The notes below the pieces were generated by a model. The model had not been told where the DNA came from. It saw nothing but the letters and a program-made list of their open reading frames with translations, and made no database searches. Below, one piece after another: positions 1 to 64,000 of a DNA stretch of 64,000 nt. How positions within the stretch are numbered: position 1 is the first letter of the stretch; every line of letters begins with the position of its first letter. Both the position numbers and the translations under genes were made by a program. The DNA comes from a virus (Duplodnaviria > Caudoviricetes): IMG/VR virus record IMGVR_UViG_3300037501_000255; one strand, written 5' to 3'.

Positions 1-245
1 GAGATATGCTTAGTTCGCTTAGTGCGTTTTTTAGATGAGGCTCTCGTTCTGCTAGGGATGAAATCAGTTTCTCTATTGACATCGTATGTGTGGTATGACC
101 TATGAATCTGCGAGCAGAAATGCTCGTAGATTTCCGGTCCAAGTGCCGCATATTGTGCATGCAGCAGCGCTCTCTCTGCCGGAGAGAGGTACGGGATGGA
201 GTGTGCTGCTTTGATTGCCAGAATGGCGTTGGTCAGAAATGTCAT
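1..245 (-). CDS. hypothetical protein, runs off window edge
   Basis: ATG at 245 after GGGAGG; open to position 1 (manual translation). Confidence 0.4.
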   Translation of the reverse strand, partial: MTFLTNAILAIKAAHSIPYLSPAERALLHAQYAALGPEIYEHFCSQIHRSYHTYDVNRETDFIPSRTRASSKKRTKRTKHI

Positions 246-289
246 CACCCTCCCTGTCCAACTATTTAGCTGTGTCAATGTGGAGTTAG

Positions 290-967
290 TTAATTTAATA
301 TCCAGTCTATTGGGGAAATCCCTCGCTCTTCTAAAAGAGCGTTTGTCTTAGAGAAAGGGCGAGACCCAAAGAAGCCTCGGTATGCAGATAGGGGTGATGG
401 GTGGGGCGCGGTCAGCACGCAGTGCTTAGTTGCATCTATAAGTGGGATGGCCGACGCCGCATGTTTCCCCCACAGTATAAATACTATGTCCCTCAAATCG
501 GAGCTAACTTTGGCTATGGTGGCTGCTGTGAGTTTTTCCCAGCCCTGCCCAGCATGCGACATCGGAGAGTGTTCTCTGACGGTCAGAGTAGCATTTAGGA
601 GTAGTACTCCTTCTCGCGCCCATTTTGTCAAATCTCCGCTGGGAGGCTTAGGTACATTGAGGTCGCTACAGTATTCTTTGTATATGTTTTCTAGGGAGGG
701 GGGGATTTGTTGTCCTGCCGGCACGGAGAATGCTAACCCCATTGCTTGACCTGGTCCGTGGTATGGGTCTTGGCCATATATTACGGCTTTAATTCCAGAT
801 AAGGGCGTGAGCTTGAATGCTGCCAGGGTTTGCTCTGGTGGAGGGTAGACAATGTATTGCGAGCGCTCCTGTTTAACAAATGCCTTGAGAGCTCTCCCGT
901 ATTCAGAGCTCATCTGGTCCTCTAAAAAGGATTTCCATCCATCATCCAGCATCAGGGCTCCATTCAA
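290..967 (-). CDS. ung: uracil-DNA glycosylase, family 1
   Basis: GQDPYH, PPSLENIYKE, GVLLLN and HPSPLSAYRGF motifs. Confidence 0.97.
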   Translation of the reverse strand: MNGALMLDDGWKSFLEDQMSSEYGRALKAFVKQERSQYIVYPPPEQTLAAFKLTPLSGIKAVIYGQDPYHGPGQAMGLAFSVPAGQQIPPSLENIYKEYCSDLNVPKPPSGDLTKWAREGVLLLNATLTVREHSPMSHAGQGWEKLTAATIAKVSSDLRDIVFILWGKHAASAIPLIDATKHCVLTAPHPSPLSAYRGFFGSRPFSKTNALLEERGISPIDWILN

Positions 968-1337
968 CTTTAGAATCTACAGGATTACTAAGATTCCAAA
1001 TTGCAAGGATTGAGCTCCACGGAATGGTTACATGCGACGGTACTTGCTGAAATGACAGGGTTCCACTAATGCCCGAATCATTTATAACCAAGTCTGGAAT
1101 TGCAAACTTCCAGCTCCAGTTAAGGCTTACTTGGGGACTTGCTACTTCGGCCGGGAGTATAACACCGGCTGCATTTCCATCTATAACAGTCCTTACCATG
1201 CCCGCCTCCATAAGCTCTAGAAATGCGGCCTTGCGGTCGCTGTATTGAGTTTGCGTGGTGGGTTCGGGTACTTGCGCCTGCGGGGAATTTAGGCGTTTCT
1301 TATTTTTGAAGTCAATGTAAATTACGTTATTCATCAT
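942..1337 (-). CDS. sspB: SspB-like ClpXP adaptor (deltaproteobacterial/myxobacterial type)
   Basis: LNWSWKFAIPDL..GISGTLSF..VTIPWSSILAI resembles the SspB fold signature. Confidence 0.72.
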   Translation of the reverse strand: MMNNVIYIDFKNKKRLNSPQAQVPEPTTQTQYSDRKAAFLELMEAGMVRTVIDGNAAGVILPAEVASPQVSLNWSWKFAIPDLVINDSGISGTLSFQQVPSHVTIPWSSILAIWNLSNPVDSKVEWSPDAG

Positions 1338-1474
1338 CCTGGTGATCGTCTACATGACTGCTTTTGGGAGCAAACTTTATTGCATATTTGAAAAGCAGGT
1401 GAGAGAGTGCTTTTTCTGCGGAAATTAGGGCTAACGGAGTGGCAATAGCTCCTGCAAGCACGTACAGTCCTCCC

Positions 1475-1990
1475 TTAAGACTTCTTATCATGTTTAGACC
1501 TCACTATGACGAAAATTTCTCTGCGCTCGGATGTTAGACTTGTTTCTGTTACTGACATTTCTTTAATTTCTGCCAGTATAGAATCCAAGAGTTTTATTCC
1601 AAGATCTTGGTGAGCATTTTCGCGTCCGTGAAATTTAATAACTATTTTAACCTTGCATCCGTCTGTAAGAAATTCTTTAATCTTGCCCAACTTAACGTCG
1701 AGGTCGTGTTTCTCGATGTTAACGCCTAGCTTAACTTCTTTAAGAACCACCACATGCTGCTTCTTCCTAGCTTCCTTCTCTGCCTGCTTTTGACGATACT
1801 TGAAGCGGCCGTGGTCCATAATTTTTGCCACGGGCGGTTTCGCCTGCGGTGAGATATTGACTAGGTCAAGTCCTTTCTCGTTTGCAATTCTGATGGCATC
1901 CTGAAGTTTGTAAATTCCGAGCTGCGGTCCGTCTTCAATAGTAAGACGAACCTCGTAATTATGCCTGGGGTTGAAACCAATTAGTGCCAC
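1475..1990 (-). CDS. infC: translation initiation factor IF-3
   Basis: GLDLVNISPQAKPPVAKIMDHGRFKY and KEVKL..IEKHDL..K motifs. Confidence 0.97.
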   Translation of the reverse strand: MALIGFNPRHNYEVRLTIEDGPQLGIYKLQDAIRIANEKGLDLVNISPQAKPPVAKIMDHGRFKYRQKQAEKEARKKQHVVVLKEVKLGVNIEKHDLDVKLGKIKEFLTDGCKVKIVIKFHGRENAHQDLGIKLLDSILAEIKEMSVTETSLTSERREIFVIVRSKHDKKS

Positions 1991-2308
1991 TTATCCCGTC
2001 TCCTTAGAAAGTGCATCATGTACTTGAGAAAGGGACTGCTCTAGAGAAGGGAGGGCGCTCTCTCCGCCAATAAACACCAACATGTCTTTTAGTGATTCAT
2101 GCAAAACATCCATGCTGGGCGCACCGTTGGCCAAACTTGAACTCATTTTCTCAATTATTTTTTGAGCTTGCATATTTGCAGCAGCAAGCTCGTCGTAAGA
2201 ACATAGTCCTTTTTTAACTAAAATATGCTGTAGTGCCATACAAGTTGCGGCAATTCCGGCATTATTTGAAACGCTTCCTAAATCTTCCACGCATTCTTCT
2301 CCATTCAT
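1991..2308 (-). CDS. hypothetical protein
   Basis: ATG-started ORF abutting infC. Confidence 0.6.
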   Translation of the reverse strand: MNGEECVEDLGSVSNNAGIAATCMALQHILVKKGLCSYDELAAANMQAQKIIEKMSSSLANGAPSMDVLHESLKDMLVFIGGESALPSLEQSLSQVHDALSKETG

Positions 2309-2376
2309 CTCTTATGATATATGTCACTAGTAGCACGTGTGGTAATGTGCTGACTACAACGACGAGACAGTAGACT

Positions 2377-2886
2377 TTAAAAGCTAAGTCCAGCGACACG
2401 CTCGTCCGGCCTCCCGCGAAACTCCCAGTGCCACGGTTCATTTCTCATTGGTCGAGAGAAGCCGTATTCGTGGGCGTGGAGTCTCAGCCATCGACACACC
2501 TTGGTCTCAAAGCGCTTTCTCCCAACCCGCTTGGTGCAACCAGCAACATCAATTGCGCGCCCCTCTTGGTGGGGGCTTAATCCTGGGGGACTTGCCAACC
2601 GACGGTTTTTTCTAAAAAGGGAGATCTGCTGTTCCATTGTCCTGTGTGCGTAATTCAATCTGATATCTACTCCGGAGGCGGCCATATCCAAACGCATTTG
2701 AATAAATGCTTCCGCGGCTTCCCTCTCTAAAACTAAGGGCTTGCCATCACCGTCACTCCCGCCAAGGTGAATCACCTCAAGTACTATTGGCGTGCCATGA
2801 GAGCACCCTTCGACATATCGATATTGTAATGTCTCTGTAGGTGCTGGATGCACGTATAACTGTAACAGTAGAAGAGCTACATTCAT
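2377..2886 (-). CDS. M15B (VanY-like) D-Ala-D-Ala carboxypeptidase; possible cell-wall hydrolase
   Basis: SPHQEGRAID (SxHxxxxAxD) and EPWHW Zn motifs; hydrophobic N-terminus. Confidence 0.85.
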   Translation of the reverse strand: MNVALLLLQLYVHPAPTETLQYRYVEGCSHGTPIVLEVIHLGGSDGDGKPLVLEREAAEAFIQMRLDMAASGVDIRLNYAHRTMEQQISLFRKNRRLASPPGLSPHQEGRAIDVAGCTKRVGRKRFETKVCRWLRLHAHEYGFSRPMRNEPWHWEFRGRPDERVAGLSF

Positions 2887-3272
2887 AGAAGACTCAGTCC
2901 GCCAGTTATCTTATCTATTTCTATAGATAGGGCGGGGCCTACCGCACAGCAGGTATAGGTCGGCTCTTTAAATTCAGTTCTGCCCTGATCCAGTATCAGG
3001 GAAGTGTGCAGCTTAGCTGCCTGCGCTGCTTTGTATATTTTGAAGAGCTCTTCTTCGCTACTGCAGCCTACAACAATCTTAGTCGCTCCAGCCTTGAGCC
3101 ATTCAATGTCTGGTGGCTCGAGCGATATACTTACGTACCTATCGGCGCCGTTGACGGAATCTAAGAATGAGTTTAATACCGCATGGGCTACCTGCGCAGC
3201 AAGTTTGCCCTTCCTCATATTCAGATCTTTTCTTACAACAATAACTTGCTTATAAGCATATGGCGCATGCAT
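2883..3272 (-). CDS. pth2: peptidyl-tRNA hydrolase Pth2 (archaeal/eukaryotic type)
   Basis: KQVIVVRKDLNMRKGKLAAQVAHA, DQGRTE, AVGP. Confidence 0.93.
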   Translation of the reverse strand: MHAPYAYKQVIVVRKDLNMRKGKLAAQVAHAVLNSFLDSVNGADRYVSISLEPPDIEWLKAGATKIVVGCSSEEELFKIYKAAQAAKLHTSLILDQGRTEFKEPTYTCCAVGPALSIEIDKITGGLSLL

Positions 3273-3274
3273 AC

Positions 3275-3559
3275 TTATCTCATCCTAGAGAATATCTCTA
3301 TCACAATTGACAAGAGCTCTTCGTGCTGAACTTGAGCTTTCGCATACTCCAAAAGTTCTAAGTACTCTTCTTCTGATAGGCTGCGTACAATTTGTATGTA
3401 CTTTGGTAGCTGGCCCATCAAACGTATAAGCTCTAGATTACTAGATGCAGATTTGTCTAGCGTATCAAAAAAAGCTATTAACTCACTGCTTGGCATTTGT
3501 CGTTGCCGGATGTGCCTTATTGAGGATTTTAACAGCCTCAGCAAGATGGTTGATTGCAT
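3275..3559 (-). CDS. hypothetical protein
   Basis: ATG ORF tightly packed in minus-strand run. Confidence 0.55.
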   Translation of the reverse strand: MQSTILLRLLKSSIRHIRQRQMPSSELIAFFDTLDKSASSNLELIRLMGQLPKYIQIVRSLSEEEYLELLEYAKAQVQHEELLSIVIEIFSRMR

Positions 3560-3761
3560 TCTGAATATCTCTGGCAGCTATTGGCACGGGAGCGCCGGCA
3601 AGAGTCTCGCTCCAGCCTTGGAAGCTCATTTCAGGATCGCTTTTACGATTAAGATAAAATGATGCTATTATATCATCCCTTATCCTAGCTAGTGGTAGGC
3701 ACAGTTCGTCCACAGAACTTAGAATATCTCCTAGTTCCTTGGTCGTTTCAGTATTTGACAT
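3483..3761 (-). CDS. hypothetical protein
   Basis: ATG at 3761 after GGAG; 3' end may be frameshift-extended. Confidence 0.5.
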   Translation of the reverse strand: MSNTETTKELGDILSSVDELCLPLARIRDDIIASFYLNRKSDPEMSFQGWSETLAGAPVPIAARDIQNAINHLAEAVKILNKAHPATTNAKQ

Positions 3762-3796
3762 TACTTTTCTTTGCACATATTCTCCTGTATTTGTGC

Positions 3797-3886
3797 TGGC
3801 GGAGAGAGGGGGATTCGAACCTCCACCACCCTTTCGGGAGGCTGGTTTAGCAAACCAGTGTAGCGCTCCAACTCTACCGTCTCTCC
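3797..3886 (-). tRNA. tRNA-Ser(GCT)
   Basis: CTGGT-TTGCTAA-ACCAG anticodon arm, long variable arm, TTCGAAT T-loop, GCCA end. Confidence 0.95.
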
Positions 3887-3891
3887 ATATC

Positions 3892-3980
3892 TGGCGGAAA
3901 CTGTGAGAATCGAACTCACGAAGGCGGTTGGGCCCCAGCCGCTTTCAAGGCGGTTTCCTCGTCCATGCCGGTCAACTTCC
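3892..3980 (-). tRNA. tRNA-Ser(TGA)
   Basis: CCGC-CTTGAAA-GCGG, variable arm, GCCA end. Confidence 0.93.
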
Positions 3981-3983
3981 GTG

Positions 3984-4076
3984 TGGCGGATGAGGGGAGG
4001 CTCGAACTCCCGTGACCCTTTAGAGGTCAACTACCTTTCCAGGGTAGCCCAGCAACCCGACATCTGGCTCCCATCC
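3984..4076 (-). tRNA. tRNA-Ser(GGA)
   Basis: CTACC-CTGGAAA-GGTAG, variable arm, GCCA end. Confidence 0.93.
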
Positions 4077-4080
4077 ATAC

Positions 4081-4287
4081 CTACGCTACACTAACGAATC
4101 TTGGCACCTGCTTGCCGTCGACTTCAACCAATTGCTCCCACATTTATATCGGCCTAATCCAGATCTGGCGCTCACCATATTCGGCTTGATATACAACCAT
4201 TTCTTGAAGAGTTTCTGAACTCTTTCCCACGGCCAGGAGCGTATATAATCTACCTGATTTACTGTGTCGCCACTGTCCTAACTTCAT
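4081..4287 (-). CDS. DUF1653-like protein with in-frame TAA at 4144-4146
   Basis: Manual translation MKLGQWRHSKSGRLY..SETLQEMVVYQAEYGERQIWIRPI*MWEQLVEVDGKQVPRF; family pattern continues past the stop. Confidence 0.75.
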
Positions 4288-4300
4288 TGTTTTTTCACCT

Positions 4301-4395
4301 TGGAGGAAGCGCCGAGGCTCGAACTCGGGCCAGCCGTTTGAGCTGGAGTAGTTTTCGAAACTACTGGGGCAAAGCCAACATCCCGCCTCGCTTCC
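4301..4395 (-). tRNA. tRNA-Ser(CGA)
   Basis: GTAGT-TTCGAAA-ACTAC, variable arm, CCA end. Confidence 0.92.
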
Positions 4396-4425
4396 ATATA
4401 CGCATACTTAAATAGTTATACATTC

Positions 4426-4869
4426 TTGGAGGGTGGCATGAGTGATTTTGGTATTAGTGATAAAGAGATGTCTTTTCTGACCGGCGGCCAATCTATGAAA
4501 GTTCGTTCGGTACCTCTTAAAATCAGAGGAACGGTGTTCGCCGAGTCTGGTGAGTTAATGCATGCTATACGCACATATTTTACTGAAGAGGATTGTCAGG
4601 AAGTGCTGCGGCAGCTGCAGGCTTCTGGTATGCTGAGCGGCGAAGAGGTCGCACAAGCTCAGCAAAGAGCTGCTGCGTTTCCAGCAACTGCGACCGAGCC
4701 TGCCGTGCAGAGAGCTGCGGTAATAGCCGTGGGTATGGTTGCGAAAAAGGGTGCACTGTCTCCACTTAAGGTTGCATCTCTTGCGAGAATTGCCAATGCC
4801 CTAGATAGAGCAGGTCATTTCGAATTAGCCGACAAAATCGACAACCTATTATCAGAATTGCAGGGTTAG
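4426..4869 (+). CDS. hypothetical protein carrying the shared LxxxANxLDxxG-ADxxD motif (C-terminal)
   Basis: GGAGG RBS; LARIANALDRAGHFELADKIDNLL. Confidence 0.75.
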   Translation: MEGGMSDFGISDKEMSFLTGGQSMKVRSVPLKIRGTVFAESGELMHAIRTYFTEEDCQEVLRQLQASGMLSGEEVAQAQQRAAAFPATATEPAVQRAAVIAVGMVAKKGALSPLKVASLARIANALDRAGHFELADKIDNLLSELQG

Positions 4870-5506
4870 TCGTCCAGAATTAAATCATACCCGTAGCCGA
4901 CGGCCGAATGAGCTTCGAGCGCAAGATGAATTGTTGCCTCAACATCTGATAGATGGTACTGATTCTCAATACTATTGTAAGTATATTCTATTTCCAATTT
5001 TTGCAAAAAGTCACGCAGTATGAGTGCCTTATATCGTAAGGTCGAGTAGTTCTTTGTTGTAATTCCAGCATGTGCCTCTCTGTGACAGTTTGGGCAAGGC
5101 AGGCATAAATTATTATGCTCGTCGTTCCCACCCTGTTTTTTTGGAATGATGTGACGAATATCACATGCAGCTCTGTTCCACTTACAATTACTGCATCCGA
5201 CGCACAGTCTTGTTAAAATCTTCGAAACTGTGCGCTTGCTTAGTTCTAAAATGGACCGCGAGGCTCCTTTCTAAACTTTCCTCTTGTGTGCTGTATAGCA
5301 TTTTTTAAGCTTTCCTCGCTGGTTGTCGGACTTCCAACCAATGCAGCTCTTTGCTTGAGCGATGCGCTTATCTTCTCTTTGGTGCTGTCCGATACCGCTC
5401 TTCTTCTGTTGTTAAACACTGTAGAACATTTTATGCTGCAAAACTTAGCTCTATAATCCTTAGCGTTGAATTGTACCTGGCATTGCTGACATATTTTATT
5501 TTCCAC
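4866..5506 (-). CDS. HNH endonuclease with N-terminal Zn finger, frameshifted near 5255
   Basis: CQQC..FCSIKC N-terminus; second frame reads CSNCKWNRAACDIRHIIPKKQGGNDEHNNL..CPNCHREAH. Confidence 0.75.
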
Positions 5507-5554
5507 AGGTCCCCCACAAATAGTGGAGTTCTATTTGTGGACTGAGTCTGACTG

Positions 5555-5641
5555 TGGTGCGCAGTGAGGGAGTCGAACCCCCGTAGTCCAAAGATTCCGC
5601 TTTACAGGCGGATGCCACCAACCGACAGTGACCTACTGCGC
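5555..5641 (-). tRNA. tRNA-Tyr(GTA)
   Basis: TCCGC-CTGTAAA-GCGGA, variable arm, ACCA end. Confidence 0.92.
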
Positions 5642-5708
5642 ATAGCTGCCGTCTCTCCAGCTGTCTACACCAATTCTCCAGTATAGGTGCTCATACCTGG
5701 CGGCTATG
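5642..5708 (-). ncRNA. candidate structured RNA between Ro60 and tRNA-Tyr
   Basis: ATAGC/GCTAT closing helix, CCAG-GTAT/ATAC-TGG hairpin and GCTG-GAGAGA-CGGC hairpin. Confidence 0.45.
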
Positions 5709-5731
5709 GAAATATGTCCGCCATAATTAGT

Positions 5732-7339
5732 TCAGAACTCTCCGCGAGAGAATTCCGCAATGACAGCCGGGGCTGCCGAATCGAATCCAGCTACATCAAG
5801 CATACCGCGATCCGTAGGATCTGCGATCGTGAATGAGCTGGCATTCATACCTACCACAATCAGCCTGGCTGGAATACCCATGCGCTCGCGGTACGAACGT
5901 AGAGCTGTAACCGGCTGCACTCGACCTGCCCACGTTTCATTGTCGGTATAGACAACGAATGTGTCGACAGGCACCTTGGCCTTTTCTGCTGCGATCATTG
6001 GCAGCGCGCAGTCTGTGCCGCCCATCGGGATTACACGCATTTTCTTCATCACGACTTCCAGCGAATCTTGCTTGGCAAGAGGGCAGGAAATGAGACGATC
6101 CGAAAACGCGCTTACCGACACACTCTCTTCTGTACGAAGAGTTGCCATCGCCATTGCCGCTACACCCATGCGTGGGGACATGCCCGGCGAACCGAGAATC
6201 TCTCCTATATCCATGGAGCCTGAAACGTCCAGAGCGATGTGGGTGCGCTTGCCAGATGGCTCAATGAATCCGAATGAAGTGTAGAACAGCTCATTCAGTG
6301 CCTGAGCAACATCCTTGGCTGGAGACCAAGTCAGCTTCCCAAGACGACCCCCACCATTTGTATAGGTGTTGTACGCTGTCAATACGTTGAATGGGTGGAT
6401 GCGCGCGCGCTTAACTGCCTCTGCATTCGACAGCTTGGCAATTACTCGCTTCGCTGCATCGTTACCATTTACCAGCAACCCGTACGCTGTCATACGACCG
6501 AGGTTACGGATGAGGGCATTTAGCGGCATTTTATCAAGAAGAGCATCCCAAACTTCCGGAGAAGTCTGAAGGTTCGTCGGAATGTGCTCGTGCACCAGAC
6601 CGAACTCGCGAATCAGGGGAATGACACTCTTCGCGTCGGGAGCCAACTTAGCCGCTTCAATTGCCAGCAACTTGTTGAAGGCACGCTTGTCGCTAACATT
6701 GTCAAGCTCTACCTTGAGTGAACCCTGCGAAGCAATCCACTTGTAGAACGTCGAGCGGTCATCATTTTCTGGCTTTGGGTGCGCGAGACGCAGAACGTCC
6801 CTATGCGACCAACCTTCGCGCTGACCGTACTTGGTTACATGATACACCAAGGAGTCTAGTTCCTTGTCGTTGTACCAAGACGACACTGCATGCCTCATCA
6901 GGCGGCCCCAACCCGAAGTCTTGCCGACTTTCTTGTGGTAGTCCAAGAAAGTGAAGAGCATAGTTGGGGTGCGGCAGATCTTCTGCACGGCATCAAGAGC
7001 TGCCTTCCTCACTTCAACGCTCTCGTGACGAGAGGCGAGGGCGAGGACGAATAGTGTAGGATCTTGTTTGGCTGCCCGACCTTGAGTAGAGATGGTTACC
7101 AATTCTTCTACAACACGCTTGCCTTCACGATTGAGAAGCGCAGTTACTTGCGGACAATCTGCAATGGTAAGATCTGCATTTTGGCTCGCTGTGTACTGCG
7201 CCCTCTCGCTGCCGAGAATGAGGAATCTGCGCAGGTGATCAAAGCTGTCTGTGGAGAATACGACACCGCCCGCGCCGTTACGCACTTGGCGGTCGTCGTA
7301 CATTTGCTGCTGCGTTGCATTTGGATTGATAACTGTCAT
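5732..7339 (-). CDS. rsr: Ro60/Rsr TROVE-vWA RNA-binding protein
   Basis: QVRNGAGGVVF, LRRFLILGSE, KYGQREGWSHRDVLRLAHPK, ALDVSGSM, GGTDCALPM, YTDNETWAG, DVAGFDS. Confidence 0.98.
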   Translation of the reverse strand: MTVINPNATQQQMYDDRQVRNGAGGVVFSTDSFDHLRRFLILGSERAQYTASQNADLTIADCPQVTALLNREGKRVVEELVTISTQGRAAKQDPTLFVLALASRHESVEVRKAALDAVQKICRTPTMLFTFLDYHKKVGKTSGWGRLMRHAVSSWYNDKELDSLVYHVTKYGQREGWSHRDVLRLAHPKPENDDRSTFYKWIASQGSLKVELDNVSDKRAFNKLLAIEAAKLAPDAKSVIPLIREFGLVHEHIPTNLQTSPEVWDALLDKMPLNALIRNLGRMTAYGLLVNGNDAAKRVIAKLSNAEAVKRARIHPFNVLTAYNTYTNGGGRLGKLTWSPAKDVAQALNELFYTSFGFIEPSGKRTHIALDVSGSMDIGEILGSPGMSPRMGVAAMAMATLRTEESVSVSAFSDRLISCPLAKQDSLEVVMKKMRVIPMGGTDCALPMIAAEKAKVPVDTFVVYTDNETWAGRVQPVTALRSYRERMGIPARLIVVGMNASSFTIADPTDRGMLDVAGFDSAAPAVIAEFSRGEF

Positions 7340-7352
7340 ACTGACTCCTTCT

Positions 7353-7415
7353 AGTCGAATGGACCAAAGGTCCGTGTGTGGAAACCGTATACACGGTCCC
7401 GAAGTTGGTTGGACT
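7353..7415 (-). promoter_or_regulatory. structured leader of Ro60 resembling a degenerate Ro-binding helix
   Basis: AGTC-C-AA ... TT-C-GACT closing helix enclosing CCGTGT/ACACGG and GGACC-TTT-GGTCC, directly 5' of the AGAAGGAG RBS. Confidence 0.4.
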
Positions 7416-7428
7416 GTGAATTTTTATA

Positions 7429-7698
7429 TCAGCTGTGGTAAAAGCTGAACCAATCTCCCTGATCGGAGCTGGAATATGCGACTACTTCCCATCCTGCCGA
7501 GCGATATTCGTCAAGCACGGCATTTAGAACCTGCTCGTTCTCTTTAAACAGGAATTCGATTATCCCTCGGCGAATCTTTATCGGAAAAGGTCCGGCATAT
7601 CTGAGGCGTAACTCAGCATCTATTATGCCCCTCGCGCGCGAAATTGCTGCGAGCTGGGCTGCATTTAGCACCGTAAGATCTGCTGGTGTCGTGGCCAT
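7429..7698 (-). CDS. hypothetical protein
   Basis: ATG ORF downstream of terminator/AT-rich region. Confidence 0.6.
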   Translation of the reverse strand: MATTPADLTVLNAAQLAAISRARGIIDAELRLRYAGPFPIKIRRGIIEFLFKENEQVLNAVLDEYRSAGWEVVAYSSSDQGDWFSFYHS

Positions 7699-7723
7699 GT
7701 CACATTATGATTTATTAGTAGGC

Positions 7724-7765
7724 AAAAGAAAATGCCCCACATATAAGTATTTCTATATGTGGGGC
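7724..7765 (-). terminator. intrinsic terminator
   Basis: GCCCCACATATA/TATATGTGGGGC stem followed by ATTTTCTTTT. Confidence 0.75.
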
Positions 7766-7829
7766 TAATAACTTACAATATTAACAATATATAATATAAA
7801 ATGAGTCTGTTATGGGTGACCCGACCCAG

Positions 7830-7879
7830 GTTATTTAGTAACCACCTGATGGATTAGAGGACCATCACCTACAGTGGTG
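7830..7879 (-). repeat. 50-nt structured repeat, copy 1 (copy 2 at 43037-43086)
   Basis: CACCAC-TGT-AGG-TGATGG-T-CCT-CTAAT-CCATCA-GGTGG-TTAC-TAAATAAC. Confidence 0.85.
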
Positions 7880-7885
7880 AATCTC

Positions 7886-8734
7886 TCACTCCTTTGGGAG
7901 TATGCGTGGTAATGGCTCTTGCGTGGTGAAGCCTGCGGCATTAGCGTGACCTCCGCCACCCCAGTGGCGCGCTATTTTACTGCAATCTACTTTACCCGCA
8001 GAGCGGAGAGAGTGGCGATAGGTGCCATCATCTGCACGGTGCCAGATGATGGCGAGCGGGTGGGTCTGGGCTAGTACATTACCGACTTCGCTGTGAAACA
8101 GCGCGGTGTTTACACATGGTACTTGCAAAGTTGGATCATCCAGCATGCATATCGCTGACAAATCTACCATGTAGGCCTTTTCTGCTAGACTCCTAACCTT
8201 GGCATTTTTATACTCAAGAATTGCAGTGCCTTGCACAATAATCTCGCGCATACCCTCTGCGTTAGCAAGGCGATGATTGAATGTCGTGAAATTTTCGAAG
8301 GACGGCTTTACACACTCAAATGCCGTAAGGATTTCTCGAGAGTTGGGGAGCTTCCAATTCCACAAGTCACGATCTTCTATATAATCGATAAGTGGGGGGC
8401 GCGGGGCACTGTGGAAGTGATCCCATGCCATTCCTGCGCCGCTTCTGTTCATATCAAAATGAGCGCCATCGAAATCACACAAATCCTCGTATGCGGATTT
8501 GTGGTGATCCAGGATAAGCAAGCTCTTTGCCCTGAGCTTAATCGCATCAAGTACTTTGCGTGGGTATGAAAAGTCAGCAATGATTACGTGTCTATCATCA
8601 ATTTCGGCGGGAGGCTCGGCGCCATGCAAGGCAGCGTGATAACTGGCCTGCTCACCGAGCGCCTGCCAAATTGCCCATGCCGCCCCGAAACCATCGGAGC
8701 ATTGGGCATGATATATAACGCAGAATTCTTTCAT
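7886..8734 (-). CDS. DHH/DHHA1 phosphoesterase
   Basis: YHAQCSDG, ADFS, LDHH, RSGAG, GGGGHANAAGF. Confidence 0.92.
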   Translation of the reverse strand: MKEFCVIYHAQCSDGFGAAWAIWQALGEQASYHAALHGAEPPAEIDDRHVIIADFSYPRKVLDAIKLRAKSLLILDHHKSAYEDLCDFDGAHFDMNRSGAGMAWDHFHSAPRPPLIDYIEDRDLWNWKLPNSREILTAFECVKPSFENFTTFNHRLANAEGMREIIVQGTAILEYKNAKVRSLAEKAYMVDLSAICMLDDPTLQVPCVNTALFHSEVGNVLAQTHPLAIIWHRADDGTYRHSLRSAGKVDCSKIARHWGGGGHANAAGFTTQEPLPRILPKE

Positions 8735-8742
8735 CTTACCTC

Positions 8743-8769
8743 AAAAAAGAGGGGTCGTCAAGACCCCTC
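8743..8769 (-). terminator. intrinsic terminator after hsp20
   Basis: GAGGGGTC-TTGAC-GACCCCTC-TTTTTT. Confidence 0.8.
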
Positions 8770-8791
8770 CTACTGCAGGGAGCTACTGCTA

Positions 8792-9181
8792 CTACTGAAT
8801 CTTTACTTCAAAAGCGCTCATAGACTCTTTATTTCTCAATGGGACATTAACCACTAAAATCCCATCCTCGCAGGATGCTGCGATAGCCTCCCTGTTTGTT
8901 GATTCAGGTAGGGTAAATCTCCGCTCGAATCTAGAAATAGAGAATTCTTTATACAAAGGCTTTTCATCTGAAGCCTTCTTCTCAGCTGAGACGCGCAACA
9001 TTCCGGCCTCAGCAGATATTTTTATATCAGACTTTGAATAGCCTGGTACAAGCATTCTAATTTCATAACCACCTTGACGCTCCAAAATATTTACTGGCGG
9101 TTGAGTCTTTTGCGGGGACAGGAGATTAAACCCACGCCAAAAGTCCTCAAACGGATCTACATCAGAATATTTTGCCAACAT
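8792..9181 (-). CDS. Hsp20 small heat-shock protein
   Basis: PPVNILE, VPGYSKSDIKI, FERRFTLP, A.C.DGILVVNVP. Confidence 0.95.
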   Translation of the reverse strand: MLAKYSDVDPFEDFWRGFNLLSPQKTQPPVNILERQGGYEIRMLVPGYSKSDIKISAEAGMLRVSAEKKASDEKPLYKEFSISRFERRFTLPESTNREAIAASCEDGILVVNVPLRNKESMSAFEVKIQ

Positions 9182-9340
9182 ACATATCCTCCATTATATT
9201 GGGCTGTCGCCCAGGTATGGAGGTATTGTAAGCAGGGGTGTGGAGGTGTCTAGTGGGCAGGGAGTATATTCCCCCGGGGCCCCATGATCTTATAGATCGC
9301 TTTTTTCGCAAAAAAATTTGAAATCGTAGACATCAGATTT

Positions 9341-9718
9341 TTATTCGAACTGAATCCCGGCGGCCCTACCGTCAGCATAGCCCATTTCAAACTCCTCACC
9401 TTCAGTTAGATGGGCGGGAAGCGACAGCGCCCTGATCTCATCTTCTGATAGGAGAGCAAAGCCGAGTTCAAATCCGGAAACGTAGGCAATGTGCGTGCGC
9501 AGTTCAAACGTAATATGCTTGCAGCAGAACTCGAAGCTTTGATCGGAAAATAGGTCTGCCACTTTGCGCGCGGGCATTTTCCGCGCAGCAATCAACAGTG
9601 CAACGAAAGGCGCGCATCTACGCGCCTCTACGTCAACCCACTCCATGCGCAAAGGTTTGCATTTGAGCTTAGCGTAGGCCCTCGCCAATTCGCCAACAGT
9701 AACTTGTTTAGGCTTCAT
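9341..9718 (-). CDS. hypothetical protein
   Basis: Probable start MKPKQV at 9718 (ORF track over-extends). Confidence 0.55.
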   Translation of the reverse strand: MKPKQVTVGELARAYAKLKCKPLRMEWVDVEARRCAPFVALLIAARKMPARKVADLFSDQSFEFCCKHITFELRTHIAYVSGFELGFALLSEDEIRALSLPAHLTEGEEFEMGYADGRAAGIQFE

Positions 9719-9734
9719 ATAAGAAGAATTCGCT

Positions 9735-10130
9735 TCACCTATCTGCGCGCACCTGCTCAACCAAAGAAGGTAGTTCCCTGTCCAGATAGGCTTGGAGTTG
9801 CTGAAGGTATGTGATGAAATTGGGCAGCTGACTAACTGGCACCCAAATACGGCCCAGGCCGCTTCTGGCGGGTCGATTACCACCCAGGACAAGCACATGT
9901 TCGCCCCGGAGCATATTTTTACTCTCGGTATTTGAGGCGAAATCAACCAATAGGCTAATGGTATTGTGTATAACGTCCACACCTCCCAAATTAGGGCTGT
10001 CGCTGCAATCATGCGCGATGATTTCAAGCGGCACAAGACCGCCGGGACCTGCATTTGTAAACATTCTATCTACCCAGTTGCGAGTATCATTTTGAGGCTC
10101 ACCGTTATCAGTGGTTGTAAATTCAGTCAT
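9735..10130 (-). CDS. hypothetical protein
   Basis: ATG overlaps upstream stop (ATGA). Confidence 0.65.
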   Translation of the reverse strand: MTEFTTTDNGEPQNDTRNWVDRMFTNAGPGGLVPLEIIAHDCSDSPNLGGVDVIHNTISLLVDFASNTESKNMLRGEHVLVLGGNRPARSGLGRIWVPVSQLPNFITYLQQLQAYLDRELPSLVEQVRADR

Positions 10131-10738
10131 ACCATCACCTCTGTCTCAGTTGTGGAGGGCCCAACCCTACCATTGCGCCAAATAGTTAAATCGAAGTCAG
10201 CAATATTACTAACCCCAATGCTTTTGGCATGTTGCAAGAATGCTTGCTCCAGTTTAGCGTATCTGCGCCCAGTTGGAGAGCCTTTGGGGACTTCAACGCC
10301 TATGACGGCCAAGTATTTAAGCACATGAGTATCCAATACGGCAATATTATTCTGAGCCGGACGACTGTGCAAAAGAAAGAATCTAGCGGTTTTTGGCCCG
10401 ATACCGTATTGATTCTCGAGATCGACCACCGAGCATGTGCGGAGATTGATGTCCGAAGTGGCAATATCCAACATCGACTTAGCCAGCTTTGTATAGCAGC
10501 CAAATTTGAATAATTTCAAAGTCTCCGCCAGGCTAACACCGAATGGCTGATGCTCTACCACAGCGCGAATGTACTCAAATGGGGAGTAATGGATCGCACG
10601 CGCAGTTTCCATGAATTGCTCAAGAGTGCGCGCAGTTGTGTGGGCATTATGCCCTGCCACCGCAATACAGAAGAGGAGAAATTCCTCCAATTCCTCATCA
10701 GACCTAGAGAAATTAGTCACCGCATCAGGATTAATCAT
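10127..10738 (-). CDS. HhH DNA glycosylase (8-oxoguanine glycosylase-like)
   Basis: GIGPKTARFFL HhH motif followed by IAVLDTHVLKYL. Confidence 0.85.
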   Translation of the reverse strand: MINPDAVTNFSRSDEELEEFLLFCIAVAGHNAHTTARTLEQFMETARAIHYSPFEYIRAVVEHQPFGVSLAETLKLFKFGCYTKLAKSMLDIATSDINLRTCSVVDLENQYGIGPKTARFFLLHSRPAQNNIAVLDTHVLKYLAVIGVEVPKGSPTGRRYAKLEQAFLQHAKSIGVSNIADFDLTIWRNGRVGPSTTETEVMV

Positions 10739-11060
10739 TGTCCGCCCGCCCCTTAGCATTTGCGTCGGCCCGTGCAGTAGATATGCACATATCATTACTG
10801 CGCACAGGGCCACTCACCTTGAGATTATTTCCCAAATTAGAGCCCTTATTTCGAAGGTATGTCGCCCTAGAAATGTAGTCTGTCAGAGCTCGGGACTTGT
10901 TAATTTGTATAGAGCATCCGGTCTTATGACTATAGATCATATTGCCGCTATAGCGCTCGACAGATTCCTCGGCACACTCTGCGCATACTGTGATCTTGCC
11001 AGGCTTGCCTCTGCGAGAGGTAATATCATATTCTGTGCCACAATCATCACAAGCACGCAT
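10731..11060 (-). CDS. hypothetical Zn-ribbon protein
   Basis: CDDC..CAEC. Confidence 0.65.
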   Translation of the reverse strand: MRACDDCGTEYDITSRRGKPGKITVCAECAEESVERYSGNMIYSHKTGCSIQINKSRALTDYISRATYLRNKGSNLGNNLKVSGPVRSNDMCISTARADANAKGRADND

Positions 11061-11109
11061 ACGTTACTCCGTGTGTTTGGCTTATGTGAGGTGTGGCGAA
11101 CGGAGTTAG

Positions 11110-11265
11110 TTAATTATCTAATTCTTCGTTCAGATCCCAATCGCGACAGGCAGTCTCCTTGGCCCGTTTCTTTTTATCTACATGAGGTCCAGCGCCACCG
11201 CGCTCCCACGCATTCCTTGCGATTTGACGCGGTACCCGAACTCGCTTGCGCTTCTTATTAGCCAT
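11110..11265 (-). CDS. small basic protein (51 aa, below ORF-track cutoff)
   Basis: Manual translation MANKKRKRVRVPRQIARNAWERGGAGPHVDKKKRAKETACRDWDLNEELDN. Confidence 0.6.
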   Translation of the reverse strand: MANKKRKRVRVPRQIARNAWERGGAGPHVDKKKRAKETACRDWDLNEELDN

Positions 11266-11455
11266 TGTCCGCGTCAGTTACCACCCCACCATCAATGGTG
11301 AGATTGACCCGATCAATACAATAATCCATAGTTAGCTGATGCCGCACTCCATTCTCAGCAACAATTCTATGACGCAAGCCGGCACCCTTGATTAACTGCA
11401 GGGCGGCTTCTAATGACTTTCCGATAATCTCACTCTTAATCTTAGAAAATTCCAT
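11258..11455 (-). CDS. peptidase inhibitor I78-like small protein
   Basis: LTMDYCIDRVNLTIDGGVV pattern. Confidence 0.6.
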   Translation of the reverse strand: MEFSKIKSEIIGKSLEAALQLIKGAGLRHRIVAENGVRHQLTMDYCIDRVNLTIDGGVVTDADNG

Positions 11456-11467
11456 ACATATCACCTT

Positions 11468-11543
11468 TGGAGCAACGGGCGGGACTTGAACCCGCAATCC
11501 CCGGTTTTGCAGACCGATGCCTTACCAATTTGGCCACCGTTGC
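11468..11543 (-). tRNA. tRNA-Cys(GCA)
   Basis: CGGT-CTGCAAA-ACCG, TCCA end. Confidence 0.95.
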
Positions 11544-11546
11544 ATT

Positions 11547-11807
11547 TCAATCTGGATCGCCTTGGAGCGAATCAAACTTAGCCCTCAGACGCTCGTATTC
11601 ACGTCTCTCAGCAAGCTCTGCAGACTTGCGATGTCGCTCAGCACGCTCCGCGTATCTTTGGCGCTGACGCTCGGCTAACTCTGCCGCGAGCCCCGCGACT
11701 GGCTTCTCATCACAGGATTTAATCTCATACTTCGAATGTACAATTAGACAATCACTATATAATACCTTACCGGCATCAGAGATGCTCTGAGATGTGTCGA
11801 GCAACAT
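11547..11807 (-). CDS. hypothetical protein
   Basis: ATG ORF with coiled-coil C-terminus. Confidence 0.55.
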   Translation of the reverse strand: MLLDTSQSISDAGKVLYSDCLIVHSKYEIKSCDEKPVAGLAAELAERQRQRYAERAERHRKSAELAERREYERLRAKFDSLQGDPD

Positions 11808-12082
11808 CGCTTAACCTAGACCAAGTCTTTCCTAGCTTAGAAAAGCGTGGGTGGCTGCCCCCGCCACTAAACAGCCCATCTGGACGGCGTATTTTGTAGA
11901 ACTCTATTGTTCGATTCATATATCCCTTTCAATTAGGGGGGAGATCTTATCAAGGATCTCCTGCATAACCTCTTCTGCGGCAGAAAAACGCTCTTCGGCA
12001 TCTTCAATCAAATCAGCCTCTTCCAAGTGCGCCGTAATAGCATCGCGCACCTCCTCCAGAACCTCTTGAATGTGCAGATCAA

Positions 12083-12532
12083 TCATTTATCACCCTCCTC
12101 TATAAACTGTTTAACATAGAGCTGTATCTGCTTGCCGTCAGCAACAGACTTGAGTGCGGGGAGACAGACCTTCATGCCGGCGCCCAAGTCTTTAATGCCA
12201 GACGAATTCAGAATCTCATACACCTTCTGTCGGACTTCCTCGGCAGACAGTCTCTTTGGTAAATATGAGTTAATGATAGATAACTCGCCCTGCTCCTTAA
12301 CCTTCAAGGCACTTTCTCCCGGAATTGATGCTATGGCATCCCCACCCTGTTTCTGAAGCTTCAGCAATACAGAGGTGGTCTGCTCGTCATTTAGTCCATT
12401 CTGGCGACACCCTAGCTCAATTGCGCGACTTAACAAGGCCGCCTTAATATTGGCCAGCGCAAGTGACCGAACAGAATCCATCGCCTTCATAGCGGCAGTC
12501 CAGTCGGAAAGAATTGTAGTATACAAGGACAT
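12083..12532 (-). CDS. GatB/YqeY domain protein
   Basis: AAMKAMD..L..IKAAL, EL.II.SYLPKRLS.EE, DLGAGMK, ADGK. Confidence 0.88.
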   Translation of the reverse strand: MSLYTTILSDWTAAMKAMDSVRSLALANIKAALLSRAIELGCRQNGLNDEQTTSVLLKLQKQGGDAIASIPGESALKVKEQGELSIINSYLPKRLSAEEVRQKVYEILNSSGIKDLGAGMKVCLPALKSVADGKQIQLYVKQFIEEGDK

Positions 12533-12540
12533 ATATACTC

Positions 12541-13599
12541 CTACAGCATGCTCTCTGCTGTTAGGTATAATTGATTCAGCTCCGGCGTCTTAGTTGGATC
12601 AGTAAGATGTACTGCCCAACTATCCTCTGACAGTTTACGCAGAATCTGCGTCTTCGTATAACGAGGATTGCGCGTCCCGTAGTTTGCTTTGATCTGCCTA
12701 ATATTCCGCAAGACATTCCCGATTGCAATATTGGCAAGGTCCCTGGCAAGGTGACAGGAGAGGTTTACTCTTCCCACCCGACGCTTTAGGCCGGTCAGGT
12801 CAAAGCCAAAGCGATGCGACATACAACTTCTATCGCCTGCCACACTCATCCATTGAGTCAAATCCTCAGCATACCCTTCCGGCGAGGAGAGGGCTCGGCG
12901 CGGCATGCGCAGCTTCCAATCGTTAGGATGGTAAAATAGGCGAATCTTTTTGTCCTCTAAAGCAATGCTTTGCGCATCTCCGATGACACGCTTGCCCATT
13001 TTAGTGGCAAATTGCCCCAGATAGATACAGGTGGCAAATGAGCCACTTTGAAGAATATCACCTGGCACCAGTTCCTTTTGAGGAATAGACTTAGATTTTT
13101 TGGCGTTATGTGACTCCATAATTCTAGCATGCGCTACTGAGCCTATGCGCACAAGCTGCATTCCCATATACGGGATATCCGCCCAGATGAATGTGCCGCC
13201 AATCACGCCGCCCACGATACTTTCATGCACAGCAGAATCCATGACGACATGATCTTCTACAGTAAACACCCGCTCCTGGGCATCCATCACATTATAGAAG
13301 TAGCGCCCCCTACCCCATACCCTATCGGCAATCTTGAGTCCAGAAATAGGCAGATTTGATACGATTGCTACAGCCTGTGAAGCATCGTCTTGGGCAGCTG
13401 CCCATTCACGATCGTCGGCATTATATACGGGCCGCGCCCTAGCCCTATATCCTTGAACTGCAGGATATGAGGTCAGGTGATAAGCATCACCACCAAGAGG
13501 ACTTGCTGTGCGAGAACTAATTAAAGCGATGGTTTCCGGAATCTTACCACCTGACCTCATATTCTTATACTCCCTGTCTAATGCGCTCAAGTAAATCAT
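12541..13599 (-). CDS. hypothetical protein
   Basis: 352-aa ORF; no motif recognised. Confidence 0.75.
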   Translation of the reverse strand: MIYLSALDREYKNMRSGGKIPETIALISSRTASPLGGDAYHLTSYPAVQGYRARARPVYNADDREWAAAQDDASQAVAIVSNLPISGLKIADRVWGRGRYFYNVMDAQERVFTVEDHVVMDSAVHESIVGGVIGGTFIWADIPYMGMQLVRIGSVAHARIMESHNAKKSKSIPQKELVPGDILQSGSFATCIYLGQFATKMGKRVIGDAQSIALEDKKIRLFYHPNDWKLRMPRRALSSPEGYAEDLTQWMSVAGDRSCMSHRFGFDLTGLKRRVGRVNLSCHLARDLANIAIGNVLRNIRQIKANYGTRNPRYTKTQILRKLSEDSWAVHLTDPTKTPELNQLYLTAESML

Positions 13600-13837
13600 C
13601 GAGCGCGGTTCCTGTGCGATTTCTAACTATCTCCTCAGTTTTTTCTGAGAGATGGACTCTTCCGCGCGACTCCGAAATCAGAATGTAACAGGCTGTAAGC
13701 TGCGGCTTGAGCAGCAATAATTCGCGCTGATCTTTGTAAGATGTGGGACCATGTGCAATGCCGCGAAGTCTGGACTTAAGATCCCTGCACGCAGCTTCAA
13801 GGCCCAGCCGTATATCTGAAATTTTCTTCTTTGACAT
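13565..13837 (-). CDS. hypothetical protein
   Basis: ATG after GGAG. Confidence 0.55.
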   Translation of the reverse strand: MSKKKISDIRLGLEAACRDLKSRLRGIAHGPTSYKDQRELLLLKPQLTACYILISESRGRVHLSEKTEEIVRNRTGTALDDLLERIRQGV

Positions 13838-13848
13838 GATATTAGCTC

Positions 13849-14136
13849 CTATTTTAGTAGAGGAAGTGAACCCAAAACACCAGACACATTATTTTTGGTG
13901 GTCGGAGAGATACCTATAGCCATCGGCTCCCCCAGGTATGGAGGATCGGGCTCGACAATCAATTTATGCGGTATCTTCTTCTCTACGAGCTCGCGCTCTA
14001 GAGCTAATAGCTTGGCTACATTTGGTACGCTTAAAACAACAGCGTGAGTACCATTTAGTACGGCAGTCGCAACCGATTCGCCTGCCGCATGCACGATTTG
14101 TGCACACATCGTCCCCCGTGGAAGGTCCGATCTCAC
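13849..14136 (-). CDS. second Pth2-like protein (phage type); true start uncertain
   Basis: (HYCIV)RSDLPRG..CAQIVHAAGES, HAVVLSV, EPD..GEP.AIGISP. Confidence 0.75.
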   Translation of the reverse strand: MRSDLPRGTMCAQIVHAAGESVATAVLNGTHAVVLSVPNVAKLLALERELVEKKIPHKLIVEPDPPYLGEPMAIGISPTTKNNVSGVLGSLPLLK

Positions 14137-14220
14137 TATGCAGTAATGATATAGTATTGGTGGCGCGTCCGCCTGTCGGTCAATGCATCATATTCATATA
14201 TACAACCTCCTTATTTATCA

Positions 14221-14294
14221 CGACCCAAGCGGGAATCGAACCCGCCCTTGCCGAGTCATTACTCCGGCCGTACTACCACTAATACGATAGGGTC
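14221..14294 (-). tRNA. tRNA-like gene with non-canonical 9-nt anticodon loop
   Basis: GACCCTA/TTGGGTC acceptor, GTAT/GTAC D-stem, GCCGG-AGTAATGAC-TCGGC, GCGGG-TTCGATT-CCCGC. Confidence 0.65.
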
Positions 14295-14316
14295 ACAACA
14301 ATATATACACCACTAG

Positions 14317-14966
14317 TTACAGGTCAAGCTCAATCGTCTTGTATGCTATAGCATACCTGTCATCTAGGACCGAGGCGTTTATGTAATTTACCCCATCTAT
14401 AACACGTAATCCATGCCCCTCATGTATATGTCCGCAGATGTGGGCGCCAAGTTTGGGTAGTTTAGCTATCCTGCGCGACAGATCCCTACATCCCACATTC
14501 TCTACTGACAAGGTGCCGTCGCGATTGACCTGATCTCCAATCATGCTTGGAGGTCCGTGGGTGATGAGTACCTCGGTATCATCAGGTATGATCTCCCATT
14601 TGGCCGCAATTTCTGGACCTCTGCGAAGATTGAATGCCCAATTGAAAAATTCCGGCTGATATGGAGAGCCGTAAAATTTAATACCGCCTAGGATAACGTG
14701 CTCATCGTGAAGATAATGCACATTCTGCCGGGCGCCTGTAAGGATCTGCCTGGCCACATCCGGCTCTTCTTCCGCTAACCAATCGTGATTACCAGCTATT
14801 ATGACAATGTGTTCATGTTGCTGGGTTGCTATCCACTGTGCGAATTTCTCGAATTCTTTACGATGCCCGCCTTGGGTAAGGTCGCCGGCATGGACTACAC
14901 GTCACCGAGAGGCACATGAATGTGTTGAGCAAAGTTATGAGTATCACTAATGCATACTAGCCTCAT
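14317..14966 (-). CDS. calcineurin-like metallophosphoesterase (MPPED-like), 1-nt frameshift near 14898
   Basis: MRLVCISDTH..GDV / VHAGDLT..IAGNHD..LITHGPP..HICGHIHEG. Confidence 0.88.
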
Positions 14967-15346
14967 TAACAATTTCCACCTTTAACAAGAAAGGGCATGC
15001 GCTTAAGAGCCTCTTCGACCATTTTACGACCTGCATCTTGCTGCAGTGCCGTAATACTATCTCTAGTATGCAAGACTTTCATCAAAACCGGATTTTTCCT
15101 ATGCAGATTGATTATCTGCTCAAGTTCAGATTCTGAAAATGTATCCTCTAGCGAGACTGAGATTTTCTCCATTAAACCGGACATATCGAAACTAGAGCGC
15201 AATCTAGTAAAGTACTCATTGTCTTCAGCACTTAGAGATTGGGAAACAAGTGCAAAAAAGTCATTAAGGACCTTCTCTATTTGCTCATAGTAGCCAAAAA
15301 ACTCTATATATTCTTTTGTAATATTTTTCATTACTTCACATACCAC
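14966..15346 (-). CDS. DUF2059-like protein
   Basis: ..DTFSESELEQIINLH..NPVLMK pattern. Confidence 0.5.
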   Translation of the reverse strand: MVCEVMKNITKEYIEFFGYYEQIEKVLNDFFALVSQSLSAEDNEYFTRLRSSFDMSGLMEKISVSLEDTFSESELEQIINLHRKNPVLMKVLHTRDSITALQQDAGRKMVEEALKRMPFLVKGGNC

Positions 15347-15735
15347 TATCCTTTGTTAGCTGTTCGATTAAAATCATCCTCAAATCTTTCAATATCACTC
15401 TCTTCAAATGAAGAGCCAGTCTGAACCTCGACAATCTCCATGCCGTCGCTGCCTGCAATCAGCCTGTGCTTTTTGCCACATGGCACATCTACACTTGAGC
15501 CTGGTACAATAGCAATCTCTACGAGTACACCCTCTTCCGACTCAACAATTGCCGATCCCGAGCCGCGTACCACAAACCAGTGTTCGGACCTATGCTTGTG
15601 TCGCTGCAGGGAAAGACGTTTAAGGGGCAACACGTCTAGGATCTTAACCTTGCTACCCCTGCTCTCCCATATGACAGTAAAAGAGCCCCATGGCCGTTTA
15701 TCCGACGCGTCAGGTTGCACCAACAGCTCCTGCAT
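15346..15735 (-). CDS. cupin, mannose-6-phosphate isomerase C-terminal type
   Basis: RPWGSF, LSLQRHKHRSEHWFVV, KHRL, EVQTG..E.DIERFEDD. Confidence 0.92.
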   Translation of the reverse strand: MQELLVQPDASDKRPWGSFTVIWESRGSKVKILDVLPLKRLSLQRHKHRSEHWFVVRGSGSAIVESEEGVLVEIAIVPGSSVDVPCGKKHRLIAGSDGMEIVEVQTGSSFEESDIERFEDDFNRTANKG

Positions 15736-17032
15736 GTAGGACGATCAACTTGGCCATACGATCCTCTACCGCATCGCGGTGTGATTGATCTCCGTCAGGA
15801 CCGTATCTATGACACAATTCATGAATTAGGGTAGCTATGAGCTTTACACGCTCTTTTAGAATTCTTCTGGCCAAAAAGACCTGCCCCTTATCCAGCTCAA
15901 ACTTGCCCCATAGTTTGTCACCAACGAAATCCACGACAGATATCTGTGCCAAACTCGCAGGCTCGACCTTTGAGACAAGATCAACGGCCCACTTGAGATT
16001 TGAAATCTCATCATCACTAAGTTCGTGTGCATCCCAAACTTTAGATGTGGATAGGACTTTTGATGCCAGAATTCGATCAAGTGGCGACTTAACCTTGCGC
16101 AAGGCGCGCAAAAGCGGAGCATTGACAATAATGCCCTTCAAAGCAAAATCTCTAGCCCGAACACTCTCCTCTAGAGAGGCTACAGGGGTAGCTTCTGAAC
16201 CGTACTTCGAATCAAATGCATCTGAAATCATTTGATGAAACGCTGACGCCTGACCCCAGTCACTATCAAAAGCAAGAGTCTCCCCTCCCCCAGCCTCAAG
16301 TATTTCTAGGATTTTAGTTGGAGGAATTGCTCCAGACTCAACTACACGCTTGAGGACTGTAGCAATAGTCTGTCGCAGCGTAAAGGTGTCAGGGCTTTGC
16401 CGATCTCGGTCTAACTTAATCTTGGCCAGATCGTAGCCAAAAGCATACTGATCAGGTAGATCAGAAACATAGATGCCCTTTACATACAGCCTTCCGGCAT
16501 ACTCCGGAGCGAGCAACACCCGCCCTTCTGCACAATGAAGCGCTTCCGGATATGGATTTTGCAGAAAAAGCAGGCGCGAGCGAGCGCTTTCCCATTCGGA
16601 TTTCGGCACCCCATTTATAACGAAAGTCAGCGGATATTCTGCCGTATTCGGTCTAATGGTGAAACACAAAACCTCTGTATTGAAAACTTCAGAGTGTTCC
16701 AGTCCGGGAATCCACGCTTCCTTGCCATTAAAGATCGCAATCTTCGCACCCAAACGACACAGGGTTGCAGCGGCTAATTTATAGCCTTCACCGAATTCTC
16801 CGCGCTGAGATGAGATTCCCTTCTTTGAAGTGACGCCCAATACTAATGTTTCCCTAGGAAGGAGCGCGCCGTCATTTTTTATGACCAGCTGCTGATGTGT
16901 TTCATTATATGAGTACGACAGCTTCTGACCGCGCTCATGGGCATCCATCCCATTCTGGAACAATTCTCTAATTGCCTGCCACCATGACCAGTTTACGTAT
17001 GATGGGGAAATGGAGAGTGGTATCTTGGTCAT
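15710..17032 (-). CDS. GHKL (HATPase) ATPase fused to a C-terminal HExxH zincin-like domain
   Basis: AIRELFQNGMDA, LVLGVTSK, GEFGEGYKLAA; LIHELCH. Confidence 0.8.
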   Translation of the reverse strand: MTKIPLSISPSYVNWSWWQAIRELFQNGMDAHERGQKLSYSYNETHQQLVIKNDGALLPRETLVLGVTSKKGISSQRGEFGEGYKLAAATLCRLGAKIAIFNGKEAWIPGLEHSEVFNTEVLCFTIRPNTAEYPLTFVINGVPKSEWESARSRLLFLQNPYPEALHCAEGRVLLAPEYAGRLYVKGIYVSDLPDQYAFGYDLAKIKLDRDRQSPDTFTLRQTIATVLKRVVESGAIPPTKILEILEAGGGETLAFDSDWGQASAFHQMISDAFDSKYGSEATPVASLEESVRARDFALKGIIVNAPLLRALRKVKSPLDRILASKVLSTSKVWDAHELSDDEISNLKWAVDLVSKVEPASLAQISVVDFVGDKLWGKFELDKGQVFLARRILKERVKLIATLIHELCHRYGPDGDQSHRDAVEDRMAKLIVLHAGAVGAT

Positions 17033-17247
17033 ACTTCATCCTTAAACAAAAAGGTATTCAGACGCTCTCCGGTCACCACATAATAGCTACCGTAGGCTAG
17101 ACCGACGATGCTGCCGGCGAGATAACCCCTAAGACGCGAGATCCTGCTTTCCGTTGGCGGCAAAGTGCGTGCAGCAGAAATCACGCCATAGGTTGTGTAT
17201 GCTGAAATTATCGCCGGAGCAAACATGGCACGAAAAGCAAAATTCAT
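17029..17247 (-). CDS. small membrane protein
   Basis: two hydrophobic stretches; overlapping start/stop. Confidence 0.55.
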   Translation of the reverse strand: MNFAFRAMFAPAIISAYTTYGVISAARTLPPTESRISRLRGYLAGSIVGLAYGSYYVVTGERLNTFLFKDEV

Positions 17248-17576
17248 TGCACGCTCGCACGGAAGAAATCGAATCGACCACCTTGAGGTAGTCCACTGCC
17301 TTTAAATGAGCGCAAGTCCGGCCCGTGATACTTGGCGATGATAATCACATCACCGGACTTCGCAATCTCAAACTCCGACGAGGGCTGAATATCCATAGAA
17401 AGTGCTTTTGAGAGGGCGCCTGCTGTCTTAGCATCTAAGCTTACGCTAATGGGCTTGGGCCCCAATTCGCGCCTCACCATATTCAAGCCCACCTGATCAA
17501 ATGAAACAAGGCGAGCTCTCTTATTCAGATCCTGCAACATGGAGACGTGGAAATTTGTGCTGATGAAAACATTCAT
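17244..17576 (-). CDS. DUF1874 (STIV B116)-like protein
   Basis: FISTNFHVSML..A.ALSKAL..SGDVIII.KY.G..LPQG pattern. Confidence 0.5.
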   Translation of the reverse strand: MNVFISTNFHVSMLQDLNKRARLVSFDQVGLNMVRRELGPKPISVSLDAKTAGALSKALSMDIQPSSEFEIAKSGDVIIIAKYHGPDLRSFKGSGLPQGGRFDFFRASVQ

Positions 17577-17599
17577 TGTGAATTCCTGCTGAACCTTCC

Positions 17600-18358
17600 T
17601 CGAATAGTAATCCACTCCTGAGGAAAGTCAATATCAGAGAATATAGGGGCTGGCTTGGCCACCCACCTAGAGCGAACCACCTTCTCTGACGGTGGGGGTG
17701 ACCACCATCCTCGCACTCAACATCTAGCAGATAAGTTTCCTTAATTATCACACGACCTTGCAACAATCCAAGAGGATATGAGCCAAGCTCGACCCCTCAC
17801 TCCCTAAGAATAGAGCGCAGCTTTCCGACGCCGACGCCCTCCATTTCTTTGTGTGATAGCAGCGTTCTTGCTATCATATAAATAGCATTACGTATAGCAT
17901 CCGATTGCCTCCACATGAGGCAATTAATCACATCCTCTCGGTCCGAGATCGAAAAAGCTCTTGCGTCAAAAACGCGCCTCGCTCTTCAGATGACCGCTGC
18001 ATTCTCGCACGATTAAAAAGCATAGTCGCCATGGATGATGCCACAGATACTGTCTTCTGTAGATTTCCATCAAACCAGGCTTCGGAATTTGCCAAATCGA
18101 AATCCGATAGCACCAAAGTTATCTCGTCACTCTGCGTACAGGCCATGCGACAGCCTATAATCTCTGCACACAGACCTTGCGCAGTCGCATCGAAATCTGC
18201 GGCAAGCTCGAGATCGAATGGTTTTCGCAGCTTGCGTGTATACTTGGAAAAGTTCTACCATCAATCCTAATTACTGTATAGGAACGGCGGGGAAGATATA
18301 TCCGCGTACGATCCTCGTACATAGACTTGATACGATCTCCAAGCTCTTGCGTATTCAT
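17600..18358 (-). CDS. thg1: tRNA-His guanylyltransferase Thg1-like; several frameshifts and an in-frame TGA near 17788; 3' end approximate
   Basis: LGDRIKSMYE..IRIDGRTF / KPFD..QSDEITLV..WFDGNLQKTVSVASSMAT..FN / WRQ.DA.RNAI across frames. Confidence 0.88.
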
Positions 18359-18411
18359 AATAAGCTCCAATGCTCAAGGCGGCGCCCCGCGCGTTCGGGG
18401 GACGCCTCAAA

Positions 18412-20622
18412 TCATTGCTTTTCTAGAATGAGAAATTCTACCCGGCGATTCCTCTCGCGCCCGGCCCTCGTCGTATTGGGCGCAACGGGCTTAGATTCGC
18501 CATGACCCAATGAAGACAAGCGCTCTGCAGCTACGCCGGCCTTAGCCAGGAAGGCTACTACCGCCGCAGCTCTTTTTGCACTGAGGCGCTGATTGTAGGA
18601 GGTACTTCCTTCAGATGAGGTATGCCCTTCAACTGAAAGCAATCGAATCTCAGGATGTTCCTTCAAGGCAGTAACCACATCTTCAAGAACATCGAAGCTT
18701 TCTGGTCTGATGCGGTCCGAGTCAAAGAAGAAGTATATCGGCTCCAGTATAACAATACTATCTGGCCCCACGACCACTTTCTCGGTCTCGGGACAGCCAT
18801 CAGCATCCTCAAATCCGTCGAAATCCTCCGGGTCTTCTGGGCAAGCATCACTCCCGTCAAGAATACCATCCCCATCCGAATCAAGGGGCGCCGGTGGAGG
18901 GGGAGCGGGTTCTGCAACAGGAGTGACGGCAGGAGTGACCTTTTTTGGTGCAAAATCAAAGTCAAAACCAACCGTGGCCAAGGCTCTTACGTCCGGCGTG
19001 CCAACATCAGGCATTAAGCCAGAACCAACAGAGGCGGTGCCGAAGATGGGTCCGTTACGCCCCCTAAGACCAACGGTTGCTTCGAGAGGTAAAAATAAGC
19101 GATTTGAAAAGAGGTGATTTACTGAGAAGCTCCCTCCCACATCGGCAATCGCCCACAAATGATCATCAATGAGGCGCACCTGCCCACCCAAGGACGCATT
19201 GACAGTATGACCTATTTGCAGGTCTGCGACAGCCTTGGGCGCACGAAGTGTATAGCTGGTGTCCAGCATTACAGAAGCCGCCTCTCCTCCTGTCGAAAGC
19301 AGAACTCCGGGCGATACGGTTGGCAGGGATTCTCCGAGAAGCGGAAAGCCATTAGATGATACAAGCGATGTCGGTAGAGAACCTCTTAGGCTAAAGGCTG
19401 CGCGCACAGGTGAATCTCTTTCAGTCAACCTAACGCGCACACCTCCCATCATATCCTGAAGGCCTACTGCAGGTACATCACCTAAATCAAATCCCGGACC
19501 AAACGCCAGAGAAGCGGGCAAGCTGAGATCTAACTGGACGAAATCCGCAAGGCCAAATGCTGCATTTATTCTACCTGAGAATTGGTGCTCCACTAAGTTT
19601 ACGCGCTTGGCGAAGTCTGAATCCCGCAATACAACTGGAGCATGCGAGTAGTCTAGACCTGCGCTGGTCTGAAGCGTTAGTTCCGGAAGTGTATCCGCAG
19701 ACGCAGCTTGCGGTGTATCTACAGAAGATACTGGCCCCGTGATGCGATTTAATCCCTCCGCATTAACTGCGGTGGCCGCCATAAGCATAACGGACATTGC
19801 TATTGTCTTGCTACGCTTGCCGAATACAAGAAGAATGGGAAAGAGTAGCGCCAGGAATCCAATGCCAGAGCTGGGGGAGTTTGAACAGGAGAATAGTCCA
19901 GACCCAGAGACAAACAACGCCTCATCGGAGGCGCCTGCCCTATCCGGCTCACCCTCTCCCTCGGAGACCTCACCTTCACCCTCTCCCTCGCCGCCGAAAC
20001 AGGCATCGAATTCCTCATCACAAGACTCATTTTCAGGACATGGAAGGACGCTGGTTACACACAACCCATCATCGCACAGCTCATGCCCGTCACAAAACAA
20101 CCCATTTGAGCAATCATTATCGCACGTGCACTCTGGAGGGGCGGTGCAGACATTCTCTTCCTCAAGACATACCTCGCCTAAGCAAACCTCTTCGGAAGAT
20201 GATGAGCAAGTACCACCAAGGCAGGTCTCGACCCCGTTGCAAAACAGGCCGTCATCGCAGTCCTCATCACTTACACATTCCGGAGGAGAGGAGCACACAT
20301 CCGTATGTTCATCACATAGGGAGGCGTCCGCGCATGGAGGTTGCCCAGCAACACATTCTCCTAGCTCGCATACCTCACTGCCATCGCAGAAAAAACCATT
20401 GTCACAGTCAATGTCGGTCTGACATTCTGGCGGCGCCGCACAGGGACACTCTCCCAGGCAGTCACCATGCGCCAGATGCGCATCCACAGCATGCTGATCG
20501 ACCTCGATTTCATGGTGGTCATTATGACAAATCTCAACTTTTTCATGATGAGGGTTGTCGCGGTCAGGGAGCGCGCTGGCACCCCCCGCTAGTAACATCA
20601 CAGCTAACACATATCTGATCAC
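18412..20622 (-). CDS. OmpA-family protein with Cys-rich CxxDxDCDxGxFCxG repeats, EGEGEG tract, MYXO-CTERM-like segment, TSP3-like motif and OmpA C-terminal domain
   Basis: signal peptide; DSDGDGILDGSDACP; IYFFFDSDRIRP, VEGHTS, LSAKRAAAV, GHGESKP, NRRVEF. Confidence 0.9.
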   Translation of the reverse strand: MIRYVLAVMLLAGGASALPDRDNPHHEKVEICHNDHHEIEVDQHAVDAHLAHGDCLGECPCAAPPECQTDIDCDNGFFCDGSEVCELGECVAGQPPCADASLCDEHTDVCSSPPECVSDEDCDDGLFCNGVETCLGGTCSSSSEEVCLGEVCLEEENVCTAPPECTCDNDCSNGLFCDGHELCDDGLCVTSVLPCPENESCDEEFDACFGGEGEGEGEVSEGEGEPDRAGASDEALFVSGSGLFSCSNSPSSGIGFLALLFPILLVFGKRSKTIAMSVMLMAATAVNAEGLNRITGPVSSVDTPQAASADTLPELTLQTSAGLDYSHAPVVLRDSDFAKRVNLVEHQFSGRINAAFGLADFVQLDLSLPASLAFGPGFDLGDVPAVGLQDMMGGVRVRLTERDSPVRAAFSLRGSLPTSLVSSNGFPLLGESLPTVSPGVLLSTGGEAASVMLDTSYTLRAPKAVADLQIGHTVNASLGGQVRLIDDHLWAIADVGGSFSVNHLFSNRLFLPLEATVGLRGRNGPIFGTASVGSGLMPDVGTPDVRALATVGFDFDFAPKKVTPAVTPVAEPAPPPPAPLDSDGDGILDGSDACPEDPEDFDGFEDADGCPETEKVVVGPDSIVILEPIYFFFDSDRIRPESFDVLEDVVTALKEHPEIRLLSVEGHTSSEGSTSYNQRLSAKRAAAVVAFLAKAGVAAERLSSLGHGESKPVAPNTTRAGRERNRRVEFLILEKQ

Positions 20623-21373
20623 ATTTCCTCCATAGATGTACGAGATTTAGAGTAAGAAGTTCTCGCTTTCACAGTAAAGTACCTAATATCTCCGGCCTCA
20701 TATCTGGCGCATGCCAGATGACCTCCGAAGACACAACCTAGATCCAAACCAGTTGCATGCGGGAATTGGACCGGCTTCTGTTCGCGAACAAATGGCTCGT
20801 GATCAAAAAAGATATGTCCAAATCTGCCGTCGTATACATCTGCCCAAAAACGACAATCTGGACGCTCAGCGCCCAGACGCACCATGTTGCCAGCGGGATC
20901 AACGTGGCGCACATACATTATCTGAGCATCATACTTGGACCATGAACCAGTATCCTTTGGCAATGAGCGCATGTTGGGAGTCACTCCCGCATGCAGTACT
21001 ACAATATCGGTATCGGGCACATGATACAATAGTTTTGCAGAGTCAAGAAATGAAACGTCCAATTCAGACAATTGTTCTGTAATGGTCTGCAGCTCGCTAT
21101 TGTGCTGGATCATATCTCTAGCGACTCTGGGCTGTTTGATCAGGTTACGCCGGTAACGACCGTGCTTGTATTCGTGATTTCCGCATACAAGGATAACTCT
21201 CTGTACGAGCGAAAGCTCGCGAAAAAACCGCACCACAGCCGGACTATCCGGCCCACGATCTACCAAGTCTCCAGCCACGACGATTGCGTCATCGACCTTG
21301 GGGGCAGCAACTGCAAAAGCTCTTGCAATTCCTCTATGCACCCATGTATATCAGTAAAGATATAGTATGCCAC
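20619..21373 (-). CDS. Ser/Thr (Prp/ApaH-like) phosphatase, frameshift in C-run near 21300
   Basis: FTDIHGC / GDLVDRGPDS, GNHE, LHAG, GLDLGCVFGGHL. Confidence 0.9.
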
Positions 21374-21406
21374 ATAAACCCATATATACAAGAGGTTTAC
21401 TGAAGA

Positions 21407-21811
21407 TCAGGGAAACTTCAAGTCCTTGATCTTGTCCAGCGCAACCCCTACTTTTTTCTTCGCGGAATCTATTTTCTTCTTACGTTGGAGAAAGTCTTCA
21501 CTCTCCTTCTCCAGAGCCTGGTATGATTCCAGGATAGATGCTACCGTCTTGGCATCAGCCCCGTACCACCAGACTGTGCTGTAGTTCTTTGGAAAAACCA
21601 GATTTTCCACTATTGATGTAATGAATTCAAGTTCAAATCCATCAACGCAGATGGCGGTCACGTCGACAGCATCGACAGTTTTTGGAAGGGAGAGTTTCCT
21701 GCCAACCTTCCACTCGGCCACACGATTACCCGAATTATCGAACATTAACAACATACTTGCCCCGTTTACTGGAGAACCACCGCGCGAAGTTTTTGCTATA
21801 GGCCGGAGCAA
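21407..21811 (-). CDS. hypothetical protein
   Basis: ORF in minus-strand run; start uncertain. Confidence 0.55.
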   Translation of the reverse strand: MLRPIAKTSRGGSPVNGASMLLMFDNSGNRVAEWKVGRKLSLPKTVDAVDVTAICVDGFELEFITSIVENLVFPKNYSTVWWYGADAKTVASILESYQALEKESEDFLQRKKKIDSAKKKVGVALDKIKDLKFP

Positions 21812-22154
21812 GCCTATTCAGCTCACCCAACCCATCACGATCAAAGATCGATTTTAGAGAATTACATTGGCGACATAGGATGTCGACATTTTCTGGTGTA
21901 TAGCCACAGCTAGCGTCAAACCTATCTACAGACCTCGCTCTGGGGTCATTGATCTCATCTGAGAATTTGGCGAAGCATATAGGGCAGTGCGGTGTATTGT
22001 ACCATAGTGCCCTTAAAAGGTCAGCAGAAATACTACACTCAATACCTTTGGATGAGGCTCTTCTTTTGAGATGCTTTCTAAGCTTGGAGAATCCTGACAT
22101 GATGCACCGCATATTTATGGAATCACCTCTCTTCTGAGAGGTCGAGATCTTCAA
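21735..22154 (-). CDS. phage HNH-type endonuclease
   Basis: CPIC..SVDRFD..GYTPENV..LCRQCNSLK. Confidence 0.8.
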   Translation of the reverse strand: MKISTSQKRGDSINMRCIMSGFSKLRKHLKRRASSKGIECSISADLLRALWYNTPHCPICFAKFSDEINDPRARSVDRFDASCGYTPENVDILCRQCNSLKSIFDRDGLGELNRLAPAYSKNFARWFSSKRGKYVVNVR

Positions 22155-22551
22155 TATACCCAGGTATAGCCACGTATGGATTCAGATGCAGTGCGTTTGA
22201 GAATATGGTGCCGTAGTTACGCTCAAAAATAGCAAAATCAGATGGGTCGAGTTGGCAAACGCACAGGTCCATGATATGTTCGTATGCTGATGTTAGACGT
22301 TCTTCCCAGACGGGAGCAAGCTCGTATCCTATGTCAGCAATCTTCTTTGCCGTGATCGCAATACTGCACCATGCAAAAAAAAGCTGAAGACATGTATCTA
22401 ACTCTGATCTGTCAAGAACCCGCAATACCCGGCGGGCTCGCTCATCAGCAATATCCTCATCGTTGAGCCTGGAAAGCAACAACGCAGCCTGCTCTACGCG
22501 GACAATGAACTCCTCGCGCATTTTGCGCCTAAATTTCAACAATGGCCACAT
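22123..22551 (-). CDS. hypothetical protein
   Basis: ATG ORF, packed. Confidence 0.6.
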   Translation of the reverse strand: MWPLLKFRRKMREEFIVRVEQAALLLSRLNDEDIADERARRVLRVLDRSELDTCLQLFFAWCSIAITAKKIADIGYELAPVWEERLTSAYEHIMDLCVCQLDPSDFAIFERNYGTIFSNALHLNPYVAIPGYIEDLDLSEER

Positions 22552-22553
22552 GG

Positions 22554-22796
22554 CTACTGCATTGCAGAGATGATTGTGTCAGACTGTTTCTCAACTAGTT
22601 CGCGAGCCAGCACGAGCTTTTTGGTCGTCTCCAGGCGCTTTTCATCAGAACAATCCTCACCGAGCTGCCTAGTAAGCAGATGCGTGCAATTCATATTCCA
22701 CGTGAGATATGTCAGCTGTGTTTTAATTACCGGATTACCATATGGCCAAAAAATACCCGGCGCAAGACATTCATCCATATCAAACTCCCCTCGCAA
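22554..22796 (-). CDS. hypothetical protein
   Basis: packed ORF. Confidence 0.5.
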   Translation of the reverse strand: MRGEFDMDECLAPGIFWPYGNPVIKTQLTYLTWNMNCTHLLTRQLGEDCSDEKRLETTKKLVLARELVEKQSDTIISAMQ

Positions 22797-22995
22797 AGCT
22801 TAGCCACCGGCCTGCCGGTGTCAATAGCCCATAACATCCTCGGGCGCTACAACCATTGTCTGCGATAAATCCGTTAGAAGCAAAGCTTCTGGGTCGGCAT
22901 TAAACTTTTCAGTTGCTGAAAATTGTTGAATTGCCATGGCCAAGGTGTCAGCATAAAGGTCAGATTCAGTGCTGAAGTTGTCCATTTTTCGATTC

Positions 22996-23472
22996 CTACA
23001 GGAGAGCGCCCGTAAAGTTAAGGGGACGAGTTTGGTCGGTGCTGAATTTTGGAATATACTGCTGAGTGAACAATACAGGATCTACAGCAAGTACAGGCAA
23101 TTCATGTGGGCGACAGGAGACGACCTCGTCTCCTTCCTTGAAGAACAACCTGCCGGCCCCTGCCTGAGTCAGTAAATTCACGCAAAGAGGACATGGCCGA
23201 CTATCTCGACAATCATCAGAAGCTTGAGCGCGGTTAAATCTGTAGATACAGATTTTGTCGCCGTTCAGATTAAAACCGCTTTTTCTAACAAGGTCCACCT
23301 CGGCATGTAGACTGCAGTTGAAATAACTGAAGTCGCGCCGGTACTTGATGCCATTAACGCCGTAGCTAACAACATGGCCGCCGCGAATTTGCAGCGCGGC
23401 AACCAAGTGCTGCTCTTCGTTACTAAATCTCCGAGCCACGCGCTCGGCAAATGCCATGTGATTGTAGTACAT
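22996..23472 (-). CDS. Zn-dependent cytidine/adenosine deaminase (TadA/dCMP deaminase fold)
   Basis: LHAEVD and SRPCPLC Zn motifs. Confidence 0.88.
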   Translation of the reverse strand: MYYNHMAFAERVARRFSNEEQHLVAALQIRGGHVVSYGVNGIKYRRDFSYFNCSLHAEVDLVRKSGFNLNGDKICIYRFNRAQASDDCRDSRPCPLCVNLLTQAGAGRLFFKEGDEVVSCRPHELPVLAVDPVLFTQQYIPKFSTDQTRPLNFTGALL

Positions 23473-23537
23473 ATCACCTACACCATATAGAAAGTGTCCA
23501 CCAAAGCCAATCAAATCTATACTCTACAGCAAAGAAC

Positions 23538-24203
23538 CTATAGACACACAGTGTCTTTGGAAAGAGAAGCGGCTGTCGGCAGCGCGAGAGCATCGTCTCC
23601 ATCATGGGGACCTTCGGCCATAATCTTTTTACGAATGACCTTTTCCAGGCCAGGGTTGATAACCAAAGCCTCTGGCACAATGCAGTGCCGGATTCGATTG
23701 CGAGCATATGCGGTATCCGAATTCGAAGCATCCTCGGCCCATGCTACGCCATGACGCGAACACCATGAAATCAATTCTGACTTAGGGGTCAGTCTGAATG
23801 GGCGAATGACATTCTTGTTGCGGTAAGGAATAATCTTTCCCTCACCATGAAGAGAGGAGAAGATCCATGTCTCAATACAGTCGTTGAGATTGTGGGCGGT
23901 GATTACTGGTAGCTGAAGGGAATGAAGAAATGCATAGCGCTCATTTCGCCAGTATTCCTCCCGCGACTCTCGAGCCATGCGCCCGCGCTGCACACAGCCT
24001 GTAGTCAATTCAAGGCCGTACTTTTCGCAGAAAGCGCGCACAAATTCTTCAGTTTGTGCGGAATGTTGCGTGCCATGATTAAAGTAGGCAACGCGAGGTT
24101 TTGTTGCGCGTCGCATTAGAAAGGAGAGTGCTGCCATGCTGTCTACGCCGCCAGAGCATGCGACATAAAAGTCGTGTGGAATCTTGCCTTCAAGCCGGAT
24201 CAT
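23538..24203 (-). CDS. tilS: tRNA(Ile)-lysidine synthetase, N-terminal catalytic domain only
   Basis: VACSGGVDSMA, YFNHG, RNERY, TAHNLNDCIET, IRPF..K, EDASN..Y.RNRIRH. Confidence 0.93.
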   Translation of the reverse strand: MIRLEGKIPHDFYVACSGGVDSMAALSFLMRRATKPRVAYFNHGTQHSAQTEEFVRAFCEKYGLELTTGCVQRGRMARESREEYWRNERYAFLHSLQLPVITAHNLNDCIETWIFSSLHGEGKIIPYRNKNVIRPFRLTPKSELISWCSRHGVAWAEDASNSDTAYARNRIRHCIVPEALVINPGLEKVIRKKIMAEGPHDGDDALALPTAASLSKDTVCL

Positions 24204-24221
24204 GGTGCACCTGTGGTAAAA

Positions 24222-24304
24222 TGGTGGGCCAGGTGGGATTTGAACCCACATTTTCAGAACCAATTACCCTTACTCCGTTATGAGCGGAGCGCGACTACTG
24301 GCCC
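24222..24304 (-). tRNA. CAT-anticodon tRNA (Ile2-like) lacking a D-arm, with a 23-nt variable region
   Basis: GGGCCAG/CTGGCCC-ACCA, 8-nt linker TAGTCGCG, CTCCG-CTCATAA-CGGAG, GTGGG-TTCAAAT-CCCAC. Confidence 0.75.
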
Positions 24305-24390
24305 GTATCCATACGGCGCTGCCGCCATCCAACAGACACAATCCTTTATTTCAGAACAGCCCACAGGGGGCTGTTAATTAATTCATGCGC

Positions 24391-25212
24391 TTATAAATGG
24401 TTAAAATCTTCTCGCAACTCATTTACGCAGTCTGCAAAAGCAGGTGTTCGCTCAATATGATCTACCCAGGCCAGCCCTCGCTCAGCTAGGTTGACTTCTT
24501 TTTTTATGTGGGCGCCAGGAATAGGCGAACCGTTGTCATCAAAGTCTCTGCCCATAAGCCAGACCTTGTCTGAAATCTGAACTGATGAACCTATGTCGTG
24601 AGTCACAACAACAATAGTCATCAACTCATCCATGGCTGCGACATCTCGGATTAGTCGACACGCTTGATCTTTCATTACCGGGTCTAGTCCAGAGAATGGC
24701 TCGTCCATCAGCAAATACCTTGACCCTGCCATAAGCTGCTGAGCAATTGCGACCCTCTGTCGTTGGCCGCCAGAAATTTCCGCCGCATAATGCAGAGCCT
24801 TATCCTCCAGTTTAAAATGGCTCAGGAGCGACCTTGCTTTATCATCGAGCTCTGAGCCTTCTAGACCAGCAATCTGTCCCGCCACAATGAGATTTGACCA
24901 GACAGTTCTGTGCTCAAAAAGCGGGTATGTTTGAGCGACAACTCCGACCATGCCCGGCTTGACCGGGGTCTTCTGAACTCCGACTGTCACCGTCCCAGAG
25001 TCTGGCTTCGAAAGTCCGGCAAGAATTTTGAATAGCTGAGTTTTGCCAACACCGGAGGGTCCTAGCAGACCTACAACCTGACCCTGAGAATGTCCGGGGC
25101 GATGAACGTTGTGGATGGAAAGATTCACGTCTCTGAGAATCTGGGTGCCGCCAAGACTCAGATTTACACCGGAAGCTTCAAGCAGAACGTCGCTGTAGTG
25201 AAACGCATTCAT
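24391..25212 (-). CDS. ABC transporter ATPase (TauB/NrtD-like)
   Basis: GPSGVGKT, ISGGQRQRVAIA, LLMDEPFSGLD, VTHD. Confidence 0.95.
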   Translation of the reverse strand: MNAFHYSDVLLEASGVNLSLGGTQILRDVNLSIHNVHRPGHSQGQVVGLLGPSGVGKTQLFKILAGLSKPDSGTVTVGVQKTPVKPGMVGVVAQTYPLFEHRTVWSNLIVAGQIAGLEGSELDDKARSLLSHFKLEDKALHYAAEISGGQRQRVAIAQQLMAGSRYLLMDEPFSGLDPVMKDQACRLIRDVAAMDELMTIVVVTHDIGSSVQISDKVWLMGRDFDDNGSPIPGAHIKKEVNLAERGLAWVDHIERTPAFADCVNELREDFNHL

Positions 25213-25982
25213 GTTTTGATATTCCTGAGATCGGAGTACGGACACAGCAGCCTTCGGACCCAATTTATAGCATAGTCCTGTAGAAGGCCGAGTGCAAGAA
25301 TGATAAACTGCAATGCAAAAACAGAGCTTAGATTAAAATGCTTGTTTTCATTCAGGAGCATTGTGCCAAGTCCGCCTTCGGACCTAACAAGACCCTCAAC
25401 CATCGTAAGCATCATCCAGCCAATCGCAGCATTCTGTCGAACAATCTCAATAGCCTCATGCATCGTTCCCAGAACAACGACCTCCCAAACAGTACGCCAT
25501 TCGGACATGCCAAGAGTCCTTGCATGATCAAGTTTTTCTTGCGGAATTGAGCGAACAACCGATGACATTCCGGTCACTAGAAATACAGACATGCCGAAGA
25601 CAAGAAGTCCAAGCTTCAATTCATGGCCTGCCAGTGCAAGGCCGAAAAGGAACGTAAGGCCAGTTAGACCCAAAAACCTGAGCTTAGCAAAGAATTCAAC
25701 CGGAGGTCTAAATGCCGGAAGGACTGTAATGTATGCCAGCCCCAGGCTTATGACGGTAGAAAGTCCGATGGCTTCTAGATTCAGCCAAAGACTTGTGAGA
25801 AGATCTTGAAGAAGACCGCCGTTCCACAAATGCGGAACGGCGGAAAGCACGTCAACCGGACCTGGGATGATAGCAGATGGACTTAGTCCCCACGCGACAA
25901 ACAGGGCGGTAGCCCATGTCGCATAAAGCATGCGACGAAGATTTTTCGTCACCACTCTGTGCGGATTAACCAAGTCCATCAT
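25209..25982 (-). CDS. ABC transporter permease (TauC/NrtB-like)
   Basis: multiple TM segments; IPQEKLDHARTLG EAA-like loop, EGLV..GGLG. Confidence 0.92.
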   Translation of the reverse strand: MMDLVNPHRVVTKNLRRMLYATWATALFVAWGLSPSAIIPGPVDVLSAVPHLWNGGLLQDLLTSLWLNLEAIGLSTVISLGLAYITVLPAFRPPVEFFAKLRFLGLTGLTFLFGLALAGHELKLGLLVFGMSVFLVTGMSSVVRSIPQEKLDHARTLGMSEWRTVWEVVVLGTMHEAIEIVRQNAAIGWMMLTMVEGLVRSEGGLGTMLLNENKHFNLSSVFALQFIILALGLLQDYAINWVRRLLCPYSDLRNIKT

Positions 25983-25994
25983 GCCACTCTCCTA

Positions 25995-27808
25995 TTAGCG
26001 GTTCGACTTAAGGATGATATCAACTCGCCGATTCTTGGCTCGACCATCAGGCGTATCATTGGGAGCGGCCGGAGAATCTTGGCCATGAGCCACTACAACC
26101 AGTCGCCCGCTTGGGAAGTTAGCTGGCGCAGTTCGCTCAAGGAAGGACTTGACAGCATTTGCACGAGCAAGAGATAGAACTTTGTTGCTCTCGGGGTTTC
26201 CGACATTATCGGTGTGTCCGTGAATCTCAACCACGGTATCGCTAGCAACAACGAGGGCCTTGGTCAGATCATCAAGCTGAGACGAAGCGCCCTTGCCAAA
26301 AGTTGCCTTTGCAGTATCAAAAGTGATGTGCCACGAACGCTTAGCGATTACCTCGCTCGTCACAGGGGCCTCGGTAAACACGGGTGCATCAACAACACCC
26401 TTGGTCGCTCCACTTTCAAGAATAGACTGAATGAACGAAGTGTTCAGAATATCGGTAACGGGAGGGTAAGACGGCAGGTCGGCAGGATACTGCTGCTTAG
26501 CAATATCGCCAAACAGAGTGTAGGTTGCAGCGTAGGCATTAGCGGCACCCGGCTCAAGACCAAAGTACCGCACGTTATCAGCCAGATTGAATACGCGAGA
26601 ACCGCCGAGGGACACTAGGTTGCCCTGAGCATCCTCCTCTTCGACACCGCGATAATACTTGGCCCAATATGCCCCAGTCTCTTCCTTATAGATTTTAGCA
26701 CTAGCGTCACCAGCCCGGCGAAGCACAGTCATGCCACCACTCTTGACCAGATCGCCACCCTCAAAGATGGCCCTAAGCATACCTTCGACCACAGGCCGGT
26801 TCTCGCTATTCCACTTCTTGATACCAATGATTGCATTGGCCATCTGGCTGCCATTCTCTCGGGTAGAAAGAACACTCACCAGACCGCCCTTCTTCTTAGC
26901 AACAGCAACATCGCCAGGAGTCCAGGTAACAACGCCGTTCACGCAAACATTGCGGGTTTCGCCAACTCGCTTGCCATTCTTGACAACGGGGCGGTCTTCA
27001 CAACATGCACCCTGAATATACTTCTCATCAGCCTCAACAAAGGAAGGGGTGCTTACCCAATTGAGGCAATCGGGGTCATAGGTGGTGGGGTCAGGGTTGT
27101 TGCAAATCTCGTTCTCTGCAGCCCAGAACATAGCAATGTTCCAATCGCCATCCTTGAGAACTCCGGCCACAAGCAAGCCTCGGCCATTCTTGGCATCCTG
27201 AGCCACAGCCGGCGGGGCCATGAATTTATCTTCACCAAAGGAGCGACCAGCACTACCAACAATCTCAGCAGTATACTCGGGACCAAGCTGAGACAGCTGA
27301 GAATTGAGGCCAGCGAAAAATGCGGGACCAGCATCACCCATGATAGTGACAAAGTTGGCGCCATTCGTACAGTTCTTCTTGCCGGAAGCGAGCTGACTTG
27401 CGCAAGTTACAAGTTCGGACTGCATCTTGCTATAGTCATCCTGTCGCTCAATATCAAGATTGAGCCCGTGCTTCTGCATCAGGTAGTTCGAGGGCCGCCG
27501 TTAGCGAGAGCGAGACCCATCTGACTATTCCAGGGAATAACCAGCATCTTTACCTTAGCCCCACCCTTAGCCAGAGCGTCAGATGGCAGCGAAAGGTCCT
27601 CGGGAGCCTTGGTAGCCGGGGCGGCGCCCTCCTTGAAATCTTCGAGTTCCTCGGCCTTGGTGGGAACCACGGACGCCATGCGGGCATCCCCGTGGTTCAC
27701 CACATACCAACGAGCACCAAAAACACCCATGCCAATGACAAGGGCTGCGGCAAGAACCTTGGGACCGGTCTTGACCTTAACACGACGACGAATATCACTC
27801 ATTTTCAA
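25995..27808 (-). CDS. periplasmic substrate-binding protein fused to an OmpA C-terminal domain; split by a frameshift near 27485
   Basis: N-part with TM anchor ..IPWNSQMGLALANGGPRT; C-part GRSFGEDK, VTWTPGD, FDTAKA, IHGHTDNVG, LSLARANAV, NRRVDI. Confidence 0.85.
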
Positions 27809-28785
27809 CTCCTGTGAAACAAAGCATGGACATTATCTTGAGGGATCTGGTGAGGCTGAACCCCACCTGAGAGGAACTGATCTGTCTTCCTCTCAAGAAG
27901 CTCGAGCTTCTCGAGCGCCTCTTGCTCAAATACGAGGTTATCTAGGTCGACTGAGGCAATGAAGCCCTGAGAGACTTCCATGAAATTCTCGATCTCGCCA
28001 ACCTTGCGAGCATAATCATCTGCAAGATGATCCATAGCCTGATCATAAAGAGCTCGCTTATCCGGGTCGCCTCGCAAAATCTTCATCGCAGCAGTAAATG
28101 CGCCGTAGCTAGCACGAATTGCGTTTCGCTCCTGCTCCTTCACTTCGACTTCATTGGTCATATCCTGAATCATGATATCGGAAACTTCACGAAGCTTAGA
28201 GAGATTCTTGTATAGAAGCTGCATCTTGGTGAGCATACCCTGCAGCGTTACATTGCTCTGCTCCAGACGACCTGCCTTGCGGGCGTTAAGCACGAATGCG
28301 GAGCGCTGTTCTTGTTCCTTTGCAGCGGCGGCAAGCTTCATGCTGTGCCGACTCTCATTCGCATTCTTCTCGATGAGCCCCTGAACTCGCTGAATGTGAC
28401 CCTTGAGATTGCTAATCTGCTGCTCCATCACAGACTGGTTTTTAACCAAATCCATGATGTAGTTTTTGAGAATACCAATCGGATCAATCTCAACAAAAAA
28501 GCCAGTAATTGCCCTCATCACACTCCTGAACATATAGACTGTCAGAGTGCGGATATTTGAATTCCAGATCGGAGAGGTTAGCACTACTAGCGCTGCACCG
28601 AGCAACGAAGCGTGCAAAGTGTTCTGCAGGATTAGGATGATGTACGGGAGCAGCTTGTAAAGCGCAAATCCGCCACCGACCAGTCCGGCCAAAATGAAAA
28701 GAAGCCCGGTTTTACCCTCAGGCTTCTCCCAGAAAGATTTGTCAGCAATGTTGCTGAGGTTGTCATGAATATCAGACACGGCCAA
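27805..28785 (-). CDS. PspA/IM30-like coiled-coil protein with two N-terminal TM helices
   Basis: hydrophobic N-terminus, DPIGIL, long heptad region. Confidence 0.65.
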   Translation of the reverse strand: MAVSDIHDNLSNIADKSFWEKPEGKTGLLFILAGLVGGGFALYKLLPYIILILQNTLHASLLGAALVVLTSPIWNSNIRTLTVYMFRSVMRAITGFFVEIDPIGILKNYIMDLVKNQSVMEQQISNLKGHIQRVQGLIEKNANESRHSMKLAAAAKEQEQRSAFVLNARKAGRLEQSNVTLQGMLTKMQLLYKNLSKLREVSDIMIQDMTNEVEVKEQERNAIRASYGAFTAAMKILRGDPDKRALYDQAMDHLADDYARKVGEIENFMEVSQGFIASVDLDNLVFEQEALEKLELLERKTDQFLSGGVQPHQIPQDNVHALFHRS

Positions 28786-29420
28786 AACCTCCGGCGCTCA
28801 TGTGAATTTTCTTGCGGCGCTCAAGAAGCTCCTGCTTATAGGCAGAAACTGTTGCGGCAAACTTCTCTCTAGTTGAGCGAATGTTCGCTGAGTCACGTTC
28901 AACCTGGACACGGATTTTCTCAATGCTCGAGAGAACCTGCTCCAATTCAACCTGAAGTTCAGCACGTCTAGTTTCCAATTCGCTCATCTGCTTCATTTTT
29001 GCGCCAACACGCTGAGTTTCGGCGGCTGCTGCCGCCTTCTCTGCCTCGGCATCCTTCAGATCGAGTGCATAAAGACATTCATCGATGTCCTTAAGCACTG
29101 CATCCAACTCGAACCCCTGCGGGCGAAGAGCAGCGAGGGCAGCCTTGAATCGAACAGTTTCGTCCGGAATGACAGCGCTCATGCTGTCAGTGAGTGTGAT
29201 AAACTGGCTGTATGCAGAGTGAGCAGCTACCTGAACGTCCTTTTCCAAAATCTTTCTGACCTTCGGTCGCAGCATCGCTTGCCAGCGCAACAGACTGAAC
29301 TGGTGCCGCTCTTACAGGGACAATTGCAGGAGTGGCGGCGGGAGATTCTGGCACCTCCTCCACAACAAAACTCTTGAGTTTACCGAAAATGCTTGTGCTG
29401 TCTGATTGGGTCTTGGTCAT
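28772..29420 (-). CDS. coiled-coil hypothetical protein, frameshift near 29270
   Basis: ORFs 29187-29420 and 28772-29290 join by a frame change. Confidence 0.65.
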
Positions 29421-29466
29421 CTTTTCCTCGGTCAGTACTCGAACTTCGGATGTAAATAATACTGTG

Positions 29467-29543
29467 TGGCGCGCCCGATAGGATTTGAACCTATGGCCTT
29501 GTCCTTAGAAGGGACCTGCTCTATCCAGCTGAGCTACGGGCGC
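29467..29543 (-). tRNA. tRNA-Arg(TCT)
   Basis: GTCC-CTTCTAA-GGAC, GCCA end. Confidence 0.93.
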
Positions 29544-29562
29544 GTATTTAGTAGGATGCGTT

Positions 29563-30072
29563 ATGAAAATATGCTTAAACTGCTCTCAACAATTCTCTTC
29601 TCGACAAAACAATCAAAAGTACTGCTCTGATAAGTGTCGCAACTCCAGCTCTGTTCGACGATATCGCGCCGCTCACATGAAAGAGTGCTCTGTGTGCGGT
29701 AATAGAATAAGGGGCGATTCGACCCTCTGCGGCGCATGTACGCGAACTGGGGGAAGGGATTTGCGCCAGTGCACTCTTGCAGACTACCAGTCAATGCCAA
29801 GCGTCGCAGGCAAGCATCCGTCGTGGATAAACTCTCATGTTAGGAGTTTTGCAAGGTCATGGAATTCACACCTTACAAAGATACCATGCCAAAAGTGCGG
29901 CTATTCGAAACACGTAGAGCTGTGTCATATTATCCCGATATCTCAGTGGCCTAAGACTGCAAGGCTTGGTGACGTTAATCACCAAGACAACCTGCTGGCC
30001 CTATGTCGCAATCACCATTGGGAATTTGATCACAAACATCTTGCGCTCTCAGACATTCCGCAGAGAAATTGA
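29563..30072 (+). CDS. HNH endonuclease with N-terminal Zn fingers
   Basis: CQKCGYSKHVELCHI..NL.ALCRNHHWEFD. Confidence 0.88.
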   Translation: MKICLNCSQQFSSRQNNQKYCSDKCRNSSSVRRYRAAHMKECSVCGNRIRGDSTLCGACTRTGGRDLRQCTLADYQSMPSVAGKHPSWINSHVRSFARSWNSHLTKIPCQKCGYSKHVELCHIIPISQWPKTARLGDVNHQDNLLALCRNHHWEFDHKHLALSDIPQRN

Positions 30073-30648
30073 TTGGTGCTAGTTTATTCTCTCTGGCACC
30101 ACAGAGAAGTCGTGAGAGGCCATCTCTTTACCGACATTTAGCGAGGGATCGTGTTCGCGTTCTCGCCGGGTGTATTAACTGAGTGTAATTCAGTTGTTGC
30201 AACAAACCGTGTGTGCACCACCTGTTTGCCGCTGATTTGCTGGCACGCTTAATTATGACCATCGCAAATCGGAACATTCATCGCTAAAAGTGATGAGATG
30301 ATCATGGTCATAGCGCATTCCTTATTAACCCTGTCTTGCTATACGGCAGGAAGAGAGCCGGCAAGATCCACCGGAGGGGCGCATGTAACCCTGCGCTGGG
30401 GTGGTGTCTTCTGTTCCGCCATGTCAGACTGCATTGCTGCAGAAATCTAGCCATTAACGTATTTGTTAAGGGCTTGAATTACGAAGTATAGGAGGGTTGC
30501 TCCACCAGTGATTGCGACTGCCGCCCAAACAAGCCATGGGCCGATAGCAGCTTTGAAGAATTTTTCAATGTCAAGCTCTCTCATACCGAATCCTCTACGC
30601 ACATATATTATGTGCGCTGCATCGAGCGGATGTAGTTAATTAACCGCC

Positions 30649-30885
30649 TCAATCGTCTTCACCAAGAGCAAATGCGCTGGCGTATTTCTGCTTATACGCC
30701 GAGTAGCAGACTTCGCACTCCCCCGGCAGTTCGCTTCTGAAACCAAAACTGTCTACCGTACAGATGTACGAATCATCGACTTTTGACAGAATGGGCCCAG
30801 AGCCAGACTTTCGCAGAGACTTCACTTCGCCAGCTTTAATAAGGGCAAGTGCAGCCTCTACCTTTGCATGTTCGCATGTACACAT
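30649..30885 (-). CDS. hypothetical protein
   Basis: ATG after AGGAG. Confidence 0.6.
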   Translation of the reverse strand: MCTCEHAKVEAALALIKAGEVKSLRKSGSGPILSKVDDSYICTVDSFGFRSELPGECEVCYSAYKQKYASAFALGEDD

Positions 30886-30902
30886 ACGTACTCCTAAGTG
30901 AG

Positions 30903-30980
30903 TGGTGGGCGCGGTATGATTTGAACATACGACCCCTGTCTTATCAGGACAGTGCTCTTACCGGGCTGAGCTACGCGCCC
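30903..30980 (-). tRNA. tRNA-Ile(GAT)
   Basis: CTGTC-CTGATAA-GACAG, ACCA end. Confidence 0.95.
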
Positions 30981-30984
30981 ACAT

Positions 30985-31296
30985 TCAATGAAAAACTAGT
31001 GCCCTCATAATTGCCTTGCCATCATCATATCCAAGAATATAATTTTCTACTGCGGAGGCAATGCTGCGCATCTCAGTCGCATCGACGAAGCCGCTAAGAT
31101 AATCGGCATCCATGCCTGTCGAAATCAGGCCAGCTACTACGAATTCGCGCAAAGTATCCTGCACCCCATTGCCGCGAGCTACACATTTTCGTGAAATCAG
31201 AAGACTACGCCATCTCTTGACATTTGTGTTTGTACGCGACAGATACAGCATAATAAGAGGGTGTGCGAGAGTGAAGCCTTTGTCACTCTTCAGCAT
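30985..31296 (-). CDS. hypothetical protein
   Basis: ATG ORF. Confidence 0.55.
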   Translation of the reverse strand: MLKSDKGFTLAHPLIMLYLSRTNTNVKRWRSLLISRKCVARGNGVQDTLREFVVAGLISTGMDADYLSGFVDATEMRSIASAVENYILGYDDGKAIMRALVFH

Positions 31297-31477
31297 AAAG
31301 TGGTGATGCGGAACAACTCCGTGCCGAGAGTACCTGTCAGATATCTCTTTGGGAGAGACTCTGTGAAGAGTCGGTTTCCTATTTGAGGAATCTCTGCACA
31401 GAACCTACCACGACCTGGCCTTTTGTCGCAGCTAGAGAATTCTTTGCCGCACAACTCACAAATACACATGTGCTTCC

Positions 31478-31981
31478 TCATATTGTGAACCAAGCAATCA
31501 CATCGCCGCTGTATGGTTCTTGTTCGGTTTGCGGCCATTGCCTCGCGAACCAATCTTTCCACAATGGGTGTCTGCACGCTTTTGTCTTATCTGTTCCAGC
31601 ATGCCTTTTTAGAAACCGAAAATCACTTCCTGGATTAACATTTTGCCTGAATGATACCGAGCGCCTTATGCGCTGCATTGCCTCGGAATACGACTGCATA
31701 GTGACCGCGTAATAACGACGTGAAGTCTCGTATGTTGAGCCGAACTGCTCATCATAGAAGTCTACATCAGAGTGAATTGGTGTTGCGAATGACATTTCAT
31801 CCATTACGCAATCAAAGCCTAAAATTGCGCCATTCCACCTTAGCGTGCCACTCAGTATTCCATCCCAGGAATTATGCCGGTATATGATGTCTCGACCATA
31901 GACTGGAGCGAGTCTTGGTAGGTCCAAGAGGTAAGCGAATATCTCGCTAGGACTAAGCTCTTTTAATTCTTGTATCTTCAT
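31478..31981 (-). CDS. hypothetical protein
   Basis: start MKIQEL directly after tRNA-His. Confidence 0.6.
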   Translation of the reverse strand: MKIQELKELSPSEIFAYLLDLPRLAPVYGRDIIYRHNSWDGILSGTLRWNGAILGFDCVMDEMSFATPIHSDVDFYDEQFGSTYETSRRYYAVTMQSYSEAMQRIRRSVSFRQNVNPGSDFRFLKRHAGTDKTKACRHPLWKDWFARQWPQTEQEPYSGDVIAWFTI

Positions 31982-31985
31982 AAAA

Positions 31986-32063
31986 TGGGGTGGCCGACGG
32001 GATTCGAACCCGCGATGCCCTGAGTCACAGTCAAGTGCCTTAAGCCGCTCGGCCACGGCCACC
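31986..32063 (-). tRNA. tRNA-His(GTG) with encoded G-1
   Basis: CTTGA-CTGTGAC-TCAGG; G-GTGGCCG 5' end, CCCA 3' end. Confidence 0.95.
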
Positions 32064-32066
32064 ATA

Positions 32067-32804
32067 TCAGATAACTACTGTTACCGCCTCGCCGCGTTCT
32101 TTGAGCAGACGACCTAAATCATCAAATGATATGCAGAACCGACCACATTTTCCCCAGAATCTTCCCCAAGAATTTATGCCCCATACCAATTTCTTCTCAA
32201 CATCTATTCCCAGCAATTCAAAGGCATGACCCCCTCGACGCTCCCCGGTTATCCTAACTCTGCCGGACAGGTCAGGCTTATCGAAACCGGCATACCAGTT
32301 TACACCTACAGCGACGGGGCCAACATACGCAAGCGTACGCAAAACGTCCTCAATACCGAAACACCAGCGATATTCTTTAATCAACATCGCTTCCTTGGCG
32401 GCCTTCATAGCCGAAAGTACGCTTGAGCCGGTATCTGTGGGAGGATATTGCCCGCTAAATTGATCAAGCTCTGTAGCGCGCGAATAAAGATCGATGGCCA
32501 GGTTTTGTGAAAAATCCACATCATCACCCAACCCATCCAGATTGTTTGGGTTGGTTGCCAGCAGCCCGACGATAGCATTCCCCGTACAGGAACCTAGTTT
32601 GCCCTGATTTAGGGGCGGAGTGTGGCGCTCCCACATCTTACTGCGTAGCTCAACAGGATGCCCGTCTAAAATGACACGGTAATCCTTGCTGCGCTCATCG
32701 AACTTTACGTGACGACCGAGGCGTCGACTGAATACTCCTAGCCACCCTATCAGTCGCCCCCACCACGTCTGCAGCTCCGGAATTATTTCTACCACTAAGG
32801 ACAT
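32067..32804 (-). CDS. papain-like cysteine protease (C1A)
   Basis: LNQGKLGSCTGNA, GGHAF, INSWG. Confidence 0.92.
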   Translation of the reverse strand: MSLVVEIIPELQTWWGRLIGWLGVFSRRLGRHVKFDERSKDYRVILDGHPVELRSKMWERHTPPLNQGKLGSCTGNAIVGLLATNPNNLDGLGDDVDFSQNLAIDLYSRATELDQFSGQYPPTDTGSSVLSAMKAAKEAMLIKEYRWCFGIEDVLRTLAYVGPVAVGVNWYAGFDKPDLSGRVRITGERRGGHAFELLGIDVEKKLVWGINSWGRFWGKCGRFCISFDDLGRLLKERGEAVTVVI

Positions 32805-32958
32805 CGCTTACCTCAAAATACCGATTAACTCTGGCATTGCACCTGTCACAGTGTAACGTGCCGTCCCGGTCATCCGTAATGAATCGCCCAATATACCTGC
32901 CATTCTTACATGCCGTACATTGAGCATTGGTTAAGTCTATACTGTCAGACATGATATT

Positions 32959-33034
32959 TGGTGGAGCTGACAGGGATCGAACCTGCGACATCAAGCTTGC
33001 AAAGCTTGCGCTCTCCCAGCTGAGCTACAGCCCC
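32959..33034 (-). tRNA. tRNA-Ala(TGC)
   Basis: CAAGC-TTTGCAA-GCTTG; G3.U70; ACCA end. Confidence 0.96.
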
Positions 33035-33074
33035 GTACACACTAGCATCATATCTCTGCGTCAATAGACATTGA

Positions 33075-33383
33075 CTATATTACCCTACTCTTTTTAACTA
33101 CAAGATCTTCCCCGCAATCGGGACAGTATAGAAAATCTTCTCCTTTTAGAATCTTTCTAGCAAAGCTCTTAGCAGCATTCCCGAAGAACCTCTTCGACAA
33201 CTCTTCAGGCCACGGATGCTCACCTGATTCATAATGAACCTTTCCGTCCAGATCGATAGTCCACCAACCGCCTGGTAGGAGGAAGAGGTATTCACTGCGA
33301 GCTGGAAGAAAGAAATCGGCTCCAAAAGCCAGTTCTTCTGTTACATGTCCACAGGCGCACGTGAATGTATATTTCTTCCCCAT
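33075..33383 (-). CDS. hypothetical Zn-ribbon protein
   Basis: CACG..CPDCG. Confidence 0.65.
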   Translation of the reverse strand: MGKKYTFTCACGHVTEELAFGADFFLPARSEYLFLLPGGWWTIDLDGKVHYESGEHPWPEELSKRFFGNAAKSFARKILKGEDFLYCPDCGEDLVVKKSRVI

Positions 33384-33387
33384 TATC

Positions 33388-33657
33388 TCACCTTCCGTAC
33401 ATAATCAGCTGCATAATGCCCGGTTCTTTCGAAGGACCCTCAAGCAGTAGCGTCTTGAGTGCGCTAACCTGCGCGGCACGTTTTGGATAGTCAACCCAAC
33501 CGGAGTCCCGGTCATATTCCTCTACCCTTTGGAAGGCGCGCTCAAGTTCTTCACGCTCGTAATCCCAGCCTAAATTAGCATGATATACAAGTGTGAGTGC
33601 AGCAAATGTCTCAGGAGCATCACCAAAAAGCACAGCATTTTTAATTGCTCCAGCCAA
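33388..33657 (-). CDS. hypothetical protein
   Basis: ATG ORF. Confidence 0.6.
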   Translation of the reverse strand: MAGAIKNAVLFGDAPETFAALTLVYHANLGWDYEREELERAFQRVEEYDRDSGWVDYPKRAAQVSALKTLLLEGPSKEPGIMQLIMYGR

Positions 33658-33946
33658 CTTGCCATCGCGCCAATCGCACGCAGCGTCGTTCGAAAATGGT
33701 CGCGGCTGGCTTACACCAGCAGACTAAATCTTTGCCGGCCAGCTCTTTGCGCGCCGACTCAACCAATTCAGGCTGAGCCATGAGCCATTCCTCATATTTG
33801 AGTACAGCCTCTTCTCGGGAAGAAACCTTATATTGCGCAATTGTTCCATCTTTATGAGTAAAAGGGTTGCCCCATTTTGATGGCCGACCAATATACACCG
33901 CATCTGCTGCGGCCGTCTTGTGGTATTTATTATGTACCGTTGGCAT
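33641..33946 (-). CDS. DUF4326 protein
   Basis: VYIGRPSKWGNPF..REEAV..YEEWL..L.GKDLVCWCKP. Confidence 0.88.
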   Translation of the reverse strand: MPTVHNKYHKTAAADAVYIGRPSKWGNPFTHKDGTIAQYKVSSREEAVLKYEEWLMAQPELVESARKELAGKDLVCWCKPAATIFERRCVRLARWQVGWSN

Positions 33947-34165
33947 AGACAAATACCTTTCCGCCCCTACACCTAGCTCGCCAACCCGCATCGCGACATA
34001 TTTTTAGCTAGTCGCGCAGCATTCTCCGGATCTTCGAAACCAAGAAAGCGAAATGTTGTGCGGTCACGGTCGCCGGATGGCCGCAGTAGAACCTTGCACG
34101 TATCCGCCTGTCGCTGCAAAAACTCTTTACTCAATAGGATCGACATCAAATATCTCGTAAGAAAT

Positions 34166-34236
34166 TAGGTCAAGGGGCGCGGTCAGCATTTTTTTCAAAG
34201 TGTTGGTTTGACGATAACTGAACCACATCGGACCTA
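34166..34236 (-). ncRNA. stand-alone Y RNA, animal-like architecture (Y1)
   Basis: UAGGUC-C-GA/UU-GACCUA bulged helix, UGUGGUUCAG/CUGACCGCG upper stem, UUAUC at loop start, CCCC internal loop. Confidence 0.85.
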
Positions 34237-34244
34237 AATCAATT

Positions 34245-34610
34245 TCAGAGACTATTGTATTCTCTCAGGGCTCGGCGGAAGAGTGATTCGCGGTGAGGAT
34301 TCTTAATCTCGAACCGCTTGGATTCCATCTTGCCTGGGGCCGGATTGAGCGCGAGTACCGTATAGAAAAGATCCGTGTCGGGGTTGCGCTTCAGATAGTC
34401 CTCGGCCCAATCGACGAACTTCTGTTCATCCGTGAAAGCCGCAAAAACTTGATCGATTTTATCACCCTTCATCGTATGAAGGATCGCTGCGAACTGCTCT
34501 TCCATTTGTTCTCCTATAATTGGGCTCGGTGGAGTTGCTCCCGGCCGGCCTTCGTCTGGGTCTACAAGCATAGCTGAACTATACAATCTAGAGCCTGGAT
34601 TTCTCGACAT
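34245..34610 (-). CDS. hypothetical protein
   Basis: ORF upstream of Y1; start uncertain. Confidence 0.55.
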   Translation of the reverse strand: MSRNPGSRLYSSAMLVDPDEGRPGATPPSPIIGEQMEEQFAAILHTMKGDKIDQVFAAFTDEQKFVDWAEDYLKRNPDTDLFYTVLALNPAPGKMESKRFEIKNPHRESLFRRALREYNSL

Positions 34611-34888
34611 GTAAGAGAGCGCCCAGGCGGCTGCCTTTTCGAAGTCAGTAAAGATTTGAAATTCGCTGTCTTCTATAGTTAGAGAATTGTCAAATATACA
34701 GATTATACTATCTCAGGACTGGAGATCTAGTTCTAGGTCGAAGGTGAATACATGCGGCTCAGCCACCCAATTCTCAAGATACTGCTCTAGCCATCCAGAA
34801 TCCCCGTTGACGAATAGCCCGGCGGGCACAGTTAAACACCCACTCTCATATGCTACTAGGTATACTTGAGTCATGAAATCCTTTAATT

Positions 34889-34964
34889 TGGCTCCGGGAG
34901 CAGGGTTCGAACCTGCGACCACCTGGTTAACAGCCAGACGCTCCACCAACTGAGCTATCCCGGA
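34889..34964 (-). tRNA. tRNA-Asn(GTT)
   Basis: CTGG-CTGTTAA-CCAG, GCCA end. Confidence 0.96.
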
Positions 34965-35143
34965 CCACTAAAATCGTAAGCGTTTATGTACTCGATATCC
35001 TCTGGCGTTAGGCACTTCCGCCACAGATATTCTAAATGATCGGCGATCAAATCCTCGAGTGCCTCTGGAAACTCAGGCACCCTGCTGCGCATCAGCAGCA
35101 GAGCCTTCGTAATCGCTATATACTTTTCCCTGTAGTTTTCCAT
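34955..35143 (-). CDS. hypothetical protein
   Basis: ATG ORF; end overlaps tRNA-Asn. Confidence 0.5.
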   Translation of the reverse strand: MENYREKYIAITKALLLMRSRVPEFPEALEDLIADHLEYLWRKCLTPEDIEYINAYDFSGPG

Positions 35144-35152
35144 AAGAAGAGT

Positions 35153-35310
35153 TGGTCGGCATAGCGTTCACCCTACGACCATCAGGCTCAATATACCAGC
35201 AAGTATGCGTTGCCGGTGCCAGCCCTGTGATATGGGCTTTTCGCTAGCACAGAGTTATCCTAGGTTCTCTGTATTCGCTAGGCACTCACCGCCTTCCGGG
35301 GGTGGTAATG
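35153..35310 (-). ncRNA. candidate multi-helix ncRNA
   Basis: GTGCC/GGCAC enclosing CTAGC/GCTAG, ACAGAG/CTCTGT and AGCCC/GGGCT; further hairpins CGGCAA/TTGCTG and GGTCG/CGACC. Confidence 0.45.
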
Positions 35311-35316
35311 AAAACA

Positions 35317-35406
35317 CCGTACACTAGAAGGATTTGAACCTCCGACCTCGGGCTCCAACAGCATGACGCAATGCCTGCGCTCTCCCAGGCTGAGCTATAG
35401 GTACGG
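35317..35406 (-). tRNA. Pro-like tRNA scaffold with a 19-nt anticodon loop
   Basis: TAGCTCAGCCTGGGAGAGC D-arm, CAGGC-ATTGCGTCATGCTGTTGGA-GCCCG, GGAGG-TTCAAAT-CCTTC. Confidence 0.65.
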
Positions 35407-35674
35407 GCTGCTAGCGGTAATTGAAACTACTTCATCGTAAACATCATGATGTGATCGCAGCTGGTTTATTCGGAGAACCTGTCGGGCCCCTCCCCGCTCT
35501 AGGTTTTTGTCGTGCGACATGCTGTGTTATTTCCAAGTAAAATCAGATGTTCTGCATCCTTATTTGTATATGCTTCCGTAACCGTTTCCCAGTTGCAGAA
35601 TGACTCCACCAAAAAAACATCATCCCTATCGATACGCCTAGTTAAAGATGAGAATACTGATGCTTTTTCGTGGA

Positions 35675-35753
35675 TGGTTGCGGGAGCTGGATTCGAACCA
35701 GCGATATCGAGCATATGAAACTCGCGAGGACGACCAGACTCCTCTATCCCGCA
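35675..35753 (-). tRNA. tRNA-Met(CAT), initiator-like D-arm
   Basis: TGCGGGA/TCCCGCA-ACCA, CGAGT-TTCATAT-GCTCG. Confidence 0.88.
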
Positions 35754-35760
35754 TCTCTTT

Positions 35761-35836
35761 TGGTGGTGACAGCATGAGTCGAACATGCATAGGCCGGCGT
35801 ATGAAACCAGTGCACTGCCAATTGTGCTATGTCACC
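35761..35836 (-). tRNA. tRNA-Met/Ile2(CAT)
   Basis: CTGGT-TTCATAC-GCCGG, ACCA end. Confidence 0.88.
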
Positions 35837-36074
35837 TCATCATATGGTAATCTTCATTTTCTTCATCTTGCGACCATTGGGACATATACAATGTGCTTTA
35901 ATGCCACAATCAGCATTGCCTAAAGGGTCTTGCGTATAACCGATTGTATTCACCACCCCAGAATGGGGCAAGGCCCGCACATGGGGACTTTAATACCTGG
36001 CAGATGGGGAAACAGTAAATTCCTTCCATAAAGAGGAAGATCTCACATTACTCCTGTAATCTGACCGTGTAGAA

Positions 36075-36150
36075 TGGAGAGAGTAGAGGGGTTCAAACCC
36101 TCGGCCTCCGACTTGGAAGGATGGCGCTCTATCAGCTGAGCTATACTCTC
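36075..36150 (-). tRNA. tRNA-Gly(TCC)
   Basis: CTTCCAA loop (weak anticodon stem), TCCA end. Confidence 0.85.
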
Positions 36151-36156
36151 ATAAGA

Positions 36157-36542
36157 TTACAGTTCGTACCTAACTTGCCCGCCGTCTGTGAATAACCCTA
36201 CTCGGGCATATACCTCGAAGGGGATAATTGACTCGTAACCCTTAGCAAGAAGTTCATTGGAATAGACAGTAGACTTTTTATCTACCGATATCGTAATGTG
36301 CGGAATTGCATGATTACTCACAACTCCCATTGGCTCTACCGCAACAGCTTGCCCGTATTCATCGTCCGTACGCGTAGCCTGATTAGCTGTCCAAGCGGCA
36401 GCCCTTCAATCTCCTCATCCTAGGGATTAAAGTTGATGGTCATGTGGTGAGCAAAAACCTTGGGGTGCTTAGGGGGAAGGGCGCTAAGTATCGCTGCTCG
36501 ACTCTCCTCCGGAAGAAATGCCCCTGCGTAAATTACCGCCAT
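36157..36542 (-). CDS. 2H phosphoesterase (tRNA-ligase CPDase-like), missed by ORF track; in-frame TAG at 36420-36422 and a frameshift
   Basis: Manual translation MAVIYAGAFLPEESRAAILSALPPKHPKVFAHHMTINFNP*DEE.. / ..GQAVAV..IPHITISVDKKSTVYSNELL; two HxT motifs. Confidence 0.72.
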
Positions 36543-36747
36543 CTACCCACTCCATAAGAATATCGAAGCAATCTTCGCAAAGATCTAGGTCAAACACCTG
36601 TTCATCCCTGCGCGACTCGTATCCCCAATATGCAGTTAAATTGGCATGTTCGTAATTCATCTGACGCCTGCATGACTGTCCGCATCGATCACAAATAATA
36701 TCCGCTAGGGCTTCAACTACGGTCTCGACTCTGGTCATCCTCCTCAT
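36484..36747 (-). CDS. hypothetical Zn-ribbon protein
   Basis: ICDRCG..LDLCEDCF. Confidence 0.65.
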   Translation of the reverse strand: MRRMTRVETVVEALADIICDRCGQSCRRQMNYEHANLTAYWGYESRRDEQVFDLDLCEDCFDILMEWVDGGNLRRGISSGGESSSDT

Positions 36748-37249
36748 CTACGGGCTCCCGGATATCTCTAAAATGAGCAGTTAGAGCATTTAGTGCAAAA
36801 GTACGTATCTTCTGTGGCCAATTATTTTGGCTAAGTGCGATAGGTAGATTTGCCTTCCATAGTAGGAGCGCATAGGTGCGCGAGGCCGGCAAACCTGTCA
36901 TATTAAAACTACGCAAGTGTTTTAGTTGTGTGGAAAAGACTCTCTGAACTTTTCCAATCAGTTTGGGGTCTAAACTCTTTCTTAGCTCGGATTATAAGAT
37001 CTGGGCCGCCTCAGAGGCTCCAAAAAGATTCAATTCACTCATGTGCGATAGAGTTTTGTAGCCACCGGAATTACCCGTGTGGTTCTGTGAAATAGGAATA
37101 CGCTGCCTGTATGTAGATTTACTACAGTGTAACTTTCTTCGGAAGCTTGAGCGGTCAGAGGCCACAGATCAGTTTCTGAAATAGACTTCCCGAGATTTTT
37201 TACTGCAAACTCTGGCACAAAGGTACCGCAGGTCGGAAGATTTTCCAAT

Positions 37250-37564
37250 TCAATGGCGGGCACTTCTGCTGTATCCGTTCGCAAAATCATCATACGTAGT
37301 TCCTGCGCGAGCAACAAATTCCGATAAGTAAAACCACCCCATCCGATCTGGGCTGTATCCGGGTGGCATCTGCGGTCGGTCAAGATCTATGCCATAGTAA
37401 TCGCGTCTTATATTTCCGGAATATAATCGATTATTTTCCCATAGTAGATCTATGCGGCGCTGAATCTCGGCAGAGATTACTTCAGCTATCTCGGGCACTT
37501 CTCTATTATAAACTTTAATTCTAGCCATTAGGTAGGCAAGCGTCTCTTTACTATAGCACTTCAT
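37250..37564 (-). CDS. hypothetical protein
   Basis: ATG directly after tRNA-Leu. Confidence 0.55.
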   Translation of the reverse strand: MKCYSKETLAYLMARIKVYNREVPEIAEVISAEIQRRIDLLWENNRLYSGNIRRDYYGIDLDRPQMPPGYSPDRMGWFYLSEFVARAGTTYDDFANGYSRSARH

Positions 37565-37571
37565 AGTTAAT

Positions 37572-37701
37572 TGGTGGGGACGGAGGGACTCGAACCCTCA
37601 TGCTGTTTAGGCGCAGGAATCTTGGCGATTGGTGTCGGAGTCGAACCAACATATACCTTACCAATCAAATCCTGTGTGTCTACCAGTTCCACCACGTCCC
37701 C
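37572..37701 (-). tRNA. tRNA-Leu(TAG) interrupted between nt 34 and 35 by a 44-nt mini-tRNA
   Basis: Leu scaffold GGGGACG-TGGTGGAACTGGTAGACAC; CAGGA-TTT[insert]AGAT-TCCTG; variable arm; ACCA; 86 nt without the insert. Confidence 0.9.
37623..37666 (-). other. 44-nt mini-tRNA insert 1
   Basis: GATTGGT-AAGGTATAT-GTTGG-TTCGACT-CCGAC-ACCAATC-GCCA. Confidence 0.9.
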
Positions 37702-37734
37702 ATACTAATTATTTACGATACATGCGGAGGGCTT

Positions 37735-38166
37735 ATGGACCTATACTTTGAAGATGTTGACTGCTATATTAGCGTAGAGCCGGAAGATTTCAGCGAAACT
37801 TTTGTTGTTGATGCCGAGATTTCCGATGCAGCCGCTGACCTACTCATTACTGCAAATGAACTTGATGAGGTGGGATTTTCCTCCTTAGCCAATACTATGG
37901 ACTCCATCCTGATGAAGTTAGCGGCAAAGTATCATGGCCGTACAGTTACACTTAACAAGCCATTTAGGACGCCGAAGGGCCCTAAGAAATTCAGCGTATA
38001 CACTAAAAATGAGAAGGGTAACGTAGTCAAGGTTAATTTCGGAGACCCAAACATGGAGATTAAACGCGATATACCGGCTCGCCGTAAATCATTTAGAGCA
38101 CGTCACAAGTGCGATAATCCCGGCCCCAAGTGGAAGGCGCGCTACTGGTCATGCAGAATGTGGTGA
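37735..38166 (+). CDS. conserved phage-type protein with shared ANxLD motif and basic C-terminal domain
   Basis: LLITANELDEVGFSSLANTMDSIL; KVNFGDPNMEIKRD.PARRKSFRARHKCD..ARYWSC. Confidence 0.8.
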   Translation: MDLYFEDVDCYISVEPEDFSETFVVDAEISDAAADLLITANELDEVGFSSLANTMDSILMKLAAKYHGRTVTLNKPFRTPKGPKKFSVYTKNEKGNVVKVNFGDPNMEIKRDIPARRKSFRARHKCDNPGPKWKARYWSCRMW

Positions 38167-44085: not shown

Positions 44086-44163
44086 TGGTCAGAGTGGTGG
44101 GATTCGAACCCACACGGTATCCAGTTCCCAAAACTGGCGGCCTACCTCGTGGCCCTCACTCTG
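44086..44163 (-). tRNA. tRNA-Pro(TGG)
   Basis: CCAGT-TTTGGGA-ACTGG, ACCA end. Confidence 0.9.
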
Positions 44164-44702
44164 ATAAACTCGTACACTCTTTCTTCTATGAGATTCCTAT
44201 ATCTCGAATGCCAGTATTGGTGATGTGTTGGGCATAGCGGCACCAAATTATCTGGATTATTGTTGTCCCTATCCTCATCCATATGGTGGACTTCTACGAT
44301 TAGGCTCTCTTCGCAGACGGCACACTTCTTTTTATTATTAGCGAAACACACTGTCCTGTAATTCTTAGGAGATCTGACTTCCGGCCCCTTCCTAAAGAAT
44401 TTATTTGCACATGCATAGGAGCATGTAGCTTTGCTCTTAGCGGGAGACGCTGGAGTAACAAATTCTTTATTGCAAACGGGGCAATTCTTATTAAGACGTT
44501 CGCATTTATACCTTGGCTTACCGAAATGAGTCGTTGAGAACCCTGTACACATCTGCTTTGCTTTTCTTATACCAGAACCGTTATTCGGAAAACCTAATCC
44601 GGTAGCCACATCAGAAAAAGAATTTGATCTTTTAATCAGATCAACCAAGAAAACGTCCGGCATGCGCCATTTATAGGCTTGGCGCATGCTATTGGACGAC
44701 AA
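44142..44702 (-). CDS. HNH endonuclease; stop codon lies inside tRNA-Pro
   Basis: CAVCEE..IVEVHHMDEDRDNNNPDNLVPLCPTHH. Confidence 0.9.
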   Translation of the reverse strand: MSSNSMRQAYKWRMPDVFLVDLIKRSNSFSDVATGLGFPNNGSGIRKAKQMCTGFSTTHFGKPRYKCERLNKNCPVCNKEFVTPASPAKSKATCSYACANKFFRKGPEVRSPKNYRTVCFANNKKKCAVCEESLIVEVHHMDEDRDNNNPDNLVPLCPTHHQYWHSRYRNLIEERVYEFIRVRATR

Positions 44703-44711
44703 TTTATTTAT

Positions 44712-44912
44712 TCACATGTCGTACGTCTCAAGCACATCGACGATAGTAGGACGAGACGTATCAACCTCGACCGGGCCATTTACTTCGATGCGATCCCACT
44801 CATCATCATCAATGCCGTCCTCGCCAAAGTAACGAGCTACAAATTCAGGCTCATCATCGATATGCATAACAAACGTGTGGTCTGCACTCTGATACACAAC
44901 CAAGGTCATCAT
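44712..44912 (-). CDS. small acidic hypothetical protein
   Basis: ATG ORF. Confidence 0.55.
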   Translation of the reverse strand: MMTLVVYQSADHTFVMHIDDEPEFVARYFGEDGIDDDEWDRIEVNGPVEVDTSRPTIVDVLETYDM

Positions 44913-44914
44913 AT

Positions 44915-45208
44915 CTATACCCAGCTTTCCTTTAAAAAGTTTATTGTTCTGTGTTGACGGTCAAATGCCTTTTGGCGACGAAACTCCCTTACACGTACTC
45001 TGAACAGGAGATATGCTAAAATGCCCTCAGACAAAGATAGGGTAAAGTCCGGTGCATCACTCAGGTATAGTCTGAACATATGTCCGCCATACCTGTTGGG
45101 CACATACTGCGGCGCGTACGCAATGCTTTTACGGCCTGTATCAAACTCGCGCACCAGGGAATAGGTGTCATCATGGTCAACAACCCTCCACATACTTGGC
45201 TCGCGCAT
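44915..45208 (-). CDS. hypothetical protein
   Basis: ATG ORF. Confidence 0.55.
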   Translation of the reverse strand: MREPSMWRVVDHDDTYSLVREFDTGRKSIAYAPQYVPNRYGGHMFRLYLSDAPDFTLSLSEGILAYLLFRVRVREFRRQKAFDRQHRTINFLKESWV

Positions 45209-45499
45209 GCTTCACACTAGCCGTCGAATGTATGGTGTTTCGTCGAGCTTGATTATGTTACTCATAGACATTGCTGAGCAGGATGTTTGTGGTATTTGCG
45301 CTTCAGCCGGTAGCCTGGTCACTGGGCGAGTCCTCCGGCACGGTGACGACAAGCGCCGCAAACTAACTCATAAATTCGGCCCATGATTGAAATGCGGCAT
45401 CTTTTGCTCTGCCATCCTGTTGGTATTGGACAAAGATCGCGCCATTGCCCAGCTGACGCGCGTTAATATTCGCTACGCTCATGGAACCTCCTGTAAAAT

Positions 45500-45574
45500 T
45501 GGTGACCCGTGAGGGAATCGAACCCTCGTTACAGGAATGAAAATCCTGCGTCCTTGCCGCTAGACGAACGGGCC
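45500..45574 (-). tRNA. tRNA-Glu(TTC)
   Basis: CAGGA-TTTTCAT-TCCTG, ACCA end. Confidence 0.95.
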
Positions 45575-45650
45575 GTACCAGCGTAACGTGCTGGAGTCGC
45601 TGCATCTGGTTGTACTGCACAGTGACCGGCTTGTCCTAGCAGGAGGATGC

Positions 45651-45726
45651 TGGTGGGTCAGGTGGGAATCGAACCCACGACTTCCGGATTAAAAGTCCGT
45701 TACTCTTCCGGCTGAGTTACTGACCC
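45651..45726 (-). tRNA. tRNA-Lys(TTT)
   Basis: CGGA-CTTTTAA-TCCG, ACCA end. Confidence 0.95.
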
Positions 45727-45792
45727 GGCGTGGCAATTCGAACTGCCGACCTTCACGTTCGTAGCGTAACGCTCACTGAGCTAATGGGGCTC
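45727..45792 (-). pseudogene. degenerate tRNA-Arg(ACG): D-loop and 3' acceptor strand shortened
   Basis: TTACG-CTACGAA-CGTGA, GGCAG-TTCGAAT-TGCC; truncated 3' end. Confidence 0.65.
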
Positions 45793-45864
45793 GGTGACGC
45801 CGAGTGTGTGGGCTTATGCCCGCCGAGCGGGCCCCTAGACAATTAATTTTTTATCTGCTACAAT

Positions 45865-46530
45865 CTACAGCATTTGATCATTATCTTTGTGGGAATGTCT
45901 GAGAAGAAGACTTACGCCAAAGATTAGGATTGCGATTGGAAGCATCCCGTGCAACTTGGCGGTTGCAATAATTACCAGCGCGGCGCTTAATATGACGGAT
46001 GTGTTAAGAGCCATTTTCGTCGCCCGAGCATGACCGAATTTCAGTTGCAATGCGGCCCTAAGAATACGACCTCCGTCCATTGGAAATATGGGCAACATAT
46101 TGAAAATTACTATGGCAATATTTGTCACTCCTAGAGTAGTCAGTATTGTAACTCCCGAAATGAGCATCCTGCCTGACGCCACGCTGGCAACGGCGGCATC
46201 CAGAAGGAGTGCAGCAGCGGCAATTGCCGCACTTAGCGCCGGACCCGCAAATGCAATTATGACCTCCTGCTTTGGAGTAACTCCAGTTAAATCTAATGAT
46301 GCAGCTCCGCCAAAGTAGTGCAGTACAATCTTCGTAGATGGTAATCCGTACTTGCGGGCAGCAAGTACATGCGCATATTCGTGAGCTAGTATCGAAGCAA
46401 AGAGCATGATTGCCAATACGACTCCTGCTGCGCCCAAAGAGAATATCATTCCGCCAACAGCGAGGAGTATGCTCCAATGTAGGAAGACTGGCACACCCAA
46501 AGCAGAGCCTAATTTAAGAGACGATCTCAT
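45865..46530 (-). CDS. site-2 protease (M50)
   Basis: VFLHWS, LAHEYAH, IAFAGP, FNMLPIFPMDGGRIL. Confidence 0.92.
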   Translation of the reverse strand: MRSSLKLGSALGVPVFLHWSILLAVGGMIFSLGAAGVVLAIMLFASILAHEYAHVLAARKYGLPSTKIVLHYFGGAASLDLTGVTPKQEVIIAFAGPALSAAIAAAALLLDAAVASVASGRMLISGVTILTTLGVTNIAIVIFNMLPIFPMDGGRILRAALQLKFGHARATKMALNTSVILSAALVIIATAKLHGMLPIAILIFGVSLLLRHSHKDNDQML

Positions 46531-47010
46531 TCCCCCCCCCCATCGCGCAACCTCGTGAATAAATCTCTTTCTACCCGACATAAAAGTCCACCGTAAAACG
46601 GCACCATACCTACTATGACGGGAGTGCTGCACCCACCTTTGATCTATCTCGGGTATTGTAGCTAAGGTATCTAAATAGAATCCCCATCTGGCCTCCGGTA
46701 TTAATGCTCCGAAATACACGTGGTATGAGTTGCCGCTGCTATAGATGCAGTATGGTGCCCCCGCAGAATTCATATTTGCAATAGAGGAGCAGATGGTCCT
46801 AACTCGCTCTAGGCTTGGCCGGCCGATAAAATCTATCATTGGCAGATGCACTCTTCTACGCGAATCACTTAACAGCAGACCGGAGGCTATGCCAATCTCG
46901 TATCCCGGTCTTATGTTGAAACTGGCGAGCAGCGCGCCAAACTGAGATTCGTCCACCAACTTTCCTAGATCAATATCGACCAAGCTCTGGGTATTATTTG
47001 TAACGTACAC
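46531..47010 (-). CDS. hypothetical protein (primase/AEP-like HxY motif), read in frame with M50 across a 9-nt G-run
   Basis: HLPMIDF..YSSGNSYHVY. Confidence 0.5.
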
Positions 47011-47168
47011 GCCTGGATCAACTGCCGGATAATCGACGGGGAATAATGTGCATAGAGTTAATTTCCACTGCGACGCACATTCCCTAATAATTTTAGCTAC
47101 AAATCTGTAGGGGTGGTTGCTGCAAAGCGCTCATATTCCGAAGGCTGCGGGCGCATAAAATTCATGGT

Positions 47169-47840
47169 TCACCTCGCCTGTGACACTTGCTGCTCTTTAA
47201 CCTCTACCTTGGATGAGCTCTCCATATGTTTTTTGATTTTCGTCGCAGCAAAAGCCGCGGCGGCACCGAGAACTGCTGCCATCAGTACCCACGAACCTCT
47301 TTCCTCGACGCGAACTTCCTTGTCCAATTCTTCCAGGTTATACCCATATAAGTCTCCTGTCGTACGATCGCAGAGCGGCAGAATATTCGCTTCTGCACAA
47401 TTGATAAGGTGCTCTTCGTCGTTGAACGATAGGAAGTATTTATTCACATCAACATGATTGTGTACGCCGTGCAGATCAATGCCATTAGCATAAGCGAATG
47501 CCTCTACACGCAAGAAGTACTCTTTATACTTTTCAAAAGTCGATGGCTCTACCATTACTCCAAAGACGTACCACTCTCTATTACCATAGCATGTGAACGC
47601 TGGTCCCGATGTACGGTGCAGCTTACCTCTCCACATCCAGTGCTGTCTATTGTGCGCTTCGAGAAGGCAGGGGCGATCTGCTGTGGAATGTAGGAGGTGT
47701 ACCGTCTTATGCACCGGGTGAGTATACGTGTATGCTTCGATGCTCTCGTCGTACTCAATTTGAGTATCAGCAATCTCCTCGGGGAGGATAGCTATCTTGT
47801 ACTCGCCTCTATCATTAATATAGGATACAGTTGATTCCAT
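47169..47840 (-). CDS. hypothetical protein with LHRxxGPA-type repeat and C-terminal TM helix
   Basis: GKLHRTSGPA..GNREWY..G. Confidence 0.7.
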   Translation of the reverse strand: MESTVSYINDRGEYKIAILPEEIADTQIEYDESIEAYTYTHPVHKTVHLLHSTADRPCLLEAHNRQHWMWRGKLHRTSGPAFTCYGNREWYVFGVMVEPSTFEKYKEYFLRVEAFAYANGIDLHGVHNHVDVNKYFLSFNDEEHLINCAEANILPLCDRTTGDLYGYNLEELDKEVRVEERGSWVLMAAVLGAAAAFAATKIKKHMESSSKVEVKEQQVSQAR

Positions 47841-47864
47841 AAATTCCTTTCTTGAGGTACTAGA

Positions 47865-48221
47865 ATGATTTCTAAATTGGCGACCCTGGCCAACGAACTG
47901 GGTGCAGCCGGGCTATACACGGAGGCTGATTTGATCGATGAATTGCTTGTCAAAGAGGCTGTTGAGGTTAAGTCGCGCAACCGACCAAGTCCGGCTCTTG
48001 ACAGCACCCATCCCAAAGTTAAAGACAAGAAAGATCACTTTCCTCTAGGGAATATCTCTCAGGCGAGAAATGCTCTCGCCAGAGTTAATCAATTTGATTA
48101 GAAACCTGAGTGGTGGGATGGAACGCTGCAGGAGTTGGTGAACACAGTTGTTAAGGCCGTAAGAAAGCGTTACCCGTCTATTGAAATTAGTAAGGCTTCT
48201 AGAAAGCCTGGCAAGGACTAG
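47865..48221 (+). CDS. ANxLD-motif protein with in-frame TAG at 48099-48101
   Basis: MISKLATLANELGAAGLYTEADLIDELL..HFPLGNISQARNALARVNQFD*KPEWWDG..KRYPSIEI. Confidence 0.65.
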
Positions 48222-48222
48222 T

Positions 48223-48568
48223 ATGCTACGCGCCCTAATTAGACTTGCAAATGACTTGGATGAAAGAGCTCGGTTCAGTGCGGCAGATGCCGTAGACCGG
48301 TCATCAAAGCATTTGTGGAAGATATATCCCCACCATTTAGCATTGAAGAAGCCGCTATAATAGCTGATGCTATAGGCATAGATTTTACAGAATCGGACTT
48401 CACTCTTAAGGATTTTCAAAAGGGTTTGGGTGTTGAGCTTGAGCACGGCGCGCGCGACCCAGAAACAGATGTGGTACACAAGAACTATCTTAGCGTAGGG
48501 CGTATAGCTTGGGCACATCTAAAAGAAGCCCTAAATACTATAGCAAGTTAGCCAAGATAGAATCCTAA
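48223..48568 (+). CDS. ANxLD-motif N-terminus plus DUF5661-like domain, frameshifted
   Basis: MLRALIRLANDLDE..AADAVD / GLGVELEHG.RDPETDV..IAWAHLKE / KYYSKLAKIE. Confidence 0.7.
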
Positions 48569-48571
48569 TTT

Positions 48572-48823
48572 CTAGGTGTCAGAACTGGGGCCTTTAAGGC
48601 TATCCTCGCTCTCCAGAGGTTCGGCTTTCTGGGCCTCAAGTTCTTTGCGTATGTAACGCATAAATAACATTGCGCGATCTTCCGGTAGGAAGGTAGCATC
48701 GCCGCAATCCTCTACTGGCACAGGGAAGATGAACCCCGATTCTGTGGCGTAGTATAGATTACCTTTACGGTAATATTTGAAATGTACCTTCTTATCACCT
48801 GACACCATATCTTTGATATTCAT
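48572..48823 (-). CDS. conserved phage-type hypothetical protein
   Basis: VHFKYYRKGNLYY..FIFPVPVED.GDATF..DRAMLFMRYIRK. Confidence 0.7.
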   Translation of the reverse strand: MNIKDMVSGDKKVHFKYYRKGNLYYATESGFIFPVPVEDCGDATFLPEDRAMLFMRYIRKELEAQKAEPLESEDSLKGPSSDT

Positions 48824-49069
48824 TTAATGTAACTCCTTGCCACATTCAGCTGCCTACGCGCCTTCTCGGAATAGACGGCCTCCGACAGTAGTCACTCCAG
48901 TGAGAGCGGGGCTCTCGCTAAATCTTGGGCTGTAAACCATACAATTCCATGCCTTGAATAGTATTCACGGAGAATTGGGGGCGGCAGAGGGCGACGCAAG
49001 AATTTTCTCCACCACGACCGTTCCTTGCTCTCCTCGACAGGCACTAGCCAATCGCTTTCTCCATTTGAT

Positions 49070-50038
49070 TTAATCGATACAATTCTGATTTTCATAAGAA
49101 ATCCCTACGCGCGCAAGATTCGGAAGAACACCAAGGTTTTTACCTTTAAACTCCATTTCGACATCTACCAAACCAGAGTTCAGTATCTCTAGTTGAAAGT
49201 CTGGTATGTAGTGTAAATCATATGAATGCTGCCTGCGTTGCGTGAATGATCCGTTTACATTCATAGGATCAGTGTTAGAAAGGTGCTGAATGGGGGTAAT
49301 GTTGGTGGGCCATGTCAGCATTGATTCCTCGGCAGCTTCCTTGCCGCCCATCCCTTGGGGCCTAAAGGTATGGTGATGGCTGTCAAAGACAATTGGCACT
49401 TTAGTCTTTTGCGAAATTGGCAACAACTCTCTGACTGAATATGATGATTCATCGTTTTCAAGTGTTAGTCGAGATCTGGCAGACTCATTTAGACGATTGA
49501 TAGACTCAACCAGCCTATCGGCTCTATTTGATTTCCCGCCATGTATATTTATAGGAAATTGAACCGAACGGTCGAGTCCCATAGCATCAAACAGCCAACC
49601 TTGATTGTTGAGCTCGGCAATTGAATTCTCGATAACCTCATCTCTATCAGAGGATAGGACTGTGAATTGCCCGGGGTGAGTTGATATGCGGAACCGTAGC
49701 TGCGATATTTTATGTCCCAAATTCGCAAGGTGCGCTCTAACATTATCATTGTCCCATAAGCTACGTTCAACCTTATCCATGAGAGGAATGAGGTTGCTGC
49801 TAATCCTAAAATGTCGCACACTGGTTGTTTCGTATATCAGATCAAGTATCTTACTTACTTCGTTTATGTTATTGACGTAAGTGTCTACTATATGCTCTGA
49901 CGAGTAGGCTCCAGATAGATACTGGCCGAGTTGGAGTGTCCTCTCACCAACTATGTTTTCCATTGTAGATACAGCTGTGCCGTTTCGTTTAAGCACAGTG
50001 CGGGGGGCGAGCCACTGACAACAGATCCCTATTCCCAT
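49070..50038 (-). CDS. uvsE: UV-damage endonuclease
   Basis: FRISSNLIP, RISTHPGQFTVLSS, INIHGG, LTLENDE, VFDSHHH, MEFKGK. Confidence 0.95.
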   Translation of the reverse strand: MGIGICCQWLAPRTVLKRNGTAVSTMENIVGERTLQLGQYLSGAYSSEHIVDTYVNNINEVSKILDLIYETTSVRHFRISSNLIPLMDKVERSLWDNDNVRAHLANLGHKISQLRFRISTHPGQFTVLSSDRDEVIENSIAELNNQGWLFDAMGLDRSVQFPINIHGGKSNRADRLVESINRLNESARSRLTLENDESSYSVRELLPISQKTKVPIVFDSHHHTFRPQGMGGKEAAEESMLTWPTNITPIQHLSNTDPMNVNGSFTQRRQHSYDLHYIPDFQLEILNSGLVDVEMEFKGKNLGVLPNLARVGISYENQNCID

Positions 50039-50464
50039 CTACTCTCCGTCCATAATGAAGTCTGATGCATCCTCTAACTCTTCTGTGTCCGCTGCGATGG
50101 TGATATCTTCTTTGGTTATATGCTCTGTTGGGGCATCACCTGCAACCCATACAAGGGGATAGCCGGGGATGGTACCATAAGCATACTCTTTTTGAAAGTC
50201 TCGCAGACTAGAGAATTTTTTGAGTTTTCGATCTTTTATCAATTCGCATGGTGCATTATACTCTTCAACTATAATGCGATCATTATCTACATATACAACA
50301 TGTACCCAAAATGCATAGAACTCGGTAAACCTGTCCCCCGCTCGTGGAGCGGCCATCCTCTCTTCTGTTATCTTGTTCCAATTGTAGTTAGCCATGAATG
50401 AATCCCTCGATAAGTTCCTGAGAGTATCCCAGAATTCTTCCCATCTCTTTGTGGTATAGCTCAT
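50039..50464 (-). CDS. hypothetical protein
   Basis: ATG ORF. Confidence 0.6.
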   Translation of the reverse strand: MSYTTKRWEEFWDTLRNLSRDSFMANYNWNKITEERMAAPRAGDRFTEFYAFWVHVVYVDNDRIIVEEYNAPCELIKDRKLKKFSSLRDFQKEYAYGTIPGYPLVWVAGDAPTEHITKEDITIAADTEELEDASDFIMDGE

Positions 50465-50804
50465 CTCGATTTGAACTATTTAGAAGCTGCTCTATGATGT
50501 CTGCGTCAGACGCGTGTCCATCTGCCCACATGACAATATTGCGTGCGGTAGAGGGGGTGGCCCCATTCACAATAAAGCTTCTGAACCCTATTGGACGACT
50601 GCCTGGTGAGGCATTTAGTTCCCTGACATACTGAGCGAGATTAAGCCAAGCTGCCTCACTCCTTATGTCGAAGGCGCTAAACAGCGCAACATTACGAATG
50701 CCCTTGGCGATTGAGTAGGCTTGTGCGGAAAATTCACCGACCAACATACCAAGAAAGAATGGGTCTTCACCTGAGTCGGCAATAAGTTTCGTTGGGTCTA
50801 TCAC
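50388..50804 (-). CDS. hypothetical protein
   Basis: C-terminal MGRILGYS..I..F pattern. Confidence 0.6.
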   Translation of the reverse strand: MIDPTKLIADSGEDPFFLGMLVGEFSAQAYSIAKGIRNVALFSAFDIRSEAAWLNLAQYVRELNASPGSRPIGFRSFIVNGATPSTARNIVMWADGHASDADIIEQLLNSSNRDELYHKEMGRILGYSQELIEGFIHG

Positions 50805-51232
50805 TCTTGTGCTCCCTTATAGTGAAGATCGCAGACCGTGCTCAGCCACCCGTTGGAATTTCTAGTGGAACCTGGGGCACCGCACTCTTCGCAAACAGTG
50901 CGGCTACGCTCTTCAAAATGATTTATGATTTCATCGATAGTTGGATTTTGTCCGGTCACATATAGCCTGAGCGCCCCGAATTTCTCCTTGATCTGAAGGA
51001 TATTTCCACTCCATCCGGCTTGACGCAACTGTTCGAAACACTCGCTCAGCAGGCCCTTCCAACCTGGACCAACGGAGCCTTGACGAAAAGAGTGATAGGA
51101 TGGATCGATCTGGGCCACCCATTCCTGAAATTCGATGCTGTAATTACGTTCATCGGTCGACATATAGCTGGCTCCTTCGAAGACCGCGCTCAGTGAAATC
51201 CTGTACGGGCGCGAATGCCGGAGAGTCGTCAA
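50801..51232 (-). CDS. conserved phage-type protein
   Basis: GPGWKGL..QIKEKFGALRLY..S.TVCEECGAPG..GWLSTVCD.H. Confidence 0.75.
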   Translation of the reverse strand: MTTLRHSRPYRISLSAVFEGASYMSTDERNYSIEFQEWVAQIDPSYHSFRQGSVGPGWKGLLSECFEQLRQAGWSGNILQIKEKFGALRLYVTGQNPTIDEIINHFEERSRTVCEECGAPGSTRNSNGWLSTVCDLHYKGAQE

Positions 51233-51653
51233 GCTTTATGGCAAATGGGATCAGCAGATCTGGAAGAGAGTCGTAGTTTACCGTATGCTCGGCATACATC
51301 CATTCGCCATATAATGTGAAGCCGGCTTCCAGCGCACGAGAGAGCTCTCTAAAAAGAACCCTGTTATCGTACAGCCAATTCCATATTGGCCGGAACTGCA
51401 ATTAGCTGTAGTTTCTCGCTTTACATATCCCTTAAGAAGGATGTGCTCACGATTTCCTACGATAATATCGCCGATGCCATCCCACTTAATGCGAACATTC
51501 GCACCATCAATCTTTTCTTCTACCAGAATATTTCGTGACGATAGGAATTTCCACCTGGAATGTTCGGGAAGGACTATATCATCCTTTGCTATCGCTCCTG
51601 ACCCCCGGCAGATGTGGTGTCTTCGGGTATCTTTGTAGATTCTTTCGCTGCAT
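51150..51653 (-). CDS. ATP-dependent RNA ligase (PF09414-like), fragmented by frameshifts
   Basis: Manual reading MQRKNLQRYPKTPHLPG / AKDDIV..VEEKIDGANVRI / QFRPIWNW..LYGEWMYAEHTVNYDSLPD..IPF. Confidence 0.8.
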
Positions 51654-52018
51654 ATTCGCTACTCTTTATGTAATGTAGTATGTGAGCCTGGGCAGCATCT
51701 TTAATGCAGGAAAAACACAGGCCAGTGTCGTGAAACTCTGGCCTTGAATATCTCGCACTACATTTGATACAATTAACCTCAGTATCTGCCAAAGGCATTT
51801 CCCAAACGTCTATATCTTTAATACTCACTCTGAGTCTCCACTATCTGAGCATAGATCCGACTCCACAGAGCGCTCTTCTGTGCCAGCATCAACAAGTGAT
51901 GTATTGGTGTCTGGGGAGCCCCTGAGTAGGGCCAGTACTCCGGCGATGAGGCATGCGACTAATAAAAGTGCCCCGACTACCTTAAAACTTCCAAGAACTT
52001 CTTTCATCATATATAACC

Positions 52019-53167
52019 TCATATATCTATTCTTTTTGAGAGAATAGAAATACACAATTCCTCGATCCTTTTCATGTCAGGCTTATGCGGAATTGAGTAC
52101 TTTTTTGTGTTGTAAATTTCAGTACAAAGAGCGTCTTCTGTTAGGAAGAACTCCTCCAGCTTGTCATAGCTCCACGCACCGGCACGGATGGCCACTAATT
52201 CATCTGAGTCGATACCCACTCTATTTACGTTTACTTTGCCATCTACAAGGATCTCGCGACACATTCTCATCAGTCTAACTAGATGACTGGCGTGCTTTGT
52301 ATCGTACCCGTACTTTTCCTCCAGAGCCGCACGCGCTGGATTTCGCGCTTTTTTCCACTGATGATATCGGGACCAATCATCTTGGGCATGACGAAATCTC
52401 CTCTCCTTTTCCAGGAGATGAATAAAGTTCTCATCATATCCAATGCTCCGGGCAGCACTCTTCCATTTAGAATCTGTAGTAGACATGATTTCGGCCAGCA
52501 TCAAATTGATCTTGCCCAAAATAGATATACGGTCAGCCTCTGAGGTGACAGCACTTAGATCTGTCTCCCACTCATCAGTTTTCTTTTGAATAGATGCCAC
52601 GGCGGCCTCTAGCTGATTCTTTGGTATTAGACCAACAGCAGGAAGATCAAATTCCTCACGTGTAGGCGGCCCTTTTGGTGGATTAAGGAGATAGCTCCTG
52701 TGTGTCTTGATGCGCTTAAACTGCGCAGCGGAGTACCCTGAGAAGGTATGCTTTGCCTTGGCTGACAGGAAGAGGTTGCCATTATCTCTAAGCTCCCTTC
52801 CCTCTTTAGAGCAAACTCTCACATGCGCATCATCACAAAACAGAACATCTAGAATGTTAGGATTCGCGTCAGCCGCAAGACTCATGAATTTGCGCAATTC
52901 GTATACTGATCCCTCGAGTTTTTCCCTATGAGAGATTTCACGTTCCTCATCGGACAGTAGCGGGAGGAAGGCTGCAATATTGTCCGGCGAATCAGCCTGC
53001 TCGAATGCATGATTCAAACCCAGATATGTTTCCATTGGAGGTATCGCAATACCCTTCACATCCACATCTGAATCTGCGCGATGGATCCCATATGCTCTGG
53101 AGCCCGCCAATGTCAGTAAGATAGTGTGCTTAACGAGGTCAAAGTACATGTCATCATCCCATCTCAA
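52019..53167 (-). CDS. RlaP-like pol-beta nucleotidyltransferase (RNA-repair associated)
   Basis: LAGSRAYG..DSDVDVKGI, YELRKF..ANPNILDVLF, YDTKHASHLVRL. Confidence 0.88.
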   Translation of the reverse strand: MRWDDDMYFDLVKHTILLTLAGSRAYGIHRADSDVDVKGIAIPPMETYLGLNHAFEQADSPDNIAAFLPLLSDEEREISHREKLEGSVYELRKFMSLAADANPNILDVLFCDDAHVRVCSKEGRELRDNGNLFLSAKAKHTFSGYSAAQFKRIKTHRSYLLNPPKGPPTREEFDLPAVGLIPKNQLEAAVASIQKKTDEWETDLSAVTSEADRISILGKINLMLAEIMSTTDSKWKSAARSIGYDENFIHLLEKERRFRHAQDDWSRYHQWKKARNPARAALEEKYGYDTKHASHLVRLMRMCREILVDGKVNVNRVGIDSDELVAIRAGAWSYDKLEEFFLTEDALCTEIYNTKKYSIPHKPDMKRIEELCISILSKRIDI

Positions 53168-53445
53168 GGTTAATCTAATTCATCATCATCAAAAATATCA
53201 TCTGACCACATATTGTCATCATTCTTGAGAAATAGGTAGGCTCCTGCTGCCAGGAAAGATATTACAAAAAGAACTGCCCCAATTGCAATTGCGCTCATAT
53301 AATTCCCCCATTGATTAAGTCAACTTCCATTCCCACCAGAACCTTGTACTCACGATCCTGTTTGGAAACCAACTCGGTTATCTTTTCCACAATTTCCCAT
53401 ACATATCTAAGCTCAGCCCGCGCACGAGCAGAGGGGGGTCCAGTG

Positions 53446-53841
53446 TCATCCCTCCTGCCATGTGCCTAGACCAGAATTCCATCCCCGAATCCTCTCAGGA
53501 CAGTAGCTGAATTCATGTCTGGCATCGGCTATGTGAGATGGAAAGTTGCCTACCAGATCGGTCAAGCTAGCGTTAAACCACTCCTCAACACCCTCATCTT
53601 CGAGCATTATCCGATAATTTATGTTGGCGTTGCTGGGGTCTAGGAATGGCCGAGAATATTCCTCATCAATATCGTCATCATCAGCAAATCCTATTCTGAT
53701 ATTATCATAAAATACCGGGGACCAAATTGATTTAAGAAACTCTCTAATCTCCTCCCTGCGCTGCTTTAACACTTCGACATGGGGGGCTAAACTCAGGATG
53801 TGCTCCGCCCTGTGGGCAGCGTCCAAGATTCCACTATTCAT
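53446..53841 (-). CDS. hypothetical protein
   Basis: ATG overlaps clpB stop. Confidence 0.55.
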   Translation of the reverse strand: MNSGILDAAHRAEHILSLAPHVEVLKQRREEIREFLKSIWSPVFYDNIRIGFADDDDIDEEYSRPFLDPSNANINYRIMLEDEGVEEWFNASLTDLVGNFPSHIADARHEFSYCPERIRGWNSGLGTWQEG

Positions 53842-56426
53842 CGCACAACTCCATCGACCCTAGTGAATGTCAGCCCTTCATCTGACTTTGAAGAGTTAAC
53901 ATCAACGAGAACACTATCCCCTTTAACGTAACCCCCTTCAAGAATGGCTAGTGAAAGCGGATCTTGTAGCCATCGCTGGATAGCCCTGCGTAGAGGCCGG
54001 GCTCCAAACTGCGGTTCAAACCCAGCATCAACAATGGCTTTAAATGCTTCTGGTGTTATCTCTAGGCTTAGTCGGCGAGCTGCAAGCATGCCGCTTACCT
54101 TCTTGAGTTGGATGTTGGCTATGTGCTCGATATTCTCTCTGGTGAGACCGTGAAACATGATCACATCATCGATTCTGCCGAGGAACTCGGGACGGAATGC
54201 TTTTCGTAGATCAGCGAACGCAGCCTCCTTAGCAGACTCTGGCAATGTGCCGTCTGCTGTAGTTGCTGCCAGTAGGTGCTGAGAGCCTACATTTGATGTC
54301 ATGATAATTACCGTGTTCTTGAAATCTACGAGGCGGCTTTGGCTGTCCGTAAGCCGTCCATCATCAAGCACTTGAAGTAGAATATTAAAAATGTCCGGAT
54401 GGGCTTTCTCGACCTCATCGAAAAGCACTACGGAGTATGGCTTAAGCCTTACAGCCTCAGTCAACTGTCCTCCTTCATCAGCACCCTTGTATCCGGGAGG
54501 GGCGCCGATAAGACGTGCGACTGTGTGTTTCTCTTGGAACTCACTCATGTCCAGGCGAATCATCGCACGTTCGTCATCGAACAGGAATTGGGTAAGTGCC
54601 TTGGCTAACTCCGTCTTGCCTACGCCGGTCGGGCCTAAGAAGAAGAAGCTGCCTACTGGACGGTTGGGGTCACTCAATCCCGAACGGCTACGGCGAATCG
54701 CCTTTGCAATGGCCTTGAGTGCTTCCTTCTGCCCAATAACGCGAGCCGAGATATGCTCCTCCATATGCAGAAGTTTCTCTCGCTCCGACTCTAACATAGA
54801 TGATACCGGAATTCCTGTCATATCCCCGACCACTCGGGCAATGTCTGCTGGTTCGACCTCCTCTTTGATTAGAGGCGTGCCGGCCTGAAGCTTTTGAAGT
54901 TCTTCAGTCGCAGAATCGAGATCTGCTTGGAGGCGCTGTAGCTGCCCATACTTTAGCTCAGATGCCTTGCTGATATTTCCACCGCGAGTAGCGGCCTCAA
55001 GCTTAGCATTCGTCTCTTCAATACCCTCTTTGATTGCGCGAATGGATTGAATCAATCCCACTTCGGCCTCCCAGCGAGACTTGAGAGCAGTTACAGTCTC
55101 CTCAACCGTCGCTATTTGGCGCTCCAGCTTAGCCTTATACTCTAGCGCATCACGATCCTTTTCTGCATGAATTGCGGAGAGCTCCATCTGCAACTGTGTG
55201 AGGTGCCTACTCTCGACATCAAGCGCGTCAGGCATCGAATCTATAGCCACTCTGATCCTAGACGCAGCTTCATCTACAAGATCAATTGCCTTGTCCGGCA
55301 GTTGCCGCCCAGAGATATACCTCTGGGAAAACTTGATTGCTGCGGTCAGCGCCGCATCTTGAATGCGGACGCCGTGATGAACTTCATATTTCGCTCTTAC
55401 ACCGCGCAAAATGCGAAGTGTTTCATCGTGAGACGGCTCTTCAATGAGGAGTGGCTGGAACCTGCGCTCCAGCGCTTTATCCTTTTCAATTGAGTTTCGG
55501 TATTCGTCCGGCGTGGTTGCGCCCAAAACCTGAATCTCGCCACGAGCAAGTGGCGGCTTGAGCATTTGACTAGCATCAGATGCCCCCTCACCTCCAGCGC
55601 CAACCAGAGTGTGAATCTCGTCGATAAATAGGATTGTGTTACCTTCTGCTTGATTTACCTCTGAGATTACAGCTTTGATACGCTCTTCAAACTGTCCTCG
55701 TAGTGAGGCTCCGGCCAAAAGCGCGCCCATGTCCAAGGCCATAATCCTACGGTCCTTCAGTGGTACTGGCACATCCCCAACAGCAATTCTTTGCGCAAGG
55801 CCATTGATAATGGCATTCTTGCCCACGCCGGGTTTACCAATCAAGATGGGGTTATTCTTTGAACGTCGGGATAGAACCTGGATAATTCTGCGGATCTCCT
55901 CGTCTCTACCCACAATGGGATCGATCCTGCCTTCCTTTACACGCTGCACTAGATCGATGGCGTATTTTGCAAGAGCGGAATCTGCTGTCTTCGGCGGCTG
56001 AGCCTTTGTTACCTTAACCAGGCCGCCCTCAAGGCGCTCTTTTGTAATGCCCGAATCGCGCAAAAGTCGGCCGCTTGCACCAGAATTAGTCTGAGCATCT
56101 GCCAGAGCGAGTAGAAAGTGTCCTGTGTCCACCTTTGCGTTTGCTTTTGTCGCAAAAACCTCTGCAGCTGATGTGATCTTTAGAAACCTAGGAGACAGGT
56201 AGTTTGATGCCTGAACCTTTGGAATCTTTAGGAGCTCAATATCGAGCCTGCGCTCAAGCTCTGCGGAGGGAGTATACTTGTCAAATACGGTTCGGATGGC
56301 GGGGTTCTGCAAAAGAACCTTGAGCATGTGCTCGGGCTCAATGGCTTGGTGTTGATTGGCCTTGGCGGCCTTCTGACTATCAACCATAAGAGTTTGTGCT
56401 TGCAAAGTGTACTTAGAAAGTTTCAT
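53838..56426 (-). CDS. clpB: ClpB disaggregase, full length
   Basis: Clp-N repeats, GKPGVGKN, FIDEIH, middle coiled coil, GPTGVGKTELAK, RLIGAPPGY, FGARPLRR. Confidence 0.97.
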   Translation of the reverse strand: MKLSKYTLQAQTLMVDSQKAAKANQHQAIEPEHMLKVLLQNPAIRTVFDKYTPSAELERRLDIELLKIPKVQASNYLSPRFLKITSAAEVFATKANAKVDTGHFLLALADAQTNSGASGRLLRDSGITKERLEGGLVKVTKAQPPKTADSALAKYAIDLVQRVKEGRIDPIVGRDEEIRRIIQVLSRRSKNNPILIGKPGVGKNAIINGLAQRIAVGDVPVPLKDRRIMALDMGALLAGASLRGQFEERIKAVISEVNQAEGNTILFIDEIHTLVGAGGEGASDASQMLKPPLARGEIQVLGATTPDEYRNSIEKDKALERRFQPLLIEEPSHDETLRILRGVRAKYEVHHGVRIQDAALTAAIKFSQRYISGRQLPDKAIDLVDEAASRIRVAIDSMPDALDVESRHLTQLQMELSAIHAEKDRDALEYKAKLERQIATVEETVTALKSRWEAEVGLIQSIRAIKEGIEETNAKLEAATRGGNISKASELKYGQLQRLQADLDSATEELQKLQAGTPLIKEEVEPADIARVVGDMTGIPVSSMLESEREKLLHMEEHISARVIGQKEALKAIAKAIRRSRSGLSDPNRPVGSFFFLGPTGVGKTELAKALTQFLFDDERAMIRLDMSEFQEKHTVARLIGAPPGYKGADEGGQLTEAVRLKPYSVVLFDEVEKAHPDIFNILLQVLDDGRLTDSQSRLVDFKNTVIIMTSNVGSQHLLAATTADGTLPESAKEAAFADLRKAFRPEFLGRIDDVIMFHGLTRENIEHIANIQLKKVSGMLAARRLSLEITPEAFKAIVDAGFEPQFGARPLRRAIQRWLQDPLSLAILEGGYVKGDSVLVDVNSSKSDEGLTFTRVDGVVR

Positions 56427-56439
56427 ATTTAATCGACCC

Positions 56440-56883
56440 TCATTCAGATGGATTATTCACTTCTGATATTACACTCTCATCCCATCCGCACGATATTTCA
56501 TGATCGCATGGGTCGTCACTAGTGTCCCATAGGTATAGATGCAGGAATTCATGGGCCGTCGCACCGTCCTCTACGGTAGGATATGTTTCCAAATCTGAGG
56601 CGATTTGAATCCTGGCTCTGGCCAGCCCCGAACCCGGCCAAAGGGCCGTCCCTGCCACCTTACGACCGTAGCTGTAAAAATACGACTCGTCCTTGCAAAA
56701 GATATCTGTCCGATTTAGTACTAGGAATGCATCAGGCAATAGATCTATGAACCTGAGGGCTACGGCCTCAAATTCAAAATCTGAATATGGGCAGTGCACT
56801 CCAACAACATTAACTTGCTTATTTGTACAAGCTACAGTGCACATCAGCATCAGTACTGTAAATAATTCGAGAATCCTCTTCAT
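56440..56883 (-). CDS. lipoprotein with HExxH zincin motif
   Basis: TVAC lipobox; TAHEFLH. Confidence 0.7.
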   Translation of the reverse strand: MKRILELFTVLMLMCTVACTNKQVNVVGVHCPYSDFEFEAVALRFIDLLPDAFLVLNRTDIFCKDESYFYSYGRKVAGTALWPGSGLARARIQIASDLETYPTVEDGATAHEFLHLYLWDTSDDPCDHEISCGWDESVISEVNNPSE

Positions 56884-56889
56884 ATATAA

Positions 56890-57381
56890 TTACTTTTCCG
56901 GAAGCTTGACTATGGAGACGGATGCGCGATCCTTAACATGCTCAGAGAAGCGTTCCAGTAAGAAGAGGTAGTCGTCCCACTTTCCTCCAGCCATTCCACA
57001 ACCAATGCCATATGGAAATGCTATACTGCTTAAGTCTGGCAGCAGTGATATCTTATGCAGACACCTGTAGAAATACCTGAGCCGCGCTTGAGCGCCATCT
57101 AGCTCGGATGCCGGATAGATGCGGTTACTACCAGGATAGTACTGTCCCATCATGTTGATAACAAATCGCTGCTGAATGCCGTCGCCGCACACTACTATAC
57201 TGCCCGGTTCATCGACCATTTTGGATGCAGCGCGAGCGCTATAGACATCGGCATAGGGAAAGCGCTGGAAGATTGCCTTGGCTAGTCCGGCAGCATGAGA
57301 TGTTAGGCAGTTAGTTTGGTGTGCTATGTATTGCGCATCCGAATCAATTATGTCACCATCAACAAAACTGAGATTTGTCAT
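56890..57381 (-). CDS. macro domain protein (ADP-ribose processing)
   Basis: VDGDI..IAHQTNC..AGLAKAIF..P.ADVY, IAFPYGIGCGMAGG.W. Confidence 0.92.
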   Translation of the reverse strand: MTNLSFVDGDIIDSDAQYIAHQTNCLTSHAAGLAKAIFQRFPYADVYSARAASKMVDEPGSIVVCGDGIQQRFVINMMGQYYPGSNRIYPASELDGAQARLRYFYRCLHKISLLPDLSSIAFPYGIGCGMAGGKWDDYLFLLERFSEHVKDRASVSIVKLPEK

Positions 57382-57827
57382 TGTAGATCTAGCTCTATAC
57401 TTTCAATTACAAATTCACCAGTCGGAACAGGATCGGTGTACTTTATACCAACCGGCAGGTACTTAAGGGTGGCGTGTGGCACATATTCTTTCCACGCATG
57501 CTGGACGGGGATGCCTTCGGCCTCCAGCTTCTCCCAAAGTGATTTGTGTAATTTCTCCAGCGACGGGTCGGCATCTATTGCCACACACCACGGCACACCA
57601 TAATCACCTGCGGGAAAAGACCTGAGATTACCGAATCTACATTTAATTGGCGGACACTCACGCGTCTCTTTAGAAACAACCTCGCGAAGCCTGGGAATTG
57701 CCTCTTTCTCAATATCTCCAACAAAGAGTACTGTACAGTGGGGAACGCTATCGTCGTCCCCGCCCCTATCTTCTGGGAAGAACTTATGTACACTATCTGG
57801 AAGTGGGGCGCATATGTATGCCTTCAA
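57378..57827 (-). CDS. 2H phosphoesterase (LigT/Acb1 superfamily)
   Basis: PHCTV and YVPHATL HxT motifs. Confidence 0.88.
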   Translation of the reverse strand: MKAYICAPLPDSVHKFFPEDRGGDDDSVPHCTVLFVGDIEKEAIPRLREVVSKETRECPPIKCRFGNLRSFPAGDYGVPWCVAIDADPSLEKLHKSLWEKLEAEGIPVQHAWKEYVPHATLKYLPVGIKYTDPVPTGEFVIESIELDLQ

Positions 57828-58051
57828 TTTACAGCTCCAGTGTCGCGCAGCTCCTTGTACTTTCCATGATATTCCACCACATCAAAGGCATTCATCAGAT
57901 CACCAGATACGACCGCAGCAAGCTCTGCGGTTAGAATCTTAACTGCTGCAGGGCAAAGTGCTTGGTACATCTGAATCTCGGATTCAAAGTGGCCAGAATT
58001 ATTGAGCGACTGCAGTAATTCGGCCCTCCTATTGTAACGAATAGGCATCAC
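57824..58051 (-). CDS. hypothetical protein
   Basis: overlapping start/stop packing. Confidence 0.5.
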   Translation of the reverse strand: MMPIRYNRRAELLQSLNNSGHFESEIQMYQALCPAAVKILTAELAAVVSGDLMNAFDVVEYHGKYKELRDTGAVN

Positions 58052-58623
58052 TCACCTCTATAACCATGATGGTCGGCTGGCTTCCAGCTTTTCTTTGCCA
58101 TACGAGCAATCACTTCCTCTAGTGACACTGGGGCGTATGAGTTGGCATCTACTCCGACATCCATGCTCAGTGCGGTGCGATCATCGGGCAGCGAACCATG
58201 ACTATGTCCGTATAGGTGAATTGCGCCATGGTGTGATTTGTTCCACACGCGCATGGCATAGTGGCACATCACAATCTTTGTGCCGTGCCTAACGCCCTTT
58301 TCTGCCGGCAGGTCAAGTTCAAAAAGCTTATGAACGGCACGGAAAGCCGCGCGAAATTCCGGCGAATTGAGGCAACCCCTATCATGGTTTCCTTCAATCA
58401 AAACCTTATTGCCATTCAGTCGATTGAGAACTCGCACAGCGCAGTCGGGCTTGCTGAGCGCAAAGTCCCCTATTACATACACGCAATCGTCATAAGATAC
58501 TCTGCTGTTCCAATTGCGAATCAGAGCCTCATCCATCTCATCTACATTAGAGAATGGTCGATTACAGTATTTGATGATATTGGCGTGACCGAAGTGCAGA
58601 TCACTCGTGAACCATAGTGCCAT
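58048..58623 (-). CDS. calcineurin-like phosphoesterase (phage type)
   Basis: FTSDLHFGHANI, VIGDF, GNHD, MCHY, HLYGHSH, DVGVD. Confidence 0.93.
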   Translation of the reverse strand: MALWFTSDLHFGHANIIKYCNRPFSNVDEMDEALIRNWNSRVSYDDCVYVIGDFALSKPDCAVRVLNRLNGNKVLIEGNHDRGCLNSPEFRAAFRAVHKLFELDLPAEKGVRHGTKIVMCHYAMRVWNKSHHGAIHLYGHSHGSLPDDRTALSMDVGVDANSYAPVSLEEVIARMAKKSWKPADHHGYRGE

Positions 58624-59158
58624 TCAGAAAATTCCTAATTTCCTCGATGTGAGATGTTGTGAGGCCAATGTCTGAGTCTGGGCAAATTGTGAGTAATCTA
58701 CCGTGCAGATCGAGGATTCTGCCGTTACGCGCCCATTCTTCATGAAATCCATTAGCGTCATCATCGATCCATACCACTTTTCCGCCGGGCTGGGACAGAA
58801 ATTGTTGCACAGCGCGAGGCTTCCATAAGAAGTCCTCTGCCGTTCGCCATCCATACATTCCCTCGTAGTGGGGCGGCGGCTTTTCTGCTAGAACTGGGTG
58901 CGAAATCCAGTCAAAGTGCAACCCAATGTTGGCATGAGCGTGATATCCCCACGTCGTAAGCCAGTGAGTTTTGCACCCTAATCTCTCCAGGGAGTCTCCC
59001 ATCTGGCGTGATAGATTCAACTTGTAACGACCAGATGCTTTTGTGGAGGTGAACTCTGGTTCAAATACCCAGTCTGGAGACCTCGACGGGGAAAACGGGC
59101 ACGGGTTTACAACTCCGTCTACGTCTAAGAGAATGTCACCTTTGGTTTGGTTTTCCAA
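58601..59158 (-). CDS. HAD-family phosphatase (RNA-repair 'Swiss Army knife' type)
   Basis: LLDVDGVVN, WLTTW, WK..AV, VWIDDD, GLT. Confidence 0.85.
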   Translation of the reverse strand: MENQTKGDILLDVDGVVNPCPFSPSRSPDWVFEPEFTSTKASGRYKLNLSRQMGDSLERLGCKTHWLTTWGYHAHANIGLHFDWISHPVLAEKPPPHYEGMYGWRTAEDFLWKPRAVQQFLSQPGGKVVWIDDDANGFHEEWARNGRILDLHGRLLTICPDSDIGLTTSHIEEIRNFLNGTMVHE

Positions 59159-59269
59159 AACTCAATGTCCTATCTATAATGTTCTCAGCTACATTTGGTT
59201 AGCCGCTACAGAGAACATAGTTCTCTTACTTGATTCCGGAAATGAGAGGAGTCGCATTCCTCCGTGGAA

Positions 59270-60229
59270 CTAGCGGATAACTCCTCCGCCAATCAACTCA
59301 TCGTCTCTGTAAACTGCGACAACCTGCCCTGTGCTTACGATGGTGCCTTCTGCAAGAGCAATATGCCCGCTCCCAATCTCTGAGACTGCGTACTTTTTAC
59401 CATGATATGCCACCTGCGCTGTCAGCATTCCGGATGCTTGGGGCATGTTCCGCCAGAGCACACGAATTTCCCTCGTGACCGGAACCTCCTTGCCAACCAA
59501 GATGCGCTTGGTATCCACAGATACAACGGTATCTCCGCCAAAGCCCTTACGCTGACCAATGGCCGGGCGTCCAGTGTAACGACCAATCTGGATTAGATCG
59601 CTGCCGCTTGACCTGACAACTTCACGATCAAAGGACGGTAGGAGGTGGTTAAAACACAAGTTCTGTGAATCTGGAGTTGACGCTGTCGATAGTCCAACCT
59701 CAGATGCAACTGATCGCACATCGCTCTTATGCATGTGGCCTAGTGGAGTCAGCCAGAATTTTAGCATCGCTCTGTCAACGAGACTCACCATATATGACTG
59801 GTCTTTTTTAGGATCTCGCCCTCGGAAGACGCGCCCACTATCGTTAATGAAGTAGTGCCCGCTGGCAAAATAATCACATTGGAGAACTTGCCTATAGTAG
59901 TTGAATAGCGGAGCGCGCACATCTGCATTGCACGTTGTGCAGGGGGAAGGTACGCCGCCGGCGGACCATACCTGAATGCTTGGATCAATTACCTTCTTCG
60001 TAAAGAGTTGCCGAACATCTGGAGTGTGGAGTGTGATGCCCAGCTTATCGCACACACTACGCGCTCGACTGATTGCCGACTCAGCGCAGCATACATAGTC
60101 ATCACAGTCAGTAGGCTCATTTACTTGCTTGAGAAGCACGCCCTCCACAAGGAAGCCTTGCTGCTGTAGTAGGTAGGCGGTTACACTGGAATCCACGCCG
60201 CCGCTGATACCGACCAAGACTTTGCTCAT
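59270..60229 (-). CDS. mnmA: tRNA 2-thiouridylase
   Basis: VGISGGVDSSV, PSPC..CN, ASGHY, KDQSY, K..VR..A, DSQNLCF, IGQRKG, GGG. Confidence 0.93.
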   Translation of the reverse strand: MSKVLVGISGGVDSSVTAYLLQQQGFLVEGVLLKQVNEPTDCDDYVCCAESAISRARSVCDKLGITLHTPDVRQLFTKKVIDPSIQVWSAGGVPSPCTTCNADVRAPLFNYYRQVLQCDYFASGHYFINDSGRVFRGRDPKKDQSYMVSLVDRAMLKFWLTPLGHMHKSDVRSVASEVGLSTASTPDSQNLCFNHLLPSFDREVVRSSGSDLIQIGRYTGRPAIGQRKGFGGDTVVSVDTKRILVGKEVPVTREIRVLWRNMPQASGMLTAQVAYHGKKYAVSEIGSGHIALAEGTIVSTGQVVAVYRDDELIGGGVIR

Positions 60230-60633
60230 GCACGAATCCATTTCGGATAGAGTTGACTGGCTATGTGAGTATGAGTGGCGGCTGGTTCTGGAATAATTAA
60301 TTACTTATCATTTTTACAGAACAGGCAATTGCCGAAATAGGCAGTTATGTGCCGAGAGCACATGATTCCTATTCCTAGGATGTTTACTGCCCTCCCACCA
60401 TACAGTAGGGGCTCAGGTTGAAGAGTGTGGTCGACCACCGGGAGTCTAATATATGGCTTATCAAGATTCTTTATTGGTTTCTTCATCTTCTAAAGATTCA
60501 AAGTCTATATCTGAAAGATGTAGGACTTCCTCACATTGTTCATGTGGCATGGCGCAGCATTCAGGACAATGGTATGCGCGGGGGGTGGGGTATATACCAA
60601 CCTCGGCCAGTGCATGCCTGGCTATATGGTAGG

Positions 60634-61207
60634 TCAAAGCGCAATTCCTTTGATCTCAGCAAAGATCCTGTTGAATGGGCGCAGTGTGGCGTCATGCACT
60701 AAAGTAGTGCACAACTGAAACAGGGGGATATAATGTTCTTTTGTTTCCTTGAGCTGCTTTGTGCGAAAACCCTCGTCCTCAGGCGGGGATCGCAAATTAT
60801 CGAGCCTGTCCGCAGCCTTCACAATCATGAATCCAGGATATTGACTCTCAAACTTCAGATTGTCAATATAGCTATCTTTATCTGTCTTTGTGAGCGACCT
60901 CACCCATTCCGCCCGAAAAGTTCTTCTGTAAGTGACGACAGGAGCTCTACTTCCTCGGAGTCTTCGATTGAATCGTGCAGAAGTGCTGTGATTATGAGAT
61001 CGGGGCTGGTAAACCCGGCATCAATTAGAATCAGTGCCGTTCTGCGCAGATGTTCGAAATATCGGAGTGGTTTGCCATCTGGACCCAGTTCTTTGCGCAC
61101 CTGACCCTTGTGAAATTTTTAGCAAGAAGATATGCCTTCTCTACCTTTTGAGCATCAGGGTGAGACATGATACGGTACACTTTACACATGAATTCTGCGC
61201 GATTCAT
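60634..61207 (-). CDS. HD-domain (p)ppGpp-hydrolase/Mesh1-like protein, two frameshifts
   Basis: AYLLAK / HKGQVRK..YFEH..ALLHDSIED / V..LTK..VKAADRLDNLRS. Confidence 0.82.
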
Positions 61208-61247
61208 ACATCCTCCTATGGCAGCGTAATGAGCACCACTTTATTGG

Positions 61248-61457
61248 TCAAGCGGCTCCTGCGTGGAGTGAATTGGCAAAATCCGTCAGAAGCTCAATTA
61301 CCGCATGGCGGTTTGCCGCTATATGCGTTTCGCCATTTGAAAGCAAAACCATGTAGTCCTGCCCTTGGTGTACTGCCGCAATGTCCTGCCCTCCGCATGT
61401 GACGACCCATACCGAGTTTGTGCGTTCACTAAATATCAAATCTTCTATAGAGAACAT
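61248..61457 (-). CDS. hypothetical protein
   Basis: ATG after AGGAG. Confidence 0.55.
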   Translation of the reverse strand: MFSIEDLIFSERTNSVWVVTCGGQDIAAVHQGQDYMVLLSNGETHIAANRHAVIELLTDFANSLHAGAA

Positions 61458-61465
61458 GTTGACTC

Positions 61466-62030
61466 CTAGCTCCGCACAATCAGATCTGCGGGTATGCGCG
61501 GTATTCGGGGTTGGCGTGGTTGGTCCGAAAGTGGCGGAAGAGAAATAAGAAGAAGGTGCAGAAGAAGCCAGAGGGCGACGCCGATGCAGCGTAGCTTCCG
61601 ACTGGAATCATGGCGCGGTTGGGACAGGTGCGTGGACCGAAGCGTGGCGGCGTTTGAGGTCGATTTCGGAAGTTTGCAGGTCGAGGCTACGAGCTTTGGC
61701 TGATAGAGGCCGATGAGATTGATGACCTGCTCATATCTTGGCTCGTACTCCGATTCGGCCGAGTCCACAAGGTCCGTAGCAAGCTGCCTTGCCCAGATGT
61801 CGACCGGCAGCTTGTTCGTCTCCTTAGAGACCTGCACTGCCTTTTCCAAGTCGGCTTCGTGCTCAGTCGCTAGGGCTCGGCAAATACGAGCGATGTCATC
61901 GATGATGTCTGACTGATGTCTGTCCTTGAACATCTGGCGTCTGGCGTCCGCAAGCCTCTGGAGCAAAAGCTCTGGGTCAGAGTCCCGGTTCTCGTCGTCC
62001 GGCAGGTAGTCGCGTATGGAGCTAGTCATG
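61466..62030 (-). CDS. hypothetical protein in GC-richer block
   Basis: probable start MTSSIRD; 3' part likely frameshifted. Confidence 0.45.
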
Positions 62031-62181
62031 TGCGGTGTAGGCCTCACAGGCAACGTGCCGTTCAACCATAGGTTGCCCTTGCCACAAGGTGAACCTATCG
62101 TTTCAGAACCGTTGCAGCTTGGTCTTGAAGCCATCCCGTTCTGTATCCATTAGATCTTTGAGCCACTTTTCAGTGGCAAGT

Positions 62182-62609
62182 TCATTTTCTGATGGATGGA
62201 AGGTTTTTGGCATCGATCAGCAGCGGCGCAGACAGAGGGTCGTGGTTGAGCAGGTGCAGCTTGGCTTCTTGAATCCTGTTCTTCACCCAACCGATGTCGG
62301 CCTTGAGAATGTCCTTGTTCGGCTGCACGGGCAGCGGTGCCTCGTCGTTGACCCTCCTCTTACCTGGGGGCTCCTGCGCGCGGATCTCGTCGGCATGGTA
62401 CTTGGCGTTAACGACGATCTTCACCGCCTTATTTCTGGCTTCTTCCAGTATTTTGGCGCCCGCGCGTCGACAACGGTCACGTCTCTTCTCAAGGGAGGTC
62501 GCTAGCTGCTTCTTTTCCTTCTCTAGCTCTTCGCGTAGCTTCACGACCTCTGACAGCGAGGCAAGATCGGGAGGCCGAGCATAGAAGGTTGCGATGCAGA
62601 CGCCCATAG
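62182..62609 (-). CDS. coiled-coil hypothetical protein
   Basis: heptad region; start uncertain. Confidence 0.45.
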
Positions 62610-62774
62610 CAGCTAAACCCGCTCTTGGTGCGGTTGTCGCGCTGGACAAACCCGGCAGAAATCACCTTGCCGTGAACGGCCCTTGCTGCGTCGGCGTGCC
62701 TGACGGTTGGTGGGAAAATGATCATGGTTTCATTGCCGAAACCAGCCATCTCGATCAGAACGTATTTCGGGTCA

Positions 62775-63122
62775 TTACCCACGTTGGTTCCGGTCCTGTC
62801 GGCTGTTTATGATACTCCGGCACTCCTGACACCAGGTCGGCATGGCGGCCCATCGAAGGGCGTCGGTCTTGGTCTTGTGCCCCACGCAGGTACCGTGCGT
62901 ATCGCAAACCGAGAACCACGGAAGCTCCTCAGCCTCAGACCCGGCACCAGCCTGTTCGGCCGTGCAGACCGTGATTCTGAGGCTGGATGCCCGGCACGTG
63001 CGCGTCACGGGCATTTCCCTGAGAAGGGACGCCGCGTGCTTTACGGCGGGATGCTCGGCCAGCCCACGAGCCGAGGCGTCCTTAATGAACTTTTTTACTG
63101 CCTTGATGTCGAGCTTGTCCAT
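62775..63122 (-). CDS. hypothetical protein
   Basis: ATG after AGG; VCDTHG..WCQEC. Confidence 0.6.
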   Translation of the reverse strand: MDKLDIKAVKKFIKDASARGLAEHPAVKHAASLLREMPVTRTCRASSLRITVCTAEQAGAGSEAEELPWFSVCDTHGTCVGHKTKTDALRWAAMPTWCQECRSIINSRQDRNQRG

Positions 63123-63285
63123 ACCTTACCTATAGGCACCTCATCAGGGTCGTCAAGAGGAGCTTTACTTATTCCTGTTCTTTGGTACGCCTGCACTTTC
63201 TCAGCGACCCGCGCCGGCGGTTCCAGTGCTGACCAGGGTATGCGCGGTATGGTGATGGGAACAACGCAGCGCTGATAATTAATTA

Positions 63286-63489
63286 TCAGAAGTCTGCAGG
63301 GGGTCTGCTGCTGTATAAATCCTTATGCCACCCACCGCCTTTTAGTTGAAAGGTGGTTTTAGATATTATCTTGGCCATGGAATCCGCCGCCCCACACTTC
63401 TCGCAAATATGCGGTGGAGGGTCGGTAAGGCGCTGAAGTTGCTCAGAAATGTCGTGACACACCAGGCATTCATAATCGAATAGTGGCAT
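63286..63489 (-). CDS. FmdB-family zinc-ribbon protein
   Basis: MPLFDYECLVC..CEKCG..KIIS.TTFQLKGGGWHKDLY. Confidence 0.92.
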   Translation of the reverse strand: MPLFDYECLVCHDISEQLQRLTDPPPHICEKCGAADSMAKIISKTTFQLKGGGWHKDLYSSRPPADF

Positions 63490-63543
63490 AGTTACTCCTA
63501 TCAATAAAACTTGACACTTAAGAAACTTATTCTCGGAGGAATT

Positions 63544-64000: not shown

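What the first reader, a model, noticed from the sequence alone, without database searches (positions are those of the whole stretch)
34166..34236. Stand-alone 71-nt Y RNA with animal-type architecture and no tRNA domain
Seen: UAGGUC-C-GA-UGUGGUUCAG-UUAUC-(loop)-CUGACCGCG-CCCC-UU-GACCUA followed by AUUUCUU. This gives a lower stem with bulged C, G.U and A-U pairs, a pyrimidine internal loop on the 3' side, an upper stem, and a loop starting UUAUC. Established: this is the layout of vertebrate Y RNAs, whereas the widespread bacterial YrlA class includes a tRNA-like domain. Inference: a minimal animal-like Y RNA in a phage, relevant to Y RNA origins.
Basis: partly seen in the sequence, partly recalled or inferred. 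Interest (0 to 1): 0.8.

Follow-up and report, generated by a model that had tools for sequence, protein, structure and literature searches.

The report
Phage minimal Y RNA for Ro60
The 71-base hairpin is real and is very probably a small Y RNA, the partner RNA of the Ro60 protein that this giant freshwater phage also encodes; it belongs to a widespread, apparently undescribed phage Y RNA family that looks strikingly like animal Y RNAs, but here it sits in a tRNA array far from the Ro60 gene.

Summary
The minus strand 34236..34166 reads exactly as described and folds into the Y-type hairpin (z -3.0).

The window encodes a full Ro60 (5732-7339) and two sister hairpins (about 40.8 and 40.7 kb). 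Syntenic orthologues in related metagenome contigs carry compensatory changes.

A covariance model built from these copies finds 36 more in 71 distant Ro60-encoding phage loci. All are on the Ro60 strand, and 33 lie 66-2829 nt upstream of the gene. Family-wide, 90% of cells pair against 65% in shuffles, and 16 of 18 pairs change on both sides.

The best Rfam families are animal Y_RNA and nematode sbRNA, all below the gathering score. YrlA does not hit.

However:
- Minimal bacterial and phage Y RNAs are already known (YrlB, Yrn2, phiLo Yrl1/2).
- The animal-like GGUCCGA/UUGACC differs from the common phage GGGCCGA/UUGCCC by one covarying pair.
- The 3' U-tail is not conserved.
- The phage Ro60 is no closer to animals than to bacteria.

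New points are the family itself, its multiple copies and its separation from rsr. Other first-stage notes on this window listed the same hairpins. No expression or binding data exist.

The parts
34166..34236 (-). Ya: the candidate minimal Y RNA, 71 nt (pairing can extend to 34165-34237).
   Evidence: Sequence read; fold; R2 family model 78.9 bits; Rfam Y_RNA is the best family at 21.4 bits, E 0.017, below the gathering score of 38.
34228..34237 (-). 5' strand of the lower (Ro60-type) helix, UUAGGUC-C-GA. The bulged C is at 34230.
   Evidence: GGUCCGA is the motif contacted by Xenopus Ro60 (PMC4201824). This strand is invariant in all 8 members of the window's clade except for one compensated pair in Yc.
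34165..34173 (-). 3' strand of the lower helix, UU-GACCUAA. It forms the G.U and A-U pairs above the bulge and 7 pairs below it.
   Evidence: Pairs listed. Family-wide this helix is 97.6% paired, and 7 of its 9 pairs change on both sides. RNAalifold recovers it de novo from a plain MAFFT alignment.
34174..34177 (-). CCCC internal loop on the 3' strand, between the lower and upper helices.
   Evidence: Corresponds to the opposite-strand bulge of animal Y RNAs (PMC4726728). A C/A-rich loop of 4-7 nt is present in all family members.
34218..34227 (-). 5' strand of the upper helix, UGUGGUUCAG.
   Evidence: Pairs with 34178-34186. Orthologues show G-C to A-U and U-A to A-U changes. The alignment-free duplex test gives z -2.8, p 0.013.
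34178..34186 (-). 3' strand of the upper helix, CUGACCGCG.
   Evidence: Same as the 5' strand. In the upper helix all 9 pairs change on both sides across 34 sequences. Mean duplex energy is -10.8 kcal/mol with a sequence's own arm against -4.8 with another member's arm.
34187..34217 (-). 31-nt loop that starts with UUAUC and contains an A-rich single-stranded tract (AAAAAAAUG).
   Evidence: (G/A)UUAUC is nearly invariant in the 34-sequence alignment. UUAUC is a conserved loop motif of animal Y RNAs and nematode sbRNAs (PMC4726728).
40782..40860 (-). Yb: a paralogous minimal Y RNA with an extra hairpin in its loop. It starts 5 nt after tRNA-Val (40866-40940).
   Evidence: R2 74.5 bits. Orthologues are L206:165-254 and L214:319-408, where the extra hairpin covaries (GCCC/GGGC to GCUC/GAGC).
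40654..40719 (-). Yc: a paralogous minimal Y RNA with a GUG-CAC upper stem. It starts 2 nt after the CCA end of a tRNA-like minihelix.
   Evidence: R2 66.2 bits. Rfam RF01656 (nematode sbRNA) gives 32.6 bits, E 3.5e-5, and Y_RNA gives 20.6 bits.
5732..7339 (-). Phage Ro60/Rsr orthologue, 535 aa, the presumed protein partner. It lies 26.8 kb downstream on the same strand.
   Evidence: Pfam vWA_Ro60 2e-63 and TROVE 1.9e-44. Full-length match to human Ro60 (454 bits), Xenopus Ro60 (440) and Deinococcus Rsr (380).
34245..34505 (-). Upstream 86-aa gene of unknown function. Its stop codon lies 8 nt before Ya; it served as the synteny anchor.
   Evidence: ORF list. Called as an 86-aa product, P0001, with relatives at 72-80% identity. 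In L210 and L211 the same gene is followed by a Ya orthologue.

Best explanation
The hairpin is a small non-coding Y RNA of the minimal type, with no tRNA module, made by a roughly 368-kb freshwater jumbo phage. Its invariant lower helix (UUAGGUC-[bulged C]-GA paired with UUGACCUAA) is the docking site for the phage's own Ro60 ring protein. The upper helix acts as a spacer; only its pairing is conserved. The loop starts with the invariant UUAUC and carries an A-rich single-stranded tract that probably holds a second partner, most likely a 3'-to-5' exoribonuclease such as host PNPase, as in the Deinococcus and Thermus-phage Ro60-Y RNA-PNPase complexes. The RNA would gate or tether Ro60 during infection, for surveillance, decay or repair of structured RNAs. 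This fits the surrounding tRNA array and the RNA-repair genes. It is probably released from a longer transcript: Ya follows the stop codon of a small gene, while Yb and Yc are flanked by a tRNA and a tRNA-like minihelix that tRNA-processing enzymes could cut. What is shown: the sequence and fold, conservation, covariation, and the family's tight link to Ro60 genes. What is inferred: Ro60 binding, the second partner, the processing route and the biological role.
For: 1. The sequence and fold are as described. 2. A full Ro60 gene lies in the same window. By alignment it keeps the residues at Xenopus positions K170, R174 and H187; the roles of those residues are recalled from memory, not sourced. 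3. There are two paralogues in the window and syntenic orthologues in L210, L211 and L212, plus Yb-type copies in L206 and L214, all with compensatory changes. On these 8 sequences 91.3% of cells pair against 78.9% in shuffles, with 0 of 500 shuffles as high. 4. The family model R2 finds 36 copies in 71 distant Ro60-encoding phage loci (1.3 Mb). All 36 are on the Ro60 strand; 33 lie 66-2829 nt upstream of Ro60 and 3 lie 52-430 nt downstream. It also finds a 41.4-bit copy about 400 nt upstream of the Ro-like gene of cultured Streptomyces phage Quaran19. 5. On 34 sequences 90.1% of cells pair against 65.2% in shuffles, 16 of 18 pairs change on both sides, the covariation score is 0.642 against 0.196, and slid controls pair at 33-44%. 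6. Independent checks agree: RNAalifold on a plain MAFFT alignment recovers the lower helix, and an alignment-free duplex test of the upper arms gives p <= 0.05 in 33 of 34 sequences, mean z -3.5. 7. The best Rfam families are Y_RNA and the nematode sbRNA family, with full-length alignments. 8. There is experimental precedent: Thermus phage phiLo Ro60 binds phage-encoded Y-like hairpins and forms a ternary complex with host PNPase (PMC12135203). Ro60 contacts GGUCCGA (PMC4201824).
Against: There is no expression or binding evidence of any kind. All Rfam scores are below the gathering thresholds (21.4 against 38). The element lies 26.8 kb from Ro60, outside the 4-kb linkage used to define bacterial Y RNAs. 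A relative that keeps Ro60 at 80% identity has only a decayed 5' half of Ya in the syntenic slot (L205:5225-5307), so this particular copy is dispensable. Yb and L212 replace the G.U pair next to the bulge with G-A. The 5' and 3' ends are unknown, and no promoter or terminator is predicted. The A6 alignment was fitted to the model, which inflates its pair counts.
Confidence: 0.8

Rival explanations
1. It is a transcription terminator or a 3'-UTR stabilising hairpin for the 86-aa gene that ends 8 nt upstream, and its likeness to Y RNAs is incidental.
For: The hairpin starts 8 nt after a stop codon. The three window copies have 5-6 U in the 8 nt after the stem.
Against: The terminator scan finds nothing there. 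The hairpin is 71 nt long with a bulge, an internal loop and a 31-nt loop. The U tract is absent from the Ya orthologues and reaches 5 or more U in only 11 of 34 family members. The bulged C and the UUAUC are invariant although unpaired. The family tracks Ro60 genes.
Confidence: 0.05
2. It is a genuine member of this conserved RNA family, but its main job is not Ro60 docking. It could be a processing or punctuation element of the tRNA array, or it could act through the upper stem and UUAUC as animal Y RNAs do in DNA replication.
For: In this clade the copies are unlinked from Ro60 and lie among tRNAs and tRNA-like elements. One relative lost Ya while keeping Ro60. In animals, UUAUC and the upper stem act independently of Ro60 (PMC4726728).
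Against: The most conserved part is precisely the Ro60-contact helix with its bulged C. In more distant phages the family sits directly upstream of Ro60 on the same strand. The upper stem sequence is free to vary, and GUG-CAC is present in only some members.
Confidence: 0.12
3. It is a chance hairpin or a non-functional repeat.
For: None beyond the weak Rfam scores.
Against: Orthologues, paralogues, compensatory changes and the link to Ro60 all argue against it.
Confidence: 0.01

Closest known systems
Vertebrate Y RNAs (Rfam RF00019) and nematode stem-bulge RNAs (RF01656)
   Same: Lower helix GGUCCGA/UUGACC with a single bulged C and G.U plus A-U pairs. Pyrimidine-rich bulge on the opposite strand. 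Upper helix. UUAUC at the start of the loop. Size of 70-100 nt. A Ro60 gene in the same genome. These are the top-scoring Rfam families, with full-length alignments.
   Different: Scores stay below the gathering thresholds. Ya pairs GUG with CGC rather than CAC. It is shorter, with a 31-nt loop. It is made in a bacterial cell by a phage, so there is no Pol III and no La. The 3' U tail is not conserved. The U-A pair that gives the animal-like look covaries with G-C across the phage family.
Second bacterial Y RNAs without a tRNA module: D. radiodurans Yrn2, and YrlB of S. Typhimurium and M. smegmatis (Chen et al. 2014, PMC4201824)
   Same: A long hairpin closed by the 5' and 3' ends that carries the Ro60-binding sequence, without a full tRNA-like domain; found alongside tRNA-linked Y RNAs in the same genome.
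   Different: Those RNAs lie within about 2-4 kb of rsr and were found by immunoprecipitation. I could not compare sequences because the paper's figures are not held. Here the RNA is 27 kb from rsr, is present in several copies and is encoded by a phage.
Yrl1/Yrl2 of Thermus phage phiLo (NAR 2025, PMC12135203)
   Same: Phage-encoded stem-bulge-stem Y-like hairpins that partner a phage Ro60. Binding and a ternary complex with host PNPase were shown experimentally, which provides the mechanistic model used here.
   Different: phiLo's RNAs lie directly upstream of its Ro60 gene and are defined by a CGAA motif in a large bulge. phiLo Ro60 is very distant from this one (23 bits, E 2e-4). No UUAUC is mentioned for those RNAs.
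YrlA (Rfam RF02553), the widespread bacterial and mycobacteriophage Y RNA with a tRNA-like domain
   Same: It has a Ro60-binding stem formed by the RNA ends. Long-loop members of the present family (L003:9655-9780, L061:8820-8942, L020:9714-9853) carry a T-arm-like hairpin and are probably of this type.
   Different: Ya has no tRNA-like domain, does not match GNCGAAN0-1G, is not near rsr, and gets no RF02553 hit.

Membership tests
Animal Y RNA / sbRNA (RF00019, RF01656) | Lower helix with conserved GGUCCGA paired to UUGACC and a single bulged C | tested here: met
   Read directly from the sequence, found in the MFE fold, and aligned column by column to the Y_RNA consensus.
Animal Y RNA / sbRNA (RF00019, RF01656) | Bulge of a few nucleotides on the opposite strand between the lower and upper stems | tested here: met
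   CCCC at 34174-34177. The feature is defined in PMC4726728.
Animal Y RNA / sbRNA (RF00019, RF01656) | UUAUC motif at the 5' side of the loop | tested here: met
   UUAUC at 34213-34217. It is nearly invariant across the 34 family members.
Animal Y RNA / sbRNA (RF00019, RF01656) | GUG-CAC motif in the upper stem | tested here: inconclusive
   Ya pairs GUG with CGC (G-C, U.G, G-C). Yc has true GUG-CAC. Yb has neither.
Animal Y RNA / sbRNA (RF00019, RF01656) | Score at or above Rfam's gathering threshold | tested here: not met
   Ya scores 21.4 bits against 38 for RF00019 and 16.0 bits against 38 for RF01656. It is not reported in window-wide or 2.5-kb scans.
Animal Y RNA / sbRNA (RF00019, RF01656) | Bound and stabilised by Ro60 | not testable with these tools
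   Only co-occurrence can be shown: a Ro60 gene in the same window, and family members adjacent to Ro60 genes elsewhere.
Animal Y RNA / sbRNA (RF00019, RF01656) | Pol III transcript ending in an oligo-U tail | tested here: not met
   The context is bacterial. The U-rich tail is not conserved in the Ya orthologues and is present in only 11 of 34 family members.
Bacterial YrlA (RF02553; Chen et al. 2014) | Internal tRNA-like domain (T-arm and D-arm mimic) | tested here: not met
   The loop is 31 nt with no T-arm. There is no tRNA, tmRNA or YrlA hit at the site.
Bacterial YrlA (RF02553; Chen et al. 2014) | GNCGAAN0-1G motif near the 5' end | tested here: not met
   Ya reads GGUCCGAUG, so U replaces the first G and CGAU replaces CGAA. 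Most rsr-adjacent family members (GGGCCGAAG) do fit the motif.
Bacterial YrlA (RF02553; Chen et al. 2014) | Encoded within 4 kb of rsr on the same strand | tested here: not met
   Ya is on the same strand as rsr but 26.8 kb away. No family member lies within 10 kb of rsr in the clade with Ro60 at 55-80% identity.
Minimal prokaryotic or phage Y RNAs (YrlB, Yrn2, phiLo Yrl1/2) | Hairpin closed by the RNA's two ends that contains the Ro60-binding sequence, with no full tRNA module, in a genome that encodes Ro60 | tested here: met
   The definitions come from PMC4201824 and PMC12135203.
Minimal prokaryotic or phage Y RNAs (YrlB, Yrn2, phiLo Yrl1/2) | Co-purifies with Rsr/Ro60 | not testable with these tools
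   No RNA or pull-down data exist; no RNA run was listed.
Phage minimal Y family defined here (model R2) | NNN-GG(G/U)C-[C]-GA, then a 7-10 bp variable helix, then (G/A)UUAUC, loop, helix, a C/A-rich 4-7 nt stretch, and UUG(C/A)CC-NNN, with members adjacent to Ro60 genes | tested here: met
   Ya scores 78.9 bits, but it was one of the sequences used to build the model. Independent members score 18-41 bits next to Ro60 genes.

The most novel reading that the evidence does not exclude
The minimal Y RNAs of Ro60-encoding phages, this one included, are true homologues of animal Y RNAs and nematode sbRNAs. They share not only the Ro60-docking helix but also the opposite-strand bulge, the upper-stem layout and the UUAUC loop motif. 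If so, the whole animal Y RNA architecture predates animals and has travelled with Ro60, possibly through phages, and UUAUC is an ancient feature of the Ro60 particle rather than an animal invention for DNA replication. This would contradict the statement in reviews that prokaryotic Y RNAs are not homologous to the vertebrate clades.
Probability: 0.35. Interest if true: 0.8.

Novelty: new variant of a known kind. Interest (0 to 1): 0.6.

Why it matters
Y RNAs and Ro60 are studied mostly in animals, where Ro60 is a lupus and Sjogren autoantigen, and in a few bacteria. Reviews describe prokaryotic Y RNAs as too divergent to be homologous with the animal ones.

This finding shows a phage RNA family that the animal Y RNA and sbRNA models recognise better than the bacterial YrlA model does. 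It has an invariant UUAUC, a motif so far discussed only for animal DNA replication. That makes two questions testable: what UUAUC does in a Ro60 particle, and whether the animal architecture is ancestral.

The family has cultured members, for example Streptomyces phage Quaran19, where the RNAs are not annotated, so experiments are possible.

It also shows that Y RNAs can be unlinked from rsr and embedded in tRNA arrays. The usual search rule (within 4 kb of rsr) therefore misses them.

Together with the phage's RNA-repair genes, the family points to a phage-run RNA quality-control or anti-defence module.

Tried and rejected
- **Rfam, wide scans.** At gathering thresholds over the whole window, and at E <= 10 over 2.5 kb, Rfam gave no Y RNA hit. 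Only very short search spaces let the sub-threshold Y_RNA and sbRNA hits through.
- **Exact-string scan.** Scanning the 71 Ro60 loci for GGTCCGA...TTGACC gave only background, 13 hits against 12-24 in shuffles. This was misleading, because most relatives read GGGCCGA/UUGCCC; the covariance model found them later.
- **Pattern scans of viral contigs.** These gave chance-like hits in coding sequence. My first 3' anchor (GACC-N-ATTT) was wrong for Ya and Yb.
- **Pattern search of five whole Ro60 jumbo-phage records.** 2 matches against 12 for the reversed control.
- **Neighbour-gene searches in viral contigs.** No close relatives were found.
- **INPHARED near-identity search.** Only tRNA-Met matches.
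- **MAFFT alignments.** They mis-register the variable upper helix, so I used model-based alignments plus an alignment-free test.
- **Sequencing runs.** Only one DNA holder was listed, probably the source sample, and no RNA holder was listed. This is not evidence either way.
- **Whole genome.** It is not held.
- **Literature.** The reviews PMC6542706 and PMC10870794 are not held. A search for K170A/R174A found nothing relevant. The roles of those Ro60 residues therefore rest on my memory.
- **MFE folding of the tRNA-scaffold elements.** The results were ambiguous.
- **YrlA in the window.** RF02553 is not detected at 41-44.2 kb.
- **Spurious hit.** The R2 hit L227:12271-12323 lacks the lower stem and was rejected.

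Full report
**Observation.** The element is on the minus strand. Unconstrained folding gives the same picture: a 6-7 bp lower helix, a bulged C, G.U and A-U pairs, a CCCC internal loop on the 3' side, a 9-bp upper helix with one bulged U, and a 31-nt loop starting with UUAUC. The energy is -18.6 kcal/mol, z -3.0, and 2 of 200 shuffles fold as well. No tRNA or tRNA-like domain is present.

**Context.** The window is phage-like, with 21-22 tRNA genes, all on the minus strand, and has no close relative among deposited phages. Earlier notes of this scan describe it as part of a roughly 368-kb freshwater jumbo phage. It encodes a full-length Ro60/Rsr orthologue at 5732-7339 on the minus strand (vWA_Ro60 2e-63, TROVE 1.9e-44). 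It also encodes RlaP, ClpB, an MnmA-like enzyme, UvdE and a DHH/DHHA1 phosphoesterase. Ya begins 8 nt after the stop codon of a small gene, called as 86 aa, and lies 26.8 kb upstream of Ro60 on the same strand.

**Paralogues.** GGTCCGA is over-represented in the window: 13 copies against 5 expected, and 0 of 100 shuffles reach 13. Two further minus-strand hairpins have the same architecture. Yb (40782-40860) starts 5 nt after tRNA-Val. Yc (40654-40719) starts just after the CCA end of a tRNA-like minihelix. A covariance model seeded from Ya alone recovers them at E 3e-6 and 0.014 and finds nothing else credible in 64 kb. The upper helices differ completely in sequence (UGUGGUUCAG, UGGUUAGA, CUGUGGA), yet each pairs with its own partner.

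**Orthologues.** The upstream gene has relatives at 72-80% identity. In two contigs, L210 and L211, the same gene is followed by a Ya orthologue (63.7 and 47.7 bits). L212 holds another Ya-type copy, and L206 (identical to L213) and L214 hold Yb-type copies. Each folds on its own into the same architecture. Relative to Ya, the orthologues change G-C to A-U and U-A to A-U in the upper helix. Yc changes A-U to C-G in the lower helix. The extra Yb hairpin changes GCCC/GGGC to GCUC/GAGC. On the 8 distinct sequences 91.3% of cells pair against 78.9% in shuffles (0 of 500 as high), 8 pairs change on both sides (0 of 500), and slid controls pair at 19-45%. One relative, L205, keeps only the 5' half of Ya in the syntenic slot although the same phage keeps Ro60 at 80% identity.

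**Link to Ro60.** A family model, R2, built from the 8 sequences was run on 71 loci of ±10 kb around distant Ro60 genes (36-46% identity) from IMG/VR. It found 36 matches, all on the Ro60 strand. Of these, 33 lie 66-2829 nt upstream of the gene (median about 260 nt) and 3 lie 52-430 nt downstream; 27 of the 71 loci have at least one match. This is the arrangement known for bacterial Y RNAs (PMC4201824) and for Thermus phage phiLo (PMC12135203). The same model finds a 41.4-bit copy about 400 nt upstream of the Ro-like gene of cultured Streptomyces phage Quaran19. That copy is preceded by a long-loop copy next to a tRNA-Asp, and neither is annotated in the record. There are weak candidates in Gordonia phage Mareelih, between two tRNAs, and in mycobacteriophage LinStu.

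**Covariation across the family.**
- On 34 distinct sequences 90.1% of cells pair against 65.2% in shuffles, 16 of 18 pairs change on both sides, and the covariation score is 0.642 against 0.196 (0 of 500 shuffles as high for each measure). Slid controls pair at 33-44%.
- Because that alignment was fitted to the model, I added two independent checks.
- Plain MAFFT with RNAalifold recovers the lower helix, with compensatory changes at all 6 predicted pairs.
- An alignment-free test of the upper arms gives p <= 0.05 in 33 of 34 sequences, mean z -3.5. Mean duplex energy is -10.8 kcal/mol with a sequence's own arm against -4.8 with another member's arm.

**What is conserved.** Across the family the bulged C, the GA/UU step and (G/A)UUAUC are nearly invariant. 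The pair that separates GGUCCGA/UUGACC (this clade, and animals) from GGGCCGA/UUGCCC (most phages) covaries: G-C 18, U-A 10, G.U 5. The GGGCCGAAG form fits the bacterial motif GNCGAAN0-1G of Chen et al. 2014. Long-loop members (L003:9655-9780, L061:8820-8942, L020:9714-9853) carry a T-arm-like hairpin inside the loop, so the family contains both minimal and YrlA-type forms, sometimes in tandem.

**Comparison with curated families.**
- In short search spaces, the best Rfam family for Ya is animal Y_RNA (21.4 bits, E 0.017, full-length alignment), followed by RF01656, the nematode sbRNAs.
- Yc hits RF01656 at 32.6 bits (E 3.5e-5) and Y_RNA at 20.6 bits. Yb hits RF01656 at 22 bits.
- rsr-adjacent members behave the same way: L063 at 27.2 bits, and Quaran19 at 33.9 bits for RF01656 and 19.2 bits for Y_RNA.
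- All of these are below the gathering score of 38, so formal Rfam membership is not met.
- The bacterial YrlA model (RF02553) does not hit the minimal copies. It gives only a sub-threshold hit on a neighbouring element in L063 and nothing in the window.
- The animal features named in PMC4726728 are a bulged-C helix, an opposite-strand bulge, an upper stem and UUAUC. All are present in Ya. GUG-CAC is exact only in Yc.

**The protein.** The phage Ro60 aligns end to end with human Ro60 (454 bits), Xenopus Ro60 (440) and Deinococcus Rsr (380). Bacterial and phage homologues at 47-51% identity score 500-540 bits, so it has no special affinity to animals. By alignment it keeps the residues at Xenopus positions K170, R174 and H187. 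I recall these as Y RNA-binding and cavity residues, but I could not source that.

**Separation from rsr.** In the whole clade with Ro60 at 55-80% identity (L216-L220, L225-L228), the synteny HSP20, DHH/DHHA1, an 89-aa gene and Ro60 is conserved, but no family member lies within 10 kb of rsr. Moving the Y RNAs into the tRNA region is therefore a feature of this clade.

**Rival readings.**
- A terminator is unlikely. None is predicted, the U tail is missing from the Ya orthologues and from 23 of 34 members, and the invariant positions are unpaired ones.
- A role other than Ro60 docking cannot be excluded. However, the most conserved part is precisely the Ro60-contact helix.

**Mechanism, inferred.** Ya docks the phage Ro60 through the bulged helix. 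Its A-rich loop probably engages an exoribonuclease, by analogy with the Deinococcus and phiLo Ro60-Y RNA-PNPase complexes. The particle would act on structured or damaged RNAs during infection. Nothing here shows expression, RNA ends or binding; no RNA run was listed.

**Verdict.** This is a real, conserved RNA and very probably a Y RNA of the minimal type. The kind is known: bacterial YrlB and Yrn2, and phage Yrl1/2. The new points are a large phage family with the animal-type layout including UUAUC, its multiple copies, and its separation from rsr in this clade. Other first-stage notes on this window had listed the same three hairpins and further modules.

Noticed in passing
window 43262, 43372 and 43810 (bulged C positions, minus strand); also about 44001-44030 and about 41125-41170: tRNA-like scaffolds (acceptor stem, D arm, T arm, CCA) carry the same Y module in loop-capped form. 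An example is CGAUUUC-AACUU-UUGAAC-UCCU-GUUC-C-GA-CA-GAAAUCG-GUUAUC. The RNA ends are in the tRNA acceptor stem and the Ro-type helix is closed by a 3-6 nt loop, which is the opposite topology to YrlA. A strict descriptor finds three such modules against 0-1 in shuffles; two more were parsed by hand. MFE folds are ambiguous. Similar tRNA genes with inserts ending in GGUUAUC before the T arm lie upstream of Ro60 in L063.
   Followed up: partly
window 40722-40773 (minus strand): A tRNA-like minihelix (short acceptor stem, one stem-loop, T arm GGUGGUUCGAAUCCACC, ending in CCACCA) sits exactly between Yb and Yc. It could serve as an RNase P/RNase Z cutting signal that frees both RNAs. It recalls the tRNA-shaped mini-inserts noted elsewhere in this window.
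   Followed up: no
window 7886-8734 with 5732-7339; L216-L219, L226, L227: A DHH/DHHA1 phosphoesterase (NrnA/RecJ-like), an HSP20 and an 89-aa gene are conserved directly upstream of Ro60 throughout the clade. The DHH enzyme is a candidate nuclease partner of the Ro60 particle.
   Followed up: no
L205:5225-5307 and L205:1-35: A relative with Ro60 at 80% identity keeps only the 5' half of Ya (identical to the L211 5' half) after an inserted SET-domain gene; this is a decayed copy. The 3' half of a Yb-type copy lies at the contig edge, syntenic with L206.
   Followed up: partly
L223:2372-2569 (Streptomyces phage Quaran19, ON260828.1 about 80070-80267): Two unannotated Y RNA candidates lie in tandem between tRNA-Asp and the Ro-like gene of a cultured phage. 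One is a long-loop copy (119 nt, 13 bits) and one is a minimal copy (78 nt, 41.4 bits; RF01656 33.9 bits). This gives a tractable system for experiments.
   Followed up: partly
L222:5934-6012 (Gordonia phage Mareelih): A weak family candidate (15.4 bits, E 0.07) lies between tRNA-Ile and tRNA-Met in the tRNA array downstream of the Ro-like gene. This echoes the tRNA-array placement seen in the window.
   Followed up: no
window 40994-41060, 35324-35400, 37575-37701 and 43311-43436 (minus strand): Rfam calls tRNAs here that ARAGORN misses or that are oversized: a 67-nt tRNA, one with a 16-nt insert in the anticodon loop, and two of about 126 nt. The 43311-43436 element contains one of the loop-capped Y modules.
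   Followed up: partly
window 24391-27479 and 18412-20622: The phage encodes an ABC transporter ATPase and permease and two large OmpA-domain proteins. The same OmpA/ABC block appears near Ro60 in L228.
   Followed up: no
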